This document shows positions 1 through 64,000 of a DNA stretch of 64,000 bases, piece after piece; position 1 is the first letter of the stretch; every line of letters starts with the position of its first letter. The notes beneath the pieces are model-generated. The model was not told where the DNA came from, ran no database searches, and saw only the letters and a program-made list of their open reading frames with translations. The stretch covers positions 7,843 to 71,842 of the IMG/VR virus record IMGVR_UViG_3300035204_002103; one strand, given 5' to 3'. Source of the stretch: a virus. The position numbers were made by a program, and so were the translations under genes.

Positions 1-390
1 TTTGTAATCAATTCTAGGCTCATAATAAAACCCCTCTCTTGCTGCGTGAGAAAATAATTTTATTAGCCTTTTATATCCGTCATTATTTTTTGTGAAAATA
101 ATTATCTTGCTGTTGCTTTTAAGGGACTCTGGGGACTTGTCTTGCATGTCCAAGCAAACTGTGAGCCTTAAGCCAAAAATTAATTTAATGTTTAATTCGT
201 TTGAATTATTATAGGCCTCTAAAAATCCAGTCATACAGTCTTCTACTAGAACTAAATCTTTTAAGTTATTATTTTTTGCTATGGAGAAAACAGAGTCAGA
301 CTCATCGGGTTCATTGTCAACCAAATTGAGATTAAGTATTGATTTCCCGAGACTGTAATGAGTCTTAAATAAAGGTAGCACTCCTTGCAT
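1..390 (-). CDS. PHP-domain protein (DNA polymerase III alpha N-terminal-like), runs off the window
   Basis: Manual translation from ATG at 390: MQGVLPLFKTHYSLGKSIL...LVEDCMTGF...KLIFGLRL...NNDGYKRL, the DnaE PHP pattern; TTGACT..TATAAT promoter directly upstream. Confidence 0.75.
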   Translation of the reverse strand, partial: MQGVLPLFKTHYSLGKSILNLNLVDNEPDESDSVFSIAKNNNLKDLVLVEDCMTGFLEAYNNSNELNIKLIFGLRLTVCLDMQDKSPESLKSNSKIIIFTKNNDGYKRLIKLFSHAAREGFYYEPRIDYK

Positions 391-421
391 GAACTATATT
401 ATAGTATTTATTTTTGGCAAG

Positions 422-1411
422 TCAAGCCCAATCGAACGGATCATCGCTAGAATCTGCTGAAGTCTGCGAATAAGTATGTGCAGGGCATCCTTCGTATTTC
501 AATTTAGCTATTCTTTCCCCCTGCTTAGGTTCTCTTAGATCTTCTTTTTTAAATGCTGTTTGGATTATATCATCAAACTCATCCTTAAGAGCGTAATATT
601 CTAAAGCGTCATAGTAAGGACATTTCCAAGTGGCACCCGCCTTGCACAACCACCTTGATTCCGCTGAATCTGCTGCAAAGTTTGTCCTAGCTTTCTCCTT
701 ATCAAAATTGTTTACAATCTTATAAACGTGTGCCAGATAATGCTCAAACCCTTTAAGCTGTTCTTGGGTAACATTGACTTGTTGTAGTGGTTGTCTGGGA
801 AATTTAAGAAATTGGAACTCAACCTCTACGTTTTTAATCTTGGGGAAAAGTTTTTTCTTGGAGGCTAAGGTATAAGCCATAGCTTGTACGTTGGCTGTTA
901 ATTCGTCTCCTTTGAATTTGTATTTACTTGTTTTGTAATCTATGATTTTAACTCTATCTTTGTATTTAAGAGTTTTATCAATGAACCCTCTTATTTTATA
1001 GGGTGGTCTTTTACTTTCTAGAAGAAACTCTAGTTCTGGGGCAGCGGGTTCGACCTCTTCTCCTGTGCCATAGAAGTCTTGATTAAGCCCTACTAAGATC
1101 ATGCTCATACATAACTCGAAATTCTCTTTTGTTAGCGCCTCTCTCTTCTTCAGGTTTTTTTTGACGAGCCTTACTATCGGGCCGCTTGCTTCCGTGTTAG
1201 ATTCTTTAATAATTAAATCGTAGTGCTTTCTGTGTCTTTTATTTAGTAGACACTCAAATACTAGGTGGCATACAGTACCCCTTATAGCGCCGTCATTTGA
1301 CTTCTGAGGGACTTTTAAGTGATAGTTGCACCAGTATGACCAGCTGCAGCTTTCTAGGGTTTTTATCCTTGAAGCGGATAAGATTTTTTCATTGTTTGTT
1401 TTCTTAGGCAT
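422..1411 (-). CDS. PD-(D/E)XK exonuclease (RecB/Cas4-like)
   Basis: LSASRIK..C, G..H, RGFID...IIDYKT motifs and C-terminal Cys cluster. Confidence 0.85.
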   Translation of the reverse strand: MPKKTNNEKILSASRIKTLESCSWSYWCNYHLKVPQKSNDGAIRGTVCHLVFECLLNKRHRKHYDLIIKESNTEASGPIVRLVKKNLKKREALTKENFELCMSMILVGLNQDFYGTGEEVEPAAPELEFLLESKRPPYKIRGFIDKTLKYKDRVKIIDYKTSKYKFKGDELTANVQAMAYTLASKKKLFPKIKNVEVEFQFLKFPRQPLQQVNVTQEQLKGFEHYLAHVYKIVNNFDKEKARTNFAADSAESRWLCKAGATWKCPYYDALEYYALKDEFDDIIQTAFKKEDLREPKQGERIAKLKYEGCPAHTYSQTSADSSDDPFDWA

Positions 1412-1520
1412 AACCTCCTAATTAAGTTTAGCAAACTTTTCTCTAATTGCAACAAAAAAAATACATCCGACACACCCTAATAAATATAAGAAAGTAAGAA
1501 TGATAATCCAAATAGCGGAA

Positions 1521-2672
1521 CTAATCTCTTTCATAGTCGGCATCTTTAACGGCTTCCCTGAGAGAGTTCATGTTTTTCATAAACTCTTCATAGTCTACAT
1601 CTTTATAGCTTAATGCGATGGGGATTTTGTCGTAGTAGTCTCTGTGTTGTGGTGCATTTTTTTCGAAAAAGTTTTCCGCCATCATTTTTGCAACAGAAGA
1701 TATAGGAAAAGACGTGGCTTTTTGCATGGCAGAAAATGCTCCAGAAGATGGTATAAGTAACTCTTTTTCCCAAGAGGATTCTCTGGCTTTAACGGAGACT
1801 TTCATTATGACTAAATCGTCAACGCGCGTGTTGCCGGATTTAGCACACCCTTTATCAAATATCTCCTTCATGCAGTCTGCGCTTAGATCAACGTTCCTTA
1901 TTAAAAACTTTACTATGTCACAGTGACCTTTGTATCTAAGGGTTTTGTAAGAGCATTCTTTTACATTCCTTTTAGTCATTGAATCTATTGTATGCGAGGC
2001 TCCTCCACTAGTATAGAACGCTTCTAGCTCCCCAAGAGATTTTGTTTCGACTAACTCGAGCCCATCCATGCCCTTCGCTTTAGTTTTTACACCGTTAATT
2101 ATTACGTCACAATCATCCTTGTATTCGTTTATTAAACCATCATAAGACCAGCTCATTTCGTAATTTAAAGGAGGGTTATTGGGTAGGGAAGGTAGTCCTC
2201 CGACCATCATTTTTACCTCATTTATCTCATTCGCTTTACCGTAGAGGCTTTTGCATCCATGCTCTGCTAATATGTTTATCCATCCCGGTGCAAGACCTAA
2301 GTCTGTAAAGATGTGTGATTTGGATGTGGATAACCTCCCGCAAATATCATTAATCTCCTTTGAGACATCGACTCTTCCGCCAAGATCACAATAGTTATAA
2401 CCTTTATTAGCACAAAATTTTGCTACGTCTTTCGTTTGGTGATAAGGTAAAGAAGATATGACTACGCTTGGGCTCGATAACGTAATCATTTGCTCTATAT
2501 CTTTTAAATTTTTAACTTCGTAAAAATCATAAAAACGTCTGGGCGGGTTGTTTCCTCTTGCTGCGTTGGGGTTACTGTCTATAGCTATTACGTCAAAGCC
2601 AAGGTGATTCATGCACCAAACTATGGCTTTACCCATATTTCCTAAACCACAAACTAGTACTCTTTTTCTCAT
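1521..2672 (-). CDS. Saccharopine dehydrogenase / lysine 6-dehydrogenase family oxidoreductase
   Basis: N-terminal GLGNMG Rossmann motif, YCDLGG, DLGLAPG, VGGLP, WSYDGLINEY, LEAFYTSGG, YKTLRYKGH; start trimmed to MRKRVLV. Confidence 0.85.
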   Translation of the reverse strand: MRKRVLVCGLGNMGKAIVWCMNHLGFDVIAIDSNPNAARGNNPPRRFYDFYEVKNLKDIEQMITLSSPSVVISSLPYHQTKDVAKFCANKGYNYCDLGGRVDVSKEINDICGRLSTSKSHIFTDLGLAPGWINILAEHGCKSLYGKANEINEVKMMVGGLPSLPNNPPLNYEMSWSYDGLINEYKDDCDVIINGVKTKAKGMDGLELVETKSLGELEAFYTSGGASHTIDSMTKRNVKECSYKTLRYKGHCDIVKFLIRNVDLSADCMKEIFDKGCAKSGNTRVDDLVIMKVSVKARESSWEKELLIPSSGAFSAMQKATSFPISSVAKMMAENFFEKNAPQHRDYYDKIPIALSYKDVDYEEFMKNMNSLREAVKDADYERD

Positions 2673-2674
2673 TT

Positions 2675-2878
2675 TTAGAAAAACTCCAGCCACCACAAAG
2701 TTAATATTCCTATTAGTATAGCTATCTCTATGGTATACAAACTATTAAAAAACAAAAATGTAGATAACGTTATTATTGTAACGCCAACAAATAAGTCTTT
2801 CCAAAGTTTTTTAGTCATAGATTTTTCTTTTTTTTTAAAATGTTCTTCTCTCCATGCCAACCAGTCCTTATAGTTCAT
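2675..2878 (-). CDS. Small membrane protein
   Basis: Two hydrophobic stretches, tight operon spacing. Confidence 0.55.
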   Translation of the reverse strand: MNYKDWLAWREEHFKKKEKSMTKKLWKDLFVGVTIITLSTFLFFNSLYTIEIAILIGILTLWWLEFF

Positions 2879-2881
2879 GCA

Positions 2882-3280
2882 TTAAAGCTCTTCAATTCTT
2901 TTTGCTTTATCATCTACGACCATGTCGTATGGGGGTTTTATAAACTCTCCTTTAGTTCCTGTTGACAAATCGTGAAACTTGCATCCCCATGACTCTAATT
3001 GTTGCCAAGTAAAATCATAGTAACATAGTCCTTTCTTTTTGGATCTCTCAGACCCTCCTCTCGCGGTCCAGTAGATTATTCGCCAACCTTCATCGTACAG
3101 GTCGTTTATTTTTTTGATATTTGCCATATGACCTATGGCTTTATCATATCTTCTTTCATTTTCGTAAAAACATATGGTTTCATCTATGTCTACTAATGCG
3201 ACTTTTTGTTCACCTTCTGGTGCAAATCTTAGCGATTGATGAAACTCTCTGTTTTGCGTGTGTTCTGGGTGTTCGCTCAT
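2882..3280 (-). CDS. HAD-superfamily phosphatase-like protein
   Basis: VDIDETIC (DxD), YWTARG, KP..D.VVDDKA. Confidence 0.8.
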   Translation of the reverse strand: MSEHPEHTQNREFHQSLRFAPEGEQKVALVDIDETICFYENERRYDKAIGHMANIKKINDLYDEGWRIIYWTARGGSERSKKKGLCYYDFTWQQLESWGCKFHDLSTGTKGEFIKPPYDMVVDDKAKRIEEL

Positions 3281-3536
3281 TATTCGGTTCCTTTTTAACT
3301 TCTTCCATTCTTTTTAGGCAGTTGTTTAGCATTCCCAAACATAAAAGTACCACTGCGGACATTAATATTAATAAAATTAATACTGTCATTTTTTGGGTTT
3401 GCAGTTTTGGCGACACCTTTTCCTGTGTCCGCCTTGCCCTTTGTATTTTTTCATACCTTTGCTTCGGTTACTGCATCCTTGCCGGGTTTTCTTTCTAACT
3501 CTTTTCTTATCGTAGTCTGCGTGTTTTCTTACCATG

Positions 3537-5072
3537 TTATTTCATTCCTTGTGGGAAAGTCAGTCTGTCTGCATGATTTACAGTCCAGCTAACTTCATGT
3601 GTTACTGCTCTATATGTTCTTGCTGCGCTTGGGAATCCGTTTCCAGATTTTTTTACTCCACCAAAAGACAGGTGTGACTCTGCCGCAATGGACCCTCCGT
3701 TCCAGTAGATCATTCCTGCGTCACACTCATCCCTCATTATTCTTGCTTTCCTGAAGTCATTAGTTAAAACCCCTACAGCAAGACCATAATCCGTATCGTT
3801 ATAAATGCGTATAGCTTCTTCTATGGTATCAAATGGTATAATTGATACGTGAGGACCAAACACTTCATTCTTTAAGTAAGGAACATCTCTCCATTCGGTT
3901 TTATAAACCATGGGAGACATAAAATAACCGGGTCTTAGTTCCTCAATTCGTTTACCGTCTAGTAAGATTTGAGCTTTAGGGTCGACCCTTACCATGTCGT
4001 TATAAGATTCTATTTTATCAATACCTTGTTGATTGATTATGGGGCCATAATAGTTTTCTTTATTGGGGGTGTATTCTTCCCAGCATATCGATGCGGGTGT
4101 GCCACATGAACCCATATTAATATCAAACGGATTGCCCGTCTTTAACTTTTCCGCTTCTTCAGCAAATCTCCTTGCAAATTCTTCGTAAATCGTTCTTTGA
4201 ACAATCATTCTGCCTGAGGAAACGCATCGTTGACCCGAAAGTTTGAACGCGCTAGCAACAGCAGATTCTGTGGCTAATCTAGATTCAACATCATCAAAAA
4301 TAATACAAGCAGACTTACTCCCCATTTCGCAAGAAGTTGTTTTATGCCAGCTTTCTGCGGCCACCATTCTTACGTGTTGACCCACTTCAGCACTTCCTGT
4401 AAAACAAATATGATCAACGTCTTCGTGGATTAAGCTATCACCCGTTTCTCCTTCTCCATGAATCAAGTTAATGACTCCACGGGGTATTCCTGCCTCTTCG
4501 TAAATCTGAACCGCTAACTCTGTTGAAATTGGTGCATCTTCGGACGGCTTAAATATAACAGTGTTGCCCTCTACTAAGGCTGGAGCAGCACACCAATAAG
4601 CTCCGATAGCTAAAGGAAAATTAAAGGGAGAAACTATCGCAATAACTCCTTTGGGTTTACGAAGCATATAGGCGTCCTTATCTTGAATTTCAGATGAAAC
4701 AGCCTCTCCGTGTGGTCCACGACCAGAACCAAAGGCAAACTGAGCCATGTGAAGCGCTTCGTTTACCTCTGCAATGCTTTCGTTATAATTCTTACCAGTT
4801 TCCCAAGAGATAACTTTAGCTAATTCTTCTCGCCTTCTTTCTATAATTTGAGCAACTCGATACATATAGTCTGACCGCACAAACCTACTTAGCTTTCTCC
4901 AGTCATTAAAGGCGCTCCTTGCAGCAAGGTAAGCGTCATGCACTTCTGGCTTACCGGTATTTGGGAAAACTCCCATGTATTTTCCTGTAGATGGATTGAC
5001 CTTAGAATAAACGTTATCCGTAGGTTTTATCCATTCACCGTTTATATAATTTTTTCCTTCGTAATCTCTCAT
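3537..5072 (-). CDS. NAD-dependent aldehyde dehydrogenase
   Basis: PFNFP, KPSE, FTGSAEVG, EMGSK, catalytic GQRC, EVFGP, YGL, FGGVKKSGNG. Confidence 0.95.
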   Translation of the reverse strand: MRDYEGKNYINGEWIKPTDNVYSKVNPSTGKYMGVFPNTGKPEVHDAYLAARSAFNDWRKLSRFVRSDYMYRVAQIIERRREELAKVISWETGKNYNESIAEVNEALHMAQFAFGSGRGPHGEAVSSEIQDKDAYMLRKPKGVIAIVSPFNFPLAIGAYWCAAPALVEGNTVIFKPSEDAPISTELAVQIYEEAGIPRGVINLIHGEGETGDSLIHEDVDHICFTGSAEVGQHVRMVAAESWHKTTSCEMGSKSACIIFDDVESRLATESAVASAFKLSGQRCVSSGRMIVQRTIYEEFARRFAEEAEKLKTGNPFDINMGSCGTPASICWEEYTPNKENYYGPIINQQGIDKIESYNDMVRVDPKAQILLDGKRIEELRPGYFMSPMVYKTEWRDVPYLKNEVFGPHVSIIPFDTIEEAIRIYNDTDYGLAVGVLTNDFRKARIMRDECDAGMIYWNGGSIAAESHLSFGGVKKSGNGFPSAARTYRAVTHEVSWTVNHADRLTFPQGMK

Positions 5073-5075
5073 TAT

Positions 5076-5642
5076 TTAACCTTTCGTGCTTTCCATAAGC
5101 CCTTTGACATTGACTTCACAGAATCCTTTATTATCTTTACCTCTTTTAATAAGTTCATAAATAACTCCTGTTAATTCTGAAGGCTTTGTAAAAACTTGGA
5201 CTAGATCAGTTTCTTTACATATCAAGGGCTTCTCAGAGTAAAATTCCGCATACCCCTTTTCTTTCCATTCCTGCATTGTTCCTGCTACATCTTCCACTTG
5301 ATAAGCAATGTGGTGAACGCCCCCAATACCTCCACGCTCATCCACCCAATCACCCACAATACTCCCTTTGGGGCCGTCGCTAACAAAAATTTCGGGGGGC
5401 GCATGATATTCGACAGGAGTTTCTGTTTCGATTTCGTTCAAAGAAATGTAGGTTTCCATTATCCATAAGTTAGTCTCTTTAGTTCTGTTCTCTGGTGGAG
5501 CGAGAGCGATACAATCTGTAGTTGTTCCATCGTCAAATTTTAAATCGAATTCTGTACCGATGGTGTACCCTAAGCAATCTTGAAAAAATTGAGCAGTTTT
5601 ACGTCTGTCTTTTGCCCTATAAGCTATGTGATCTAGTCTCAT
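5076..5642 (-). CDS. VOC-fold protein resembling the catalytic C-terminal domain of 4-hydroxyphenylpyruvate dioxygenase
   Basis: DHIAY, GVHHIAY, LVQVFTKP...YELIKR...KGF...NVKGLMES; His/His/Glu Fe triad. Confidence 0.75.
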   Translation of the reverse strand: MRLDHIAYRAKDRRKTAQFFQDCLGYTIGTEFDLKFDDGTTTDCIALAPPENRTKETNLWIMETYISLNEIETETPVEYHAPPEIFVSDGPKGSIVGDWVDERGGIGGVHHIAYQVEDVAGTMQEWKEKGYAEFYSEKPLICKETDLVQVFTKPSELTGVIYELIKRGKDNKGFCEVNVKGLMESTKG

Positions 5643-5644
5643 GT

Positions 5645-5872
5645 CTACTTTCTATTCTCTAATAAATCAAGTAGATATTCAATTAAATTTTTAGCTTTTC
5701 TAAATCTTATTGTTCTTTTGTATGCTTCCTGACCTTTTTCGTATTTATACCTGTAGGCGCTAAAGGTGTATTGGCTATCTACTTCTCTTAGGACTTTCTT
5801 AATTAACTCTTTTTCTGGTTGAAGCTCTATTAGGATTTCTTCTACTTCTTCGCAAAACTCTTTTTTATCCAT
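5645..5872 (-). CDS. Hypothetical protein
   Basis: ORF packed between primase and the VOC gene. Confidence 0.55.
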   Translation of the reverse strand: MDKKEFCEEVEEILIELQPEKELIKKVLREVDSQYTFSAYRYKYEKGQEAYKRTIRFRKAKNLIEYLLDLLENRK

Positions 5873-6759
5873 GTTTTTATTTCTCCAGTGTCCATATCTC
5901 CGAAGTCGTTCTTATCTGGGAGTTTTATGGTTACGTCCTCGGGGTTGAAATGTTTTATTAATTTTAATTTAACTTTTTCAGCTGCTTCGTTCCCAGCATT
6001 ATTATTATAGGAGTCATTATTGAAAGAAATAAAAATTTTATTTGGATCTAATTTAATTAAAAGAGCAATCATGGAAGGAGAAAGATTTAAACCAAAGACA
6101 ATTAATGTATTTTTAACTCCAGCCTCCCATAAGGCAAGCATATCTCCGATGCTTTCGATTAAAAGGATTTCTTTTTGTTCTTTTATTGTTTTATAATTTA
6201 TTTGTAGTGGGTATTTCCACTCGGAAGTCCTGCCTTTGTGTAGCCATTTGGGAATGTTTTTATTTTTCAATGGTTTTACATATCTACCTGTTACGCCTAT
6301 TAGCTGTCTCTTTGAATTGAATATAGGAAACACATATCTATTGGCCATTGTCCCGCTCTCAGCTATTCCTCCTTCAAAAATATTTAAGGTTTCTTTAGAT
6401 ATACCTCTGCTTGCCCAGTATTCGTGGTTTGGGATTAATTTGGATAAATAGCTGTTAGGAAAAATTTTTACACCGTTAACCGTCGGCCGGTGCTCCCTTT
6501 TAATTTCTGAGACAGCCCACTCATCTTGTAATTTTTTCCTTGCTTCATCTATGTTTTTTAACCCAAGAGAAAGCTGTATTAAATATTCAAACGAGCCACT
6601 TATAGACTTACTAAAATCGATAAAATGTCCGGTATCTTTCCTTACGGAAAGTACCGAATCATTTCCTGAGTCCCTATAAATAGGTCTCATTCTTAACTCT
6701 CTTCCGTTGTCTTTAATGTTAGAGTATCCAACGTCTAAGAGTATGCTTTTTACGTCCAT
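5842..6759 (-). CDS. DNA primase (TOPRIM)
   Basis: RYVFPI...GVTGR, LIESIGD, FNND, PDKNDFGD; abuts helicase. Confidence 0.85.
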   Translation of the reverse strand: MDVKSILLDVGYSNIKDNGRELRMRPIYRDSGNDSVLSVRKDTGHFIDFSKSISGSFEYLIQLSLGLKNIDEARKKLQDEWAVSEIKREHRPTVNGVKIFPNSYLSKLIPNHEYWASRGISKETLNIFEGGIAESGTMANRYVFPIFNSKRQLIGVTGRYVKPLKNKNIPKWLHKGRTSEWKYPLQINYKTIKEQKEILLIESIGDMLALWEAGVKNTLIVFGLNLSPSMIALLIKLDPNKIFISFNNDSYNNNAGNEAAEKVKLKLIKHFNPEDVTIKLPDKNDFGDMDTGEIKTWIKKSFAKK

Positions 6760-8246
6760 TACAGGAGCTCTCCGTCATTTTGCGCGGGATCATTTAGGTC
6801 GTGCTGATCTCTTTCTCTGTTTACAATGTCTTGTAATGACCCCACTTCCGTGGCATCAAAATTTCTGACATTAAAATTAAGAAAGTTATTAGTAAACCTA
6901 ACTGTTCCGTCTGGCATGACTCTCCTAACTAAGTCATGGTGCCCAGCCGCATCTCGACCTTGGAACCTTGTTTTTAAGGGGACTAATTTATGAGTACCGA
7001 AGTCTTCTCCGTCTTCGGCAATTTCATCTAACGTTTTTCTTCTAAAGATAGCAACAAATGACGCGAACCATTGAAAACGATCTGATAAGGAAATTGCAGA
7101 ACTGTCGTCAACGACTGCCCCTGCTCTCCTGTTAAAGTTTTCCCCTGATCTGTTCATTTGCATTGCTGTTATAATCGGGCAATTGAGTTCTTCGGCAAGT
7201 TTTTTAAGCTTATCTATTTTATCTCCTATCGCTTGATATTCTGCCCAGTTATTACCAACTTTTTCTCCCGTTAGTTTTATGTAATCGTACCCGAGTATAA
7301 AAGGGTTTCCTCTTCCTATTTCGGAATAGTAAAACCTTCTAACAAAAGAGCAGATTTGATCTATATTTTTGTTTCCTACTGGATAATGATGTATAGACTG
7401 GTCTTTGATTGAGTCGTAAGAACTCCTAACTTTTTCTACTAAGTCAGGGTTCCTTCTCCAGTTTCCTGTTTCTAGGTGCCATAAGGATACTCCTGACTCC
7501 GCAGCAGCAACCCTAAACTTAATGTCCTCCGTGCTCATCTCCGTGTCTAGGATTAGCGTTGGTACATTATGTATTTTTGCTGTTTTTCTACAGACATCAA
7601 GTATCCAAGTAGACTTACCTTGCCCCGGCCTTGCAACTATTCCATATAAATTTCCGGGTCTTAGTCCTCCATATAACCTGTTAAACTCTTCGTAAGGAGT
7701 AGAAAATCCAAAGTCTTCTTGTGGGTTTTCTCCAGTTTGTTCTATTAATTCCGGTAAACCTTCGTAAAGATTCTCTGGATCTTTTTCTGCTACTTCGAAG
7801 TCTCTTATCAGGTCGCCGTAAAGGTGATCTGCTGTAGATATAATTTCATCAACTGCTTTTTCTCCGTTTTCCTTTAAGAATTTTTTGATATCATCACATT
7901 TATGGTACATTCTCCTTCTTACCGTGAGCTTAGCTAGCTCTTTACAGGCCTCGAGAATGCCTTTTTGAGTTATCGTATTAAAGGATATTGCTTCAATGTA
8001 ATCATAAATATCTACATCATCTTTAAATGATATACCTATGTTTTTTATTTTCTCTGCAAGTACAACCGAGTCAATTGTTTCGTTGTTTAAGAAGCAGTTC
8101 CTGAGCACACAGAAGATTGTCTGGTGAACTTCGTTGATAAAGTCCTTCTCTGAAATATATCTCTCTACGTCTGCGAATAATTTAGGGTTCTTAATTAACC
8201 CTCCTAATACATGTTTTTCTATTTTTATTGAATATATCGAATCCAT
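6759..8246 (-). CDS. dnaB: Replicative DnaB-like helicase
   Basis: N-terminal EKHVLG, Walker A ARPGQGKS, DTEM, YDYIKL, QMNR, KTR. Confidence 0.92.
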   Translation of the reverse strand: MDSIYSIKIEKHVLGGLIKNPKLFADVERYISEKDFINEVHQTIFCVLRNCFLNNETIDSVVLAEKIKNIGISFKDDVDIYDYIEAISFNTITQKGILEACKELAKLTVRRRMYHKCDDIKKFLKENGEKAVDEIISTADHLYGDLIRDFEVAEKDPENLYEGLPELIEQTGENPQEDFGFSTPYEEFNRLYGGLRPGNLYGIVARPGQGKSTWILDVCRKTAKIHNVPTLILDTEMSTEDIKFRVAAAESGVSLWHLETGNWRRNPDLVEKVRSSYDSIKDQSIHHYPVGNKNIDQICSFVRRFYYSEIGRGNPFILGYDYIKLTGEKVGNNWAEYQAIGDKIDKLKKLAEELNCPIITAMQMNRSGENFNRRAGAVVDDSSAISLSDRFQWFASFVAIFRRKTLDEIAEDGEDFGTHKLVPLKTRFQGRDAAGHHDLVRRVMPDGTVRFTNNFLNFNVRNFDATEVGSLQDIVNRERDQHDLNDPAQNDGELL

Positions 8247-8250
8247 TTAT

Positions 8251-8577
8251 TTATTTTGCTTTCTTTGTTTCTTTTTCCGTCTCTTCATCTATTTTTCTAG
8301 ATGCTTCTAGAATTTTCCTAGATATTTCTTTATAAAGGGGCTCTCCCCACTCGCCTAAATGACTACAATGTTTTGCTAGGGGGTCATTAGGTTGAAGCAT
8401 TCCGAGTATTTTGTAGCGGGTTTTATTAATCTTATCTACTTTTTTGCAAGTGGATCGCGCGACATAAAACTGTATAGCATCTTCTATTAACCATAACTCT
8501 TGTCTGTCAAATGTGCTTTTCATACTTGGACTAGCATACCAGAATTTTTTTTTGAGACAACATTTTTCTGTCACCAC
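8251..8577 (-). CDS. Hypothetical protein
   Basis: ORF in operon; start uncertain. Confidence 0.5.
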   Translation of the reverse strand: MVTEKCCLKKKFWYASPSMKSTFDRQELWLIEDAIQFYVARSTCKKVDKINKTRYKILGMLQPNDPLAKHCSHLGEWGEPLYKEISRKILEASRKIDEETEKETKKAK

Positions 8578-8583
8578 CCTTGA

Positions 8584-8659
8584 TGGTGGGCGATGAGGGA
8601 TTCGAACCCCCGACCAACGGCGTGTAAAGCCGCTGCGCTAGCCACTGCGCCAATCGCCC
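8584..8659 (-). tRNA. tRNA-Val(UAC)
   Basis: Reverse complement GGGCGAT...GCGGC TT TAC AC GCCGT...GTTCGAATC...ATCGCCCACCA. Confidence 0.95.
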
Positions 8660-8663
8660 GTTT

Positions 8664-9080
8664 TTAGAGCTTTAAGTCGAACTTTTCTAGGAAGAACTCT
8701 TTTGAAAGTAGTTCTATCTCATTTTCTTCTACTTCTATTAACTTATAATTATTTGCCTCCAGCCATTGCCTTTTAGTTACGTCTCTTTTAATCGACTCTA
8801 AATATTTACTCCTCGAGTTTGAGTGAAAAAACTTGTTAAACGAGCTATGCTGTTTACCTTGCACTTCGACAGCCACTTTGACTGTAGCATTTAAAATGTC
8901 AACCTTTTGTCTTGTGCCAAAGACCGGAAATTCTTCGTAAACAATATGATTACCCCAAAATAATTCGAGAAATTTTTTAGTTTTAAATTGTATTTTTGAT
9001 CGAGACTTCTTATCCCAATCTATTAAGAATTTGGATACGTTCTTGCTCCTAAGCCTCCCTTTTATATCGTAAAGCCTCAT
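8664..9080 (-). CDS. Restriction endonuclease-like (DUF559/Vsr-type) nuclease
   Basis: YEEFP, VD, AVEVQGKQH, RD..K..W pattern. Confidence 0.7.
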   Translation of the reverse strand: MRLYDIKGRLRSKNVSKFLIDWDKKSRSKIQFKTKKFLELFWGNHIVYEEFPVFGTRQKVDILNATVKVAVEVQGKQHSSFNKFFHSNSRSKYLESIKRDVTKRQWLEANNYKLIEVEENEIELLSKEFFLEKFDLKL

Positions 9081-9086
9081 TTTTCA

Positions 9087-10184
9087 TCATGATTTTTTAA
9101 GGGCTTCTCTAAACTTTTTAAAAAGATACTTACCTATCTCAATGTTTTCTTCAAAGTATTTTCTTAGATTATCCATACCTTGGTGTTGCTTCTTAAATTC
9201 TAGCCCAGTTTCTTTCTCTACTTCTTCTATTATTTCATCAGAAACGGTAACCCACGCGCCTTTAGCTGTTGCCATATCCCATTGTAAAAGCATGTCTACT
9301 ACTTCATATTCTACCCATATACTTTTTCCGTGTATCCTACCATACCTAATAGGGTATCTAACTGTCACCCCAGTCTTTTCGTTAGGTGTTTTTCTAAACA
9401 CAACCTTACACCAATGGCCAAGCATATCTCCTTTACCGTTGGGCTGTGTTGATATCATGTCTTTAAGATACCGAGGCTGAAACTCTAAAATCCAATCGCT
9501 ATAATGAAGTGCAGCATTACCTCCGGATGCGTTTGTTACTTGTGGGTCAGATTTTTCATATGGATTAATTTTAATAGTGCTTCTTACCTGAGAGACCATG
9601 TAACATATATGTCCTCGGGTAGCTAACGCAAGGGCCATCCTTCTAAGAAAATCGGAACTTAACAATGCTCCTGCTCCAACCTTAAGCGCTTCTTCTGACC
9701 CCTTCTCTAGGTCGCCTTTAGGTATTAAGGCGTCCATAGAATCGATAATAAACATATATCGAACATCTGTTGGATTATCTTTTACTAGCTGTCTCATTAG
9801 GTTGATAACGGTTTCATAAACGTTGGATTTTATTATCTTCCATTTCTGAGAACTAGTATCTATTCCCATTCTTTCTATCAAATCGTCAGATAACCTTCCT
9901 TCTGCCTTAACGTAGATAACCATGCTGTTCTCCATTTTTTGGAAATTCCTAGCAAAAGCGAGCGCGCACGAAGTCTTTCCTCCCTCAGTCACGCCGGTAG
10001 CACGAACAACACCGGGCTTTATTCCTCCTCCTAGTTCAATATCTAGCAAAAGGCTTCCGCTCGACACGCTGTAAACTCGGTCCTCTTCAAAGTTGTAATG
10101 ATCTCCCTTGTTCTGCTCAAGATAGGCTTGAATTTGGTCTTCGGGAGAGATCGACGATTGTTTTTCTTGTTTTTTACGACTCAT
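9087..10184 (-). CDS. recA: RecA/UvsX recombinase
   Basis: SSGSLLLDIELGGG, Walker A G..EGGKT, IIDS, SQVR, SGGNA. Confidence 0.92.
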   Translation of the reverse strand: MSRKKQEKQSSISPEDQIQAYLEQNKGDHYNFEEDRVYSVSSGSLLLDIELGGGIKPGVVRATGVTEGGKTSCALAFARNFQKMENSMVIYVKAEGRLSDDLIERMGIDTSSQKWKIIKSNVYETVINLMRQLVKDNPTDVRYMFIIDSMDALIPKGDLEKGSEEALKVGAGALLSSDFLRRMALALATRGHICYMVSQVRSTIKINPYEKSDPQVTNASGGNAALHYSDWILEFQPRYLKDMISTQPNGKGDMLGHWCKVVFRKTPNEKTGVTVRYPIRYGRIHGKSIWVEYEVVDMLLQWDMATAKGAWVTVSDEIIEEVEKETGLEFKKQHQGMDNLRKYFEENIEIGKYLFKKFREALKKS

Positions 10185-10548
10185 TGTTAATAAAATCTAT
10201 TAGCGAAAACTTCTTTAGTGGTTTAAGTCCGAGACTATCCCCTACTTTATTTTTTTCAAGAAGCGTTTCGGGGTTTTCTGGAGATATAGCTGAAAGTTCT
10301 CCTCTCTTTTGATGAATATGGTGATTATATTTTAAAAAATATTTACCCTCTTCCGTTAAGAAGTACGCTAATGAGTTAAGTACGCTACGTTTTGAGTCTA
10401 ACAATGTCGATTTCCAAAAAGTAAAGTCATCGTAGGTTGCGAGTAACTTTTTAGCTAAACCATACTCTCTAGGGTAGTTGATCTTGGTAGGCTCTCTAAG
10501 AAAAAGACGTACAAGAATAGCATAATCTGATCTTTTGAAGCGTTTCAC
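10174..10548 (-). CDS. Hypothetical protein
   Basis: ORF overlapping the recA start; sigma70-like promoter upstream of its GTG. Confidence 0.6.
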   Translation of the reverse strand: MKRFKRSDYAILVRLFLREPTKINYPREYGLAKKLLATYDDFTFWKSTLLDSKRSVLNSLAYFLTEEGKYFLKYNHHIHQKRGELSAISPENPETLLEKNKVGDSLGLKPLKKFSLIDFINNES

Positions 10549-10583
10549 CCCTATACTTTAACAGTTTTTTTAATTGAAGCAAG

Positions 10584-10868
10584 CTATCTTTTCAGTTGAT
10601 CGATCTTTTCTTCGATTCTATCAAAGCGATCATTCATTCTTTCGGAGAACATCTTGAAGTCGTCCTTACTTACATATTTTTCGGGTAAAGAAAGGGCTAA
10701 ATCGTTGTGTTTTTCTCTGATTTTATCAACATCATTATGATGTTTGACCATTAGATCGTGATGCTCTTCTTTTATTTCGTTGACGTGACCAAGGATCATT
10801 TTAAAAACCCAGCCTCCCATTAGGGTGATAACACCAACCGCTATGTTTACTAAAATTTGGTAGTCCAT
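10584..10868 (-). CDS. N-terminal TM plus coiled-coil protein (holin/XhlA-like architecture)
   Basis: TM helix, then heptads ending RFDRIEEKID; GTGTAA motif 14 nt upstream. Confidence 0.55.
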   Translation of the reverse strand: MDYQILVNIAVGVITLMGGWVFKMILGHVNEIKEEHHDLMVKHHNDVDKIREKHNDLALSLPEKYVSKDDFKMFSERMNDRFDRIEEKIDQLKR

Positions 10869-10924
10869 GACCTTTATTACACTAGATCTACAGACCTTTA
10901 GCTTTTTTTAGTTAATATGTTTTT

Positions 10925-11200
10925 TTAACGCCACCTAAAGTGTTCTATTAGCTCTAGTACTCCCCAACCAAGTAAAAGAAAGCCTGCAGTACATTCAAGG
11001 CTGCCAGTAAACCAAAGCCAAGCCGCTGCACCCACTAATCCTAGACCTTTCAGTAATTCGGTTTCGGGTAGTTTATCCCATAACCAATTTTTTAGGCTGT
11101 TGTAGTTGGTTTTTAGCCAATTCCACGCCCTACAGTGAAGACACTTACACCTTTTTGTGCATTTGCATTTAGATTTTAACCATTTCCATAGTTTGCTCAT
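10925..11200 (-). CDS. Small Cys/Trp-rich membrane protein
   Basis: KCKCTKRCKCLHC then two TM segments; GTGTAA motif 14 nt upstream. Confidence 0.6.
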   Translation of the reverse strand: MSKLWKWLKSKCKCTKRCKCLHCRAWNWLKTNYNSLKNWLWDKLPETELLKGLGLVGAAAWLWFTGSLECTAGFLLLGWGVLELIEHFRWR

Positions 11201-11357
11201 GCTTGTAATTACACTCTATTAATCGTTGTAATCTTTTGGGGATTTATTAAAGAAAAACCTTTTGCTAAAGTTTATTTCTATCTTTTTTTAAAGAAGTGTA
11301 CCGCTTTACAGGGTTTTTAAAAAAAATATTATGGTTTTAAGGGGTGTAATTATTTAT

Positions 11358-11771
11358 ATGAAAAAGCTTTGGGATTGGGGTAACAGGAACGTTAAGAGTA
11401 TTTATACTGGATGTGTGGTTGCTTTATTAATGATGATCGTAATCTTCGTTAAAGATATACAAAACACAAATAGAGAAATTAAACGACTCGGAGAAATGGG
11501 ACAACTACTTGAGTCTCACGAAAAGCTGGTTGAAGACTACAAGGCTGCTGGAGAATTCATAGAGTTCCAACAATTAGTAATGGATAATTTAAGGAATGAA
11601 AACACGCTTCAAGAACGATACCTCATGAGACTTACGGAAATGATTAATAAGCAATCTTTAACTCTTAAAGCTTTAATAGATTATCTAAAAGAAATTAAAG
11701 AATGGCCACCAAAAATTGACCCGCCTAAACCAATAGATCCAGATACGCTCGCCGGGAGGAGTGAGGCATGA
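11358..11771 (+). CDS. TM plus coiled-coil protein with Pro-rich tail
   Basis: Start moved to MKKLWDW at 11358, 14 nt after GTGTAA. Confidence 0.6.
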   Translation: MKKLWDWGNRNVKSIYTGCVVALLMMIVIFVKDIQNTNREIKRLGEMGQLLESHEKLVEDYKAAGEFIEFQQLVMDNLRNENTLQERYLMRLTEMINKQSLTLKALIDYLKEIKEWPPKIDPPKPIDPDTLAGRSEA

Positions 11772-12010
11772 GGATTCTGAATAAATATAGTTATTGGTGG
11801 AAAAAAGAAGAAAAAGAATGGGCTGCTCAAGATAAGTCTGGCAACTGGTGGATATATAAAAGAAACCGAGAACCTGCTATGAAGACGAATAATAAAAGGC
11901 GAAAGGGGCAGACTTCTAACAAATTTAGAACAGAGCACTATGTAATCCTCGCTTTAGCTTCAGCTCTCGGGGTTAGCTTAGCTTTAAATGTAATAGCCGT
12001 AATGTCATGA
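11768..12010 (+). CDS. Hypothetical protein with C-terminal TM
   Basis: ATGA overlap with previous ORF. Confidence 0.5.
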   Translation: MRILNKYSYWWKKEEKEWAAQDKSGNWWIYKRNREPAMKTNNKRRKGQTSNKFRTEHYVILALASALGVSLALNVIAVMS

Positions 12011-12182
12011 GTTGTTTTTTTCCAAAAATTAATTTTTTTCATAAACCTAAAGAATGGGTTAAGTCAAACTCCTGTTGGATAAAATTATCTGTAGGATTAC
12101 TATTAATAGTAAGCCTCGTCTTTAATGTTTATCAATATAAAATTATTAAATATTATAAAGAGGAGGTCTCGATAGAATCAAA

Positions 12183-12683
12183 ATGAAGATGGATAAGAAA
12201 AAGTTTTGCAGAATCATGAGGATTTTTACTCTTTTTGTGGTTTTTGCTATATTTTTTCATTTAGGCTACAGCTTCTCAAAGATTGAGGGTAATAGTATGG
12301 ACCCTACGCTAACCCATGGTCAACGATTGCTTGTTGATGAATGGACATATAAGTTTTTTAGCCCAGAAAAAGGAGAAATAGTTATTCTTAAAGATCCAGA
12401 AAAAAAGGAAGACGAATTAGTTAAAAGAATAATAGCTACCGAAGGTGATACCGTGCAGATAAAATGGGGAAAAATATTTTTAAATGATCACGAATTTAAA
12501 GATTCGTTTTCTAATAAGGCAATTATCTTTTACGTTAATAAAGAAGAAACGTTATGGTTTAATGAAAATGGAAATAAAATTAAAGTACCCAAGGGTTATG
12601 TTTGGGTAATAGGAGACAATAGAGAAATATCTTGGCATGGTTTAGTAAAAATTTCTAAAATCCAAGGAAGGATTATGAAATAA
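12183..12683 (+). CDS. lepB: Signal peptidase I (S26)
   Basis: TM anchor, GNSMDPTL catalytic Ser, LVKRII catalytic Lys, GDNR. Confidence 0.92.
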   Translation: MKMDKKKFCRIMRIFTLFVVFAIFFHLGYSFSKIEGNSMDPTLTHGQRLLVDEWTYKFFSPEKGEIVILKDPEKKEDELVKRIIATEGDTVQIKWGKIFLNDHEFKDSFSNKAIIFYVNKEETLWFNENGNKIKVPKGYVWVIGDNREISWHGLVKISKIQGRIMK

Positions 12684-12715
12684 AAAAGCCCCCCAGAAAC
12701 AGGGGGGTTGTTTTA
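12684..12715. terminator. Probable bidirectional intrinsic terminator
   Basis: AAAAGCCCCCC-AGAAACA-GGGGGGTT between convergent genes. Confidence 0.7.
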
Positions 12716-12729
12716 GTTATTTTAGACCT

Positions 12730-12930
12730 TTATTTTTTCTTTTTGTCGGTCGCCGTCGTCGATTTCACCTCCCCCTTAATAAACGGTACTGTTACGCTTG
12801 CTCCTTTAGTGGAAGCTGATGCACCAAGCATCTCGTTTTCGTTGGCTTTAGAACCAAGGGTTACTGTGCTCGAACAACCTGATGCTACAATAAGCAGCAT
12901 CCCTACTTTTAGTGTTATTAGTTTTTTCAT
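12730..12930 (-). CDS. Small lipoprotein
   Basis: MKKLITL...IVASGC lipobox-like signal. Confidence 0.55.
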   Translation of the reverse strand: MKKLITLKVGMLLIVASGCSSTVTLGSKANENEMLGASASTKGASVTVPFIKGEVKSTTATDKKKK

Positions 12931-12937
12931 TGTGTGG

Positions 12938-13948
12938 TTAAAAATCATCTTCTAAGACTCCCGAGTTCTGGTAATCTTTCACTTTCCTCTCGAAAAAATT
13001 AGTCATCGCCCCCGTGTCTACTACTTCAGACAGCCAAGGAAATGGGTTGTTGTCGCTTTCAAAACGAAAATCTATACCCACCCCTTCAAAGCGTCTGTTG
13101 CCAATATACTGCATATAATCAATAAACATATCTGCATTTAACCCTAGAATACCTCTGGGTAATACGTCATGCGCGTAAGCGACCTCAAGTTCTACTGCTT
13201 TTTTGATGTGTTTTATGGTTTCTTGTTCAAATTTTTTTGTCCATACCGTCGGGTATTGTTCTTTAATTGTATTTATTAAGTAGGTCCCGAATTGTATATG
13301 TAGACTTTCGTCACGTAAAGTATATCTAATTTGGTCTGATAAGCCGGGGAGTTTGTTTTGCCTCCCTAATGCTAGCAGCATGGCAAAGCCACTAAAGAAA
13401 AAAGTGCCCTCGCAAACTATGTAGTAAGTAATTAAGTTTCTTAAGAACTCCCGCTTACCCTCTATCGTTTTAGTCGAAAAGTCAGGTCTATTAACATCCG
13501 ACGTTATCTCCATTAAAAAATCATCCTTAGCTTTAATGCTGTCTACGTTAATGTATGCTTCGTAAACCTCACTAACTTTAAGTCCATACGAATCACAGCA
13601 AGTAACTATTGTCCAGTTATGTAAGGATTCTTCGTAGGCTTGCCTTAATATATACTGACTGCATTCCGCATCAGTTACCCACCTGTTAACCGTTAGGAGT
13701 AAGTTATTACCAACTAAAGATTCTGTTCCGGCAAAAAAACCAAGACATCTTTTAACTAAGAGCTTTTCATCGTCTGAAAGATCACTAGACTTCCATTGAT
13801 CAACGTCAATAGACATATTAACCTCTGCTGGAGACCAGCTATTAGCTACCCCCTTAAGGAATAAATCCCAAGCGACTTGATGCTTGTGAGGGAGAATTTG
13901 ATTAACTCCCGAGACTTCTTCTTCTAGAATTAATCCAGTCTTACTCAT
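12938..13948 (-). CDS. nrdB: Ribonucleotide reductase class Ia beta subunit
   Basis: W.P.E, EESLH, EGTFFFSGF, RDESLH, NFFE diiron motifs. Confidence 0.95.
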   Translation of the reverse strand: MSKTGLILEEEVSGVNQILPHKHQVAWDLFLKGVANSWSPAEVNMSIDVDQWKSSDLSDDEKLLVKRCLGFFAGTESLVGNNLLLTVNRWVTDAECSQYILRQAYEESLHNWTIVTCCDSYGLKVSEVYEAYINVDSIKAKDDFLMEITSDVNRPDFSTKTIEGKREFLRNLITYYIVCEGTFFFSGFAMLLALGRQNKLPGLSDQIRYTLRDESLHIQFGTYLINTIKEQYPTVWTKKFEQETIKHIKKAVELEVAYAHDVLPRGILGLNADMFIDYMQYIGNRRFEGVGIDFRFESDNNPFPWLSEVVDTGAMTNFFERKVKDYQNSGVLEDDF

Positions 13949-14207
13949 TTGGTTTAATTATTTTATCTGATAGGTCTTTAACTGTCTGCTCTTCTTCTCT
14001 GATATCGGCAACTTCATTTATGACGCTATCTGCCCACGTAGCATTCCATAAGGCTAAAGACTTCATGGCTTCTGGTCCTAGGAGGGTGGCTCCAGCGACA
14101 ACGTATAGCACTACAGACAGCTGTTCGGTCTCTGGGTTTTTTTCAAGCTCTTGAGCTAGGTCTTCGAGCTTATCCTTCGGTGTTTTTATTATTTTTTCTT
14201 TTCCCAT
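13941..14207 (-). CDS. Hypothetical protein between nrdA and nrdB
   Basis: Tightly packed ORF. Confidence 0.6.
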   Translation of the reverse strand: MGKEKIIKTPKDKLEDLAQELEKNPETEQLSVVLYVVAGATLLGPEAMKSLALWNATWADSVINEVADIREEEQTVKDLSDKIIKPNE

Positions 14208-14208
14208 A

Positions 14209-16686
14209 TTATTGGCAGCTTTCGCAGTCTGGATTCATGATACTGCAAGCCTCCACATCAGTGAGGCTATTATTATCGTTATTTGTATTACTATTACTAT
14301 GGTCACTACCTTTTTTAATTTCTGTAGACTTTTCAATTTTGCTTGCAGACTTATTCCTTAAATAGTAAGTGCTTTTTAAGCCTAGTCTTTTAGCATGAAA
14401 ATAAAGATCATTCAAGTATTTTAAAGAAGTTTTATTATTAAACAAGTTTAAACTTTGTCCCATGTCTATCCATTTTTGTCTAGCTGCACCGCATTCGAGC
14501 AACTTAAATTGGTCATGTTCGAAGGCTGTCTTGTATCTATTTTTAATATCTTCGGTAAGTTCTCCGTTTAGTCTGCTTACGTCTCCGTCTACAGATTTAA
14601 CCATATCTATTAAATTTTGGTTCCAAATTCCTAGATCTTTGCATTCTTGTACAAACCATTCATTTGTTATCGTAAGGTTTCCGGATTTATTTTCGTAAAC
14701 AAAAAGTACTGAAAAGTCTGGTTCAATGCAGGGAGAACATCCTTGTATGTACGAAATCGTTGCGGTTGGGGCTATAGCCATAGTATTGCTATTCCTCATT
14801 CCGTGTTCTTTTATGTGAGTACGAAGAGTTTTCCAGTCAAGTTCTGGGCAGAATTTTTTTCCCCTATGGATTATTGGCTTTTCTTTTAAGTAATCGATAA
14901 GGTTTCGGTATGTATCAATAGGCAGTACTCCTTTATCCCAGAGAGACCCTTCAAAAGTTGAGTAAGATCCCTTCTCTTTTGAAATTTTGCTAGAGTTTAA
15001 TATGCAATGGTAAGAAATAAATTCATAGAGTTCGTCAGAGAACTTAACTGCATCGTCTGATGAAAAGTCTATCTTATAGGAATGGAAAACGTCAGCCCAC
15101 CCCATACTACCGGCGCCAATGGGTCGATGTTTTAAATTAGAGTTTCTCGCTTCTTCTGTGGGATAGAAATTTAAATCAATTACGTTATCCAGCATCCGTA
15201 TTTGAGTCTTTATTGTCTTAGCTAACAATTTAAAATCTAATGTTCCGTTATCTTTTAAGTGGCTTTTAAGATTAACCGAACTTAAGTTACATACCGCTGT
15301 TTCTCCTACCTCAGATTTAGATCCATTTTTATATTGAGATGGTTTAGTGTGTAAGAAAATTTCCGTACATAGATTAGAGCTATGAATAACGCCTTCATGA
15401 GAGTTAGAATAACGCATGTTAGCGTTATCCTTGAAAGTCATCCAAGGGTGTCCTGTTTCAAACAGGGTTCTTAGCATTTTTTTCCATAGGTCTTTGGCTT
15501 TTATTTTTTTAAAGTTCGTTAACTCTCCTTTGTCTGCTTTATTGCAATACTTTTTATACCTCTTATCAAAGGCGCTTCCGTAGAGTTCGTGCAAGTCTCT
15601 TACATCAGAGGGAGAGAAAAGGTACCACTCCTTGTCTTTATCCACGTATTCAAGGAATAAGTTAGGTAACCAATTCGATGTATTCATATCATGACATCTA
15701 CGTCTTTCGTCACCTGTGTTCTTTTTTAAATCAAGAAATTCTTCTATATCTAAATGCCAAGGCTCAAGGTAGGCACAACCTGCGCCGGGCCGTTTACCTC
15801 CTTGATTAACTGCTACAAGTAGGTCATTGTAAATTTTAAGCCATGGAACAAGCCCACTAGAAGTGCCGTTGGTTCCATTAATGTGGGAACCAGAGGAACG
15901 GAAATTAGTAACATCGAAGCCTAGCCCCCCCGCATACTTAGACTTTCGGGCTTCTTGCCATGCACCCTCAAATATACCGTCAATACTATCATCGAAAGTG
16001 TTGAGATAACAAGAACTAAGCTGACTATGAGTAGTCCCGCTATTGAAAAGAGTGGGCGTAGAAGGACATAAAAGAAATTGAGAAATTGTTTCATAAAACT
16101 CTATAGCTTTTTGTTCTTTATTTTTTTCGTTGAGGGCGAGACCCATAGCTACTCTCATCCAGAGTGACTGAGGAGCTTCAAGCCTTCTGTTATTATGCGA
16201 AAGAAGATAACGATCAAAAAGCGTTTGGAGGCCAAGGTACTTAAACTTAAAGTCCCTCTCTAAAACGAGAGATTCAGAAAGTTTTTTCAAATCAAATTTA
16301 AGCAGGTCTTTTGTTAGAATGCCTTCTTTAACTAAGGACTTTATATTTTTTACAAAAGATAATCTGTATTGATGGTCAAACGCGTCTTTGTCTACACTGC
16401 TACCGAAGACTTCTTTGTGGATATTGAATAGTAAAAGCTTGGAGGCTACGTAATTATAATTAGGCTCTTTCTCTATTTTTTGACGAGCAGATAAAATTAA
16501 GGCCTTGTCTATTTCCTTGGTCGTTATTTTTTCATAAAGTTGGACATGTGCATCAAGCACTATTTCACTTGCTGAAACATTATCTAAACCATCACATGCT
16601 CGCTCAGCACATAAGTTAATTTTGTTAATGTCTAACTTTTGAAGACGACCGTTTCTTTTTTTTACGTTTATCGAGTCGTTGTTCAT
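14209..16686 (-). CDS. nrdA: Ribonucleotide reductase class Ia alpha subunit with ATP cone
   Basis: VKKRNG cone, TPTLFN, SSC, SNLCTEI, APTATIS, YYLR, C-terminal CESCQ. Confidence 0.97.
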   Translation of the reverse strand: MNNDSINVKKRNGRLQKLDINKINLCAERACDGLDNVSASEIVLDAHVQLYEKITTKEIDKALILSARQKIEKEPNYNYVASKLLLFNIHKEVFGSSVDKDAFDHQYRLSFVKNIKSLVKEGILTKDLLKFDLKKLSESLVLERDFKFKYLGLQTLFDRYLLSHNNRRLEAPQSLWMRVAMGLALNEKNKEQKAIEFYETISQFLLCPSTPTLFNSGTTHSQLSSCYLNTFDDSIDGIFEGAWQEARKSKYAGGLGFDVTNFRSSGSHINGTNGTSSGLVPWLKIYNDLLVAVNQGGKRPGAGCAYLEPWHLDIEEFLDLKKNTGDERRRCHDMNTSNWLPNLFLEYVDKDKEWYLFSPSDVRDLHELYGSAFDKRYKKYCNKADKGELTNFKKIKAKDLWKKMLRTLFETGHPWMTFKDNANMRYSNSHEGVIHSSNLCTEIFLHTKPSQYKNGSKSEVGETAVCNLSSVNLKSHLKDNGTLDFKLLAKTIKTQIRMLDNVIDLNFYPTEEARNSNLKHRPIGAGSMGWADVFHSYKIDFSSDDAVKFSDELYEFISYHCILNSSKISKEKGSYSTFEGSLWDKGVLPIDTYRNLIDYLKEKPIIHRGKKFCPELDWKTLRTHIKEHGMRNSNTMAIAPTATISYIQGCSPCIEPDFSVLFVYENKSGNLTITNEWFVQECKDLGIWNQNLIDMVKSVDGDVSRLNGELTEDIKNRYKTAFEHDQFKLLECGAARQKWIDMGQSLNLFNNKTSLKYLNDLYFHAKRLGLKSTYYLRNKSASKIEKSTEIKKGSDHSNSNTNNDNNSLTDVEACSIMNPDCESCQ

Positions 16687-16735
16687 TTAGAAGCCTATAC
16701 TCTATATAGTAAAGGAATTTTTTTAAAATGGAAGC

Positions 16736-18016
16736 TTAAATTTCCCTGCCGTGCATGGGAATATCAAACCCCTTCTCTGGAAGCTTAACTAAGTGAACCT
16801 TTGCGAACGTCATGTTGTGAAATTCTTCAAAGTTACTAGGGTAGTAGTTGTCTGCCCTGTTGAGCTGAAATTTAACAGGCGAGCCTATAAGACGGGCAAA
16901 TTCAGATTTAGTATAATACCAGAAACTATTAGTATTCCAAAAGCTAACTAACTGCGGGTCTTGGAAGGCCGCGCGACCATCTGTACTGGGTACATCTATT
17001 ATAGCCCAACCGTAATCAGCGAGACACCTATAAATTTCTTTCATGGTTAATATGGGGTCTTTAAGATAGCCCAAGGCATTCCATGCCCTAAAAACTCCAA
17101 CGGAACCATCTTCGAAAGGCCAGTAGGGGTTGTTTAAATCATAAACCACGCGTTTTTTTTCATCTCGAAAGATTTCTTTATCCACGCCGGTGAAGCCTTC
17201 AGGAAGCGTTTCTCCACTACACAAATCCACTTTACTTAATTGATTCTGGTCTGCCCATTTTGATGCTAGGCCTAGAATATAATTATCATGAATTACGTGA
17301 GTAAGCTTTTGTATTTTTTCATTTTTTTCGTTAGCCGAAGTTCTCTCTGGGTAAGCGTAGTATTTATACAGGGGCTTGTCTATTTTATGGCATGCTCCTA
17401 AAATATATGTTCTGCAAAGAAGTTCGTAGTCATCGCAGACATCTAAAGATTCATCATGCCCACCAATCTTGTCATAGAATTCTTTTTTCCAAGACCTTAC
17501 GTGATCTGGCGAATACCAAATATAAGAAAACGCTAAGGGTGATGGAAGTGGGGTAGGGTGGTATTGATTTCCTTCACTATCTTTTTGCGTTTTCCATCCC
17601 CATTGCGCTGAAAAGGGAGCTATGTGTTTTTCTTTGTTATCCTCTCCTACTTCTATGTAGTAATCATCCGAGTAACAAAAATCATGTCCGCCTTCAAATG
17701 CGATACTTAGCTCTTCTAAACAGTCTGGAGTTAGTGCATCATCGTGGTCTAGTTCTACAAGAATTTCTCCTGATGCGGCATTACAACAAAGTTTTTTTAG
17801 ATATCCTATATTTTTATTCTCTGTTTCGTCTCGTATAATTTTTAAATTTAATTCAGATGCTTGAACTGACGTTAGTAGCTCCTCCTCTTGCTCTAGAGCC
17901 TTTCCGTTTAGCAAAATAACCCACTCAAAATCTTTAAACGATTGATTAAGTAGGCTCTGGAACGGAGTGTCTATACGACTTAAGTCATGAGTTGGTGTGA
18001 ATATTGAAAATTTCAT
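16736..18016 (-). CDS. GT2 glycosyltransferase fused to a methyltransferase-like domain
   Basis: FSIFTPTH, ELDHDD, GGHDE..DDYEL; C-terminal DL.S.E..WPFEDGSV..EIYRCL..DP. Confidence 0.85.
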   Translation of the reverse strand: MKFSIFTPTHDLSRIDTPFQSLLNQSFKDFEWVILLNGKALEQEEELLTSVQASELNLKIIRDETENKNIGYLKKLCCNAASGEILVELDHDDALTPDCLEELSIAFEGGHDFCYSDDYYIEVGEDNKEKHIAPFSAQWGWKTQKDSEGNQYHPTPLPSPLAFSYIWYSPDHVRSWKKEFYDKIGGHDESLDVCDDYELLCRTYILGACHKIDKPLYKYYAYPERTSANEKNEKIQKLTHVIHDNYILGLASKWADQNQLSKVDLCSGETLPEGFTGVDKEIFRDEKKRVVYDLNNPYWPFEDGSVGVFRAWNALGYLKDPILTMKEIYRCLADYGWAIIDVPSTDGRAAFQDPQLVSFWNTNSFWYYTKSEFARLIGSPVKFQLNRADNYYPSNFEEFHNMTFAKVHLVKLPEKGFDIPMHGREI

Positions 18017-18017
18017 T

Positions 18018-18389
18018 TTATATCTCTACTATGTTGCTGCTTGACGGTTTGTTAGTTTTTTTATTTGGGTGAGCTTTACCGGTTTTCTTTTCGTATTTAT
18101 TTACGGCTTTCCGTTTTATGTGATCACCGTCTTGGTTTCTTTCTCTTTTTTGGCTTAATTGAGTAGAGAGGTCTGCCATGTCTCCATAGGTCATGCCTTT
18201 CTTTGCGGTGCATCTCATAAAATCACTTTCGGAGTAGGGGTCCATTTCTGTGTCTATGGACGCGTTTGGGCTTTTCCAAACCCTTTTCCACTCTACACCA
18301 TCAGTTTCGTAAACGTGCGGGTCTTTCATCTTTTGAACGACCTCGATAATCTCTCCTGTCTCTGGGTGTTGAAATTCGTAAAGCGGCAT
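18018..18389 (-). CDS. FmdB-family-like regulatory protein lacking the Cys ligands
   Basis: MPLYEF...GE..EV.Q.M.D. Confidence 0.6.
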   Translation of the reverse strand: MPLYEFQHPETGEIIEVVQKMKDPHVYETDGVEWKRVWKSPNASIDTEMDPYSESDFMRCTAKKGMTYGDMADLSTQLSQKRERNQDGDHIKRKAVNKYEKKTGKAHPNKKTNKPSSSNIVEI

Positions 18390-18434
18390 CGTAAGTAGAC
18401 TATATTATAGCTTGAAATATTTATTTTGAAAAGA

Positions 18435-18462
18435 AAAACCCCCCTTAAAAAAGGGGGGGTGT
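18435..18462. terminator. Intrinsic terminator hairpin
   Basis: AAAACCCCCCTT-AAAA-AAGGGGGGGT. Confidence 0.65.
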
Positions 18463-18485
18463 TGGAGGGTAGCCCGAGGTACCAA

Positions 18486-18809
18486 CTACAGTACGTCTTC
18501 TTCGGAGACCTCTTGAACTCCCGAAGCCATGGCAACTTGTTCTTCGGATACTGGTGGTTTTTGACCACTGGTAGTGTTCTGTTGAGTCCTAGGAAGGGAC
18601 TTGTAGATCCTAAAGTCAGGATGATTATCCTGTTTCTTGTGTTTATTGTTAAAGATCACGACTTGGAGGGTCTCTTCTCCTCCCATGCCATCGTCAATCT
18701 TGATGTGTCCTGAAAGAAACTTTTGCGTCGGGCTTTGTTTCTTCCACAGTGCGCCGACTTCTCGTTCGGCCCAGTCGTTTTTGTTCTTGTTATCAGTTTG
18801 ATCACTCAT
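18486..18809 (-). CDS. DUF736-like putative ssDNA-binding protein
   Basis: VGALWKK...FLSGHI...IFNN..K..NHPDFRIY with acidic tail. Confidence 0.65.
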   Translation of the reverse strand: MSDQTDNKNKNDWAEREVGALWKKQSPTQKFLSGHIKIDDGMGGEETLQVVIFNNKHKKQDNHPDFRIYKSLPRTQQNTTSGQKPPVSEEQVAMASGVQEVSEEDVL

Positions 18810-18852
18810 AATGTTAACGTAAGTATAGCTCTTTTTTTATTGTTGTCAACAA

Positions 18853-19488
18853 TTAAATTGAGTCGTAGATCTCTTTTGATTTTAATTTTTTATTTAAAAT
18901 TTTGACTCCTCTTTGGTGGAGGTTTATCGCTGTTTGGGTGCTCGTGTGTATTTTTGAGGCGATGGTGCTCCAAGTAGCTTTTTTTGTGTTCATGCTTTTA
19001 TCGTCAAAGTATCTCAATCTAAAGACTTTTAGTATTCTTTTGTCCTTTAGCTTATTTAGAATATCAAAGACGAAGTCCTTTTCGTCTTTTAAATCGTTTT
19101 CAGAGTCAAAGTCTTGCTTACTTTTATTGGTGAGAAAGGTGTGGATGCACTCATCCTCCATGTCTACAAGTCTATTATTTGAATTAATAAAAGTTAGAAC
19201 GTGATACTTACTACAATTACCAAGCCAAGTAGAAAATTTACATTTTTTATTAGGTTTATAAGATTTTATAGCCCTAAATATTACGAAGTCTTTATCGCTT
19301 AGTAGGTCTTCTTTTCTCAATCCTTTAGCTAAGATTACAGGAATATATTTTTGGCACATTTTATAGAAGAGCTTTTCATGCCTCTCGGAGAGAAGCTGAA
19401 AGCTTTCATTACAACCAGTAGACTTCACTTTTTTTACTAAAGTGTTGTCGCATGGCGTCTTCTTCTTTGTATTTCTTCGTTGAGCCAT
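18853..19488 (-). CDS. Sigma70-family RNA polymerase sigma factor (regions 2 and 4)
   Basis: AIKSYKP.K.CKFSTWL; VFRLRYF...TW..IA HTH. Confidence 0.75.
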   Translation of the reverse strand: MAQRRNTKKKTPCDNTLVKKVKSTGCNESFQLLSERHEKLFYKMCQKYIPVILAKGLRKEDLLSDKDFVIFRAIKSYKPNKKCKFSTWLGNCSKYHVLTFINSNNRLVDMEDECIHTFLTNKSKQDFDSENDLKDEKDFVFDILNKLKDKRILKVFRLRYFDDKSMNTKKATWSTIASKIHTSTQTAINLHQRGVKILNKKLKSKEIYDSI

Positions 19489-20084
19489 TTTGTGAAATTA
19501 TCCACATGCGGAGATAATTCCTCAATTTGACCATTTTTCAAGAATTCCCATTCAATTTGAAAGTTACTTTTTTTCTTAACCTTGGGGTCATTTCTGGCCT
19601 CTTCAGAATTAACTGGCTCCCTGAATTTTTTAGAAAATGGACCTAATTGTGGTTTGTAAAGATTCTCGGAGCAAAGTTCATATTGAGAAACGTGAACCAG
19701 AATTCCATTAAGTTCATCTTGAAGCCAGCTTACTTCATCGTTTTCGTAATCATCATATCTAATGTCCGTTATGACCTTAAAACCATGAAAGGGGTCTGTT
19801 AGAATCTTGTTTTGAAGCTGTTCAATCCAATGTCTTCCTTGTGTGAGTTTTCTCTTGGTTGTCCCGTGAGCTACCAAAAAAGGTCTAATCACTTCCTTTG
19901 TTTCTCTATCGCAATTAACAGAATCTATTTTATAATGTAACTGACACCACTGTTTAACTTCTTTTTTTAATGCGTCAGCAAGTGAGAATTTCTTGCAAGG
20001 CAAAACCTCCGACAACAGGGAAAAGAACGTATCTTTACCTGAGCCAGCCACACCTGAGACTCCTAGGATTATATTATTTTTCAT
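19437..20084 (-). CDS. Deoxynucleoside monophosphate kinase
   Basis: GVAGSGKDT, LADALK, RPFL..HG, ITDIRY..NE. Confidence 0.85.
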   Translation of the reverse strand: MKNNIILGVSGVAGSGKDTFFSLLSEVLPCKKFSLADALKKEVKQWCQLHYKIDSVNCDRETKEVIRPFLVAHGTTKRKLTQGRHWIEQLQNKILTDPFHGFKVITDIRYDDYENDEVSWLQDELNGILVHVSQYELCSENLYKPQLGPFSKKFREPVNSEEARNDPKVKKKSNFQIEWEFLKNGQIEELSPHVDNFTKWLNEEIQRRRRHATTL

Positions 20085-20104
20085 CTTTAGTTTTAATTAT
20101 AACA

Positions 20105-20522
20105 ATCTTCCCAGTGACTGCTTATCCTTTGAATTTTTCCTCTGGGTTGAGAAAGCCCAAGGGGCTTTCGAGATAAGAACATAGCTGTCCACTTGAGACG
20201 AAATATAAAACCTTAACAAACCCGCTTCAGTCCGTCGCGTTAACCACTGTTAGTCTCGCTTGCTGAGTCTGTTAAGCTATATTGGTTTTTTGTTTTAAGC
20301 GGCGGGACTTTTTTTCATGACTGCTTATCCTTTTCCTCTTGGGAGGATTAAGTTTCTAGCTTGGGTATCTCTACCCACATTAGCCTCAACTGCCGCTTTT
20401 TCCCGAAATAACAGCAGACTTATTAGGTCTAGTTGGCTAAGGTCTTTTTACGGGCCTGTGGTCTCTTACGAGTTAATACGGGGCTAACCCCCGAAAGCTA
20501 TTCACCGCTAACAAAGAACTTT
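20105..20522 (-). ncRNA. Candidate structured non-coding element with two tandem modules
   Basis: No credible ORF; many complementary stems; 16-nt direct repeat at 20115-20130 and 20318-20333; promoter-like TTGCTT..TACTCT upstream. Confidence 0.55.
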
Positions 20523-20557
20523 GACTAGAGTAACAAGTTTTTTATTTGAAGCAAGAA

Positions 20558-21154
20558 TTATTTTTTCTTTTTTCCTTTTTTCTTTTTGTCGTCTTCATCT
20601 TCCCCTTCGTCTTTATCCTTGTCTTCCTTTTTTGAATCATCGTATCCCGCATCGAGGAGTTCTTGAAGTATCTTTTGACCGCCGCTAGACTCAAATTCTT
20701 CCATAATATCAGGGTTGCTAATAGCATGAAAATTAGAAATGATTTCTTCTTTCTCTGTTGTTTTTTGTTTATAAAATTGAATGATGTGAATCAAGTTTCT
20801 TATATCTTTATCGCTTACCGCGGAAGCGGTACATAGATCCGTCTTATCCTCAATCAACCCACAAAACTCATTAATTTCTCCAGCAAGCCACTTACTTGTA
20901 AATGCTGTAAGCTCGATGTTTTGATTGTAAGCATCGTACGGTTTATTAAGAATGTAATATTTTTTGTCCCCCCATTCTTGAGAAGCAATCATGGTGTTGT
21001 TTTCTAGATCTAGTAATGCCAGCTTGAACGCAGACAGAGTCTCTTCTTCATGATCTATAATTGGCAAAATTTTCTTAAGGTCTCGGTTCATTTCGAAGCT
21101 GTCGTTTGAACCAAACCATTCATACAGGTGATTTGCGGCGTCTAAAACGGTCAT
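20558..21154 (-). CDS. Hypothetical protein with acidic/basic tail
   Basis: 198-aa ORF. Confidence 0.7.
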   Translation of the reverse strand: MTVLDAANHLYEWFGSNDSFEMNRDLKKILPIIDHEEETLSAFKLALLDLENNTMIASQEWGDKKYYILNKPYDAYNQNIELTAFTSKWLAGEINEFCGLIEDKTDLCTASAVSDKDIRNLIHIIQFYKQKTTEKEEIISNFHAISNPDIMEEFESSGGQKILQELLDAGYDDSKKEDKDKDEGEDEDDKKKKGKKKK

Positions 21155-21213
21155 ATATTTATAATAAAAAAAGGGGTTGACTTTTCAAAAAAACAAACTA
21201 TACTACAAGAAGT

Positions 21214-21501
21214 ATGGATAATAAGCTTAAAATCACACAAAGAGGTCGGCCTCCCGTTGAAATCAAGTGGCCCGACGTAGTGTTTACCGCTCAAGACGTA
21301 GTAGATACTCAGCCAGAACGGGTTTCTCGGGTAACAATCCACAGCAAGTTAAATAAAGCTGTTGACGAAGGAAAATTAAAAGTAGTGGGTAAGATCAAGA
21401 CAAAAAATGGTCGCCCCCGCATTACTTACGAAAAGTCCTGTCAAGAACAACAGCAAGAAATTGGTACTCAAGTTAATCAACCAGACACTTGTCAAGGATA
21501 G
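21214..21501 (+). CDS. Putative winged-helix DNA-binding protein with GRP (AT-hook-like) motifs
   Basis: RGRPP, SRVTIHSKL..AV..G.L, NGRPRITY. Confidence 0.55.
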   Translation: MDNKLKITQRGRPPVEIKWPDVVFTAQDVVDTQPERVSRVTIHSKLNKAVDEGKLKVVGKIKTKNGRPRITYEKSCQEQQQEIGTQVNQPDTCQG

Positions 21502-21570
21502 TTATGGAATTCTTAACGGTAGTAGTTTGTTATTTCTTTTTTAGAATAGGATACTTAGTCTTTTTTAAGA

Positions 21571-21987
21571 ATGCCAGCTTCTAGAATATCTTGGGAGAGG
21601 TTTGCTATCGAGATAGCAGATACAGCCTCCTTAAGAAGCGAAGACCCTCACCGTAAGGTGGGGGCTTGTGCTTTAAATCACCAAAATATGGTGGTAGGAG
21701 TTGGTTATAACGGTTTAGCGTCAGGCAAAGACGTAGGTAAGGAATTTTGGGAAGACAGGGATGCTCGTAGACCTTACATGATTCATGCTGAGGCCAACTG
21801 CTTGTCTCTTTGCAAGAAAGGGGAAGTTAGATTGCTTGCCGTAACGCTTTTACCCTGTTCTTATTGTGCAACCTTAATAGCCTCTTACGGTGTAGAAAAA
21901 GTTGTATTTCGTGACGATTACGAGAAAGATCTTAAAGCTTACGAAATTTTTAGCTTCTACAAAATTCAAGTGCATCAAAGATTATAA
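21571..21987 (+). CDS. dCMP deaminase
   Basis: RSEDP..KVGA, GYNG, HAE, PCSYC. Confidence 0.92.
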   Translation: MPASRISWERFAIEIADTASLRSEDPHRKVGACALNHQNMVVGVGYNGLASGKDVGKEFWEDRDARRPYMIHAEANCLSLCKKGEVRLLAVTLLPCSYCATLIASYGVEKVVFRDDYEKDLKAYEIFSFYKIQVHQRL

Positions 21988-22030
21988 TTTTAATTAGAAT
22001 ATTTAAGCTGTTTTTAAAATATAATGTATC

Positions 22031-22378
22031 GTGGAAGCCATAGTTTATTCTTTTTTGGGAGCGTCTTTGTTGTTTTTTATTTACGACACAGAGGCTTTTG
22101 TGGAGTATTCTAAGTTATTTAAACTTAATAAAGTTCTTGAGATAGATAAGTACGAAAGCTACCTAGACACAGCAGGAGATAGCTCTTATTGGGAATATAT
22201 AGTCTGGGAAAATCCTAGCTTTTTAAGAAAGTTAGTTTCTTGTCCTTTTTGCGTAGGTTTTTGGTATAATCTCGGCGCGTTGTATTTTTATGCAAGTTTA
22301 CCAATGCTTGTAATAAACATTTGGCTGACATTATTTTTATATTTAATTTTAAAAACGCTACTTAAGAAATCATCATGA
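22031..22378 (+). CDS. Membrane protein with CPFC motif (DUF1360-like)
   Basis: LVSCPFCVGFW between TM helices. Confidence 0.55.
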   Translation: MEAIVYSFLGASLLFFIYDTEAFVEYSKLFKLNKVLEIDKYESYLDTAGDSSYWEYIVWENPSFLRKLVSCPFCVGFWYNLGALYFYASLPMLVINIWLTLFLYLILKTLLKKSS

Positions 22379-22704
22379 ATAATTTTATTTTTAATAGCCA
22401 TGAAGAATTTGGATTATTTTTAAAAATTAATTCAGAAGAAATTAAAGGCTTTGCGAAAGACGAACAAGCAAAAGTTAAGGTTGATGAGGCAGTTAAATTT
22501 TTTAGCAACGCTAAAGGAGGCTGCCCCTGTAACTTCGAGAAAAGACTCGCTCTTGCAAAAAAGACCTACCTAGAGTTCGTTCCTTCTTACTTTGAAAATA
22601 ACGAAGAAGCGAAGAACTTCTTGAAGGATTTACTGGGCGGACCACCCGAAATACATTTTAAACGTGACTCGCAAGACGTGGAGCCTTTCTTTTTTATAAA
22701 ATAA
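22375..22704 (+). CDS. Hypothetical protein
   Basis: ORF with GCPC motif; ATGA overlap. Confidence 0.6.
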   Translation: MNNFIFNSHEEFGLFLKINSEEIKGFAKDEQAKVKVDEAVKFFSNAKGGCPCNFEKRLALAKKTYLEFVPSYFENNEEAKNFLKDLLGGPPEIHFKRDSQDVEPFFFIK

Positions 22705-22741
22705 AGCTTGACTTTTTTAAAAAATACCCTATAAAGGTAGT

Positions 22742-23797
22742 ATGAAGAAGATACTAGCCTTACTTATCGGAATATATCCCTTCGCTTCTTATTCTGCTGG
22801 ACTGCCAATAGATTTTTCAAAGGAAGGTAAGTACAGTTCTGCTACTTGGAATGGGGTTACGTATATGTTTCATCCGTCTTTGCTAGATGATAGAGATGAA
22901 GCACTTAAAGCATACAGGTACGTAGTTAAAATTTTTTCTGAAGTAGAGCGCGTTATACCAAAAACGGTTTCTCACTTCAAAAAACAAAAGTGTAAGATAG
23001 TCCTTTATGAGCTTGAAAACACCAGAGGAGGAATGGAGTACGTAAGAAGCGGTCAGTCTGAGTGGGACCCAAGAATAAATCCCAAGATTAACCATAGTAT
23101 TCTGATTCCTAGGGCTTACAGCTATAGTCAGTCCGGACACAAGGGAATGGCTTATTTGCTTCACGAGATGATACATTTTCATCATATAGATATCCTTACC
23201 CTTAACGGGGATACGCCTTTCGATAAGGAGCTTAAGAGGAGTTATGCTCTTGCCGTAAGAAACCCTAAGTACAGGGGAGTGTATGCTTCTAGCAACTATC
23301 TAGAATACTTTGCTGAAATCTCTACGGCTTATTTGTTAGAGTCACATAGAACCTCAAAATTCCCCAAAGGCTCAAAGGAGCTATATATTCACGACCGAGT
23401 AGGGTACAACCTATGTAAGAGCGTCTTCGGAGAAAAGGCGGCAGCGTATACCCCTTTGAGTAAGCCGGTGAGAGTGGCGACAGTGGCTCCCTACGGAATG
23501 ACACGTAATCCTTCGGTGCCTTCGCATAACCCTCATTGTAGATGTACCCAGTGTTCGACTGGTCACGCCACCAAAGTCTTTAAGATACCCACGGATGAGA
23601 GCGTCCTCATGAGTAAAAAGTTTCTTGAGATTGTTTATTTAATAAATAAAGCAGAAATAGAAAGCAATGATCGACACGCCCATTGGTTGCTTGGCAACGC
23701 GCTGGATATGCTTGAGAAGTTTAAAAGAGAATACCCAAATCACAGGGTTGCGCTAGTTAACCAGATGATAACAAGCATTAAGGCTAGAATAAATTGA
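22742..23797 (+). CDS. Secreted zinc metallopeptidase-like protein
   Basis: Signal peptide, LLHEMIH, YASSNYLEYFAE. Confidence 0.75.
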   Translation: MKKILALLIGIYPFASYSAGLPIDFSKEGKYSSATWNGVTYMFHPSLLDDRDEALKAYRYVVKIFSEVERVIPKTVSHFKKQKCKIVLYELENTRGGMEYVRSGQSEWDPRINPKINHSILIPRAYSYSQSGHKGMAYLLHEMIHFHHIDILTLNGDTPFDKELKRSYALAVRNPKYRGVYASSNYLEYFAEISTAYLLESHRTSKFPKGSKELYIHDRVGYNLCKSVFGEKAAAYTPLSKPVRVATVAPYGMTRNPSVPSHNPHCRCTQCSTGHATKVFKIPTDESVLMSKKFLEIVYLINKAEIESNDRHAHWLLGNALDMLEKFKREYPNHRVALVNQMITSIKARIN

Positions 23798-23826
23798 ATT
23801 AATATATGTTTTGAGTTATTATTAGC

Positions 23827-24552
23827 TTGATGAGGTTTTGTGCTACTTATAGTGATTCCCATAGAGTTTTTTTAGATAAATTTTTCTTAAAAACTTTCCC
23901 GTTCGAGTATCATACCTCCTTAGTCTTAGAGAGAATGCCTCAAAAATGTGCGGGTAGCTTATTTTCAGGGGGCTGGCGCAAGCAAATGATTCAAAAGCAG
24001 GTTTTCATAAATAAGATGCTGACAAGCAGCGGAGAACTCAGTGTTTTTTGTGACGTAGATATATCTTTTTATGGAAATTTAACCGAAGACCTAACGGAGT
24101 GCTTAGGTGAAAATGATATAGCCTTTATGAAGGATCATAATAACTCTGAAGACTTTGGTAGGTGCGGCGGTTTTTTTATAGTAAAGCCCAACCTCAAAAC
24201 AAGAAAGTTATTTTCTATAGTGCTTTCAAAACTTAGCTCTTTCGAAGAAAAAAACACCGGGTTTTTAACGTCAGAGCAGCACACAATAAACTCGGTATTA
24301 AAGTCTATGAATGAAGTTAAGTGGACGTATCTCCCTGAAAGATACTATACTCACGGGCTTTACAAGCAGGGGATCAAAAACTTTTCTCAATCAAACCAGA
24401 AAGGGCTTTGGTGGGATCAAAAAGATAGTGAAGAAAAAGAGAATATATATATTCCAGAGAATATTAAAATTCATCACGCTAACTGGGCAAAAGGAGTAAA
24501 GAACAAGATCGAATTACTTGACTTCGTTTACAAAAAACACAAAGGGGGGTGA
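23827..24552 (+). CDS. Nucleotide-diphospho-sugar transferase (GT-A)
   Basis: FCDVDI, CGGFF, SEQ..IN, HHANW. Confidence 0.8.
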   Translation: MMRFCATYSDSHRVFLDKFFLKTFPFEYHTSLVLERMPQKCAGSLFSGGWRKQMIQKQVFINKMLTSSGELSVFCDVDISFYGNLTEDLTECLGENDIAFMKDHNNSEDFGRCGGFFIVKPNLKTRKLFSIVLSKLSSFEEKNTGFLTSEQHTINSVLKSMNEVKWTYLPERYYTHGLYKQGIKNFSQSNQKGLWWDQKDSEEKENIYIPENIKIHHANWAKGVKNKIELLDFVYKKHKGG

Positions 24553-24558
24553 AGCGAC

Positions 24559-24918
24559 ATGGTAAGTAAGAAAAACTTTTGTTTTAAATTCAGAAACACA
24601 GACGGGATAAGGTATGAGGTTTATTTTGTTAAACCAAATGAGTCTTATTACGGAAAAGTTCATGGTCTTTGCGATGATCCAGAAGAGAAAAACGCAAAGA
24701 TTTACATTAATCCATACCTAACACAAAAGTCAGAGCTAAACACTATAATACATGAGATGACTCATGCTTTTTTTTGGGACAAATCAGAGAAAGAGGTCTA
24801 TAAGTTTGCGAACGCCGTCACAGCTTTCCTATATAGACAAGGATGGAGAAGGGACGACGACAAAAGAAACAACGAGCCACCGCCCCCCAAAAAAAAGAAG
24901 AAGAGGAAGAGGAAATGA
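24559..24918 (+). CDS. Small HExxH metallopeptidase-like protein
   Basis: HGLC...IYI...TIIHEMTHA...E. Confidence 0.65.
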   Translation: MVSKKNFCFKFRNTDGIRYEVYFVKPNESYYGKVHGLCDDPEEKNAKIYINPYLTQKSELNTIIHEMTHAFFWDKSEKEVYKFANAVTAFLYRQGWRRDDDKRNNEPPPPKKKKKRKRK

Positions 24919-25595
24919 ATCATCGATTATTTTTCATTGGACTAAACAGAACAGGTACGAGTTCTTTAGCTAAATTTTTTAATACGAATGGGTACACGAC
25001 TATCCATAATTCGCTTTGGTGGTATTGGAAACTAGAAGAGAATTTTCAACAGCAAGTTTACACAGACGGCTTTGAGGGGCACAATAGCAGGGGGTTCGTT
25101 TATCCAGATTTAGATTTTCTAGAGAAGACCTTTCCTTTTGCTAAATACATATTAAATGTTAGAGATTTAGATTCATGGATGCTTTCCAGACTAAAGCACA
25201 GCATGATCTTAGATAAAATGAACGAACGAAAAGGGGATGCATATTCTGGCCTATACCAAAAGACTATAGGAAAACAAAGGGGAGAGTGGCATCATGATCT
25301 TCTTTTATCTTGGGTAACAGAAAGAAATTTTTGGCACGCCAAAGCTATTAGCCACTTTAAAGATAGTCCTAAATTTTTAATAATTAATTTAGAGAAAGAA
25401 GCAAAGCGTAACCTCAGAGAAAAGCTGGAAAATTTTTTAGAAGTTTCATTTGATAAGAAAACGATTCCTTGGATGAACAGAATTAAAAAACAAAAAAAAG
25501 ACGAACAAAGAACCTACGTTAAGAACTTTTTAAAAAAATACGTAAAAGAAGATTCTTTTAAGGAGGATTTAATAGTAAGATTAAAAACTGTTTAA
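24915..25595 (+). CDS. Sulfotransferase-like protein
   Basis: FIGLNRTGTSSL, FPFAKYILNVRD..SW..S. Confidence 0.75.
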   Translation: MNHRLFFIGLNRTGTSSLAKFFNTNGYTTIHNSLWWYWKLEENFQQQVYTDGFEGHNSRGFVYPDLDFLEKTFPFAKYILNVRDLDSWMLSRLKHSMILDKMNERKGDAYSGLYQKTIGKQRGEWHHDLLLSWVTERNFWHAKAISHFKDSPKFLIINLEKEAKRNLREKLENFLEVSFDKKTIPWMNRIKKQKKDEQRTYVKNFLKKYVKEDSFKEDLIVRLKTV

Positions 25596-25669
25596 GCGGG
25601 TGTCGTATAATGGTATTACCTTAGCCTTCCAAGCTAATGACGCGAGTTCGATTCTCGCCACCCGCTCCA
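25596..25669 (+). tRNA. tRNA-Gly(UCC)
   Basis: GCGGGTG...TTAGC CT TCC AA GCTAA...GTTCGATTC...CACCCGCTCCA. Confidence 0.95.
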
Positions 25670-25676
25670 TTTTTCT

Positions 25677-25753
25677 GGGGGAGTAGCTCAGTTGGATAGA
25701 GCATCTGTCTTCTAAACAGAGGGTCGTGGGTTCGAGTCCCGCCTTCCCTACCA
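25677..25753 (+). tRNA. tRNA-Arg(UCU)
   Basis: TCTGT CT TCT AA ACAGA anticodon arm, GTTCGAGTC, CCA end. Confidence 0.95.
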
Positions 25754-25775
25754 TTTTTTAAAAAAACGTTTTTGG

Positions 25776-25814
25776 AACCGAACGAGAAAACTCCTCTAAG
25801 GTGGACGATATACT
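25776..25814 (+). repeat. Dispersed repeat copy 1 (AACCGAACGA...CTAAGGTGGACGATATACT)
   Basis: Near-identical to 28262-28300. Confidence 0.8.
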
Positions 25815-25871
25815 CTAATTTTTTGTTGACAAAAAATAAATAAAAGCTAGAATGAAAGCTCATTATAAACC

Positions 25872-26159
25872 ATGAAAGATAATACACAAACAACATGTGA
25901 ACAGAATAGTTCTCTCACCCAAGTAAGTACCACGTATGCACGTATTTGCGTCATTCTTTTGGCGTTAAATTTTTGCCTTACTGGTTATGTTATGACTGGG
26001 ATGATGAAGCTACAACAAGAACAGAACGAAAGAACGACGACTGTTCCAGCTACCTCACAGACCGCTGGAAGTCCTCAAATAACGACTACTCCAGCAACAA
26101 CTGCTGCCTCGACAGAGGTGGTGGATCCTCCTCAGGAAGTTAACACACTGGATAAATAG
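25872..26159 (+). CDS. Single-TM protein with Thr/Pro-rich tail
   Basis: TM followed by a low-complexity T-rich region; TTGACA promoter upstream, terminator downstream. Confidence 0.6.
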   Translation: MKDNTQTTCEQNSSLTQVSTTYARICVILLALNFCLTGYVMTGMMKLQQEQNERTTTVPATSQTAGSPQITTTPATTAASTEVVDPPQEVNTLDK

Positions 26160-26171
26160 TAATAAGACATG

Positions 26172-26201
26172 GCTTCCCCCCTAGCGGGGGGAGCTTTTTT
26201 T
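26172..26201 (+). terminator. Intrinsic terminator
   Basis: GCTTCCCCCC-TAGC-GGGGGGAGC-TTTTTTT. Confidence 0.8.
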
Positions 26202-26203
26202 AA

Positions 26204-27046
26204 ATGAAAATAGGGGTAGTAGGGAACGGGTTTGTAGGAAACGCTACATCGCTTTTTAAATGCGATGATATCGATGTCGTAGTATATGATAAAGACCCAA
26301 ACAGGTGCGACCCTGCTGACACCTCCCCACAGAGATTGTTTGATTGTGATTTTGTTTTTGTTTGCGTACCAACCCCAATGAACAAAGACGGTAGCTGCCA
26401 TACTGTCATTGTTGAAAAATGTATTTATGAGCTAAATATAGCGGGAGTGAGGGATGAAAATATAGTGGTTAGGTCGACGGTTCCTGTTGGTTTTTGTGAA
26501 TCTCTTGGTGTTAACTTTATGCCAGAGTTCCTAACTGAATCCAATTGGGTGGAAGATTTTAAAAAGAATAACGCTTGGGTGTTTGGAGTAGATAGCATTT
26601 ACAGCACTTCTGTGAAGTCTAGATTTATAGAACTAATATCTTTAGCTAAAGGATCTGGCGCTATAGAAAACGACGACATCTTCTTTTGCTCTACAAAAGA
26701 GGCCGAGCTAGCTAAATTAGCTCGCAATTCTTTTTTAGCGACGAAAGTCTCTTACTTTAATGAGATATTTGATTTTTGTGACAAAGAGGAAGTGGACTAC
26801 AATACAGTAGCAGAACTAACGGGATTAGACCCAAGGATTGGGCAAAGTCACACTCAGGTTCCGGGGCCAGACGGTAAAAGAGGATTTGGGGGAACCTGTT
26901 TTCCTAAAGACATCTCCTCTTTAAATTATCAGTTAGAGCAAGTAGGAATCGAATCTTATATAATTGAGGCAGCGAAATCTAGAAACACTCAAGTAGACAG
27001 AAAAGAACAAGATTGGAAAATGAATAAAGGGAGAGCGGTTACGTAA
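26204..27046 (+). CDS. ugd: UDP-glucose/GDP-mannose 6-dehydrogenase (short form)
   Basis: GNGFVG, CVPTP, RSTVPVG, PEFL, N.FLA.K, GFGGTCFPKD. Confidence 0.9.
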   Translation: MKIGVVGNGFVGNATSLFKCDDIDVVVYDKDPNRCDPADTSPQRLFDCDFVFVCVPTPMNKDGSCHTVIVEKCIYELNIAGVRDENIVVRSTVPVGFCESLGVNFMPEFLTESNWVEDFKKNNAWVFGVDSIYSTSVKSRFIELISLAKGSGAIENDDIFFCSTKEAELAKLARNSFLATKVSYFNEIFDFCDKEEVDYNTVAELTGLDPRIGQSHTQVPGPDGKRGFGGTCFPKDISSLNYQLEQVGIESYIIEAAKSRNTQVDRKEQDWKMNKGRAVT

Positions 27047-27053
27047 GACCTTC

Positions 27054-27440
27054 TTATTCCTTCCAACTTACTTCAATTAAGTTCTCTCCGAAAAAGTCGT
27101 CCACGAAGCAAACAGCTTCTACCGGGGAAAAACTTTTACAAGTATAGATATCTATTGAAAAAAACTTTGGATCCCTGTTATCCCAACTGTAAATATGCAT
27201 ACCAGACTCCGTCCAATGCATGTAACAACACCACCCATATTCTTCTGCGTTATTTACAGTAGGTTCTGCCACGGGTGTCATTTTTAGCAGGGTTGAAATC
27301 TCTTTGCAGAACCTTTTTTGATCTTCAGGAGTGAAAGCCTCATGAAGCGTTCCTTCTATGACCATTCTTTGTCTACAAATATCTGGAGCTAAGTCTTTAA
27401 ACTTTGCACCCTTCCTTTTTTTTATTTGATTAAATGTCAT
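27054..27440 (-). CDS. speD: S-adenosylmethionine decarboxylase proenzyme-like protein
   Basis: ES autocleavage site in WTESGMHIYSW and SIDIYTCK. Confidence 0.7.
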   Translation of the reverse strand: MTFNQIKKRKGAKFKDLAPDICRQRMVIEGTLHEAFTPEDQKRFCKEISTLLKMTPVAEPTVNNAEEYGWCCYMHWTESGMHIYSWDNRDPKFFSIDIYTCKSFSPVEAVCFVDDFFGENLIEVSWKE

Positions 27441-27444
27441 AAAA

Positions 27445-27585
27445 TTTGTGGGGGATTTTTTAAAGTGCTTTACGTACCGGAATTTTGGTACAACCCCATG
27501 CACTGTTGGGCTGCGTTCCCGCGAATGGGTCGCATTTAGTTTTCACCCAGTGTAGATATCAGCAATGGAAGAAACTAATATCTAA
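27445..27585 (-). promoter_or_regulatory. Structured 5' leader upstream of the speD-like gene
   Basis: Nested inverted repeats TAGATATTAGT/GCTGATATCTA, CACTG/CAGTG, TGCG/CGCA, TGGGG/CCCCA, GTACC/GGTAC. Confidence 0.45.
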
Positions 27586-27665
27586 TAAATAATAGCGCCA
27601 ATACAAAAAAATACAAAATTTTTTATTATTGTTTTTTCAAGAAAAATAGCTATAGTTTACATTAA

Positions 27666-27742
27666 CGGGGCGTAGCGCAGTCTGGTAGCGCGCCTGCTTT
27701 GGGAGCAGGATGTCGCAAGTTCGAATCTTGCCGTCCCGACCA
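27666..27742 (+). tRNA. tRNA-Pro(UGG)
   Basis: CCTGC TT TGG GA GCAGG, GTTCGAATC, CCA. Confidence 0.95.
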
Positions 27743-27760
27743 TTAAATGGTCATTCGAGG

Positions 27761-27836
27761 GCCAGAGTAGCTTTAACGGTAGAGCAGCGGTTTTGTAAAC
27801 CGCCGGTTATCGGTTCGAATCCGGTCTCTGGCTCCA
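27761..27836 (+). tRNA. tRNA-Thr(UGU)
   Basis: GCGGT TT TGT AA ACCGC, GGTTCGAATCC, CCA. Confidence 0.95.
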
Positions 27837-27841
27837 AATTT

Positions 27842-27930
27842 GGCGAAGTGGTGGAATTGGTAGACACAACGGACTTAAAATCCGTCGGCCATCAACAGCC
27901 GTGAGGGTTCGAGTCCCTCCTTCGCTACCA
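27842..27930 (+). tRNA. tRNA-Leu(UAA)
   Basis: ACGGA CT TAA AA TCCGT, long variable arm, CCA. Confidence 0.95.
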
Positions 27931-27949
27931 AATAAGTGTAATGATAGAT

Positions 27950-28138
27950 ATGAAATTTTACGAAGTCAAACAGCAATTGAATAATCTGCATTGGCAAACT
28001 CTAGCTTATCTAAGGAACAAAGAAGACGCGGAGAAATACCGAACACTTTATAATACGAAGGTTGTGGTATACCTAACAAAAATTGTAGAGCATGAGTTTG
28101 TAAAACTTAAAGACTTTAAGGATGAGCTTGAAGGTTAA
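27950..28138 (+). CDS. Hypothetical protein
   Basis: Start 14 nt after GTGTAA at 27936. Confidence 0.6.
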   Translation: MKFYEVKQQLNNLHWQTLAYLRNKEDAEKYRTLYNTKVVVYLTKIVEHEFVKLKDFKDELEG

Positions 28139-28261
28139 AAAATGCCCTAAGTGTGGGTGCTATTTCGTGGAAACTAAATTTCAGTGTCCCAGATGTGCGT
28201 GGTGGGTAAAATAATTTTTTATTTGTATATTTTTTTTTCTAAAATAAAAAAACTAATTTTA

Positions 28262-28300
28262 AACCGAACGAAAAAAAACCCCTAAGGTGGACGATATACT
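28262..28300 (+). repeat. Dispersed repeat copy 2, immediately before an ATG
   Basis: AACCGAACGA...CTAAGGTGGACGATATACT-ATG. Confidence 0.8.
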
Positions 28301-28465
28301 ATGAAGAACAATAAACAAAAAAAGTACTTTAAAACAGAGAAGGGTAAAGAAACCCTTAAAAACGCAAGAAAAGCCTATGACGAAAGAGATCCAGAAAGAA
28401 GAAGGAAGCAGAAAAGAGAATATATGAGGAGAAAAAGAGCTAAGAACCCGTTTATTTGGAGGTAA
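28301..28465 (+). CDS. Small highly basic protein
   Basis: Manual translation MKNNKQKKYFKTEKGK...REYMRRKRAKNPFIWR. Confidence 0.55.
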   Translation: MKNNKQKKYFKTEKGKETLKNARKAYDERDPERRRKQKREYMRRKRAKNPFIWR

Positions 28466-28510
28466 TTTTTTTTAGTTATTTTCTTGTACCCTGCGTAAAA
28501 TAATTACGGT

Positions 28511-29533
28511 ATGAAAAATATTAAAGCTTTTTTATTCATAGCATTTATTCTCGTCGGAGGCAGCTCTTACGCCGCCGGAATGAGACAGAGCGTGGCTGAC
28601 CATCTTCAAAACGTATCTGTAACAATTAGAGCAGAAGGCGCATTTAGCGCGGGCGAGGGCTCGGGGGTAATCTTCACTAGGAAGGACTCTAATGGGGATC
28701 AAGTAAATTTTATTTGGACCGCTGCCCACGTCATAGACAACCTCCGTTCCGAAAGGAAAGTACTAGTTAATGGTACCCCAAAAACCTTGGTGGAATTCAA
28801 AGACCCAGTAGTCATTAAAGAAATTAGGCAAGACGGAAGAACTGTCGGAAGACTCCAGATGGATGCGGAAGTGCTGAAGTATTCTGAGAGTGAAAAGGGT
28901 CACGATCTTGCTTTATTACGCGTTCGTAAACTTAATTTTGTAACAGACAGCGTAACTTTTTATTTAGAAGAAAAAATTCCACCACTAGGAACAGACTTAC
29001 TTCATGTTGGTTCTCTGTTGGGCCAAATGGGCGCGAATAGCATGACAGACGGAATTTATTCTCAGCATGGTAGAATTTTAAAGCACCTTAATAAGCACGT
29101 TTTTGATCAGACAACTTGTACCGCTTTTCCGGGAAGTTCTGGAGGTGGAGTCTACCTGAAAAGCGGACCAAATCCAAAATACGTAGGAATGCTCGTTAGA
29201 GGAGCGGGGGAAGGGTTTAATCTTATCGTACCAGTACGCAGAATGGTTGACTATTGCGAAAAACATAAAATCATGTGGGCTCTAGACAGAAATGTAAAAA
29301 TGCCAGCAGAAGATGAGATAAAAAAAATCCCAGTAGAAACAACCCCAAGAGAAAAGGAAGAAGCGGCTGACGAAGAAAAAGAAGCCACAAAGAAAATGTT
29401 CCCCTTTATGCTTAGAATCCTAACGTATCCGGGACACAAATGTGGACCTAACTGCCTACATCCGAGCTTAATTTTAACAGAAAGGGGTGAAATTTCCCCT
29501 TTACCCAAGGGAATAAGGCAAAAAAGTCCATAA
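28511..29533 (+). CDS. Secreted trypsin-like serine protease
   Basis: Signal peptide, GSGV, TAAHV, DLALL, PGSSGGG. Confidence 0.9.
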   Translation: MKNIKAFLFIAFILVGGSSYAAGMRQSVADHLQNVSVTIRAEGAFSAGEGSGVIFTRKDSNGDQVNFIWTAAHVIDNLRSERKVLVNGTPKTLVEFKDPVVIKEIRQDGRTVGRLQMDAEVLKYSESEKGHDLALLRVRKLNFVTDSVTFYLEEKIPPLGTDLLHVGSLLGQMGANSMTDGIYSQHGRILKHLNKHVFDQTTCTAFPGSSGGGVYLKSGPNPKYVGMLVRGAGEGFNLIVPVRRMVDYCEKHKIMWALDRNVKMPAEDEIKKIPVETTPREKEEAADEEKEATKKMFPFMLRILTYPGHKCGPNCLHPSLILTERGEISPLPKGIRQKSP

Positions 29534-29562
29534 AGAAAGGAAAAAGTATCCTAATTACAATG

Positions 29563-29594
29563 ACGTAGCCTCTATTTAGGGGCTACGTTTTTTT
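29563..29594 (+). terminator. Intrinsic terminator
   Basis: ACGTAGCCTCTA-TT-TAGGGGCTACGT-TTTTTT. Confidence 0.8.
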
Positions 29595-29628
29595 ATTAAG
29601 TGTAATAATATTTAGGAGGAACCTTAAA

Positions 29629-30351
29629 ATGGCCGAAGAAACAGAGAAAAGAACACCCGAAGAAATTTCTGCAGAAGTAGCGCTTAAATTAGCGGAAACC
29701 CGAAAGACCGAAGCGGAAGCTAGGAAAACCGAAGCTGAAGCCTCCAAAGCCGAATACGATGCTCATAAAGCTCAGATTGATTATGAGAAGGTCGTGAGAG
29801 CAAGAAGTAAAGAGTTAGCCTTAGATGAAGAGAATCACCTTTACAGATTCTCCGGTTCAGTAAGCGAAGCTTCTGTAAGAAAATGCATGGGTAAACTTAC
29901 CGAGTGGTCTAGGCTTGATCCGAAATGCCCAATCGAAATTGTTTTTTCTTCACCGGGAGGGAGCATAATTGACGGTTTTGAATTATTCGATTTCATACAA
30001 GAGCTTAGAGCAAACGGACACGTCGTTACTACGGGCTCACTAGGAATGGCTGCCTCCATGGCGGGAATTCTTTTACAAGCAGGAGACCATCGGTGGATTG
30101 GGCATCAGAGTTGGTTAATGATTCATAGAGCTGCCTTTGGTGCGATTGGTAAAACTTATGAAGTTGAAGACGAGGTAAAGCTTGTTAAAAGAATAGAGGA
30201 TCGTATCCTAGATATCTTTACTAAGAGGTCCAAACTTACAAAGTTGAAAATTAAAAGAAACTGGGATCGTAAAGATTGGTGGATTGACGCAGATGAATCT
30301 ATTTCACTAGGCTTAGTTGACGAAGTTCGCGCAAAGTTAATTATCCCATAA
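29629..30351 (+). CDS. clpP: ClpP-family protease with N-terminal coiled coil
   Basis: SPGGS, GMAASMAG, MIH, DWW..A.E....GLVD; AGGAGG Shine-Dalgarno. Confidence 0.9.
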   Translation: MAEETEKRTPEEISAEVALKLAETRKTEAEARKTEAEASKAEYDAHKAQIDYEKVVRARSKELALDEENHLYRFSGSVSEASVRKCMGKLTEWSRLDPKCPIEIVFSSPGGSIIDGFELFDFIQELRANGHVVTTGSLGMAASMAGILLQAGDHRWIGHQSWLMIHRAAFGAIGKTYEVEDEVKLVKRIEDRILDIFTKRSKLTKLKIKRNWDRKDWWIDADESISLGLVDEVRAKLIIP

Positions 30352-30435
30352 TAAACGTATTATTGTCAGACAAAAAACGTTATCACCCCTCAAGTAAGTT
30401 GGGGGGTATTTTTTTTTATAAGTGTAAGTATATAC

Positions 30436-30618
30436 GTGAGGGAGCTAGTAATGAATGGTCTAAAAGTGAGGCTTACTAAGTATAAGCTTATCATTTACGA
30501 GGAGGTAGACAAGGAAGTCAGTGATCACGAGGCTCAAGTAATTGCTCAGTATCTGTACCAAGAAGGTTTTATAAAAAAAGATGAATTTCCTGTAGAAATT
30601 CTGAGAATCGAAGACTAA
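30436..30618 (+). CDS. Hypothetical protein
   Basis: GTG start 14 nt after GTGTAA at 30422. Confidence 0.6.
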   Translation: MRELVMNGLKVRLTKYKLIIYEEVDKEVSDHEAQVIAQYLYQEGFIKKDEFPVEILRIED

Positions 30619-30788
30619 TATAAATAAAGACTAACACACATGAGGAAAAGCGAAAAATGTTACAGGATCGTAGACAAAAATTCTAAGATGCTTCATGGAG
30701 CGTTTCCCAAGACGGAAGAAGGGAAAAAAAGGGCTGAAAAATACCTTAAAAAAATAAATAAAGACAAGAACTTAGAGATAGTTATAAA

Positions 30789-31028
30789 ATGAAAAGAGAA
30801 CTCAACAACCATCTTAGATTGCTTAAAGAAAGCATTGATTGGTGGAAGGAAGAAAGCCTCAAGACAGAAATTGAGGTTGAGGAAATCAATACAGAATTCG
30901 AGAAAGGCTTAATAAGCGAAACAGAAGTTATTGACAGACTCACTGAGATTAGCAATAAAATAGATTACCTTTATCGCAAAGGCGAATACGAAAAAAGAAA
31001 TCTTTTTAATGTTATTCAGCATCATTAA
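30789..31028 (+). CDS. Hypothetical protein
   Basis: ORF in run. Confidence 0.55.
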   Translation: MKRELNNHLRLLKESIDWWKEESLKTEIEVEEINTEFEKGLISETEVIDRLTEISNKIDYLYRKGEYEKRNLFNVIQHH

Positions 31029-31029
31029 A

Positions 31030-31335
31030 ATGAAGAAAAAACTTTTTACTTCTACTAATTCAAAAAAAGGCGTCTTACTAGAATCAGAAGACGACGGAAT
31101 TACTATCTCTGTTTGGAAGAAAGAAACCCCAATTTCAGTTAAAGTAAGTAAGGAGACGGTTTTAGAGATGAACGATTTTATTGTTGAAGAGTTTGGGGAT
31201 AATGAAGACGCAGAAAAAGCAGAATTTTGGTCTAACTACGTTAAAGACTTTATTTCAGAGCGAGCGAATAAAGTTCCAGAAGACTATAGCGCAGAAACTT
31301 ACGAAGGCCCTCCTGAACCACCCGAAGAGCAATAA
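31030..31335 (+). CDS. Hypothetical acidic protein
   Basis: ORF in run; start at MKKKLF. Confidence 0.55.
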   Translation: MKKKLFTSTNSKKGVLLESEDDGITISVWKKETPISVKVSKETVLEMNDFIVEEFGDNEDAEKAEFWSNYVKDFISERANKVPEDYSAETYEGPPEPPEEQ

Positions 31336-31456
31336 TGACACAGAATTTCGGTGTGAACGACTGTGACACTGAGACACACAATCCAAAGCAAAATAGCTAA
31401 ACCCCCCGAAAAATGGGGGGTTTTTTTTGGCATGGTTTTTGCTTAATAAAGTTATT

Positions 31457-31822
31457 ATGAGAACATTATCATTGACAAATTCACTATATGACAACTTTTT
31501 AACAAACTGGGATAGAGCTTTCTTTGAGGAAGATTATTCTTATTGGAGAAGAGATAACCACGTTAAAAGCAGCGAAAAAGAGAATTCATTTGAGTATTAT
31601 ATTCCTTTAGCTGGATTTAAGAAGGAGGACATCAAGGCTTCTGTTTCAGACGGATTGGTCGCCATCTTAGCCAAGAAAAACGATTCTACGCTCTCTTATT
31701 CTTTTGAAGTTCCAGAGGGGGGTGATTCGTCTAATTTATCAGCTAAACACGAGGATGGATTACTAACTGTGATAGTCGGTAAGTCTGAAGCTGTTAAGCC
31801 AAGAAATATAGACATTAATTAA
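31457..31822 (+). CDS. Small heat shock protein (Hsp20)
   Basis: LAGFKKEDI, SAKHEDGLLTV, C-terminal IDI motif. Confidence 0.85.
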   Translation: MRTLSLTNSLYDNFLTNWDRAFFEEDYSYWRRDNHVKSSEKENSFEYYIPLAGFKKEDIKASVSDGLVAILAKKNDSTLSYSFEVPEGGDSSNLSAKHEDGLLTVIVGKSEAVKPRNIDIN

Positions 31823-31851
31823 AATAGTTTATACCTTAATTCAGTTAAAAT

Positions 31852-31880
31852 ACCGTGGCCTTCGGGCCACGGTTTTTTTT
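31852..31880 (+). terminator. Intrinsic terminator
   Basis: ACCGTGGCC-TTCG-GGCCACGGT-TTTTTTT. Confidence 0.9.
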
Positions 31881-32077
31881 AGACTTTAAAAAACTATTTT
31901 TTTATCATAAATACATGAAGAGGTCAATAAAGCTGCTCGATCAGATTATTGAAGCAGCAGAACTGACGGATTTAAAACATAAACAAAACAACATTAAAAA
32001 TAAAGCTAGCCGTACAGTTGGTGAAAGTTGGATGGTTTATCATCTAAAATTACTAAAAGAATCTTTACAAGAAGAGA

Positions 32078-32350
32078 ATGCTCAAAGCCAAGATAATAGA
32101 CTCAGAGACTAGAAAGACCAGAGTGACTTGCTCTGCCTGTGGTTTGTCCTATACAGCCAGAAACTATTCTATTCTTTACAACAACGAGAAGTTGGCTTTT
32201 TTTAAGATGAAAATCCCCAGCAAGAGGCTTAAAATTTATTGTCATGACTGTCTTTATAAAGAGGTAGCTGCTCACATGGGGGTTCTTAAAGAAATGAAGC
32301 TAGAAATGGAGTTAGTAGACCACACCGTTAACCTTGTGTTCCACAAATAA
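32078..32350 (+). CDS. Zinc-finger protein
   Basis: CSAC...CHDC. Confidence 0.6.
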   Translation: MLKAKIIDSETRKTRVTCSACGLSYTARNYSILYNNEKLAFFKMKIPSKRLKIYCHDCLYKEVAAHMGVLKEMKLEMELVDHTVNLVFHK

Positions 32351-32385
32351 CAAAGCTTGCTTTTCAAAGCAAAAAGGGATACCTA

Positions 32386-32985
32386 TTGTCTATGGAATAT
32401 AGCGCTTTAAGTGACAAAGATTTGATAAAAAAGTCTAAACTTGGCGATTCAAGAGCTTTTGGGGAAATAATCCTCCGTGACTCAGAATATGTTTTTACTT
32501 GGCTTTTACAAAAAACAAGGGACGAATTTTTAGCGGAGGAGCTTCTTCAAATTACCCTAATAAAATGCTGGAATAACATAAAGAATTTTAAAGGTGATTC
32601 TGCATTCAAAACTTGGGCGTGTGCAATAGCTAGAAATCTTTTTATAGATAATTACAGAAAAATGCAAAGAAAGAATGAAGAGTCTTTAGAGTTTGGAGAT
32701 GGAAAAGAGAAATTAACAAAAGCCATGGTAGAGTTTGATCCTCTAAGGAAATTTAAGAATGAAGACTTGAAATTTTTCTTGGATGAGATTATGGAGGCGT
32801 TATCTGAATCTCACAAAAACGTGTTGCATTATTTTGCGGTAGAAGAGTTGTCTTACGAAGAAATATCTAAAATAGAAAAATGCTCAATAGGAACAGTTAT
32901 GTCTAGGCTTTTCTATGCTCGTAAAAAAGCTCAAGGACTAATTAAAAAACATAAAAAGAAAACAGAATATGGGATTAATAAGTAG
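32386..32985 (+). CDS. ECF-type sigma factor
   Basis: GD.RAF, AEELLQ, FKGDSAFKTW..IARN, SYEEIS...GTVMSRLFYAR. Confidence 0.92.
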   Translation: MSMEYSALSDKDLIKKSKLGDSRAFGEIILRDSEYVFTWLLQKTRDEFLAEELLQITLIKCWNNIKNFKGDSAFKTWACAIARNLFIDNYRKMQRKNEESLEFGDGKEKLTKAMVEFDPLRKFKNEDLKFFLDEIMEALSESHKNVLHYFAVEELSYEEISKIEKCSIGTVMSRLFYARKKAQGLIKKHKKKTEYGINK

Positions 32986-33574
32986 CTTAGTGTGTGAACA
33001 TCCCCTACCGGTACCTTTCGATACTTTTTCGGAAGACGAACGGGAGGATTTTAAAGATACGAAGTGGGACGAGATAATGTTCTACACATCCTCCTTCTTT
33101 GACAGTGTTTCAGATTATTATGGCATTTCTAACTATACAATCAGTGAAGATGGCCAGTTTTACAAGAATGAAGTAGAGTTAGAGTTCATAAAAAACGAGA
33201 AAGGTGTGGTGGATACAAAAGAGAAGGATATGGGTGTAGAAAAGCTAGATTTTACGGGGGAAATACATTTCGGAACAGAAGTGCTTGGTAATGAATACGA
33301 CTATTCAATATCTTTTATAGCTTTGTTTTTCAAAGGAGAACTAAAGGAACTTAATTTAAGCGAATGGAACAAAAGAAGTAACGAGAAGAGAAAGAAGATG
33401 ACTCAAGAGATCTACAACACCTTTAAAGAAAAAACAAAAGAGGCAAATAAATTAAGTTATAAAATTTCTTATGCTATAAAATGGTTGATTTTTAAATTCC
33501 TTGGGTTAGTCACTTCAGTTCTCCTATTCTTTTTAAAAGGAATAGCTTACGCACGCGAATGGATGAGATCATGA
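32969..33574 (+). CDS. Hypothetical protein
   Basis: 201-aa ORF with C-terminal hydrophobic segment. Confidence 0.6.
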   Translation: MGLISSLVCEHPLPVPFDTFSEDEREDFKDTKWDEIMFYTSSFFDSVSDYYGISNYTISEDGQFYKNEVELEFIKNEKGVVDTKEKDMGVEKLDFTGEIHFGTEVLGNEYDYSISFIALFFKGELKELNLSEWNKRSNEKRKKMTQEIYNTFKEKTKEANKLSYKISYAIKWLIFKFLGLVTSVLLFFLKGIAYAREWMRS

Positions 33575-34206
33575 AGAAGGGGAATTTGCTTTATATTCAC
33601 ATCCCCAGAACAGCGGGGACTTATTTTGAGAAATCCTTAGGATTTAAAGGACATAATAAAGCGCCTAGATGTGGATCACGAGAATGGGGTGCTTGTTACG
33701 AGCAAATAATGGGCTGGGATGTTAAAACAAGAATAATGCTTCAACACGCATCTTATTCCCAGTTGATAAAGCATGATTTTATTTCTCCAGAAAATAATTT
33801 AATAAAGGTTACTATATCAAGAAATCCTTATAGCAGGACGGTGTCACTGTTTAAATATTTCGGAGGAGAGACAAAATGGAAAAGCTTTGAAGGCTTTCTA
33901 ACCCATTTAGAGACAGGGGGAATCAACGGGTACTTCTATATGCCTCAGTGGAAATATATTTCCGTAACGCCTCCTCAACTTCAACCTGATTTTGAAATAA
34001 TTAAATTTGAAAACTTTTCTCTCGATGTCCAAGCTTTAAATAAGAAACATAATTTAAAGATTAAGACTGATTTTGACTCAGAAAAACACGTCAAAAGTTC
34101 TAAAAGAGTTTTTAATAAATACTACAAAACAGAAGAAATCACTCAGAGAGTAAGCGATCTTTACGAAAAAGACTTTGAAACGTTTAACTACACATTATTG
34201 TCTTGA
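33571..34206 (+). CDS. Sulfotransferase family 2 protein
   Basis: IHIPRTAGT, RNPYSR..S, PQ, YEKDFETFNY. Confidence 0.85.
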   Translation: MKKGNLLYIHIPRTAGTYFEKSLGFKGHNKAPRCGSREWGACYEQIMGWDVKTRIMLQHASYSQLIKHDFISPENNLIKVTISRNPYSRTVSLFKYFGGETKWKSFEGFLTHLETGGINGYFYMPQWKYISVTPPQLQPDFEIIKFENFSLDVQALNKKHNLKIKTDFDSEKHVKSSKRVFNKYYKTEEITQRVSDLYEKDFETFNYTLLS

Positions 34207-34853
34207 TTTTTTTTAATCCAAGAGGCTTTAAAATAGTGTCTCATGTAAGTATTCTTATGCTCTAATCCCCAAGCAGTGTGGCTTAGGATTTTTATTTCTT
34301 TTGTATTTAAATCTTGAACACTTATTCTGTGTGCTGGAGGTGAGTTAACTCCTTTTTTGAGAAATATATAAAGATGATTAGTTAAAAACATTGGACCAAG
34401 GTGAGCGGGCGGCTTTGGTCTAATATCTTCCACCAAGTTTTTCATTAGCTCAAAGCCCTTGGATGCCCCAAAAAAAGCGTTAGTAATCCAATTGCCTTTA
34501 TGAGGCTGAATACCTATGAACTTTGTTTCTTCTGTCAGCAAATCATCTATTCGTTTATAGCACTCGATGTCTGTATCGACATATATGCCTCCATATTTGA
34601 GTACGGCGACAGCCCTAACGACATCAGCTTGACACGCGTAACAAGGGGGGTCAGTGGGTTGGTTTTTACCATTTGATTCGTTAAAAGCTTCCAAGCAGTT
34701 TTCTGGCATATCTAATTCAGGTAATGAATCATTATCCCAAAGCATGAATTTCCAGTCTGGGTGAATTTTCCTGAAAGATTCCCTGAATTCGATTTCTTCT
34801 TTCGGCATCGGTTTCGGTCCGATCCAAACGTGATGGAATATTTTAGGTATCAT
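34188..34853 (-). CDS. GT32-like glycosyltransferase (DxD sugar-binding)
   Basis: IPKIFHHVW, ADVVR...YGGIYVDTD, GP, H...SW. Confidence 0.9.
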   Translation of the reverse strand: MIPKIFHHVWIGPKPMPKEEIEFRESFRKIHPDWKFMLWDNDSLPELDMPENCLEAFNESNGKNQPTDPPCYACQADVVRAVAVLKYGGIYVDTDIECYKRIDDLLTEETKFIGIQPHKGNWITNAFFGASKGFELMKNLVEDIRPKPPAHLGPMFLTNHLYIFLKKGVNSPPAHRISVQDLNTKEIKILSHTAWGLEHKNTYMRHYFKASWIKKNQDNNV

Positions 34854-34889
34854 TTATGTATTTATTGTAGTTTTTTTATAATTTATTCT

Positions 34890-35390
34890 CTAACAAAAAA
34901 TAACAAATTGATTTTTAATAATTTCAATTTTAGCGTTATGAACCTTTACAAATTCATTGACGGCACGCTTTGGACCAAAGGGGCAGTCGACACTAGTCCA
35001 CCCATAGTCATCACCACACAAGAAGCCACCTTTTTTTACGAGAGGATAATAAAAATCTAAATCTTTTAAAACCATTGGATACGTATGATCGCCGTCGATA
35101 TAAACCCAATCAAAATACTCTTTAGGAAATTCAACTTCAGTAGAAAAGCTTCTGTGCAGCTCTACGCGATTATCATCCGCAAATCTTTTTTGTACGGAGT
35201 GATAAATTTTATCCATTTTTTCTTGCTCGATAGAATACCACATTTTTTTATAGTTTTGATGTTTCCACGGATCTATAAGATGGAGTTTTGATGGTTTTCG
35301 TTTTAGTATTTTCGAAGAAAAAGAACCTTTCCATACTCCTATTTCAGCACATATATCATTTTCTTTTATCTTTGTTAAGGGGTATCTCAT
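34890..35390 (-). CDS. Class I SAM methyltransferase (Methyltransf_24-like)
   Basis: EIGVWKG, IDPW, DWVYIDGDH.Y, GG..GDDY. Confidence 0.88.
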   Translation of the reverse strand: MRYPLTKIKENDICAEIGVWKGSFSSKILKRKPSKLHLIDPWKHQNYKKMWYSIEQEKMDKIYHSVQKRFADDNRVELHRSFSTEVEFPKEYFDWVYIDGDHTYPMVLKDLDFYYPLVKKGGFLCGDDYGWTSVDCPFGPKRAVNEFVKVHNAKIEIIKNQFVIFC

Positions 35391-36001
35391 TTTCCAAATT
35401 CATAACCGAAATACTCAATGTCTTTTGCGTATTTTTCCGCAACGATTTGCTTTGTTTCTTTATCGTAATATTCGGTATAGTGTTTGTGTTTTGTTTTATT
35501 TATGTGTGGAAGTTGCTGTCGGGGAATTCCAATTTTATCACAGACGATGTTGAAGTCATCTTGGAGGTTTTCGAATCTCCCTATGAAATTTACTTTGTGA
35601 TGATTATGCTCTACCCAATCTAATAAATTACCATCTTGACCTCCCCTTGCGGTGACATTGGTAGATCTAATAACGGGAGTCTTAAAGGTTTCATCCTTTA
35701 ACCATTCAGAAAAACTTAATTTTGAAAAGTGTTGATTTTTCTTTCTCCAAACAGTTGGCCAAGAGCCGTTCGATTTCCACAAGTAATAGTACATTGATAC
35801 AGTCATATCCCATGGATTCCTTACAAACGAAAATGTGAAATAATCACTACAAAAAGTATTATTAAGTACGTAATCTTTAAGCGTCCAATGTTTGGCGGAG
35901 ATACTGACCCCGTTTATGGGGGATCGTAGAGAATTTTCTATGCTTGTGCCACCGGTTTTAGGAATGTGCACAAAAATAAATTTATTTTTATGATCTATCA
36001 T
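35387..36001 (-). CDS. Sulfotransferase family 2 protein
   Basis: FVHIPKTGGTS, VRNPWD..VS, GRFENL, DIEYFGY. Confidence 0.9.
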   Translation of the reverse strand: MIDHKNKFIFVHIPKTGGTSIENSLRSPINGVSISAKHWTLKDYVLNNTFCSDYFTFSFVRNPWDMTVSMYYYLWKSNGSWPTVWRKKNQHFSKLSFSEWLKDETFKTPVIRSTNVTARGGQDGNLLDWVEHNHHKVNFIGRFENLQDDFNIVCDKIGIPRQQLPHINKTKHKHYTEYYDKETKQIVAEKYAKDIEYFGYEFGK

Positions 36002-36006
36002 AACTT

Positions 36007-36324
36007 TTACATTTCTTTAAAATTTTTGATTTGACCTAATATATTTAATGTATTTTCACAAGTTATACTGTTGACTTGTATTGTTTTTGGATAATTTAAT
36101 TCTCTATCAATTCTTACGCCATCTATATTCCATTCAGGCTGAACAAAATCGTCAACGAAGTCAAACCAGCCTTTTCTTTTTAATAAATTAAAATAGTAGT
36201 CTATATCTTCTTTTTGAGACTCTAAAATAACGTCATAATCTAGCTCTTTTTTTGCTATCATGGTAATATGCCTAAAATATAAGCCTTCATTGCAAGATAA
36301 ACTAGAAACAACGATTAAATTCAT
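36007..36324 (-). CDS. Hypothetical protein
   Basis: ORF heading the minus-strand cassette; GTGTAA 17 nt upstream. Confidence 0.6.
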   Translation of the reverse strand: MNLIVVSSLSCNEGLYFRHITMIAKKELDYDVILESQKEDIDYYFNLLKRKGWFDFVDDFVQPEWNIDGVRIDRELNYPKTIQVNSITCENTLNILGQIKNFKEM

Positions 36325-36342
36325 ATAGTATATTATTACACA

Positions 36343-37287
36343 ATGAACAAGGCTTTAGTAACAGGAGGATGTGGCTTTATAGGTAGCCATTTAGTTGATC
36401 GCTTAGTAAGGCAGGGCGTGCAGGTTGAGATCGTAGACGACCTCTCTGCTTCAGAAAATGAGGCTTTTTATTATAACGAGACTCAATTTCCGGGGTCAGC
36501 GACGTATCATAAGACAAATATTCTAAATAAAGCCCAACTTGAGGGCATATTTTCAAGCTTTAACCCTGATGCAGTATTTCATCTTGCTGCAAAAGCTAGA
36601 ATCCAACGCGCCATAAAAAATCCCATAGAAACTTGTGAGGTAAATTTTCAGGGAACCTGTAATATTCTTGAGCTTTCTAGAAAATACGAAGTTAGTAGAG
36701 TGATGTTTTCTTCTACGTCTTCCATTTACGGTCTAAAAAATTCTTGCCCCCTTAATGAAGATATGCCGAGAGATTGTCTTAACCCATATTCGGTCAGCAA
36801 GTCTGCCGCAGAAGATTTGTGCAAAATGTATCACGATCTTTACGGTCTCAAGACAGTAATTTTTAGATATTTTAATGTTTTTGGAGAAAGACAACCTCTT
36901 AAGGGGGATTACGCTCCGGTTGTTGGTCTTTTTTATAGGCAAAAAGCGTCTGGCGTACCGATGACTATTGTCGGAGATGGTTTGCAGACAAGAGACTTTA
37001 CTTACGTTAAAGACGTAGTAGAAGCAAATATGTTAGCCGCGACATCTTCTAACGAAAAAATTTTTGGAGAAGTATTCAATGTAGGATCTGGAGAAAGCAC
37101 ATCCGTGCTGCAAATTTCTGAAATGATTGGGGGGGAAGCCTCCTTTCTTCCAGAAAGGAAAGGAGAAGCTAGGGAAACCTTAGCGGATATATCAAAAATT
37201 CGTAAATTTCTATTCTTTTCCCCAACAGTAAGACTAAGCGATTGGATGGAAAAAGAAAACAATAACATAAATAAATATGCCTCGTAA
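36343..37287 (+). CDS. NAD-dependent sugar epimerase/dehydratase
   Basis: GGCGFIG, HLAA, Y..SK, RYFNVFG, RDFTYV. Confidence 0.95.
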   Translation: MNKALVTGGCGFIGSHLVDRLVRQGVQVEIVDDLSASENEAFYYNETQFPGSATYHKTNILNKAQLEGIFSSFNPDAVFHLAAKARIQRAIKNPIETCEVNFQGTCNILELSRKYEVSRVMFSSTSSIYGLKNSCPLNEDMPRDCLNPYSVSKSAAEDLCKMYHDLYGLKTVIFRYFNVFGERQPLKGDYAPVVGLFYRQKASGVPMTIVGDGLQTRDFTYVKDVVEANMLAATSSNEKIFGEVFNVGSGESTSVLQISEMIGGEASFLPERKGEARETLADISKIRKFLFFSPTVRLSDWMEKENNNINKYAS

Positions 37288-37792
37288 GAAAAAAAATAAA
37301 AATAAGAAAAAGACGCAGCAATCAGCTACCAATGCTGCGCTTAACGCTGTGAACCCCAAGGCTCTTAATAAAGATCAACGACGACGATTAGATCACATGA
37401 AGGCCGTGAAGCGCACTCATGATCCAAATTTTGGCGGAAGCGGTCACGCAGCAGCCATGAATGCAGATCAAGCAGCCCTACCACCGCGCACGGCGCATTA
37501 CGATAAAAGAACAGGAACCCAAAAAAGCGAAGCAGTAAAGGTCGGAGAGACCAATAACGAAGTAACTTACGCATGGACGGAAGACAGGGGTGGAGAAAAT
37601 GTACACGTAAAAAAGCGGTCATACTTCAAAGATCATGCAAAGGCTCAGTACGAAAATGATTGGACTTCTGATCACGGAAACCATTGTAAAATAAATAAAG
37701 AAAAATTTGACGAAGGTTACAAGGAGATCTTTGGAGAGGAAAAGAAGGGAGCTGCTTCGGGGACATTTAAGAGATTCAAGAAAACATACTAA
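37277..37792 (+). CDS. Hypothetical basic protein
   Basis: 171-aa ORF. Confidence 0.6.
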   Translation: MPRKKKNKNKKKTQQSATNAALNAVNPKALNKDQRRRLDHMKAVKRTHDPNFGGSGHAAAMNADQAALPPRTAHYDKRTGTQKSEAVKVGETNNEVTYAWTEDRGGENVHVKKRSYFKDHAKAQYENDWTSDHGNHCKINKEKFDEGYKEIFGEEKKGAASGTFKRFKKTY

Positions 37793-37993
37793 TGAGCGCA
37801 GGAAAAGGAGACAAACCAAGGCCCGTCGATAAAAAGAAGTACGACAATAATTATAAAAAAATATTCGGCGGCAAGAGAAAGCTTCAAGGGTATCAAGCTC
37901 ACGAAGATTGTGATGACTGCTTCAAGAAAATAGGTATAAAAAAATTTAAAAAAACCTATTGACAAAAAATAAAAAGCTGGTATATTATTAAGT

Positions 37994-38182
37994 ATGAAGA
38001 CGATGATCTACCAGAACCTCAAAGGCGAAAAACACTTGTACCAAATCGAAGATCCAGATCCAGCAGAGACATTCGGCAATAAGGAGGAAAAGCTGAATGA
38101 TAAAGGTTTTAAAGCTAAATGTTTAAATAGAGACAATCAATGGCGTTCATTCAGGTATGATGGCGTTATAGCAATAAGCTAA
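37994..38182 (+). CDS. Small protein with WYL-like WRSFR motif
   Basis: WRSFRYDGV; TTGACA..TATATT promoter abutting the ATG. Confidence 0.55.
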   Translation: MKTMIYQNLKGEKHLYQIEDPDPAETFGNKEEKLNDKGFKAKCLNRDNQWRSFRYDGVIAIS

Positions 38183-38186
38183 TAAG

Positions 38187-38531
38187 ATGCAAGTAGTAGT
38201 AATTTACAATCCGAAAAAGAAGTGCTTGGAAGTTAAGGGCAGGAAAGAGAATGCCCGTTATGCCGATAAGCCAGCAGTACTTAAACGTACCCACGCTTTA
38301 CACATGGGAGAAGTTTCCGTTACCAAGCAAACACTTACTGGAAAAGTAGACTTAGACGATATTCGCTCTTTAGAAGAAAAGAAAACCCCTCGCCCAAAGT
38401 GGAAGCACCAAGTGAGGGTTAAAAGACAGAAGGGGAAGACTCCAAAACTTGTAAATTTAAAAGATGGGAAAGATATTGATCAATATCACCCCAGAGTCTT
38501 CGTAGAAGATTCTAAAATTTTTGTTCTTTAA
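38187..38531 (+). CDS. Hypothetical protein
   Basis: 114-aa ORF. Confidence 0.6.
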   Translation: MQVVVIYNPKKKCLEVKGRKENARYADKPAVLKRTHALHMGEVSVTKQTLTGKVDLDDIRSLEEKKTPRPKWKHQVRVKRQKGKTPKLVNLKDGKDIDQYHPRVFVEDSKIFVL

Positions 38532-38560
38532 AATAATTTTGCTGGTTGATCACCAGCAAA

Positions 38561-38724
38561 GGGTGTGACTGAATAAACTGCTGTCGCGGCAGTTAAGGTA
38601 CAGGGCTTGTAGGCAGGAGATCACCGTCTCTGGGGGCTTACAAGGGCTGGTTCAAAGTAGGGTTTCTCACGAAACTCAAGCTGTGACCCCGAAACGATGG
38701 AGGTAAATGAGATTCCTCCCACCC
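38561..38724 (+). ncRNA. Candidate structured RNA (possibly manA-motif-like)
   Basis: GGGTG/CACCC closing stem; internal AACTGC/GCAGTT, CTTGTAGGC/GCTTACAAG, GGGTTTC/GAAACTC and GGAGG/CCTCC stems; begins GTGTGACTGAATAA. Confidence 0.6.
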
Positions 38725-38816
38725 ATTAATTTTGAAACTGAGCGGATAGCGATAGGTGATTAATATAGATTCTTCATAGATAGCCTTACGCCGTGACCCT
38801 CTCTTTTTCAACCTAA

Positions 38817-38860
38817 GGGCGGTGTAGCTTCTTAACGGATTAACTGCACCGTCTTTTTTT
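38817..38860 (+). terminator. Intrinsic terminator
   Basis: GGCGGTGTAG...CTGCACCGTC-TTTTTTT. Confidence 0.7.
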
Positions 38861-38902
38861 CTTGAAAAAATAAAAAAAATTCATATACTTTCTTTAAGAC
38901 TA

Positions 38903-39625
38903 ATGAAAGCATTATCTCGCATGACGCATCTTCCTTCTGAGAAATCGAAAAATCCACCTAAACTTAATATAGTTACACCGTGTTCTCGTCCAGAAAACTT
39001 ACCTCGCATAGCTCGCTCTATAATTCGCGGTTTCGTAAATCATGGCTGGCATGGAGAAATGGGTGGCACTTTAGGGGTTCTCGCAGTTAGGTGGTGGGTT
39101 GTTTTTGATATGAACAGCCTTAGTTTAAATAAAGTAAATCAAGGATGTTTATCTATTTCAGATGGTAGATTTTCGGCGTTGAATCCAACGTTTCTTTTTA
39201 ACGATAAGAAGGGGGAAGCGGGGCATCAGCACCGTAATATGGTATTAGAAATACTAGAGGAACGTAATGAATCTGGATGGTATTATAATGTTGATGACGA
39301 CAATATCCTTCACGAAAAATTTTGGGAAGTAGGAGTTGAGCTAAAACGTAATTCAACAGCTATAGCCGTAAATCAAGTTTTAAGGAATGGTGAACCAAGG
39401 TTTAGTCCAGTTGTCCATGTTCCTTTGGAAGCTAAACCGGAAAATATGAAGCTTTGTTTCGTAGATACTGCTCAGGTTATTTTCAATTTAGAAAAAATAA
39501 AAGGCAGAAAGTTTGACTCATCTCGTTATGACGCAGACGGGCTTTTTATTGAGGGCTTATTTAATGACGACGATGATTTTGTTTTTATCGACAAAGACCT
39601 GTCTTATTACAACTACTTATCATGA
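38903..39625 (+). CDS. GT-A fold glycosyltransferase
   Basis: IVTPCSR, RN, VDDDN, VDTAQ, ADG.F, YYN. Confidence 0.8.
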   Translation: MKALSRMTHLPSEKSKNPPKLNIVTPCSRPENLPRIARSIIRGFVNHGWHGEMGGTLGVLAVRWWVVFDMNSLSLNKVNQGCLSISDGRFSALNPTFLFNDKKGEAGHQHRNMVLEILEERNESGWYYNVDDDNILHEKFWEVGVELKRNSTAIAVNQVLRNGEPRFSPVVHVPLEAKPENMKLCFVDTAQVIFNLEKIKGRKFDSSRYDADGLFIEGLFNDDDDFVFIDKDLSYYNYLS

Positions 39626-39927
39626 ATGAGGACTACATAGTAACTTGTGGAAGTTGGAACGAAAGAGTGACCGTTGATAGAAGCATATTTGAAAGTCACG
39701 AGGAAGCCTGTTTCGAAGCAGCAACAAGGTGCCTTGAAAAACACTTCTTAACGAGTGATTATCTCCAAGATAAGAAACAAGGAATAACGAAAGACCTTAC
39801 AAGATGTTTAGTTCGTCCAGCGGATTCTTTAGACAATAACAAAGATGACTACATAGTCTTTCCTCCAAAAATTTATGAAAATATAGGGGTAGGCGTAGTA
39901 AAAAAATATTTCAAACAAATAATGTAA
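39622..39927 (+). CDS. Hypothetical protein
   Basis: ORF in run. Confidence 0.55.
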   Translation: MNEDYIVTCGSWNERVTVDRSIFESHEEACFEAATRCLEKHFLTSDYLQDKKQGITKDLTRCLVRPADSLDNNKDDYIVFPPKIYENIGVGVVKKYFKQIM

Positions 39928-39932
39928 TTTTT

Positions 39933-40136
39933 ATGAAACTAGAACTAATAAGGCAATTGCCTCACGATGATGATACGTTAGAGCTTCTTTTTGAAGTAGA
40001 CCAAGAGTTATTTGAGGTTTATAGATCGGAAACAGGTGATGACGAATTTGACCAAGATTCATTTAACGAATGGATTAATGATTTAATAAAATATGCCGTG
40101 GAAGGAGAAAATTTAATAGATTACGATGAAGGATGA
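39933..40136 (+). CDS. Hypothetical acidic protein
   Basis: ORF in run. Confidence 0.55.
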   Translation: MKLELIRQLPHDDDTLELLFEVDQELFEVYRSETGDDEFDQDSFNEWINDLIKYAVEGENLIDYDEG

Positions 40137-40295
40137 ATTCAAAAAAATAATCGAAGAAACGCTGGCGGAAAAGAATTTTTCTCAAGCGAACATAGGCTCA
40201 CAAGCTTGTCGTGAGATTTTAGCAGAAGAAATAGAGAAGAATATAAAAGCTAAATTTCATATTTTTAGGATAAACAGGCTAATAACGGGAGACTA

Positions 40296-40526
40296 ATGAA
40301 TCAACGAGAGAGAGACTTAAGGAAGGCTGCCGAAGAATGTAGCGAGTTGGCGACAGTTCTTATTCAGCAACTTAATAAACCCCATAAAGACCTTAATAAT
40401 CACATTATTGAAGAAATAGGGGACGTTTTGTTTAGGCTTGAAAACTTAAGAAAACATTTTGATTTCCAAGCTGTATCGGATAGAATAGAACTAAAGAGGC
40501 AAAAGTATAATGAAAGGAGTAAATAA
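40296..40526 (+). CDS. MazG-like NTP pyrophosphohydrolase
   Basis: EECSEL...EEIGDV. Confidence 0.7.
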   Translation: MNQRERDLRKAAEECSELATVLIQQLNKPHKDLNNHIIEEIGDVLFRLENLRKHFDFQAVSDRIELKRQKYNERSK

Positions 40527-40848
40527 ATATTTATTAATATTAGCTGCTTGTGGATTACTATTTACAGCTTGTAGGGTTTTAGAGGCTACTTGGGAAATTC
40601 CAAAAGCGATTGTCGGTGTTCCTGTCGCTGTGGGTGAAAGCTTGGGAATCGTAGATAAAAAAGAGGAACCTCAACAAAAAGTAGTTGACGGGAAAGTCGT
40701 CAAAGTAAATTCTGACGGAGAAGTTATACCTTCTTCACAAACAAACAAAAATCGTAAATTAAATATAGGCTATTTAGTCTGGTGGCTTGCCGTTTTTACT
40801 GTAATAGCTTTAGGAATTAGACACTTTATAAGGAAACGTGATGAATAG
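40510..40848 (+). CDS. Lipoprotein with C-terminal TM
   Basis: LLFTAC lipobox-like signal. Confidence 0.55.
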   Translation: MKGVNKYLLILAACGLLFTACRVLEATWEIPKAIVGVPVAVGESLGIVDKKEEPQQKVVDGKVVKVNSDGEVIPSSQTNKNRKLNIGYLVWWLAVFTVIALGIRHFIRKRDE

Positions 40849-41341
40849 AAGAGACTTCATAAAAACCACGGGTGCAATAACCGCAGCGGGGTCATTCACT
40901 TCTTTGGGAGAAGAAGAGTCAACGTTAACAGGATCGACTCCCCCTCCTCAATTATTACGTTGGGATTACGTGGTCTATTGTTATGAGCGTGAACAGGGAG
41001 AGTGGGTATTTAGCAAAAACATCAGAGGGTCTTTCGCTCCCGAAAGGGAGTACATGACGTTTGAGGAAGACTGCCCTCAGAACGGTTATCTTGGTTTCAT
41101 GTACGATGGAATTTTACATTTTCAAACCTTTGATGATGCTACTGATTTCGTTGATATGCACGTTAGGACTAAAGATGACGCTAACATTATAGATTCCATT
41201 TACGATGTCTATCGTCAGTCTGATGATGGTGGAGCAGAAATACAAGTCGCTCATTATTGGTTTAATGGAGACACGGGCAGCCAAATCCAATGGGAAGACC
41301 CGTCTCATAAAACCGATTGGAACAAGGTAGAGAATGGCTGA
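40841..41341 (+). CDS. Protein with twin-arginine (Tat) signal
   Basis: MNRRDFIKTTGAITAA. Confidence 0.65.
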   Translation: MNRRDFIKTTGAITAAGSFTSLGEEESTLTGSTPPPQLLRWDYVVYCYEREQGEWVFSKNIRGSFAPEREYMTFEEDCPQNGYLGFMYDGILHFQTFDDATDFVDMHVRTKDDANIIDSIYDVYRQSDDGGAEIQVAHYWFNGDTGSQIQWEDPSHKTDWNKVENG

Positions 41342-41461
41342 AGACCATAGTTTTTGGAAGAGAGCGTGGTATTTAATTTTGGTTGGCGCTATGGGTGCGG
41401 CTTACTTTGTTCATGCCGTAGCGGTAGGCGTTTGGGAATTAATAAAAAAACCCTTCGTTAA

Positions 41462-42055
41462 ATGACTCCTTACGAACATAAGGTTTTCGAACGGTCTGAA
41501 AAGGACAGGGTTCAAGCTATGGCGGAATCATGGACTCCAAAAGGGGACAAAAAACTCAGTACCTTTCTAAAAGAAATGGAGCCATTTAAGTTACATCAAG
41601 AAGATGTGCCATTGATAATTAAAGTTGTCGAAAATCCAAAGTATTTTACGTCGAAATTGTTTACTGGTGCTGTTGATTTATTTACGCACGACTGCATCCA
41701 CGCATTACTTGGGAGAGGTTTGTTGCCTAAAGATGAGGCTTTCGTAATTGGGTACACGATGGGCAGTGGCAAGCAAATGGCTCGCTGGAGAAGAAACTTG
41801 TTTATGTTTTGCGCAAAGCACCTGTATCCGAAGGGGTATAGTTTTGGAGAAGAAGAAAGATTCATCTTTAATTTAGGGATCGTAGCTGGTTCGAAATGTG
41901 ATGTAGATCTGTCAACCGTAGATTTCCATAAACTACTTAATTTAAGGATTTCCGAAATAAGAAGAGACTTACAAATAAGTTATGAAATAATTAAACATTG
42001 TTATGGGTTAGAAAAGAAGTGTTTTAGCAGCACGGAAAGCAAAAGGCTTTTATGA
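41462..42055 (+). CDS. Coq4-like metal-binding protein
   Basis: HDCIH-x11-E motif. Confidence 0.55.
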   Translation: MTPYEHKVFERSEKDRVQAMAESWTPKGDKKLSTFLKEMEPFKLHQEDVPLIIKVVENPKYFTSKLFTGAVDLFTHDCIHALLGRGLLPKDEAFVIGYTMGSGKQMARWRRNLFMFCAKHLYPKGYSFGEEERFIFNLGIVAGSKCDVDLSTVDFHKLLNLRISEIRRDLQISYEIIKHCYGLEKKCFSSTESKRLL

Positions 42056-42282
42056 ATAAGTATTTTAAAACTCATATTCTTGGATGGGTAGGAGCCGTAC
42101 TTGTACTTATTGGTTATTTTCTTAATGCTAATATGAACCCAAGCTCTTGGCTTGTTTGGATTTTGGGGAACACCCTAATTGGAATTTATTGTTTAAATAA
42201 GCAGGCATACCCTACCGCAGTTATGTCTTTTGCTCTAGTAATAATCAACGTTTATGGTTACATTAGATGGCTTGACTTTTAG
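42052..42282 (+). CDS. Small PnuC/SWEET-like 3-TM protein
   Basis: GWVG...W.VW..GN...NVYGY.RW. Confidence 0.6.
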   Translation: MNKYFKTHILGWVGAVLVLIGYFLNANMNPSSWLVWILGNTLIGIYCLNKQAYPTAVMSFALVIINVYGYIRWLDF

Positions 42283-42466
42283 GAAAAACTCTTTATCATA
42301 TTAAGATGGGAAGCGGAGACAAATATGAAAACACACCAAAATGGGTAAAAAAAGCTGAATTTAAACTAGACAGATACAATCATTTAATGGAGTTTATGAG
42401 GACTTTTTTAGCTTTCTGTACCTTAACATTACAGGTGGTTATTTTGTTAAAATTATTTAATATCAT

Positions 42467-42955
42467 ATGAAGAACATGACAACATTCTTGAAGTGGTTTT
42501 TGTTTAACGCGGTGGTGGTTACTACCGTAATACTTGCCGAAACTCAGGGAGCGATAACAACAATGATTAAGAACGATGTTTCTTATTTAACTATTGTGAT
42601 AATGCTTTTGTACGTTATTGTCTCTGGTTTAGTAGGGAAATTATGTTATTTAGCAGACAAGACTTCAAACAGTATAGGAGGTATTGACGACAGAGCCAAG
42701 CTACTTAAGCGTTCGGATATAGGCTGGTTTGCTGCGGAACACTTTTTTTCCCTTGGACTGTTAGGGACAGTTTTCGGGTTATGCTTGGCTACGTCAACGA
42801 ATCTTACGGAGGAGGCTCAGGTTGCTGAAATAGTGTCAGGCCTAAAGACGGGGTTAAACACAGCTTTTTACACAACTATATGCGGTATTGTTTTTAGCTT
42901 GCCATTACAAGTGCAACTCATGATTTTGAAATTTAAGTTAGAAGATGACAATTAG
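42467..42955 (+). CDS. MotA/TolQ/ExbB proton channel family protein
   Basis: LGLLGTVFG...GL.TAFYTTI.G. Confidence 0.85.
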   Translation: MKNMTTFLKWFLFNAVVVTTVILAETQGAITTMIKNDVSYLTIVIMLLYVIVSGLVGKLCYLADKTSNSIGGIDDRAKLLKRSDIGWFAAEHFFSLGLLGTVFGLCLATSTNLTEEAQVAEIVSGLKTGLNTAFYTTICGIVFSLPLQVQLMILKFKLEDDN

Positions 42956-43544
42956 AAGATTTTTTTCGTTTAGACCATTTATTGACACGTTGTTTTGCTG
43001 CTTGTTAATGTTGGTGGCTATTCTCTTTTTGCTTAAGACAGAAGAAGAGAAGACAAAGATGCGTCCCCCTAACGTGTTGTATGAAGTTGTATTAACGTGG
43101 GACGGTAACAGTGAAGATGATTTAGATCTTTACGTACAAGCTGCGTCAGGACATACGGTAAGTTTTAATAATAGAGAAGGCGGGCAAGGTAGTCTGATTA
43201 GTCTTGATCATGACGCTTTAGGAAGGAGGCGAAATAATAGTCTTGAAGAAGGGGTCGAGGGTACGGTGGTAAATTTTAATGAGGAAGTAGTTTCTTTTAG
43301 GGGAGTGACCGAGGGAGAAAACATTGTTACCGTACACGTATACGCAAAGAGAGACGAGTTACCCACGAAAGGTACAATTAAATTAATTAAAATAAAACCC
43401 TTTAAAGAAATAGTTGTAAAAGAGAGAATGTTCGAAACCACCGGAGACGAGAAGATTGCCTTTCGCTTCAAAACAGATAAAGAAGGCAGGGTATTAGAAG
43501 TGAACGAATTATCAGCAAGCCTACTAAATCCTTTAGGAGAATAA
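42945..43544 (+). CDS. MotB/ExbD-like TM protein with DUF2135/YfaP-like periplasmic domain
   Basis: PFIDTLF single TM with conserved Asp; LTWD...DLDLYV...LDHD...NEE...VHVY. Confidence 0.7.
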   Translation: MTIRRFFSFRPFIDTLFCCLLMLVAILFLLKTEEEKTKMRPPNVLYEVVLTWDGNSEDDLDLYVQAASGHTVSFNNREGGQGSLISLDHDALGRRRNNSLEEGVEGTVVNFNEEVVSFRGVTEGENIVTVHVYAKRDELPTKGTIKLIKIKPFKEIVVKERMFETTGDEKIAFRFKTDKEGRVLEVNELSASLLNPLGE

Positions 43545-43736
43545 ATATATGTGGGAAGAAAAAATACTGAAAGAAATAGTTATCATTAAGTGGTGCGCGC
43601 TTTATATGACTGCGTGTTCTTGGGGTGTAGCAGTTTATTTTTTATTTAAAGAAATACCAAAGTGGTGGCATAGTTTTGATAAAAAGAAAAATAATTTAGA
43701 TAAGCTGTCGAAAGGTACTTACGAAGGGGGTCACTA

Positions 43737-44234
43737 TTGATTTATTTACTATATGGACAACCAGCCTCGGGTAAAACCACTCTAGGTAAAATGTTGGCAG
43801 ATCATCTCGATACCCCGTTTATCATTGATGGTGATGAGTTCAGGGGAATGTTCAAGAACAAAAACTATGGCTTTGGTGGCCGCAAAAAGAACATTAGAGC
43901 AGCAAATGCGGTGGCGACTTATCTAAATCAAAAAGGAAGAGACGGAGACTGGAAAGCAATTTATGTTGATGCGGTAAGCGGCTGGAAAAGCCACCCAGTA
44001 AATAAGGAAACCCATATAGTAATGACCCTAGTTAATCCTTACAAGCAGTTTAGAGACGAACTTAAAGAGGATAATAAAGGTGACGTAATTGAGGTTTTGC
44101 TAAAGTCAAATAGAGATTTGAGAAAAGAGTATCACGTAGAAGGCTTTGAATCTGGAGAACCAGACCACACGTTGTATACAGATGCTAACGAGCAAGAAAG
44201 CTGGAAAAAACTAATCGCCTTGCTTGATGGATAA
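43737..44234 (+). CDS. Adenylylsulfate kinase-like P-loop kinase
   Basis: YGQPASGKTT, IDGDEFR, GR..NI, NPY..FR, FE..EP. Confidence 0.75.
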   Translation: MIYLLYGQPASGKTTLGKMLADHLDTPFIIDGDEFRGMFKNKNYGFGGRKKNIRAANAVATYLNQKGRDGDWKAIYVDAVSGWKSHPVNKETHIVMTLVNPYKQFRDELKEDNKGDVIEVLLKSNRDLRKEYHVEGFESGEPDHTLYTDANEQESWKKLIALLDG

Positions 44235-44264
44235 ATATTATAAATAATAAAAGAAATTAAAGAT

Positions 44265-44573
44265 ATGGTAAGAAAATTAAGTTTAATGTTTGCAGTTTTG
44301 TATTTAACTGGCTGTTGCTGTCTTATGTGTGAACCGACAGTATACTATAGCCCCAGTGGTAAGCCTTATCCTACTCAGTGGGGCAGTCCTCCGGAAATAC
44401 AGACAAAGGATTATCGTCCGTTACCCCATCCCTATGGGCATGGCAGTAGCACGCTAAATAGCTGGATAATTGAAAATATGAAAAAAGATTTTCAACACAG
44501 GTGGAATAATTTACCAAGCGCAGGAACAAATATTGAGAGACATAAAGGACACGCCAGTTCTTGTGGCGTCTGA
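44265..44573 (+). CDS. Lipoprotein
   Basis: LTGC lipobox; WG.PP.IQT.DY..LP..YG.GSSTL..WI. Confidence 0.55.
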   Translation: MVRKLSLMFAVLYLTGCCCLMCEPTVYYSPSGKPYPTQWGSPPEIQTKDYRPLPHPYGHGSSTLNSWIIENMKKDFQHRWNNLPSAGTNIERHKGHASSCGV

Positions 44574-44603
44574 AATAGAATTTAAAGACCATGAAATAGA
44601 ATT

Positions 44604-44879
44604 ATGAAGAAGTATAAAGAAGTACCCCTTAACGACGACGACCTTGAAGAAATCATGGCTAGTGATTTTCCGAGGGTTTATATACATGATGTTAAAGATA
44701 ACCCAGATGAGACTTGCTCGATAACCTTTGATACAAATAAAGCATTTGACGATTTATACAAAAAAGAAAAAAATCGTAAGCGAATTAGTAAAAAAGGAGT
44801 AGGAGAGTTTTTCATAGAGCTACTTAAAAAGGGCTTGGATAAAGAAGATGGGCATGATTTAAGGACTTTAAAGAAATGA
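44604..44879 (+). CDS. Hypothetical protein
   Basis: ORF in run. Confidence 0.55.
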   Translation: MKKYKEVPLNDDDLEEIMASDFPRVYIHDVKDNPDETCSITFDTNKAFDDLYKKEKNRKRISKKGVGEFFIELLKKGLDKEDGHDLRTLKK

Positions 44880-45265
44880 ATATATCATTACCAATATTAT
44901 TATTACTGCTTGTCAGTTTCGTTCAAGCGGATGACAGCATCAAAAAAGGCAAAGAGCTTTTTATTAGCAAGAGTTGCTCTTTGTGCCACCAGACAGAAGA
45001 GAGTGTACCATGCCCAGCGGGTGACGCATTAAAGTCTCCCAAATTTATGGGTGATTTTTGGGGAAAGAAAAGAGAGGTCCACATTGGCATAGGCGGACCC
45101 ATTAAAGAGGTTGTTTTAGATGAAGAGTATTTTTTAGAGTCAATAGAAAAACCTTTTGCTAAAATTGTTAAAGGAACGCTACCGGGAATGGCTCCATTAC
45201 CGACAACAAATGATGAGAGAAAGGCAATAATGGCTTATGTAAAATCTTTAAGTAAACGCAAATAA
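44876..45265 (+). CDS. Monoheme cytochrome c
   Basis: Signal peptide, G..LF...CSLCH, DEEY..ESI..P.AKIVKG, distal Met in GMAP. Confidence 0.88.
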   Translation: MNISLPILLLLLVSFVQADDSIKKGKELFISKSCSLCHQTEESVPCPAGDALKSPKFMGDFWGKKREVHIGIGGPIKEVVLDEEYFLESIEKPFAKIVKGTLPGMAPLPTTNDERKAIMAYVKSLSKRK

Positions 45266-45281
45266 AGGAGTATAATATATT

Positions 45282-45878
45282 ATGAGATTAGATCATATAG
45301 CATACAGAGTAAAAGATAGGGAAAAGACTACTAAATTTTTAGAAGGCTGTCTTGGATACAAATACGCAGGAACGTGGGATATAGAGTTCGGAGACGGCTC
45401 AACCACTAAATTTAATATGCTTGCCCCTCCCGAGGTTCGTGCCTCCGAAGCGGGAAAGTGGACTCATCATGTACTTATGCACGACCCCTCTATCCTTGAC
45501 GGGCGAGTGGTTGATGAGAATTCAAGCTTCAGAGCAGAGTTCCACGCTCCACCAGAAATCGCGGTAAGCGACGGACCAATCGGTTCTATTGTTGGCGATT
45601 GGGTAGCGGAGACAAACGGCGGTAGAGGCGGGGTGCATCACATTGCCTACGAAGTAGATGACGTAGCGGCAACGATGAAGTGCTGGAAATGTAAATTTGA
45701 TATAGAATTTTATTCTGATGAGCCTATAGCATGCGAAGAAGACGATCTTGTACAAGTTTTTTCCAAACCCTCAGAGCTAACAGGGGTGATTTATGAGCTC
45801 ATTAAAAGAGGCTCGACGAATAAAGGCTTTTGTATTAAAAGTGTTAAAGCGCTTATGGAAAGCACGAGAAAAGAATGA
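45282..45878 (+). CDS. Second HPPD-C-terminal-like VOC protein (paralog of 5076-5642)
   Basis: MRLDHIAYR, HAPPEI.VSDGP.GSIVGDWV, GVHHIAY, DLVQVF.KPSELTGVIYELIKRG shared. Confidence 0.8.
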   Translation: MRLDHIAYRVKDREKTTKFLEGCLGYKYAGTWDIEFGDGSTTKFNMLAPPEVRASEAGKWTHHVLMHDPSILDGRVVDENSSFRAEFHAPPEIAVSDGPIGSIVGDWVAETNGGRGGVHHIAYEVDDVAATMKCWKCKFDIEFYSDEPIACEEDDLVQVFSKPSELTGVIYELIKRGSTNKGFCIKSVKALMESTRKE

Positions 45879-46453
45879 ATATAGCATTACCAATTTTATT
45901 ATTAGTGTTTGGAGGGCTGACCTTTTGGGTACTCACAGAATCTTCCCTTAAATGGTACATTAAGACAGCTTGCATCTCTACTTTTTGCTTGTTTACTATT
46001 GTTTTTTGGTCTTCTATCCATTCTTTTTTGGGTTGGGCTGCGTTAGAAGATGATATACCAGAAAAGGTATTAATACATTGGGTTATCATAAAGGAGCCAA
46101 ATAAATTTACTAAATTTAATGGTAGAATCTATGTTTTAGCCGAGAGCGTTGGAGGGGCTGATTCTAGCTTTCTTGCAAGATTTTTTGGTTATCGTAAAGA
46201 GGAAATTGAACCCCGTTTATACGGACTTAAATATAGCCGTGGCTTACATGAAGAATTAGAAAAAGGAGTCATGCCTAGACTTAAAAGAGGTCAGCCAGTA
46301 GCAGGGAAACTCTCCAAAGATAAAGCGAGAGAAGGAATTAAAGGAAAAGGTAAGTTGACCAAGGGTAAAGGAGGGGGAAGTGAATCTCAAGAGCAAGAAT
46401 GGCAATTTCACGAATTACTACCCTCAGAAATACACAAGAAACCAGAAAGATAA
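45875..46453 (+). CDS. 2-TM membrane protein, probable partner of the MotA-like module
   Basis: Two N-terminal TMs, LGW, EP, IYVL, EPRLY.L.YS..LHE. Confidence 0.6.
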   Translation: MNIALPILLLVFGGLTFWVLTESSLKWYIKTACISTFCLFTIVFWSSIHSFLGWAALEDDIPEKVLIHWVIIKEPNKFTKFNGRIYVLAESVGGADSSFLARFFGYRKEEIEPRLYGLKYSRGLHEELEKGVMPRLKRGQPVAGKLSKDKAREGIKGKGKLTKGKGGGSESQEQEWQFHELLPSEIHKKPER

Positions 46454-46551
46454 CTTATGGCAAACAAAGAAAAAAGAAAAAAAGAGAAAAAGAAACCCGC
46501 AAAACTATCTCCATCAGAAAAAAAGAAGAGAAAAAAAGAAAGGAAAAATAA

Positions 46552-46809
46552 ATGAGTACACAAAATAAACCCCTTCTATTAGAAGCATTAAAAGCCCGAT
46601 ACCAAGCTCAAAAAGCCGAAGCAGTGGCTACGATTGAAGTCTATATGAATAACGCGGCAGGAATAGGAGAACATCCACAAGTCGTAGAAGAAATGGCTAA
46701 ACAGGTTGAAGCGTTGGCTAACGCGGAAGACTGCTTACAGGCTCTTAATAAATATGACTATGCTGCCATTAAGGAGCCTGCCATGGGAGGGTATGGACGG
46801 AAAGGATAA
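46552..46809 (+). CDS. Conserved phage-type hypothetical protein
   Basis: A.IEVY..N..GIGEHP motif familiar from T4-like phage small ORFs. Confidence 0.65.
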   Translation: MSTQNKPLLLEALKARYQAQKAEAVATIEVYMNNAAGIGEHPQVVEEMAKQVEALANAEDCLQALNKYDYAAIKEPAMGGYGRKG

Positions 46810-47172
46810 ATGTATGATTATAAAGCCAAGTTAATTAGAGTTATTGACGGAGACACTATCGACGCAATGATAGATCTCGGTTTTGATACTTGGATAAAAA
46901 GAAGGGTAAGATTGGCTGGTATAGACGCTTACGAAGTAAGAACAAGGAATAAAGAAGAAAAAAAGAAAGGACTTTTAGCCAAAAGCAGACTGCAACAAGT
47001 TTTAGCTGAAGGCGATGAGTTTAGACTAAGATCATATGGCGTTGGAAAGTACGGTAGATGTTTAGCTGATATTTATATTGTAAAAAGATACATAAAGAGC
47101 GATAGATATCATGGTAAATCAGTTAATCAAATGCTAGTAAAAGAGGGTCACGCTAAAGAAATAAAAAAATGA
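46810..47172 (+). CDS. Thermonuclease (SNase) family protein
   Basis: VIDGDTID, RVRLAGIDA.E, GKYGRCLA, N..LV.EG.A. Confidence 0.9.
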   Translation: MYDYKAKLIRVIDGDTIDAMIDLGFDTWIKRRVRLAGIDAYEVRTRNKEEKKKGLLAKSRLQQVLAEGDEFRLRSYGVGKYGRCLADIYIVKRYIKSDRYHGKSVNQMLVKEGHAKEIKK

Positions 47173-47408
47173 AAGCTATAGACGAATACTTAAACTTCTT
47201 ATGGCAACAGTTCCAATACGATTGGTTTTGGATGTCTAATCCTTGGATGTTGTATACGGTTATACCCGTTGTTTTATATTTTTTCTTTTTTCTTTGTAAG
47301 TGGACAGTCCTTCTGGCCCCCATAACAGTACCAATTATGGTATACAGATGGCCTACCCCCTCTAAAGAGACAAATAAAATAAAAGAAAATAATTACATTA
47401 ACAATTAA
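47169..47408 (+). CDS. Small membrane protein
   Basis: Hydrophobic, aromatic-rich ORF. Confidence 0.55.
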   Translation: MKAIDEYLNFLWQQFQYDWFWMSNPWMLYTVIPVVLYFFFFLCKWTVLLAPITVPIMVYRWPTPSKETNKIKENNYINN

Positions 47409-47423
47409 AAAATAAAAAGCGAA

Positions 47424-48164
47424 ATGGAAGTTAATTTAGTATCACTTACTCAACCCTTGGTTCATGGACATGATGATAATCTTATGAGCGCAGAGAGTAT
47501 CATTGCTTACTGCGCTAGAGTTTCTAATCCAAGCAACCAACATAATGTCAAAACCGCTCCTAAATTACTAAAATTTTTGATCAAACATAAGCATTGGTCG
47601 CCCTTTGAATTGGCAAATATGTGCGTGGAAATTAAAACCAGTAGAGCTATCGCGGCACAAATATTAAGACACAGAAGCTTTAGCTTTCAAGAGTTTAGTC
47701 AAAGATACAGCGAGGCAACAGAAATGGAGTCTCTTGAGTTACGTTCTCCAGCAGAAAAGAACAGACAAAGCAGTAGCGATAAAATTGATGACATAGTTAT
47801 AAACAATGTTGCCAAATATTCAATGGAGCAATCTCTTAACGCTTACAACAAGCTTATAGCTCAAGGCGTAGCTAAAGAGTGCGCCCGAGCCGTTCTTCCA
47901 CTAGGAACACAGACAACTATGTATATGAATGGTACGGTTCGTAGCTGGATTCATTATATTAATTTAAGAACAGAGGAGAATACTCAAAAGGAACATAGAA
48001 ACATTGCAAATGCAATAAAAAATATCTTTATTAAAAACTTTCCTAACGTAAGCGAAGCATTGGGGTGGACTCATTATCACTGGTCACAAGAGGAGCTTGA
48101 GGAGCTTGGTTGGGACGATTTTCAAGGATTTCATAGAAAACCCGACGAATCAGCTCATGAATAA
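47424..48164 (+). CDS. thyX: Flavin-dependent thymidylate synthase
   Basis: ARVS, H.SPFE, RHRSFSFQEFSQRY, E.AR..LP, Q.EHR. Confidence 0.96.
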   Translation: MEVNLVSLTQPLVHGHDDNLMSAESIIAYCARVSNPSNQHNVKTAPKLLKFLIKHKHWSPFELANMCVEIKTSRAIAAQILRHRSFSFQEFSQRYSEATEMESLELRSPAEKNRQSSSDKIDDIVINNVAKYSMEQSLNAYNKLIAQGVAKECARAVLPLGTQTTMYMNGTVRSWIHYINLRTEENTQKEHRNIANAIKNIFIKNFPNVSEALGWTHYHWSQEELEELGWDDFQGFHRKPDESAHE

Positions 48165-48513
48165 AAAATACGAACATAAGAAAGTAATAATGATGCCAGC
48201 AGATTTAGGTGCGCGTGTCTGCCTGAAAGACAGTGACATTCATGGCGTGGGTCTTTTTGCGAAAGAAGACATCCCCAAAAGAACGTTCATTCACTATACT
48301 CACGTTTATCATCCTGACCATGAAAGCTGGATTAATTTGAATCCTAATTACAAATTTAACCATTCTAAAACCCGCGAAAATTGTGAGTTAGTTTTAATGG
48401 AAACAGTAATAGGACTAAAAAGTTTAATAGATATAGAAAAAGACCAAGAACTGCTTGTTGATTACACAAAAAACAAACAAGTAGAGCAACCCGAAGAAGG
48501 GTGGGAATTATAA
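48157..48513 (+). CDS. SET-domain protein
   Basis: S.IHG.GLFA..DI, NHS...NC, DI....EL.VDY. Confidence 0.85.
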   Translation: MNKKYEHKKVIMMPADLGARVCLKDSDIHGVGLFAKEDIPKRTFIHYTHVYHPDHESWINLNPNYKFNHSKTRENCELVLMETVIGLKSLIDIEKDQELLVDYTKNKQVEQPEEGWEL

Positions 48514-48675
48514 CTTGACTAATAATAAAAAAATAGTATCATATTTTTATGAGTGAGAGCGGAAGAAATCTCAGTGGTAGGTATAAAGAATATAACCCAC
48601 TGCCCCTAAGTAACCCCGAAATACCAGATAAAAAAGATTGGTGGGATGATCTTTGTAAGGCTCACGGAGCGAAAA

Positions 48676-49056
48676 ATGTTTGGAAAAAAAACCAGAAGAA
48701 GCCAAAGAAAGGCAAATAAAATTATGATGCCTCCAAATAAATATAAAATAGAGCTTAATGCTTACGCTTCATTCGGTAATGAGGAAAATTGCGACTTGTG
48801 TGCGGATTTTTTTTACGGTAAATTTCTTAACTATCTTGATGAAGGTGATTACGTTGGAGCAAGCCTAGCCAAGAGATTTTTAATGCGTGGTGATTGGCAT
48901 TGTTCTCAAAACGGATACCAAAGTAATAAGTTTAATGGCTTTTACCAACAGGCTCGCAGAAATGATACTTTTAATAAATTAAAAACAGATTTTTTTTATG
49001 ACGGAATGGGCGAGCGAGAAAGAGAAATGGAGACAACGCTTTCGCAAACGTGTTAG
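48676..49056 (+). CDS. Hypothetical protein
   Basis: FLNYL...DYVGA.LA..FL..G; start uncertain. Confidence 0.5.
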   Translation: MFGKKTRRSQRKANKIMMPPNKYKIELNAYASFGNEENCDLCADFFYGKFLNYLDEGDYVGASLAKRFLMRGDWHCSQNGYQSNKFNGFYQQARRNDTFNKLKTDFFYDGMGEREREMETTLSQTC

Positions 49057-49288
49057 AAGCAAGATATTAAAAAGAGACAACTATGCTTGTCGTATTTGTG
49101 GAACCAAGGAGGATTTAACTGTTCATCATATATATTCTATATCGACCTGTTTAAAAAACAACAAACACTGGTTAATAAGGGATAAAAAAAACTTAGTTAC
49201 TTTATGCGAATATTGCCACAGTAAAGCTCCTAACGGAAATAGTTACTACAACTGGGAGTCTAAACAAATTACAAAAAAAATTCTATGA
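48998..49288 (+). CDS. HNH endonuclease
   Basis: RD...CRIC...VHHI...NLVTLCEYCH. Confidence 0.88.
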   Translation: MTEWASEKEKWRQRFRKRVRSKILKRDNYACRICGTKEDLTVHHIYSISTCLKNNKHWLIRDKKNLVTLCEYCHSKAPNGNSYYNWESKQITKKIL

Positions 49289-50061
49289 ATACAACGACCC
49301 TAGAGACTCCAGAACCAATTATTCCCACTTTAAACGAAGTAGAAGAATGGCGTGATCTTCCAGATTTAGAAGAATTAAAACCCTTCGTGGGAGCTTATCA
49401 AATATCTAGCTTTGGCTCAGTCAGAAGTTTAGATCGAGCCGCTCATTTTCGAGAAGGGCGATGTCGTCCTCACGAAAAAAAACTTAAAGGAAAAGTCCTT
49501 AAGTTGGGTGTCCGTGGTGATTTATCTAGGCAAGCCTATTATTTCGCTCAGTTAGCAAACGCTTCTTTAGCTGCCATTGGTGATAGGCATCGCAAGAAAG
49601 TTAGATCTTTTTCTGTTCATAGGTTGGTAGCGTTTGCTTTTGAAGTAGATGGATACGACCTTTATATTTCTGAACCCCAAAAATATAATACAGTAGATCA
49701 TTTAGATCGAAATACCTTAAATAATTATTATAAAAACTTAAGGTTCCTTTCTTATAGCGAGCAAAAGCTTCACACTGGTATGCACAAAAACAATGAGTCT
49801 GGATTCAAAGGGGTAATTTACGATAAAAGAGGGACTCATCGAAATAAACCGTATACTTGGAGGTTTAGTTTTAATAAAGAAAGATATAGCGGTAAATATT
49901 ATTCCACACCCGTGGAGGCAGCTATGATGAGAGACAAAGCTCTTATCGCTCTTGAAGAAAAAGGGAAAATAAGACCAAATATTATATCATTAAATTTTTC
50001 CAAAGAATTGTTATCGAAAGAAGAGGATCAACAGTTGACGTTTGAACTTGTTGTCATGTAA
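49285..50061 (+). CDS. NUMOD4-HNH-AP2 homing endonuclease-like protein
   Basis: EEW, YQISSFG.VRS, VHRLVA, VDH.D.N..NN...NLR, SGFKGV, EAA..RD. Confidence 0.85.
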   Translation: MNTTTLETPEPIIPTLNEVEEWRDLPDLEELKPFVGAYQISSFGSVRSLDRAAHFREGRCRPHEKKLKGKVLKLGVRGDLSRQAYYFAQLANASLAAIGDRHRKKVRSFSVHRLVAFAFEVDGYDLYISEPQKYNTVDHLDRNTLNNYYKNLRFLSYSEQKLHTGMHKNNESGFKGVIYDKRGTHRNKPYTWRFSFNKERYSGKYYSTPVEAAMMRDKALIALEEKGKIRPNIISLNFSKELLSKEEDQQLTFELVVM

Positions 50062-50065
50062 ACGA

Positions 50066-51226
50066 ATGAGGATTGAATCCGAAATAAAGTTAGACTATAA
50101 GGATGTTCTTTTGCGTCCCAAGCGTTCCGAGCTAACTTCTCGCAATGATGTTAACTTGATGCGCGAGTTTACGTTTCTAAATGCTGGAGGTAAAGGTTCT
50201 GACCCAAAGGCGTACGGCTGGAAAGGCATTCCGATTGTTGCTTCAAACATGGATACCGTTGGCACGTTTGAAACAGCGAAGTCTCTTGCTCAACGGCATA
50301 TGCTTACCTGTATTAGTAAGCATTACGATGGCGACGTTTGGGCGCATAAACTAAATGGCTATGGAATTTGGGCAAACAAAGAACAACGGGTTGCTAATGA
50401 AAAAGATTGGAAGTATGACCGCGACTCCAATAATTGGCAGAATAGAATTTACGAACATATTTGCCCTTCTATTGGAATTAAATATGATCCAGAGAAAACA
50501 GATGATATAGATTACCTTAATAATATTACATGGAATTTCTATCATACGCGATGGGTCTGTATTGATGCGGCTAATGGGTATACATCAAGGTTTTGTGATT
50601 TTATTAAACGAGTCAGAGATGAACACCCCGCTCTTATTATCATTGCAGGTAATGTCGTCTCTGGTGAAATGACAGAGGAGATATTATTAAGTGGAGCAGA
50701 CATTGTTAAAGTTGGTATTGGTGGTGGGTCTGTTTGTACTACTCGCATACAGACTGGTGTTGGATATCCTCAACTCAGCGCGGTCATTGAATGCGCAGAC
50801 GCTGCTCACGGGATTGGTGGGCATATCATGGCTGATGGTGGTTGTTGTTGCGCTGGGGACATCGCAAAAGCCTTTTGTGCTGGTGCTGATTTTGTTATGT
50901 TGGGCGGTATGCTTGCTGGTCATACAGAATCGGCGGGACAAGAAGAAATAATAGGGGATGATATATATAAAGTATTTTATGGAATGAGTTCAGACACGGC
51001 CATGAAGAAATACAGCGGCGGTGTTGCAAGCTATCGCTCGTCAGAAGGCAAAACAGTAAAGATTAAACACAGGGGCTTGTTAAAGGACACTATTAAAAGT
51101 ATCCTTGGCGGCATCCGGTCAACTTGCACATACATTGGAGCAAGAAACTTGAAGGATATGCCAAAATGTGCGACCTTTATTAGAACAACACAACAATCAA
51201 ACGAAGTGTTTGGGAAAAACACATGA
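50066..51226 (+). CDS. guaC: GMP reductase
   Basis: KLD..DVL.RPKRS, NMDTVG, KVGIG.GSVCTTR, ADGG, FYGMSS, YR.SEGK. Confidence 0.95.
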   Translation: MRIESEIKLDYKDVLLRPKRSELTSRNDVNLMREFTFLNAGGKGSDPKAYGWKGIPIVASNMDTVGTFETAKSLAQRHMLTCISKHYDGDVWAHKLNGYGIWANKEQRVANEKDWKYDRDSNNWQNRIYEHICPSIGIKYDPEKTDDIDYLNNITWNFYHTRWVCIDAANGYTSRFCDFIKRVRDEHPALIIIAGNVVSGEMTEEILLSGADIVKVGIGGGSVCTTRIQTGVGYPQLSAVIECADAAHGIGGHIMADGGCCCAGDIAKAFCAGADFVMLGGMLAGHTESAGQEEIIGDDIYKVFYGMSSDTAMKKYSGGVASYRSSEGKTVKIKHRGLLKDTIKSILGGIRSTCTYIGARNLKDMPKCATFIRTTQQSNEVFGKNT

Positions 51227-51540
51227 TTAAAAACGCACAACAGTTTAGGGTTTGTATTTTTTTATTTATTATAGTTTCAATGCTTTGGGGTTATCAGACT
51301 TATTTTAATTTTTCTGTTGATAAGGAAATAGATAACGCGATAGAAGAACAAAATAATTCAGTAAATAGATACTTCCGAATGATTGAAATGTATAGAGCTA
51401 AAAATAAAGGTCTAACACAAAGACTTGCCTTTATAAAAAAGCACGGATGTGATTGTGCATACGCATATAAGGATGTTTGTCGTGCCTGTGGAAAAAAAAT
51501 AAGCAAAGAGATTTTGGATTTAAAAACCCCGAAGGAATGA
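51223..51540 (+). CDS. TM, coiled-coil and Cys-cluster protein
   Basis: N-terminal TM; C.C......C..C. Confidence 0.5.
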   Translation: MIKNAQQFRVCIFLFIIVSMLWGYQTYFNFSVDKEIDNAIEEQNNSVNRYFRMIEMYRAKNKGLTQRLAFIKKHGCDCAYAYKDVCRACGKKISKEILDLKTPKE

Positions 51541-52169
51541 ACACTATATTACAAATAACAAAAGTTGACCCTGAGCTTTTAGAAGAAATAAAGATGTCGT
51601 TTGATAAGTTGCCAGAAACAGATCATGCTGACGGAAAATATAGATTAAGAAAATATTCAAAAGTTCATGCCATTGCAAGCACGGGAGTATTAGTACCACT
51701 TAAAGACGATACGTTTACGCAAAGCGAAGAATATAATAAGCATCAAGGAGGAATGGCTCGTAAATTTGAGAATATTGACGATGAGGTTATTAGCAGTAAA
51801 GCATTATCATGTTTAACTAGGGCATTCTTTGAAGGATGCAAAATAAACAAAGGACAGTATGAATTTGATATTCATCAAATGAGAGTAAGGTGCAAAGGAG
51901 GGGCAACACAACTCTCACCAGAGGGTTGGCATCAAGATGGTTATGACTATATAGGAGTTATCGGCGTGGATCGTAATAATATTATAGGTGGGGAAATGTT
52001 GTTATCAACAAGTAAAGTCGATGCGCCATTTTTGCAAGCGACAATAGACACGGGTACATTAGTTATTGTAGATGATAATTATTTATGGCATAATGGTAGG
52101 TCTGTCCAACCAATAGACGACACTAAAGAGGCTTATATGGATGTGATGGTGTTTACCTTAAAATTATGA
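51537..52169 (+). CDS. 2OG-Fe(II) dioxygenase
   Basis: R.R.YS, F.Q...YN...GG..R.F, IHQ.R, PEG.HQDG, H, D. Confidence 0.85.
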   Translation: MNTILQITKVDPELLEEIKMSFDKLPETDHADGKYRLRKYSKVHAIASTGVLVPLKDDTFTQSEEYNKHQGGMARKFENIDDEVISSKALSCLTRAFFEGCKINKGQYEFDIHQMRVRCKGGATQLSPEGWHQDGYDYIGVIGVDRNNIIGGEMLLSTSKVDAPFLQATIDTGTLVIVDDNYLWHNGRSVQPIDDTKEAYMDVMVFTLKL

Positions 52170-52355
52170 ATCAAAAAGTAAAGCTAGATGAAATGTTTTT
52201 AGAATGGTATAAGCAAACGAATCCTCATTTATTCCAAAAGGGTGTCTTAAAAAAAGAAAGAGACGCAGAGTTGCAGGAATACATTAATGATGTCTTGTAC
52301 GAGCATATGGAAAGCATGGATAAATATCAAAATTAATTTAGGAGACGAGAGAATA

Positions 52356-52871
52356 ATGAAAGAAGGTAAAATAAAAGTATATTTTGACGTAGACAATAAA
52401 TGGGAAATGGAAGTTTTTTACTTAAAAGAAACCTCAACGCCCGAAAACTTTGCATTAGGTGATGCAGGATTAGAGCAACCCATAAGCGAGCAGGAGATGT
52501 GGGATAAATACGGCCCTGACGCAGAAGAAAAGTTTCTTAAAGATTTAGATGTTATTATTGGCGACTGCAAAGGGGGCAATTCAACAGACGATGATTGGTG
52601 TGATCCATTAGCAGATGAACTAGATCAGTACGATTATGTGTGTGATGATGAGGGAAATGTGAAAGAAATTAAGGGATGTTGTCCTGTTGGGCCGAAAGGA
52701 GTGAGTGGGCCGAGGGGAATTGATGAAGAAAAAATGTATCCCTTAATACTAGAGTCCTTAAAAAAGTTTTCAGAATGTAATGTTGATTTAAAAAAAGATT
52801 CGGCCTGTGAAGTTCTAGCAGATGGAATAGCAAAAAAAATTAATAAATATATGTGGGGTCATACAGACTGA
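52356..52871 (+). CDS. Hypothetical acidic protein with short GxP repeat
   Basis: GPKGVSGPRG segment. Confidence 0.55.
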   Translation: MKEGKIKVYFDVDNKWEMEVFYLKETSTPENFALGDAGLEQPISEQEMWDKYGPDAEEKFLKDLDVIIGDCKGGNSTDDDWCDPLADELDQYDYVCDDEGNVKEIKGCCPVGPKGVSGPRGIDEEKMYPLILESLKKFSECNVDLKKDSACEVLADGIAKKINKYMWGHTD

Positions 52872-53455
52872 TGCCTATATCTCGCAAATATAATTTAATA
52901 TTTATTCATATTCCGAAAAACGCAGGAACTTCGATTACGAAGGCGTTTAAAATGGATCACGCAGGGCATAGGACAGTAAAACAAACTAAAAAACTTTACC
53001 CGAAAGTATGGGATAGCTTCCACAAATTTTGCATCGTCAGAAACCCCTTACACCGTTTTATTTCCTGTTATGAGTACGCGAAAGAAAAAGACAGTTACTA
53101 TCATTCTTCTAACAAAAAGTTTAAAGGAGTTGGTGGTAAACATCCAGACTATGACCTTTTATCAAACAAAACATTTGATGAGTGCATAGAATTATTTTTA
53201 AAAAATAAACTTTTACACTGGGGATGGTTGCCCCAATCTTATTGGGTGTGCGAGAAAAAGAGGTTTGCTTTAGATCAATTTATAAAAATAGAAGAACTAC
53301 CAGAAACCTTAATGGGTGTTAAGCTTCCTTTTCTAAATAAGTCAAAAAAGAACAAAAAAACGTCAAATAAAATAGATTCATACTATAACGAAGAATCTCT
53401 CGACAAAATAAAAAGAATTTACCAGTCAGACTTTAAGCTTTTTAACTATAAATAG
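52871..53455 (+). CDS. Sulfotransferase family 2 protein
   Basis: FIHIPKNAGTS, VRNP..RFIS, PQ, YQSDFKLFNY. Confidence 0.9.
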   Translation: MPISRKYNLIFIHIPKNAGTSITKAFKMDHAGHRTVKQTKKLYPKVWDSFHKFCIVRNPLHRFISCYEYAKEKDSYYHSSNKKFKGVGGKHPDYDLLSNKTFDECIELFLKNKLLHWGWLPQSYWVCEKKRFALDQFIKIEELPETLMGVKLPFLNKSKKNKKTSNKIDSYYNEESLDKIKRIYQSDFKLFNYK

Positions 53456-53539
53456 CTAAAACTCCCCCGCGTAAAGAGTGTTACTTTCTTAGTCGGGTTT
53501 TTTTCTTGTTTTTAAATAAAGAAATTGCATAATCGTAGT

Positions 53540-54076
53540 ATGGACATTTTAGAAAAGACTAGAACCTACCTAGTAGGACATATGCAGTACGCTGATGGAC
53601 GTAATTGGAGGGATGAAGTCGAAGCAGAGCTAGGGCCGTTAGATATTACGGTTTTTAACCCCTACAAAAAACCTTTTGTTAAAGACGTAAACGAAGATGA
53701 AGAAGCTCGCATGAAAATGCACGAAGCGATGGAAGCGGGCTATTACAATGACATAGCAAAAAGAATGAGTGTTGTGCGTAGTTACGATCTTAATTTGGTA
53801 GATAGGTCTGATTTTATTATAGCTCATTTACTTCCCGAAGTTGCAAGTTGGGGAAGTGCGGAAGAAATAGTTACAGCAGTAAGGATGAAGAAACCCATTT
53901 TTATTTCTATGGAAGGAGGGAAGTCTAGGACACCTCTTTGGATGATGGGTATGCTTCCGCATCATTATATATATGATAGTATTGATGATGTTTTAAATAT
54001 GATTAAACAAATAAATGATGGGAAGAAGCCTATTGATAGCGATAGGTGGCGTCTTTTAAGGAAGGAGTTAAGGTGA
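53540..54076 (+). CDS. Nucleoside 2-deoxyribosyltransferase / nucleotide N-hydrolase-like protein
   Basis: TYL.G.M, WR, FNP, DL..VD.SD, S.GS.EE, KP. Confidence 0.75.
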   Translation: MDILEKTRTYLVGHMQYADGRNWRDEVEAELGPLDITVFNPYKKPFVKDVNEDEEARMKMHEAMEAGYYNDIAKRMSVVRSYDLNLVDRSDFIIAHLLPEVASWGSAEEIVTAVRMKKPIFISMEGGKSRTPLWMMGMLPHHYIYDSIDDVLNMIKQINDGKKPIDSDRWRLLRKELR

Positions 54077-54543
54077 TGACGCAATCAATTAAATTCCATA
54101 ACGCCGCTGGGATAGTTCCCATTATAAATGATGACGGCCAAATAAAGGTATTACTTATTAAAAGTAGTCTTGGGTGGGAATTTCCCAAGGGGCATATAGA
54201 ACTCGGAGAAACCTTATTACAAACGGCAAAAAGAGAAGCGAAAGAGGAAACTGGTTTAGATATTAAGGAGATTCTTCCCTTTAGGCACGTTGTTAAATAC
54301 TTAATAAGAAAGAATTATGCAACGGGAGAGAAATTGAAAATACCAGAACCCAAGACGGTCACTTATTTCTTGGGGAAAGCTCCCCAAAAAGATATAAAAC
54401 TATCTTTTGAACATAGTGCTTATGGTTGGTTTACCCTTCAAGAAGGTTTTAATAAGTTGAGTTTTGGGAGCAAATCAGAAACTTTACAAAAAGTAGTTTC
54501 ATTTTTAAAATCAGATTCGTATATAAAATTAATATATACATAG
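54076..54543 (+). CDS. Nudix hydrolase (Ap4A hydrolase-like)
   Basis: WEFPKGHIE.GE....A.RE..EETGL, LS.EH..Y.W. Confidence 0.9.
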   Translation: MTQSIKFHNAAGIVPIINDDGQIKVLLIKSSLGWEFPKGHIELGETLLQTAKREAKEETGLDIKEILPFRHVVKYLIRKNYATGEKLKIPEPKTVTYFLGKAPQKDIKLSFEHSAYGWFTLQEGFNKLSFGSKSETLQKVVSFLKSDSYIKLIYT

Positions 54544-54544
54544 C

Positions 54545-55501
54545 ATGAAAAATAAATTTAGCAAGCTACCTCAAGCAAGTCCAGATTGGATAGCAGAAGA
54601 AGCAGATGATACGGTGCAGTCGTATTATACTCACATCAGCCAGTATCCCCTACTAAAGAAAAAGGAGGAACAAGACCTTTTTAAAACTATGCACAAGTGG
54701 TCAAAAAATAAGGCTAATTGTGGACATCGCGCAAGAATTAAGGGTAAAGCAGCGAGAGAAAAATTAATAAATAGTAATTTACGCTTGGTTGTTAAAATGT
54801 CTAAAGATTATTCTGGTCTTGGGTTGCCTCTTTTAGACCTAATTTCGGAGGGCAACATGGGGCTTATGAGGGGTGTCGAAAAATACGAACTAGACAAAGG
54901 CGCAAAATTCTCCACTTACGCTTCTTTTTGGATTAGACAGTGCATTTTTAGGGCTTTAGATAATAAAGCTAGGTTAATTCGTGTTCCGAGTGAGGCAAAT
55001 AGAAAATATCCCAAAATAATTAGGTACATCAACGAACAAGAGGAGCTTACTGGCGAAAAGCCATCAACACTTGAGATCGCAAAGAAGTTTAAGACCGCAG
55101 AACATCGTGTTATATCAATAATGGAGGCAAGAAAAGCCATGACATCAATGGACGCATCGGTTTCAGACGATGAGGATAACGAAATGACTTGGGGAGAAAG
55201 AATAGCGGATTCTTATGGCAAAACCCCAGAAGAATTAACCGAGTTGATGAATAACAAGGAAGTGCTAAATAAATTACTAAAGAAACTAACCCGCAGGGAA
55301 AGAAATATTATAGTAAGACGATTCGGTATTAACGATAAGGACTTTGAAACTCTTGAAAAAATTGGAGATACAGTTGGCGTAACGAGAGAGCGTATTCGGC
55401 AAATAGAAAATGCGGCAATTAAAAAATTAAGAACGCTTGTTCGTGATGAATTCAATATCGAGACAGACGAAAAGCAAAGCACTTTTATGTTTAAATTTTA
55501 A
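54545..55501 (+). CDS. RpoD/RpoS-like sigma70 factor (regions 1.2-4)
   Basis: SNLRLVV, DLISEGN.GL, KFSTYA.FWIRQ, TLE.IG...GVTRERIRQIE. Confidence 0.93.
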   Translation: MKNKFSKLPQASPDWIAEEADDTVQSYYTHISQYPLLKKKEEQDLFKTMHKWSKNKANCGHRARIKGKAAREKLINSNLRLVVKMSKDYSGLGLPLLDLISEGNMGLMRGVEKYELDKGAKFSTYASFWIRQCIFRALDNKARLIRVPSEANRKYPKIIRYINEQEELTGEKPSTLEIAKKFKTAEHRVISIMEARKAMTSMDASVSDDEDNEMTWGERIADSYGKTPEELTELMNNKEVLNKLLKKLTRRERNIIVRRFGINDKDFETLEKIGDTVGVTRERIRQIENAAIKKLRTLVRDEFNIETDEKQSTFMFKF

Positions 55502-55657
55502 TAGAGCATTCCCTTTTTCTTACCAAGGCATCAATAAGAAGTATAATAAAATGATATAAGATATAATAGTTTCAATATCCATAATATAGTTTACACTTTA
55601 TATATTTAATTAATTAATCTTAATATCTCTTTTAAAGTAGTCCGTGTAATCATTTAC

Positions 55658-55858
55658 ATGGATTGGATTGTCTCAATATTTTTAGCTTTATTTATCGGTT
55701 CTATCGGTGGTATAGCTTTTGTCATACATAAAATCATGGAAGAAGAAAAGGAAAGGCGAGAAAAACTTGCATTTATAAAGGCTTTTTCCGCTAAACATAA
55801 TGTCCGAAGAAGGTCTTGCCCTAATTGCGGGTGCTTGCCTTGTCATTGTTGTCCTTAA
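55658..55858 (+). CDS. Small TM protein with Cys-rich tail
   Basis: Start 14 nt after GTGTAA; CPNCGCLPCHCC. Confidence 0.55.
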   Translation: MDWIVSIFLALFIGSIGGIAFVIHKIMEEEKERREKLAFIKAFSAKHNVRRRSCPNCGCLPCHCCP

Positions 55859-56643
55859 TTTTTTGGCTTTTTACTTTTACCGTCGAAAAACAACCCTTTA
55901 GGAATTGTTTTTTTATATTCTTCTAGTTTTTTTTTAGAAGCAGTTTTCTTTTTTGTAGCCTTCTTCTTTGTCGTTTTCTTCTTTGAGGGAGCTTTTTTAA
56001 GTTTAGTGTTAGAAAGCCTGTTAACTGTTGAGCTTCCTCGCCTTTTAATAATATCATAAATAACCCAAATAAGTATAGCAAACAGTATAAACACTAAATA
56101 ATTTAATATTAATTCAACCCAATCGAAAGACTCTGGAGCGTTAGTTTCCGATGACCCAACGGCTTCTGGCGTGGTTGCTTTATTATCGGTTGTTTGTAAG
56201 TGTCTTTCTATTTGGGGTACTGGCTGAATATTTTCACCGTTGTTTTCGGGGAGTTTTACGGGGGGTGCTTTAATATTTATAGGAGGAGCATTATTAATAA
56301 TTGTCGGAGTAAACGGCGTTAGCTCTCCTGCTGGTTTTGGGTCAATCTTGATGGGATTAGCTTTAATGGGAGGATGTTTGGTCGGAATAGGGGTAGATTT
56401 TACTGCGTTTGTAGACGTAATGGGGCCACTCTCAAGAGGAATAATAGGTACTGGAGGAAGGGGTTCAAATATCGGTCTATTATTTCGCTCGTTAATTTCT
56501 TGTGGGGTTTTAGGGACAATAACTGTTCCAGCAGACCCGCTACCCAAACTTCTACCACCTCTACAAGAATTACATATTATTACTATAATAATAACTACTA
56601 TTATCCATACCCATGCTGGGATCAACCTTGGAATTTTGTGCAT
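55855..56643 (-). CDS. Pro-rich membrane/lipoprotein with basic KKA/KKT tail
   Basis: N-terminal TM plus Cys, Pro-rich linker, second TM, histone-like tail. Confidence 0.65.
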   Translation of the reverse strand: MHKIPRLIPAWVWIIVVIIIVIICNSCRGGRSLGSGSAGTVIVPKTPQEINERNNRPIFEPLPPVPIIPLESGPITSTNAVKSTPIPTKHPPIKANPIKIDPKPAGELTPFTPTIINNAPPINIKAPPVKLPENNGENIQPVPQIERHLQTTDNKATTPEAVGSSETNAPESFDWVELILNYLVFILFAILIWVIYDIIKRRGSSTVNRLSNTKLKKAPSKKKTTKKKATKKKTASKKKLEEYKKTIPKGLFFDGKSKKPKN

Positions 56644-56646
56644 ATT

Positions 56647-57081
56647 TTATGTTTTAGCTGCGGCACTCGCATTTCCAAAATAAAATCCCACTATTGCGGT
56701 AAGAGTTTGTCTTACTTCTGGAACCATCAAATATCCATCTAATTCGACAAATAAGACTTCCGTTCCCCCGCCAAATAAACCAAATAACCATTCTGCTTTT
56801 GTTGTTTCTACCTCTACAACGGTTGAATACCCTAATAAAGATAAGACAAAGGGTGCTAGTATTACGCCAAATAAAACAGACATAACAATAGCCCTTCTTA
56901 CCCACTTGCCAACGTCAACAGGTACTCTTTTAGCGGCTTTATCCGCGCTTTCATCTTCAGCAGCCTTCCACGCTATTGCTCTTTTAAACAGTTCATGGCG
57001 TTCTTTTGCTCTTTCTGCCAAATATCTAAAGATGAAGCCCACAATCGTACCGCCAATCATGGTAATAAGTTCTAAACTCAT
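56647..57081 (-). CDS. Holin-like multi-TM protein
   Basis: TM segments, W.RR, terminal IVGFYFG; GTGTAA 14 nt upstream. Confidence 0.55.
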   Translation of the reverse strand: MSLELITMIGGTIVGFIFRYLAERAKERHELFKRAIAWKAAEDESADKAAKRVPVDVGKWVRRAIVMSVLFGVILAPFVLSLLGYSTVVEVETTKAEWLFGLFGGGTEVLFVELDGYLMVPEVRQTLTAIVGFYFGNASAAAKT

Positions 57082-57141
57082 ATTAATAATTACACAACAA
57101 ATAAGTGTTGACTTATATTAAAAAACTAATATCATCAAAGA

Positions 57142-57441
57142 ATGGAGGATGTTACAATACCTAAAGAGGAGGGGTTAAGGATAGCCTTATCAATAGTAAG
57201 CGGTAAAACCAATCGAAAAGAGTTTGGTAGCTCGGCTTTACGGGAGACTGAATTAATATTAAAAAATATTCTAAACACCATTGAGGTAGAGAAGGAAATC
57301 TCAAAAAAACCACAGGCGAAGGAAAAAAAGCCAAATAAGAAACGCGCATTATCACCATCGCAAAAGAAGAATCTTGATGTAGCGGAGAGATACATTAAGA
57401 AACTAACTGGCAAAACAATTCGTGATCTTGAATTAAGTTAA
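57142..57441 (+). CDS. Hypothetical protein
   Basis: TTGACT 34 nt before the ATG. Confidence 0.6.
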   Translation: MEDVTIPKEEGLRIALSIVSGKTNRKEFGSSALRETELILKNILNTIEVEKEISKKPQAKEKKPNKKRALSPSQKKNLDVAERYIKKLTGKTIRDLELS

Positions 57442-57483
57442 AAAACTTCTTGACTTAATTAAAAAACGTGTTATATTAGAAAC

Positions 57484-57810
57484 ATGATCGAACAATGGTA
57501 CGAGGTCAGAGTAGATGGGGAAAAGGTAGCGGCTTACGCTCCCGCACCTTCTAAAATGGAAGGATGCCCTTTTTTAAGAGAGGAGGCTCTTGGGGAATCG
57601 TTAGCAAAAGCTCACAAATTGTTGGAGAACACAAGGCATGACCTTTACAAAGATAAAGTTTTGAGCATTGTAGCTTGTAGAGATAGAAACCCAAGCCGTT
57701 ACGCTGAATTAGTTGTCCATGAAGAACACCCAACGGTATTTGAAGATGAAGTGCCTAATGGGTGTGTCGAACCACTACCAGCAGAACTCTTTATGAAGGA
57801 GGTTGAATAA
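57484..57810 (+). CDS. Hypothetical protein
   Basis: TTGACT..TATATT leaderless-type promoter. Confidence 0.65.
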   Translation: MIEQWYEVRVDGEKVAAYAPAPSKMEGCPFLREEALGESLAKAHKLLENTRHDLYKDKVLSIVACRDRNPSRYAELVVHEEHPTVFEDEVPNGCVEPLPAELFMKEVE

Positions 57811-57812
57811 TT

Positions 57813-58190
57813 ATGAATATTAAATGGGAGAACAATAGCAGGGTGCAGCGTTTGTATGCTGAAGGTAAAATTAATCAAGAGGACATTATCAAACGCACTC
57901 AAACCGACAACTTTCCAATGGAAGCGGCAACGGTAAGATTGGCGAAAGTAAAAGAGAAGAACCCTAACATTACGATTCACATTCGCGGCCCCAAGGAGCA
58001 GACTAAAAGTTGGAATGGTAATGCTTTCGAGTATGCAATTACCTGTCGAGTAAACTTTGGCGGCACACAATGGCGAACCAATACAGCTAACATGACGATG
58101 AACTCAAATGGTGAGCTTCACCAAGATTATGATTGGCAAGACGTCCACAATGTAGTGACCAGAGTAAAAGAAGTGATGGATATAAATTAA
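57813..58190 (+). CDS. Hypothetical protein
   Basis: ORF in run. Confidence 0.6.
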   Translation: MNIKWENNSRVQRLYAEGKINQEDIIKRTQTDNFPMEAATVRLAKVKEKNPNITIHIRGPKEQTKSWNGNAFEYAITCRVNFGGTQWRTNTANMTMNSNGELHQDYDWQDVHNVVTRVKEVMDIN

Positions 58191-58192
58191 CG

Positions 58193-58227
58193 CTTGACTT
58201 TCTTAAAAAAACTGGTACATTAGTAGT
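58193..58227 (+). promoter_or_regulatory. Sigma70-like promoter abutting ATG (near-identical copy at 62306-62340)
   Basis: CTTGACTTTCTTAAAAAAACTGGTACATTAGTAGT-ATG. Confidence 0.8.
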
Positions 58228-58425
58228 ATGTTAGATTATTCAAAAATTGACGATGTAGAAATTGAAGGGATTGATTACGGTGACTCTCCTGACTTTTGTG
58301 ACGCATACGTCTCAAGAGCAAGATATGATGATCCCAAGCATGGTTACAGACAATTAACTGATGATGAACTAGAGAGCCTTGACGTTGATTGGGTACACGA
58401 ACAAGTAGAAAGCTGGATTTATTAA
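58228..58425 (+). CDS. Small acidic phage-type protein
   Basis: GID..D.PDFCDAY...A.Y....LTDDELE.L. Confidence 0.7.
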   Translation: MLDYSKIDDVEIEGIDYGDSPDFCDAYVSRARYDDPKHGYRQLTDDELESLDVDWVHEQVESWIY

Positions 58426-58700
58426 TGAGAAACTACGAACTAATCAAAGAGATTTATGAAGTATGTTTGACTTCTCCTTACCATGAGGACATGATTGCAG
58501 ATATGAAACACGAAAATGGCTGCACTTCTATGAGGGATGAAGTAAGCATGGAAACTTGGATACTGTATGATTTACAAACAGAATACATTATTAGTCTAAT
58601 TGAAAAGAACCGTCCCGAAATAGCAGGGAAGCTACCTACGCATGAAAGCAAGATGGAAGAAATGAGGAAATACCCTCATCGAGATAACCACATGGATTAA
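58425..58700 (+). CDS. Hypothetical protein
   Basis: TAATG coupling to previous ORF. Confidence 0.55.
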   Translation: MRNYELIKEIYEVCLTSPYHEDMIADMKHENGCTSMRDEVSMETWILYDLQTEYIISLIEKNRPEIAGKLPTHESKMEEMRKYPHRDNHMD

Positions 58701-58843
58701 TTATGGAAGATAAAAGATACGACGAAAAAGGCGAACTGATACAGGACGGCGATGGTACTTGGGTATCGGGTTGGTACACGGTCGAGGATGATGATGGTAA
58801 TTGGTATCCAATTAAAGATAGAGACTAATAATTATTAAATAAT

Positions 58844-60010
58844 ATGAAACTACCTACGCTATATAAAAAGACCACTATTGGCAAAACACAAACTTGGGAA
58901 ATCGAAGTCATCGGTAATAAGTTTCGCTCAATTTCTGGACAGGCAGATGGAAAACTCCACATAAACCTCTGGACTACTTGCGAGGGAAAGAATGTAGGGA
59001 AGAAAAACGCTACCACTGGCGAGGAACAGGCACTCAAGGAAGCCGAAGCGAAGCACAAGAAAAAGCTGGAGGCTGGATACCATCTGAATGTTGAAAACAT
59101 TGAGAAGAAAAGGTTTTACGAGCCTATGCTTGCACAGGACTTCAAGAACAAGAATCGTCAGAAGGAAGTAATGTTTGAGATTGATGAGGAGGGCATTGGT
59201 GCGCCTGTATTCTCTCAACCCAAGCTGGATGGCATACGTTGTATTGCTATGAGGGAGGGATTGTTTACTCGTACTGGTAAGGAAATTACTGCCGTGCCTC
59301 ATATCCACGAAGCACTAAAGCCGCTCTTTGAGAAGTATCCTAATGCTACTCTTGACGGTGAATTGTATAATCATGCTTACAAAGACGATTTTAACAAAAT
59401 CATTCATCTCGTTCGTAAGCAAAATCTCACAGAAGAACATCTTGCGGAGAGTGCCGAGATGATTCAGTATCATATTTATGATGCCCCCGTGATTGGTGAG
59501 GGCAAGTATGTCCTTACTGAAAAGGATACTTTTTCAGACAGAACCTCAATGCTAGACGCACAGTATAGCAAGTTGAGTTTGATGAAACATGACTGCCTTG
59601 TGATGGTAGAAACTATTGAAATCCTCGGCAGAGAGCAACTAGACCGTTGCTATGAAGATTATGTAGAAGCGGGATATGAAGGGCAAATGATTAGGCTTGA
59701 CGGGCCTTACGAGAATAAACGCTCATCCAAATTGCTCAAGCGAAAGGAATTTGTTGACGAAGAATATGAGATTCTTGGATACGATGAAGGCACAGGTAAT
59801 CGAGAAGGAACCATCAAGCACTTTAAGTTCAAAAACAAAGACGGTAGAGAGTTCAATTCAAATGTTAAAGGCACGTTTGAATATATGGCAGAGCTATTGG
59901 AGCGAGGTGATGAGCTTGTCGGTAAGATGGCAACTATTAAATACTTTAACCTTACGCCCGATGGTGTACCAAGGTTTCCGTATGTGATAGCAATTAGGGA
60001 CTATGAGTAG
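58844..60010 (+). CDS. ATP-dependent DNA ligase
   Basis: PMLA, QPKLDGIR, LDGELY, YD, YEGQMIR, KRS..LLK.K, PRFP. Confidence 0.95.
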   Translation: MKLPTLYKKTTIGKTQTWEIEVIGNKFRSISGQADGKLHINLWTTCEGKNVGKKNATTGEEQALKEAEAKHKKKLEAGYHLNVENIEKKRFYEPMLAQDFKNKNRQKEVMFEIDEEGIGAPVFSQPKLDGIRCIAMREGLFTRTGKEITAVPHIHEALKPLFEKYPNATLDGELYNHAYKDDFNKIIHLVRKQNLTEEHLAESAEMIQYHIYDAPVIGEGKYVLTEKDTFSDRTSMLDAQYSKLSLMKHDCLVMVETIEILGREQLDRCYEDYVEAGYEGQMIRLDGPYENKRSSKLLKRKEFVDEEYEILGYDEGTGNREGTIKHFKFKNKDGREFNSNVKGTFEYMAELLERGDELVGKMATIKYFNLTPDGVPRFPYVIAIRDYE

Positions 60011-60022
60011 GGTTAAATAAAT

Positions 60023-60472
60023 ATGAATAATTATTACGACGACAGCGAAGGCTATTGGGATGGTCTTGTAGAACGTGAAAAAAAAGAGCGAGAACGCCTT
60101 CAGAAGCGAATAGTTGAGCTTCAACCAGAAATGTATTTTTGGAATGTTGAGGATGAGGCGAACGAGAATGGTATGACCTTGCGTGGAATTAGTAATTTCG
60201 ACGAATTAAAGTTTATGTATCGAGAAGAACTTGATGGTTTTCAGTCTTGGGTGAAGTTAAGGAATGGATACATAGTATCCGTAGTGAGGCATGGAGCCTC
60301 TCATGGGCATGATAAGCGTGGACTGTTTGAAGTTGGGGTATTCCATGCGGATTCCGAAACTGAAATGCAGATGGTAACACCAGATGGTTGGGATGAGGAA
60401 GTAAAGGGTTGGCTTCAACCAATCCATGTGTTAGAAGAAATATCTAAATTAGATAAACAAGAAATTAATTAA
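60023..60472 (+). CDS. Hypothetical phage protein
   Basis: NGY.VSVV....S.G...GLFE....V.GWL pattern. Confidence 0.65.
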   Translation: MNNYYDDSEGYWDGLVEREKKERERLQKRIVELQPEMYFWNVEDEANENGMTLRGISNFDELKFMYREELDGFQSWVKLRNGYIVSVVRHGASHGHDKRGLFEVGVFHADSETEMQMVTPDGWDEEVKGWLQPIHVLEEISKLDKQEIN

Positions 60473-60500
60473 ACAAATACAAACCAAAAAGGAATCAACA

Positions 60501-61631
60501 ATGAAAGAATATAAGCAGTCAGAATACGACGAGAATCCTAATATGTTTACGGACACAGTGCCGAACATTGCAGCGAAATTATGGGAAGAAATTGGAGAGA
60601 TACTTTCCGAAAAAAAGAGTAAAGAGTATTGGGATAAAACACATGGAATGAATGGGCAGTTGCCATTTAGAGGCAATGATGGCGAACCCATCTTTTATCT
60701 TAACGACGAAAGCCCGAATAAACATCTTGGAGGAATTAGTTTACAAGGACACTTGTATGACGCTTTTCATAGAGGGAATATCGAGGGTCAGAAAAAACCC
60801 GTGAAAACCAAAAATGCTCTTAATAAGAGGTCAAAGCGAGGTCAGATTGTGCTGGAATATCAATCAACTTTAGATCACATAAATTATGTGATGGACAAGT
60901 ATGAGCAAGCTGGATGGCCTCCAAATTATCAACATCACGTTGGGTTGTCTAGCGAAATGGCAGAAAACGAAAAAAAAGCGATAGCAGAAGAAAAAAAGAA
61001 AGAGGTCGAACGCAAAGAGAGGGAAGAAGAAAAGAAAAAGGAAGATAAAAAAACGAAGGAGGAAGCTGAAAAAATCAAAACAGAAAAAGAGGAACCAGTT
61101 GTTCTCCCTGCTACGCAAGAAGATGTCTTACATGGTCGTACAGACTCGGAGGCTATCGAAATTCTAGCAATAGAAAAACGCACTTCCAGAGGTACTTACG
61201 TTTCTGTCGAAGATGGTAAGAAGCATAAAGGTTTTTATTATTTAAGAATTAGGGACAATGGTAAGGTTAAACATAGAACGCTCGGAACGAAGAACCTCAA
61301 CGAAGCGACAAAGCTCTATAACGAAGCTCTAAAGAATCATAAAGGGAAACCAATGTCTAAAGTTCAGCCTAATGGAGACGAGGTTGTTAGACGCTTAAAG
61401 CCCTCGATTATTGATACCGCAAAATCCAAAATAAAATCTCTCTTAAATGGATTCAAAAACGATAAACCAGTAAAGCCGAAGGAAGCTAATATGGAATATG
61501 TCGTTCGTAATAGCGACGATATTTTAGTAATTGTCCAAGCAACAGCAGAGTTAGAAGCTAAAGTCAAAGCCTTTGATAAGCTGGGTTTAAAACTAGACAA
61601 AGTAGAGCAAACATATAATCCTGACAAATAA
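60501..61631 (+). CDS. Hypothetical protein with charged coiled coil and arm-type DNA-binding-like segment
   Basis: E/K-rich linker, then YYLRIRDNGK...RTLGTKNLNEA. Confidence 0.6.
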   Translation: MKEYKQSEYDENPNMFTDTVPNIAAKLWEEIGEILSEKKSKEYWDKTHGMNGQLPFRGNDGEPIFYLNDESPNKHLGGISLQGHLYDAFHRGNIEGQKKPVKTKNALNKRSKRGQIVLEYQSTLDHINYVMDKYEQAGWPPNYQHHVGLSSEMAENEKKAIAEEKKKEVERKEREEEKKKEDKKTKEEAEKIKTEKEEPVVLPATQEDVLHGRTDSEAIEILAIEKRTSRGTYVSVEDGKKHKGFYYLRIRDNGKVKHRTLGTKNLNEATKLYNEALKNHKGKPMSKVQPNGDEVVRRLKPSIIDTAKSKIKSLLNGFKNDKPVKPKEANMEYVVRNSDDILVIVQATAELEAKVKAFDKLGLKLDKVEQTYNPDK

Positions 61632-61634
61632 TAT

Positions 61635-61829
61635 ATGAAAAATAACAGAATAAGATTGGAGAGAAACGACCTAGATAATGTGGCGTTAGTGTTAGATAAG
61701 GCAAACGAACATGGTATGGCGGCAGAAGTTATGTATAGTGCGCTTACAATGGCAGCAGAAGCAAATGAGCATGGACTCTCAATGAGAGAAGTGCTAGATG
61801 CGGCGTTAGGAGAGTGGGACATTAATTAA
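61635..61829 (+). CDS. Hypothetical protein
   Basis: ANEHG internal repeat. Confidence 0.6.
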   Translation: MKNNRIRLERNDLDNVALVLDKANEHGMAAEVMYSALTMAAEANEHGLSMREVLDAALGEWDIN

Positions 61830-61845
61830 ACTCGGAGTAAATAAA

Positions 61846-62055
61846 ATGCAAAAATTAATAAATAACTGGCAAGGATTGTTAATGTGGTTTGGGATTATTC
61901 TGATTATCTTTCTATTATTTGGTTGCGCTTCAAACAAGCAAACACCAAATAACGAGTGGGATGACCAGCGTTTTTTCGATCTTCTACATCTGGAGCAGAA
62001 CATTGTTCGCAAGAGCATTACGATTAAAGACTATACAATTAAAGAGGAGTGTTAA
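61846..62055 (+). CDS. Small lipoprotein
   Basis: LLFGC lipobox-like signal. Confidence 0.5.
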   Translation: MQKLINNWQGLLMWFGIILIIFLLFGCASNKQTPNNEWDDQRFFDLLHLEQNIVRKSITIKDYTIKEEC

Positions 62056-62305
62056 ATGCAGGAAATATTTTTAATTATTTATTTGAGTATTGTGTTAATG
62101 ATACCAGTGTTGATTACGACAGCTTTGTTAATGATTTTCTTATCTCTAATTTCCTTAATTAAGGGGAGATAAACAATTTTGTACCCTCTGGACGCACAAC
62201 ATACATCGCCTAATTCTCTTGGGTTTAGTGGTAATAGGTTGGGTTGCAAGAGAAAAGGATAAAAAAGATGGCCGATGAGGGTACAAAACTTTTTTGAAAA
62301 AACCT

Positions 62306-62340
62306 CTTGACTTTCTTAAAAAACCTGTTATATTAGTAGT
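62306..62340 (+). promoter_or_regulatory. Sigma70-like promoter abutting ATG
   Basis: CTTGACTTTCTTAAAAAACCTGTTATATTAGTAGT-ATG. Confidence 0.8.
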
Positions 62341-63135
62341 ATGATGCAGATGGACTTCATAGGACAACCTACAAAAGAGAAGCCAGAACAGGAGCAGGAG
62401 CAGTACCAGTTCTGGGGTGAGGATTTAACTATCCACGGGCATTGGCAACTATCCTTGGCTGCACAAGGCAAGCCTAACATTCCCGAAAAACCCATAGACT
62501 ACTCGATGGTTGATAAACTTTTTAACTCTTTTAATGTAGAAGAAGTAGAACGCTACAAAGAATATTGGGGAAGTATCGCCCCCAAGAATGATACAGAAGT
62601 TTTTCAGCGTTGGTTATTCGCTTTTATGTCAGTCCATACCACTTGGGAGAATAACGTGAAGGGGTATGAGGGCATTAAGGATTGGACTCAATGGTTCAAC
62701 GACGATAAGAAGCTCATGGACATCATTGTAGATGCCCGTGTTGGCTTACATAACAATCGTGTTCGATTCATTTCAGAATTTGCTCGTAAATTTTGGCAAG
62801 ACCCCGAATGGTATAAATACGATGGTGGAGATTGGCAGACTTTCCGCAACAGGTTAGTTAAGAGCATTTTAGGTCTTGGAATAGCCAAGGTATCTTTTGC
62901 CTTGGAGATGATTTACCCTTTAGAAGCTAAAGTGAGTTGCATGGATACGCATTTATTTCAAGCCTACGGTCTTGACCAAAGCAAAGATGCTCGTCGTTAT
63001 CAAGAGATTGAGGATTATTGGCTAGGTATGTGTTCCATGTGGGGTGTACCCTCTACTATTGCGAGAGCAATCTTATGGGATAGGAAACAAGAGCAACAAG
63101 ATAGCCGCTACTGGAGCTATGTATTGGAGGACTAA
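62341..63135 (+). CDS. HhH-family DNA glycosylase (Ogg2-like)
   Basis: LFAF.S, GL.N.R, R..LV..I.GLG.AK.SF, catalytic-type DTH. Confidence 0.7.
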   Translation: MMQMDFIGQPTKEKPEQEQEQYQFWGEDLTIHGHWQLSLAAQGKPNIPEKPIDYSMVDKLFNSFNVEEVERYKEYWGSIAPKNDTEVFQRWLFAFMSVHTTWENNVKGYEGIKDWTQWFNDDKKLMDIIVDARVGLHNNRVRFISEFARKFWQDPEWYKYDGGDWQTFRNRLVKSILGLGIAKVSFALEMIYPLEAKVSCMDTHLFQAYGLDQSKDARRYQEIEDYWLGMCSMWGVPSTIARAILWDRKQEQQDSRYWSYVLED

Positions 63136-64000
63136 ATGAAAAATCGGTACTGGATGAAATTGAGGTATGAAGATGGGCATGAGCGTTGGGAGCTTACAGC
63201 GGGTAAATACGCCAGTGAGCCAGCAGTCCGTAGAGCATACGAGGCGCGAGGCAAGTCATTACATTTTAAGATTGTAGAAGTGACAGTGGAGGAGAACTAA
63301 ATGAAAACAGCAGTAGAGATGTTATTGATTAGTGCTGATTGGTTTATCCTAGTCAATGTGGCAAAAGAGTTAAGGGTTTTAATATACGGCTGAATAAATT
63401 ATTAAAAATATTATGAAACAAGAAGTGGAAAAAATGGATTGGATTATCGAAGGAATCAGAGACAGTCTCCAAAAAATGAGAGACGCTAAAGAAGAATCAG
63501 AGTGGGACACAGTTGCACAGGGAGACGAAGCATGGGAATAAATTGGATAGGAGCATATAAAATGAACGGAAGAATGGTAGATAAAGATAGGATTGACAAC
63601 GGTTTAGCCTGTTTAGCAGATTGGCTGAAGTATAATACGGAGAGTGCTTGGAACCATGAGCATCGAGTTCTTTCTGACCATGACTATAATTATTATCAAG
63701 AAGTAATTGGAGCAGCAAGAGATAGATTAGCGGAGGATTAAATTATGACATTCAAAGAATACTTATCGCGTGATGACGCAAGCGCATCAGACAAAGAATT
63801 TCTCAAAGACTACGAGAAGGCTCAAGCAAAGACAGAAGAAGGCCCGATTAGCCACAACGGGAAAGATTATACTAAAGAACAAATCAACGAAATGAGGGAG
63901 CTACTTGCTGAATCCGAATTTGAAGGATTGAGAGACAAGGACTTGAAACAAGTGCTTTGGGACGGGTGCGTTGGTTGGGTAAACATTCCTGACGAAGATG

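Follow-up and report, generated by a model that had tools for sequence, protein, structure and literature searches.

A stretch of about 400 nt on the minus strand of the window (64,000 nucleotides of the IMG/VR virus record IMGVR_UViG_3300035204_002103) is very probably a real folded RNA, as judged from its homologs. By the same comparison an elaborate fold is shown to have been kept by selection within a single lineage of uncultured marine phages. The RNA likely stands alone, and one reading, put at less than even odds, makes it a new kind of large phage RNA with its own activity.

The element lies in a 473-nt gap between ORFs (20085-20557), flanked by minus-strand ORFs at 19437-20084 and 20558-21154. 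The first-pass annotation had called this the largest ORF-free gap of the window, but it ranks 5th when ORFs of at least 80 aa are counted and 8th when those of at least 100 aa are counted. The GC content was rightly described as higher than that of the flanks (43.8% vs 37.0% and 36.7% in the flanking ORFs). In the alignment of 46 homologs the whole RNA extends over positions 20115-20520 (minus strand), from a conserved AGUUCUUUG through the second of two twin strands, and its 5' start carries a conserved AGUUCUUU. The length of 406 nt is the span of conservation, and the transcript itself may have other ends; across homologs the length ranges from 359 to 419 nt. The RNA is present in a single copy within the 71.8-kb record. 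Repeats between 20000 and 20650 consist of the twin 16-mer (two copies, 203 nt apart) and short A/T-rich words, with no other repeat family in this interval. Replication and nucleotide genes of phage type lie nearby, with a dNMP kinase and a phage sigma factor among the neighbours. The direction of the genes changes near 21.2 kb, as first reported, at a distance of 0.6-1.1 kb from the RNA, and divergent promoter-like sites are found near the switch at 21161-21204. The cumulative GC skew of the 64-kb window, which is part of the record, has its minimum at ~20.8-21.1 kb. Among six neighbouring proteins, PADLOC gave no matches, NCBIfam matched sigma-factor families only, and no nuclease or known RNA-binding family was detected. 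The upstream protein of 198 aa belongs to no Pfam, PHROG, NCBIfam or PADLOC family and its Atlas scores are low (0.78); it was considered as a partner of the RNA and dropped as unsupported.

A total of 48 distinct full-length homologs was collected from marine viral and metagenome contigs, forming subgroups A (n = 28), B (n = 7), C (n = 6) and D (n = 5) with two outliers. A pattern built on the core matched 71 places including the window, 58 of them full length, which reduced to 46 distinct sequences. The second pattern gave four new true places (L087, L088, L089 and L091) and three chance places; L087 and L091 are cut copies, and L088 and L089 raised the number from 46 to 48. Two looser DNA patterns yielded three and seven new places, all judged to be due to chance. 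The phage origin of the homologs is indicated by the virus record for the window and by viral contigs for the others. When loci were collected by way of the kinase, 10 of 12 contained the element. At locus L005 the contig ends there and is uninformative as to presence or absence of the RNA, and in the phage contig L013 (kinase 40% identical) an ORF abuts the kinase, with no space for the RNA. Compared with GenBank phages, the element gave no match by blastn, the sigma-like and upstream proteins gave none either, and the helicase matched only below 30% identity. A scan of 185,579 prokaryote species returned no places for a first short pattern and 36 for a second, none of which has any of three companion motifs; because two short patterns were used and no profile, distant prokaryotic copies could be missed. 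In these searches the RNA was confined to a single group of uncultured marine phages. Within subgroup A the mean identity to the window is 87.5% (nucleotides) for the RNA, 69.8% for the kinase DNA and 65.3% for the upstream ORF.

The evidence for the fold comes from a model of 110 base pairs in 21 helices. Standard pairs occupy 89.9% of 4558 cells in the 46 homologs, against 37.5-47.4% when the partners are slid, and 56 of the 110 pairs show double-sided changes, compared with 14-25 after sliding. None of 500 shuffles reached the observed covariation score, and helices are supported by covariation along the whole RNA. The cells include 435 G-U and 122 A-C combinations, and this excess identifies the minus strand as the RNA strand, in agreement with the first-pass annotation. 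Alignment and folding were done with MAFFT and RNAalifold for each subgroup; on 15 sequences RNAalifold recovered the helices P1b, P5, P4 and P6, with 13 of its 26 pairs changing on both sides. Folding of the single sequence gave -115.8 kcal/mol for the minus strand (z = -1.43; 8 of 100 shuffles equal or better) and z = -0.79 for the plus strand (18 of 100 shuffles as good). As this energy is no better than chance, the case is built on the comparison of homologs.

The RNA was also compared with the 4227 models of Rfam 15, which include GOLLD, ROOL, OLE, RNase P, tmRNA, group I and II introns, 6S RNA, riboswitches and small ribozymes. At the gathering score the whole window contains six tRNAs and a manA RNA, all outside the element. 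With E values up to 10, the region 19800-20800 gave three matches of 14-20 bits, the cut-offs being 65-117, and in four divergent homolog loci (E up to 5) a single match fell on the element, with 23.6 bits against a cut-off of 44. The initial proposal of a large structured non-coding RNA resembling nothing known, for which Rfam and covariation had been named as checks, is thus upheld by both: covariation runs throughout, and no family matches at the gathering score.

Domain 1 (20285-20519, minus strand) is closed by helix P1, which corresponds to the UUUGUU-AGCGG/CCGCU-AACAAA stem reported at first and is borne out by the 46 homologs. It is composed of P1a (20519-20510 with 20294-20285; 8/10 pairs change on both sides) and P1b (20509-20503 with 20304-20298; 3/7 pairs, also found by RNAalifold). 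The pseudoknotted core at 20380-20498 (minus strand) contains helices P2 to P6. P5 (20440-20435 with 20385-20380), already noted as UUAGCC/GGCUAA, changes on both sides in all six pairs; P4 is a hairpin (20430-20416; 3/4 pairs) with a 7-nt loop CYAAUAA; and P6 (20414-20411 with 20393-20390) changes in 2/4 pairs. These three helices were recovered by RNAalifold as well. The P6 loop pairs back to two upstream strands, forming P2 (20498-20494 with 20399-20395; 4/5 pairs change on both sides) and P3 (20454-20451 with 20405-20402), which is invariant in 46 homologs and reads UCCG/CGGA in L088, a double-sided change. Both sides of the pseudoknot therefore covary (P2, 4/5; P5, 6/6). Unpaired bases around GCCCGU.AAAAG and GUUAYU.CGGG are invariant in the core. 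The GCU of UAGCU pairs with AAAGC of the hairpin loop, as part of P2, instead of in the UAGCU/AGCUA stem that had been suggested for module 1; that stem is paired in 79.5% of cells and four of its five pairs depart by unpaired cells only. Its counterpart in module 2 fares less well (68.4% paired), and so does the suggested GAGAC/GUCUC pseudoknot (54.6%). A GAC/GUC contact from the core to the first twin strand is possible and invariant in subgroups A, B and C and is missing in 4/5 of subgroup D. An extra hairpin, P2.1 (20479-20493, minus strand), occurs only in subgroup A, L088 and L089, with 3/5 pairs changing on both sides and 100% of cells paired in the 28 aligned sequences that carry it. 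The variable hairpin P7 (20362-20377, minus strand; UGGGUA/UACCCA, correctly predicted at first) changes on both sides in 5/6 pairs; it is missing in subgroups B and C, and a different hairpin substitutes for it in D. Whole hairpins have been gained or lost between subgroups.

Domain 2 is joined to domain 1 by PK2, a covarying 5-bp pairing between AGUCC (20305-20309) and GGACU (20229-20233, both minus strand), the latter in the conserved domain 2 loop GCGAMGRACUGAAG. PK2 is paired in 100% of cells; one of its pairs is CG in 31 homologs, UA in 14 and UG in one, with zero mismatches. The stem of domain 2, P9 (20212-20276; 20276-20262 with 20225-20212, minus strand), changes on both sides in 10/14 pairs and is formed by unrelated sequences in all four subgroups; it includes the 12-bp helix 20265-20276/20212-20223 of the first-pass annotation. 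Within P9 (minus strand) are P10 (1/3 pairs change on both sides) and the hairpin P11 (20259-20237; 2/4 pairs), both also found by RNAalifold. On a mixed alignment of 14 domain 2 sequences RNAalifold returned only six pairs, those of P10 and P11, so that the support for P9 and the M2 helix comes from the folds of single subgroups and from the pair model.

Two module ends, M1 and M2, one for each domain, finish with the same strand. M1 (20318-20360, minus strand) consists of the 5' strand GCUAGAAACUU, a CCUC/GAGG hairpin, an A-run and the first twin 3' strand (16-mer at 20333-20318); its helices 11-13 show double-sided changes in 2/3, 0/3 and 3/4 pairs, respectively. In M2 (20115-20189, minus strand) the 5' strand GACAGCUAUGUUCUU pairs with the second twin copy (16-mer at 20130-20115), enclosing the hairpin P13 and a small hairpin, followed by GGAAAAA. 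P13 is the predicted GAAAGCCC/GGGCUUUC stem and is confined to subgroup A. The M2 helix is paired in 85.8% of cells and 1/13 pairs changed on both sides, which makes its support weaker. Two registers fit the module ends (87.2% and 81.2% paired), the originally proposed CUUA(A)UC/GGAUAAG and GCU/AGC with CUU/AAG. The second would be preferred on comparative grounds, since CCUC/GAGG covaries and the change of GCU to UCC or CCAG is matched by one in the 3' strand. The exact 16-mer had been located correctly at 20115-20130 and 20318-20333, and in 48/48 homologs an exact string of 13-16 nt is common to both module ends; in 249 control windows the longest shared string is 9 nt. Nine core versions of the twin strand exist among the homologs. 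When duplex energies of the twin strand were computed with its own and with foreign 5' partners, the means were -5.7 (cognate) and -5.3 kcal/mol (non-cognate) in M1, and in M2 they were -10.5 and -9.3 kcal/mol; the cognate ranks are scattered and the twins show no clear preference for the 5' partners of their own subgroup in this test, and pairing with the 5' strands is therefore not claimed as the cause of the twin changes. The idea of two tandem homologous modules holds for the module ends, which are alike, and fails for the cores of the halves, which are unlike; nor is a tandem ribozyme or aptamer supported as proposed, the halves being one fold joined by PK2.

A sigma-70-type promoter-like site is located at 20527-20554 (minus strand; TTGCTT at 20554-20549, a 16-nt spacer and TACTCT at 20532-20527) and ends 6 nt ahead of the conserved RNA start. 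The site had been recognized in the window at the outset, and nearly all of the 46 homologs have TTGnnn-16/17 nt-TAnnCT at a constant upstream distance. A promoter score of at least 9/12 is reached by 17/46 homologs and by 3% of 920 random control places. The extended -10-like site of the next gene, TGTTATAAT (20104-20096, minus strand), lies outside the RNA and upstream of the kinase ORF, as first described. Promoter-like sites between the RNA and the next ORF are present in 18/48 homologs (A 11/28, B 0/7, C 5/6, D 0/5, outliers 2/2). In all seven members of subgroup B the kinase ORF starts 13-43 nt past the RNA, with no promoter-like site scoring 9/12 or more, and the RNA must there be part of the kinase transcript. 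In A, B and D the RNA is followed by the kinase ORF, and in C by glycosyltransferase-like ORFs, where the kinase comes after two or three inserted ORFs; a kinase homolog is found at most 1.2 kb downstream in 40/46 homologs. L089 has a tRNA-Gly 14 nt downstream of the RNA. A U-run (at least 6 U within 12 nt past the last helix) is present in 4/48 homologs, all in subgroup D (4/5), where it has 7 U. In the window, a scan for terminator-like sites was negative for the minus strand of the interval that separates the RNA from the kinase ORF, and no sequestering of the ribosome site was seen in the homolog sequences inspected. An AT-rich stretch lies 3' of the RNA in subgroup A.

Contigs from RNA libraries match the element in four runs from four studies, at 85-99% likeness. 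Three of them pass into sequence unlike the window at 20520, 20092 and 20069, beyond both ends of the element; being assemblies that run into unlike sequence, the contigs give no evidence on transcript ends, a discrete RNA or the level of expression. The flanking ORFs had no such contigs at 85% likeness, as expected from their lower conservation. The contig of run X18 is unbroken from 20172 to 20521, across the first twin strand; its stop at 20521 was rejected as an RNA end, because an inverted piece is attached and adapter-like letters are present at the other end. Two oligo-dT contigs stop at 20319-20334, beside an A-run, which internal priming would explain.

The favoured reading, at about even chances, is a self-contained folded unit; the leader of an operon and the transcript of an origin are ranked below it. 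The promoter and the genes beside it (dNMP kinase, phage sigma factor) suggest that the host polymerase would make the RNA early. The RNA would act as a self-contained folded particle and not tune a single gene, and it may be freed from longer transcripts by a follower that differs with the lineage: a U-run, a tRNA or the next promoter. The variation of this follower, the separate promoter-like site after the RNA in 18/48 homologs, the U-run in 4/5 of subgroup D and the single copy in the record speak for such a unit. The pseudoknotted core would be a binding or catalytic centre. The identity of the twin strands implies one shared partner, which might be provided by strand exchange between units, by RNA-RNA pairing of copies, or by a sequence-specific protein or nuclease. 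A more specific proposal, put forward tentatively and with less than even confidence, is that the RNA founds a new class of large phage RNA, which may be catalytic (a ribozyme), switch between several states or self-assemble into a particle. The activity would reside in the invariant core with its double pseudoknot, and the twin strands, rewritten together at least eight times, would be moving or joining parts for one partner (within the RNA, between copies, or a co-evolving factor).

A cis-acting leader for the operon of dNMP kinase, sigma factor and nucleotide-metabolism genes, in the form of a riboswitch or attenuator of very large size, is considered unlikely. The sensing of a ligand or factor would fall to domain 1, and strands a, twin, b and twin would serve as attenuator segments 1-4; strand b is able to pair with either twin copy, which would explain why the copies are identical in 48/48 homologs. 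The RNA always precedes the same block of genes and shares their direction, subgroup B leaves only its short gap before the ORF, 4/5 of D have the 7-U run right after the last helix, and the core is conserved, with invariant unpaired bases. However, the U-run is limited to those 4/48, ribosome-site sequestering was not seen, the next gene can have its own promoter-like site, and the next feature can be a tRNA or an unrelated ORF. Pairing of b with the first twin would also cross P1 and span ~130 nt, 360-420 nt with a second conserved domain is far above the usual size of riboswitches, and no Rfam riboswitch family matches.

The remaining explanations are held to be less probable. A precursor cut into two pieces is improbable; the twin strand would be a shared signal for processing or protein binding, and PK2 could hold the pieces together. 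Both halves finish with a common 13-16-nt string in all homologs, in nine core versions that the duplex test does not explain by internal 5' partners, but the X18 contig passes unbroken over the first twin strand, and the six neighbouring proteins include no nuclease or known RNA-binding family. Still more doubtful is an origin transcript, in which a structured RNA made from the promoter would serve to prime the DNA, or to open it, close to where the gene blocks diverge. The strand switch with its divergent promoter-like sites, the skew minimum, the AT-rich stretch of subgroup A and the replication and nucleotide genes are all close by. The skew minimum, however, coincides with the switch of gene direction, which is itself sufficient for such a signal, and was obtained from part of a record rated 46% complete and not genome-wide; 20000-20650 has no repeats besides the twin 16-mer; and compensatory changes, G-U asymmetry and pseudoknots indicate selection on a compact fold, which priming alone does not need. 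Hardly credible is the absence of a functional RNA, the element then being a site that acts as DNA or an overlooked gene for a small protein. Short ORFs do overlap it (40 aa on the minus strand, 56-68 aa on the plus strand), but the changes among homologs preserve base pairs, G-U occurs on one strand only, whole hairpins are inserted or deleted between subgroups, and most homologs lack the small AUG frame that the window has at RNA positions 203-226.

Bacterial and phage RNAs of such length and intricacy are few, and those with known roles are, to our knowledge, ribozymes, guides or scaffolds. The RNA described here adds a compact case of ~400 nt from abundant uncultured marine phages, represented by 48 diverse sequences and described by a two-domain model that can be tested, in which two pseudoknot pairings covary. 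The identical strands changing in step point to a shared partner and offer an immediate experimental handle, and the RNA can be made, probed and imaged in vitro without phage culture.

Among known systems, riboswitch and attenuator leaders share with this RNA the place at the operon 5' end, the direction, and a pseudoknotted core with invariant unpaired bases. Some of these leaders have a four-segment terminator/antiterminator design, and here two identical strands are able to compete for one partner. The RNA differs from both kinds of leader in the U-run of 4/48, the lack of visible ribosome-site masking, the variable downstream feature, the absence of an Rfam match and the second conserved domain tied in by long-range pairing; it is two to five times larger than usual riboswitches. 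The packaging RNA of phi29-type phages is a structural RNA with its own promoter, copies of which pair via covarying loops. The present RNA is likewise phage-encoded, structural and preceded by a promoter-like site, but it has no Rfam match, is ~3 times longer and belongs to a different phage type, with no adjacent packaging genes identified. It also differs from the RNA repeats of type III toxin-antitoxin systems and from CRISPR-like arrays, having two copies of 13-16 nt and no cognate nuclease among the six neighbours.

In the literature searched no description of the RNA was found. The DNAVirus_X candidate structured RNAs mined from IMG/VR resemble it in coming from viral contigs of that resource with intergenic covariation evidence; they measure 29-151 bases (PMC10690425), so that at most a fragment of the 406-nt RNA may figure among them. 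GOLLD and ROOL are large ornate RNAs of phages and prophages that covary, contain multiple pseudoknots and have no known protein partner; RNAs of this kind often lie beside tRNA islands, many GOLLD RNAs exceed 800 nt, and both GOLLD and ROOL were recently shown to form RNA-only cages (PMC12286853). On that account the present RNA is smaller than GOLLD (359-419 nt), and 47/48 copies lie away from tRNA genes, the nearest ones of the window being at 25596 (~5 kb away) and 8659. It is further set apart from GOLLD and ROOL in that their Rfam profiles do not match, and in its fixed place before the kinase and sigma-factor block and its twin strand. The L089 copy, directly before a tRNA gene, has a setting like theirs, and the RNA resembles both in being phage-encoded, several hundred nt long and elaborately folded, here with 21 helices and the covarying pseudoknot helices P2 and PK2.

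The element is a 406-nt sequence on the minus strand (window 20115-20520, with RNA positions counted from 20520 downward). It lies in a 473-nt stretch without a long ORF, enclosed by minus-strand ORFs at 19437-20084 (215 aa) and 20558-21154 (198 aa). The GC content of this stretch is 43.8%, against 37% in both flanks, which agrees with the first-pass annotation. That annotation also called it the largest ORF-free gap; it comes 5th at one ORF cut-off and 8th at another. Other long stretches without an ORF of at least 80 aa are located at 30352-31008, 39928-40509, 61823-62340 and 27504-28510, the last of which contains tRNAs. The source, an IMG/VR virus record, is 71.8 kb long, has a completeness rating of 46% and contains a single copy of the element. 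The neighbourhood consists of phage replication and nucleotide genes, including a ribonucleotide reductase large subunit, a DnaB-like helicase, a UvsX-like recombinase, a ligase and a dCMP deaminase. The 215-aa ORF encodes a T4-type dNMP kinase (PHROG 139; Pfam matches are weak). Immediately downstream of the kinase, a sigma-70-family protein (18853-19488, minus strand) matches Pfam Sigma70_r2 and scores 39.2 bits with NCBIfam sigma70-ECF, under the cut-off of 42.9; as listed, the two ORFs share 52 nt. The 198-aa upstream protein, whose tail is acidic and then lysine-rich, matched no family in four libraries. None of six neighbouring proteins matched a toxin, nuclease, reverse transcriptase or defence family. 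Back-to-back promoter-like sites are present at 21161-21204, where two gene blocks diverge (TTGAAA..TATTAT on the minus strand, TTGACT..TATACT on the plus strand).

Searching with the kinase yielded 12 viral loci, 10 of which contain the element according to blastn. Nine of the ten copies are 83-87% identical over 429-471 nt and the tenth is distant; of the two kinase loci without a match, one ends at the contig edge and the other (L013) has no room for the element. Further copies were collected with patterns built from conserved blocks, which matched 20 and 23 viral places and 47 metagenome places. In total, 71 places including the window were obtained, 58 of them full length, with 46 distinct sequences falling into subgroups A (28, window included), B (7), C (6) and D (5). 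A second pattern, for domain 2, added the outliers L088 and L089 and two cut copies; looser patterns gave chance matches only. No copy was found in GenBank phages by blastn, or with two patterns in 185,579 prokaryote species, each represented by a single genome. The public DNA runs holding at least a quarter of the sampled words are labelled seawater or marine plankton metagenomes. The element is apparently an undescribed RNA family of uncultured marine phages.

The element is very probably a real folded RNA, and is, judging from the homologous sequences, under selection as RNA of the minus strand. Within subgroup A, mean nucleotide identity to the window is 87.5% for the RNA, 69.8% for the kinase DNA and 65.3% for the upstream ORF. 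The structural model was derived from RNAalifold folds of each subgroup, with helices matched across subgroups by eye, and was counted on a MAFFT alignment (A2) of all 46 sequences. Standard pairs occupy 89.9% of 4558 cells, against 37.5-47.4% when partners are slid by 1-3 columns, a control somewhat flattered because the model came from the same 46 sequences. Pairs changed on both sides number 56 of 110 (14-25 when slid), and the covariation score is 0.294 (slid, at most 0.104). Across 500 column shuffles, the observed percentage paired, number of both-side changes and covariation score were never equalled; the number of further pair types was not above the shuffles (equalled in 327 of 500). 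Helices P1b, P5, P4 and P6 were recovered independently when RNAalifold was run on domain 1 of a subset of 15 sequences, with 13 of the 26 pairs in that fold changed on both sides. The minus-strand orientation proposed at first is borne out by 435 G-U against 122 A-C cells, and by 89.9% of cells paired against 83.1% for the opposite strand.

Domain 1 (RNA positions 1-237) is closed by helix P1, changed on both sides at 8 of 10 and 3 of 7 pairs. Helix P5, changed on both sides at all six pairs, encloses helix P6 and hairpin P4, which has a conserved 7-nt loop, CYAAUAA. The P6 loop pairs back to two strands 5' of P5, forming P2 and P3, and the core is therefore a pseudoknot. P2 is GCUUU/AAAGC in the window, GCGCG/CGCGC in subgroups B and C, and UCGUG/CACGA in D (4 of 5 pairs changed on both sides). 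P3 is CCCG/CGGG, invariant in the 46 sequences, with a both-side change to UCCG/CGGA in L088. In the alignment, the longest invariant unpaired runs flank the pseudoknotted core. Just 5' of the P1 closing strand, AGUCC forms the long-range pairing PK2 with GGACU, which lies in a conserved domain 2 loop; one PK2 pair is CG 31 times, UA 14 times and UG once, without mismatch. Since PK2 joins the domains, the two halves are one fold. Domain 2 has a long stem, P9, with both-side changes at 10 of 14 pairs and sequences unrelated from subgroup to subgroup; P9 contains P10 and hairpin P11, and in subgroup C this domain is enlarged by an insertion of about 45 nt. Several stems suggested from the window alone fared less well. 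The UAGCU/AGCUA stems (79.5% and 68.4% of cells paired) and the GAGAC/GUCUC pseudoknot (54.6%) break in other subgroups without compensation, and the CUUA(A)UC/GGAUAAG stems represent one of two possible registers.

The end unit of each domain consists of a 5' strand, a short hairpin, GGAAAA and a 3' strand. In all 48 homologs, an identical stretch of 13-16 nt (the twin strand) is present in both 3' strands; in the window it is the 16-mer noticed previously at 20115-20130 and 20318-20333. Against 249 control windows from these RNAs, the longest common string was 9 nt. The twin core differs by lineage and occurs in nine versions: GGAUAAGCAG in most of subgroup A, GGCAAGCAG in L026 and L088, GGCUGACAG in L089, GCUGGGAG, GGCGGGAG and GGUAGGAG in B, GCUAGGAG and GCUAAGAG in C, and GGAAGGCUGG in D. 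At least eight times, then, a change in one copy was matched in the other. The 5' partners covary at some positions, in the first unit from GCU to UCC to CCAG and in the second from G-C to C-G and from A·A to U-A. A duplex-energy test gave no better fit of each twin version to its own than to foreign partners. Because two independent helices need no identical strands, it is concluded that the twin copies would have one common partner. Strand b of the second unit might fill this role by pairing with either copy; the other candidates are pairing between RNA molecules and one protein or nuclease.

Nearly all homologs carry TTGnnn, 16-17 nt and TAnnCT at a fixed place, ending 6-7 nt before the conserved RNA start AGUUCUUU. 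A score of at least 9/12 is reached by this pair in 17 of the 46 homologs and at 3% of control places. In the window, the pair is the first-pass promoter-like TTGCTT (20554-20549) and TACTCT (20532-20527) of the minus strand. The gene order is upstream ORF, RNA, zero to three inserted features, kinase and sigma-like gene. Homologs of the 198-aa protein lie upstream in 38 of 46 loci, the others being mostly subgroup C or having too short an upstream sequence to tell. A kinase homolog lies within 1.2 kb downstream in 40 of 46 (all of A, B and D, none of C), and a sigma-like gene also lies 3' of the kinase in L028, L035 and L089. Between RNA and kinase, subgroup C has two or three ORFs that look glycosyltransferase-like by eye (L035 819-2239; L028 5606-7170). 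Further downstream in the window, 16736-18016 holds a glycosyltransferase-2 plus methyltransferase ORF. In L089, a tRNA-Gly(GCC) at 1310-1385 lies between RNA and kinase, 14 nt past the last conserved RNA base.

These varied downstream features fit a self-contained RNA gene heading an early gene block, and fit less well a leader tuned to one gene. A self-contained folded particle is given about an even chance. An operon leader is a weaker, tentative possibility, to which subgroup B lends weight: no promoter-like site (at least 9/12, between RNA and next ORF) was found in its 7 members and the ORF starts 13-43 nt away, so that the RNA must belong to the kinase transcript. Such sites precede the next ORF in 11 of 28 members of A, 5 of 6 of C, none of 5 of D and both outliers. 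A run of at least six U just after the RNA occurs in 4 of 5 members of D and in none of A (28), B (7), C (6) or the two outliers. If it acted as a leader, the RNA would be comparable to a four-segment attenuator, yet only 4 of 48 homologs have the expression platform that defines one. Four RNA-library runs from four studies gave contigs on the element, from which ends, strand and level are not readable. An RNA processed into two pieces is considered improbable, and an origin transcript slightly more so.

In a cmscan of the whole window against Rfam 15 (4227 families), the element matched no family, which together with the covariation agrees with the original description of a large structured RNA that was not recognised. 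A scan of region 19800-20800 under permissive filters (E up to 10) gave three noise matches of 14-20 bits against cut-offs of 65-117, and four divergent homolog loci gave no relevant match. Elsewhere in the window the search found six tRNAs, in clusters at 25596-25750 and 27666-27927 (plus strand) and singly at 8587-8659 (minus strand), and one manA RNA (RF01745) at 38540-38729 (plus strand; 60.8 bits, gathering score 55.2), a known cis-regulatory motif of phages and marine sequences. No description of the RNA was found in the literature. A large IMG/VR survey reports RNA candidates of 29-151 bases (PMC10690425), and a fragment of the element may be among them. The nearest kind are GOLLD and ROOL, large ornate phage RNAs with multiple pseudoknots and no known function, for which RNA-only cages have recently been demonstrated (PMC12286853). 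The element falls outside both families by profile, and differs from them in being smaller, in seldom lying beside a tRNA and in having the twin strand.
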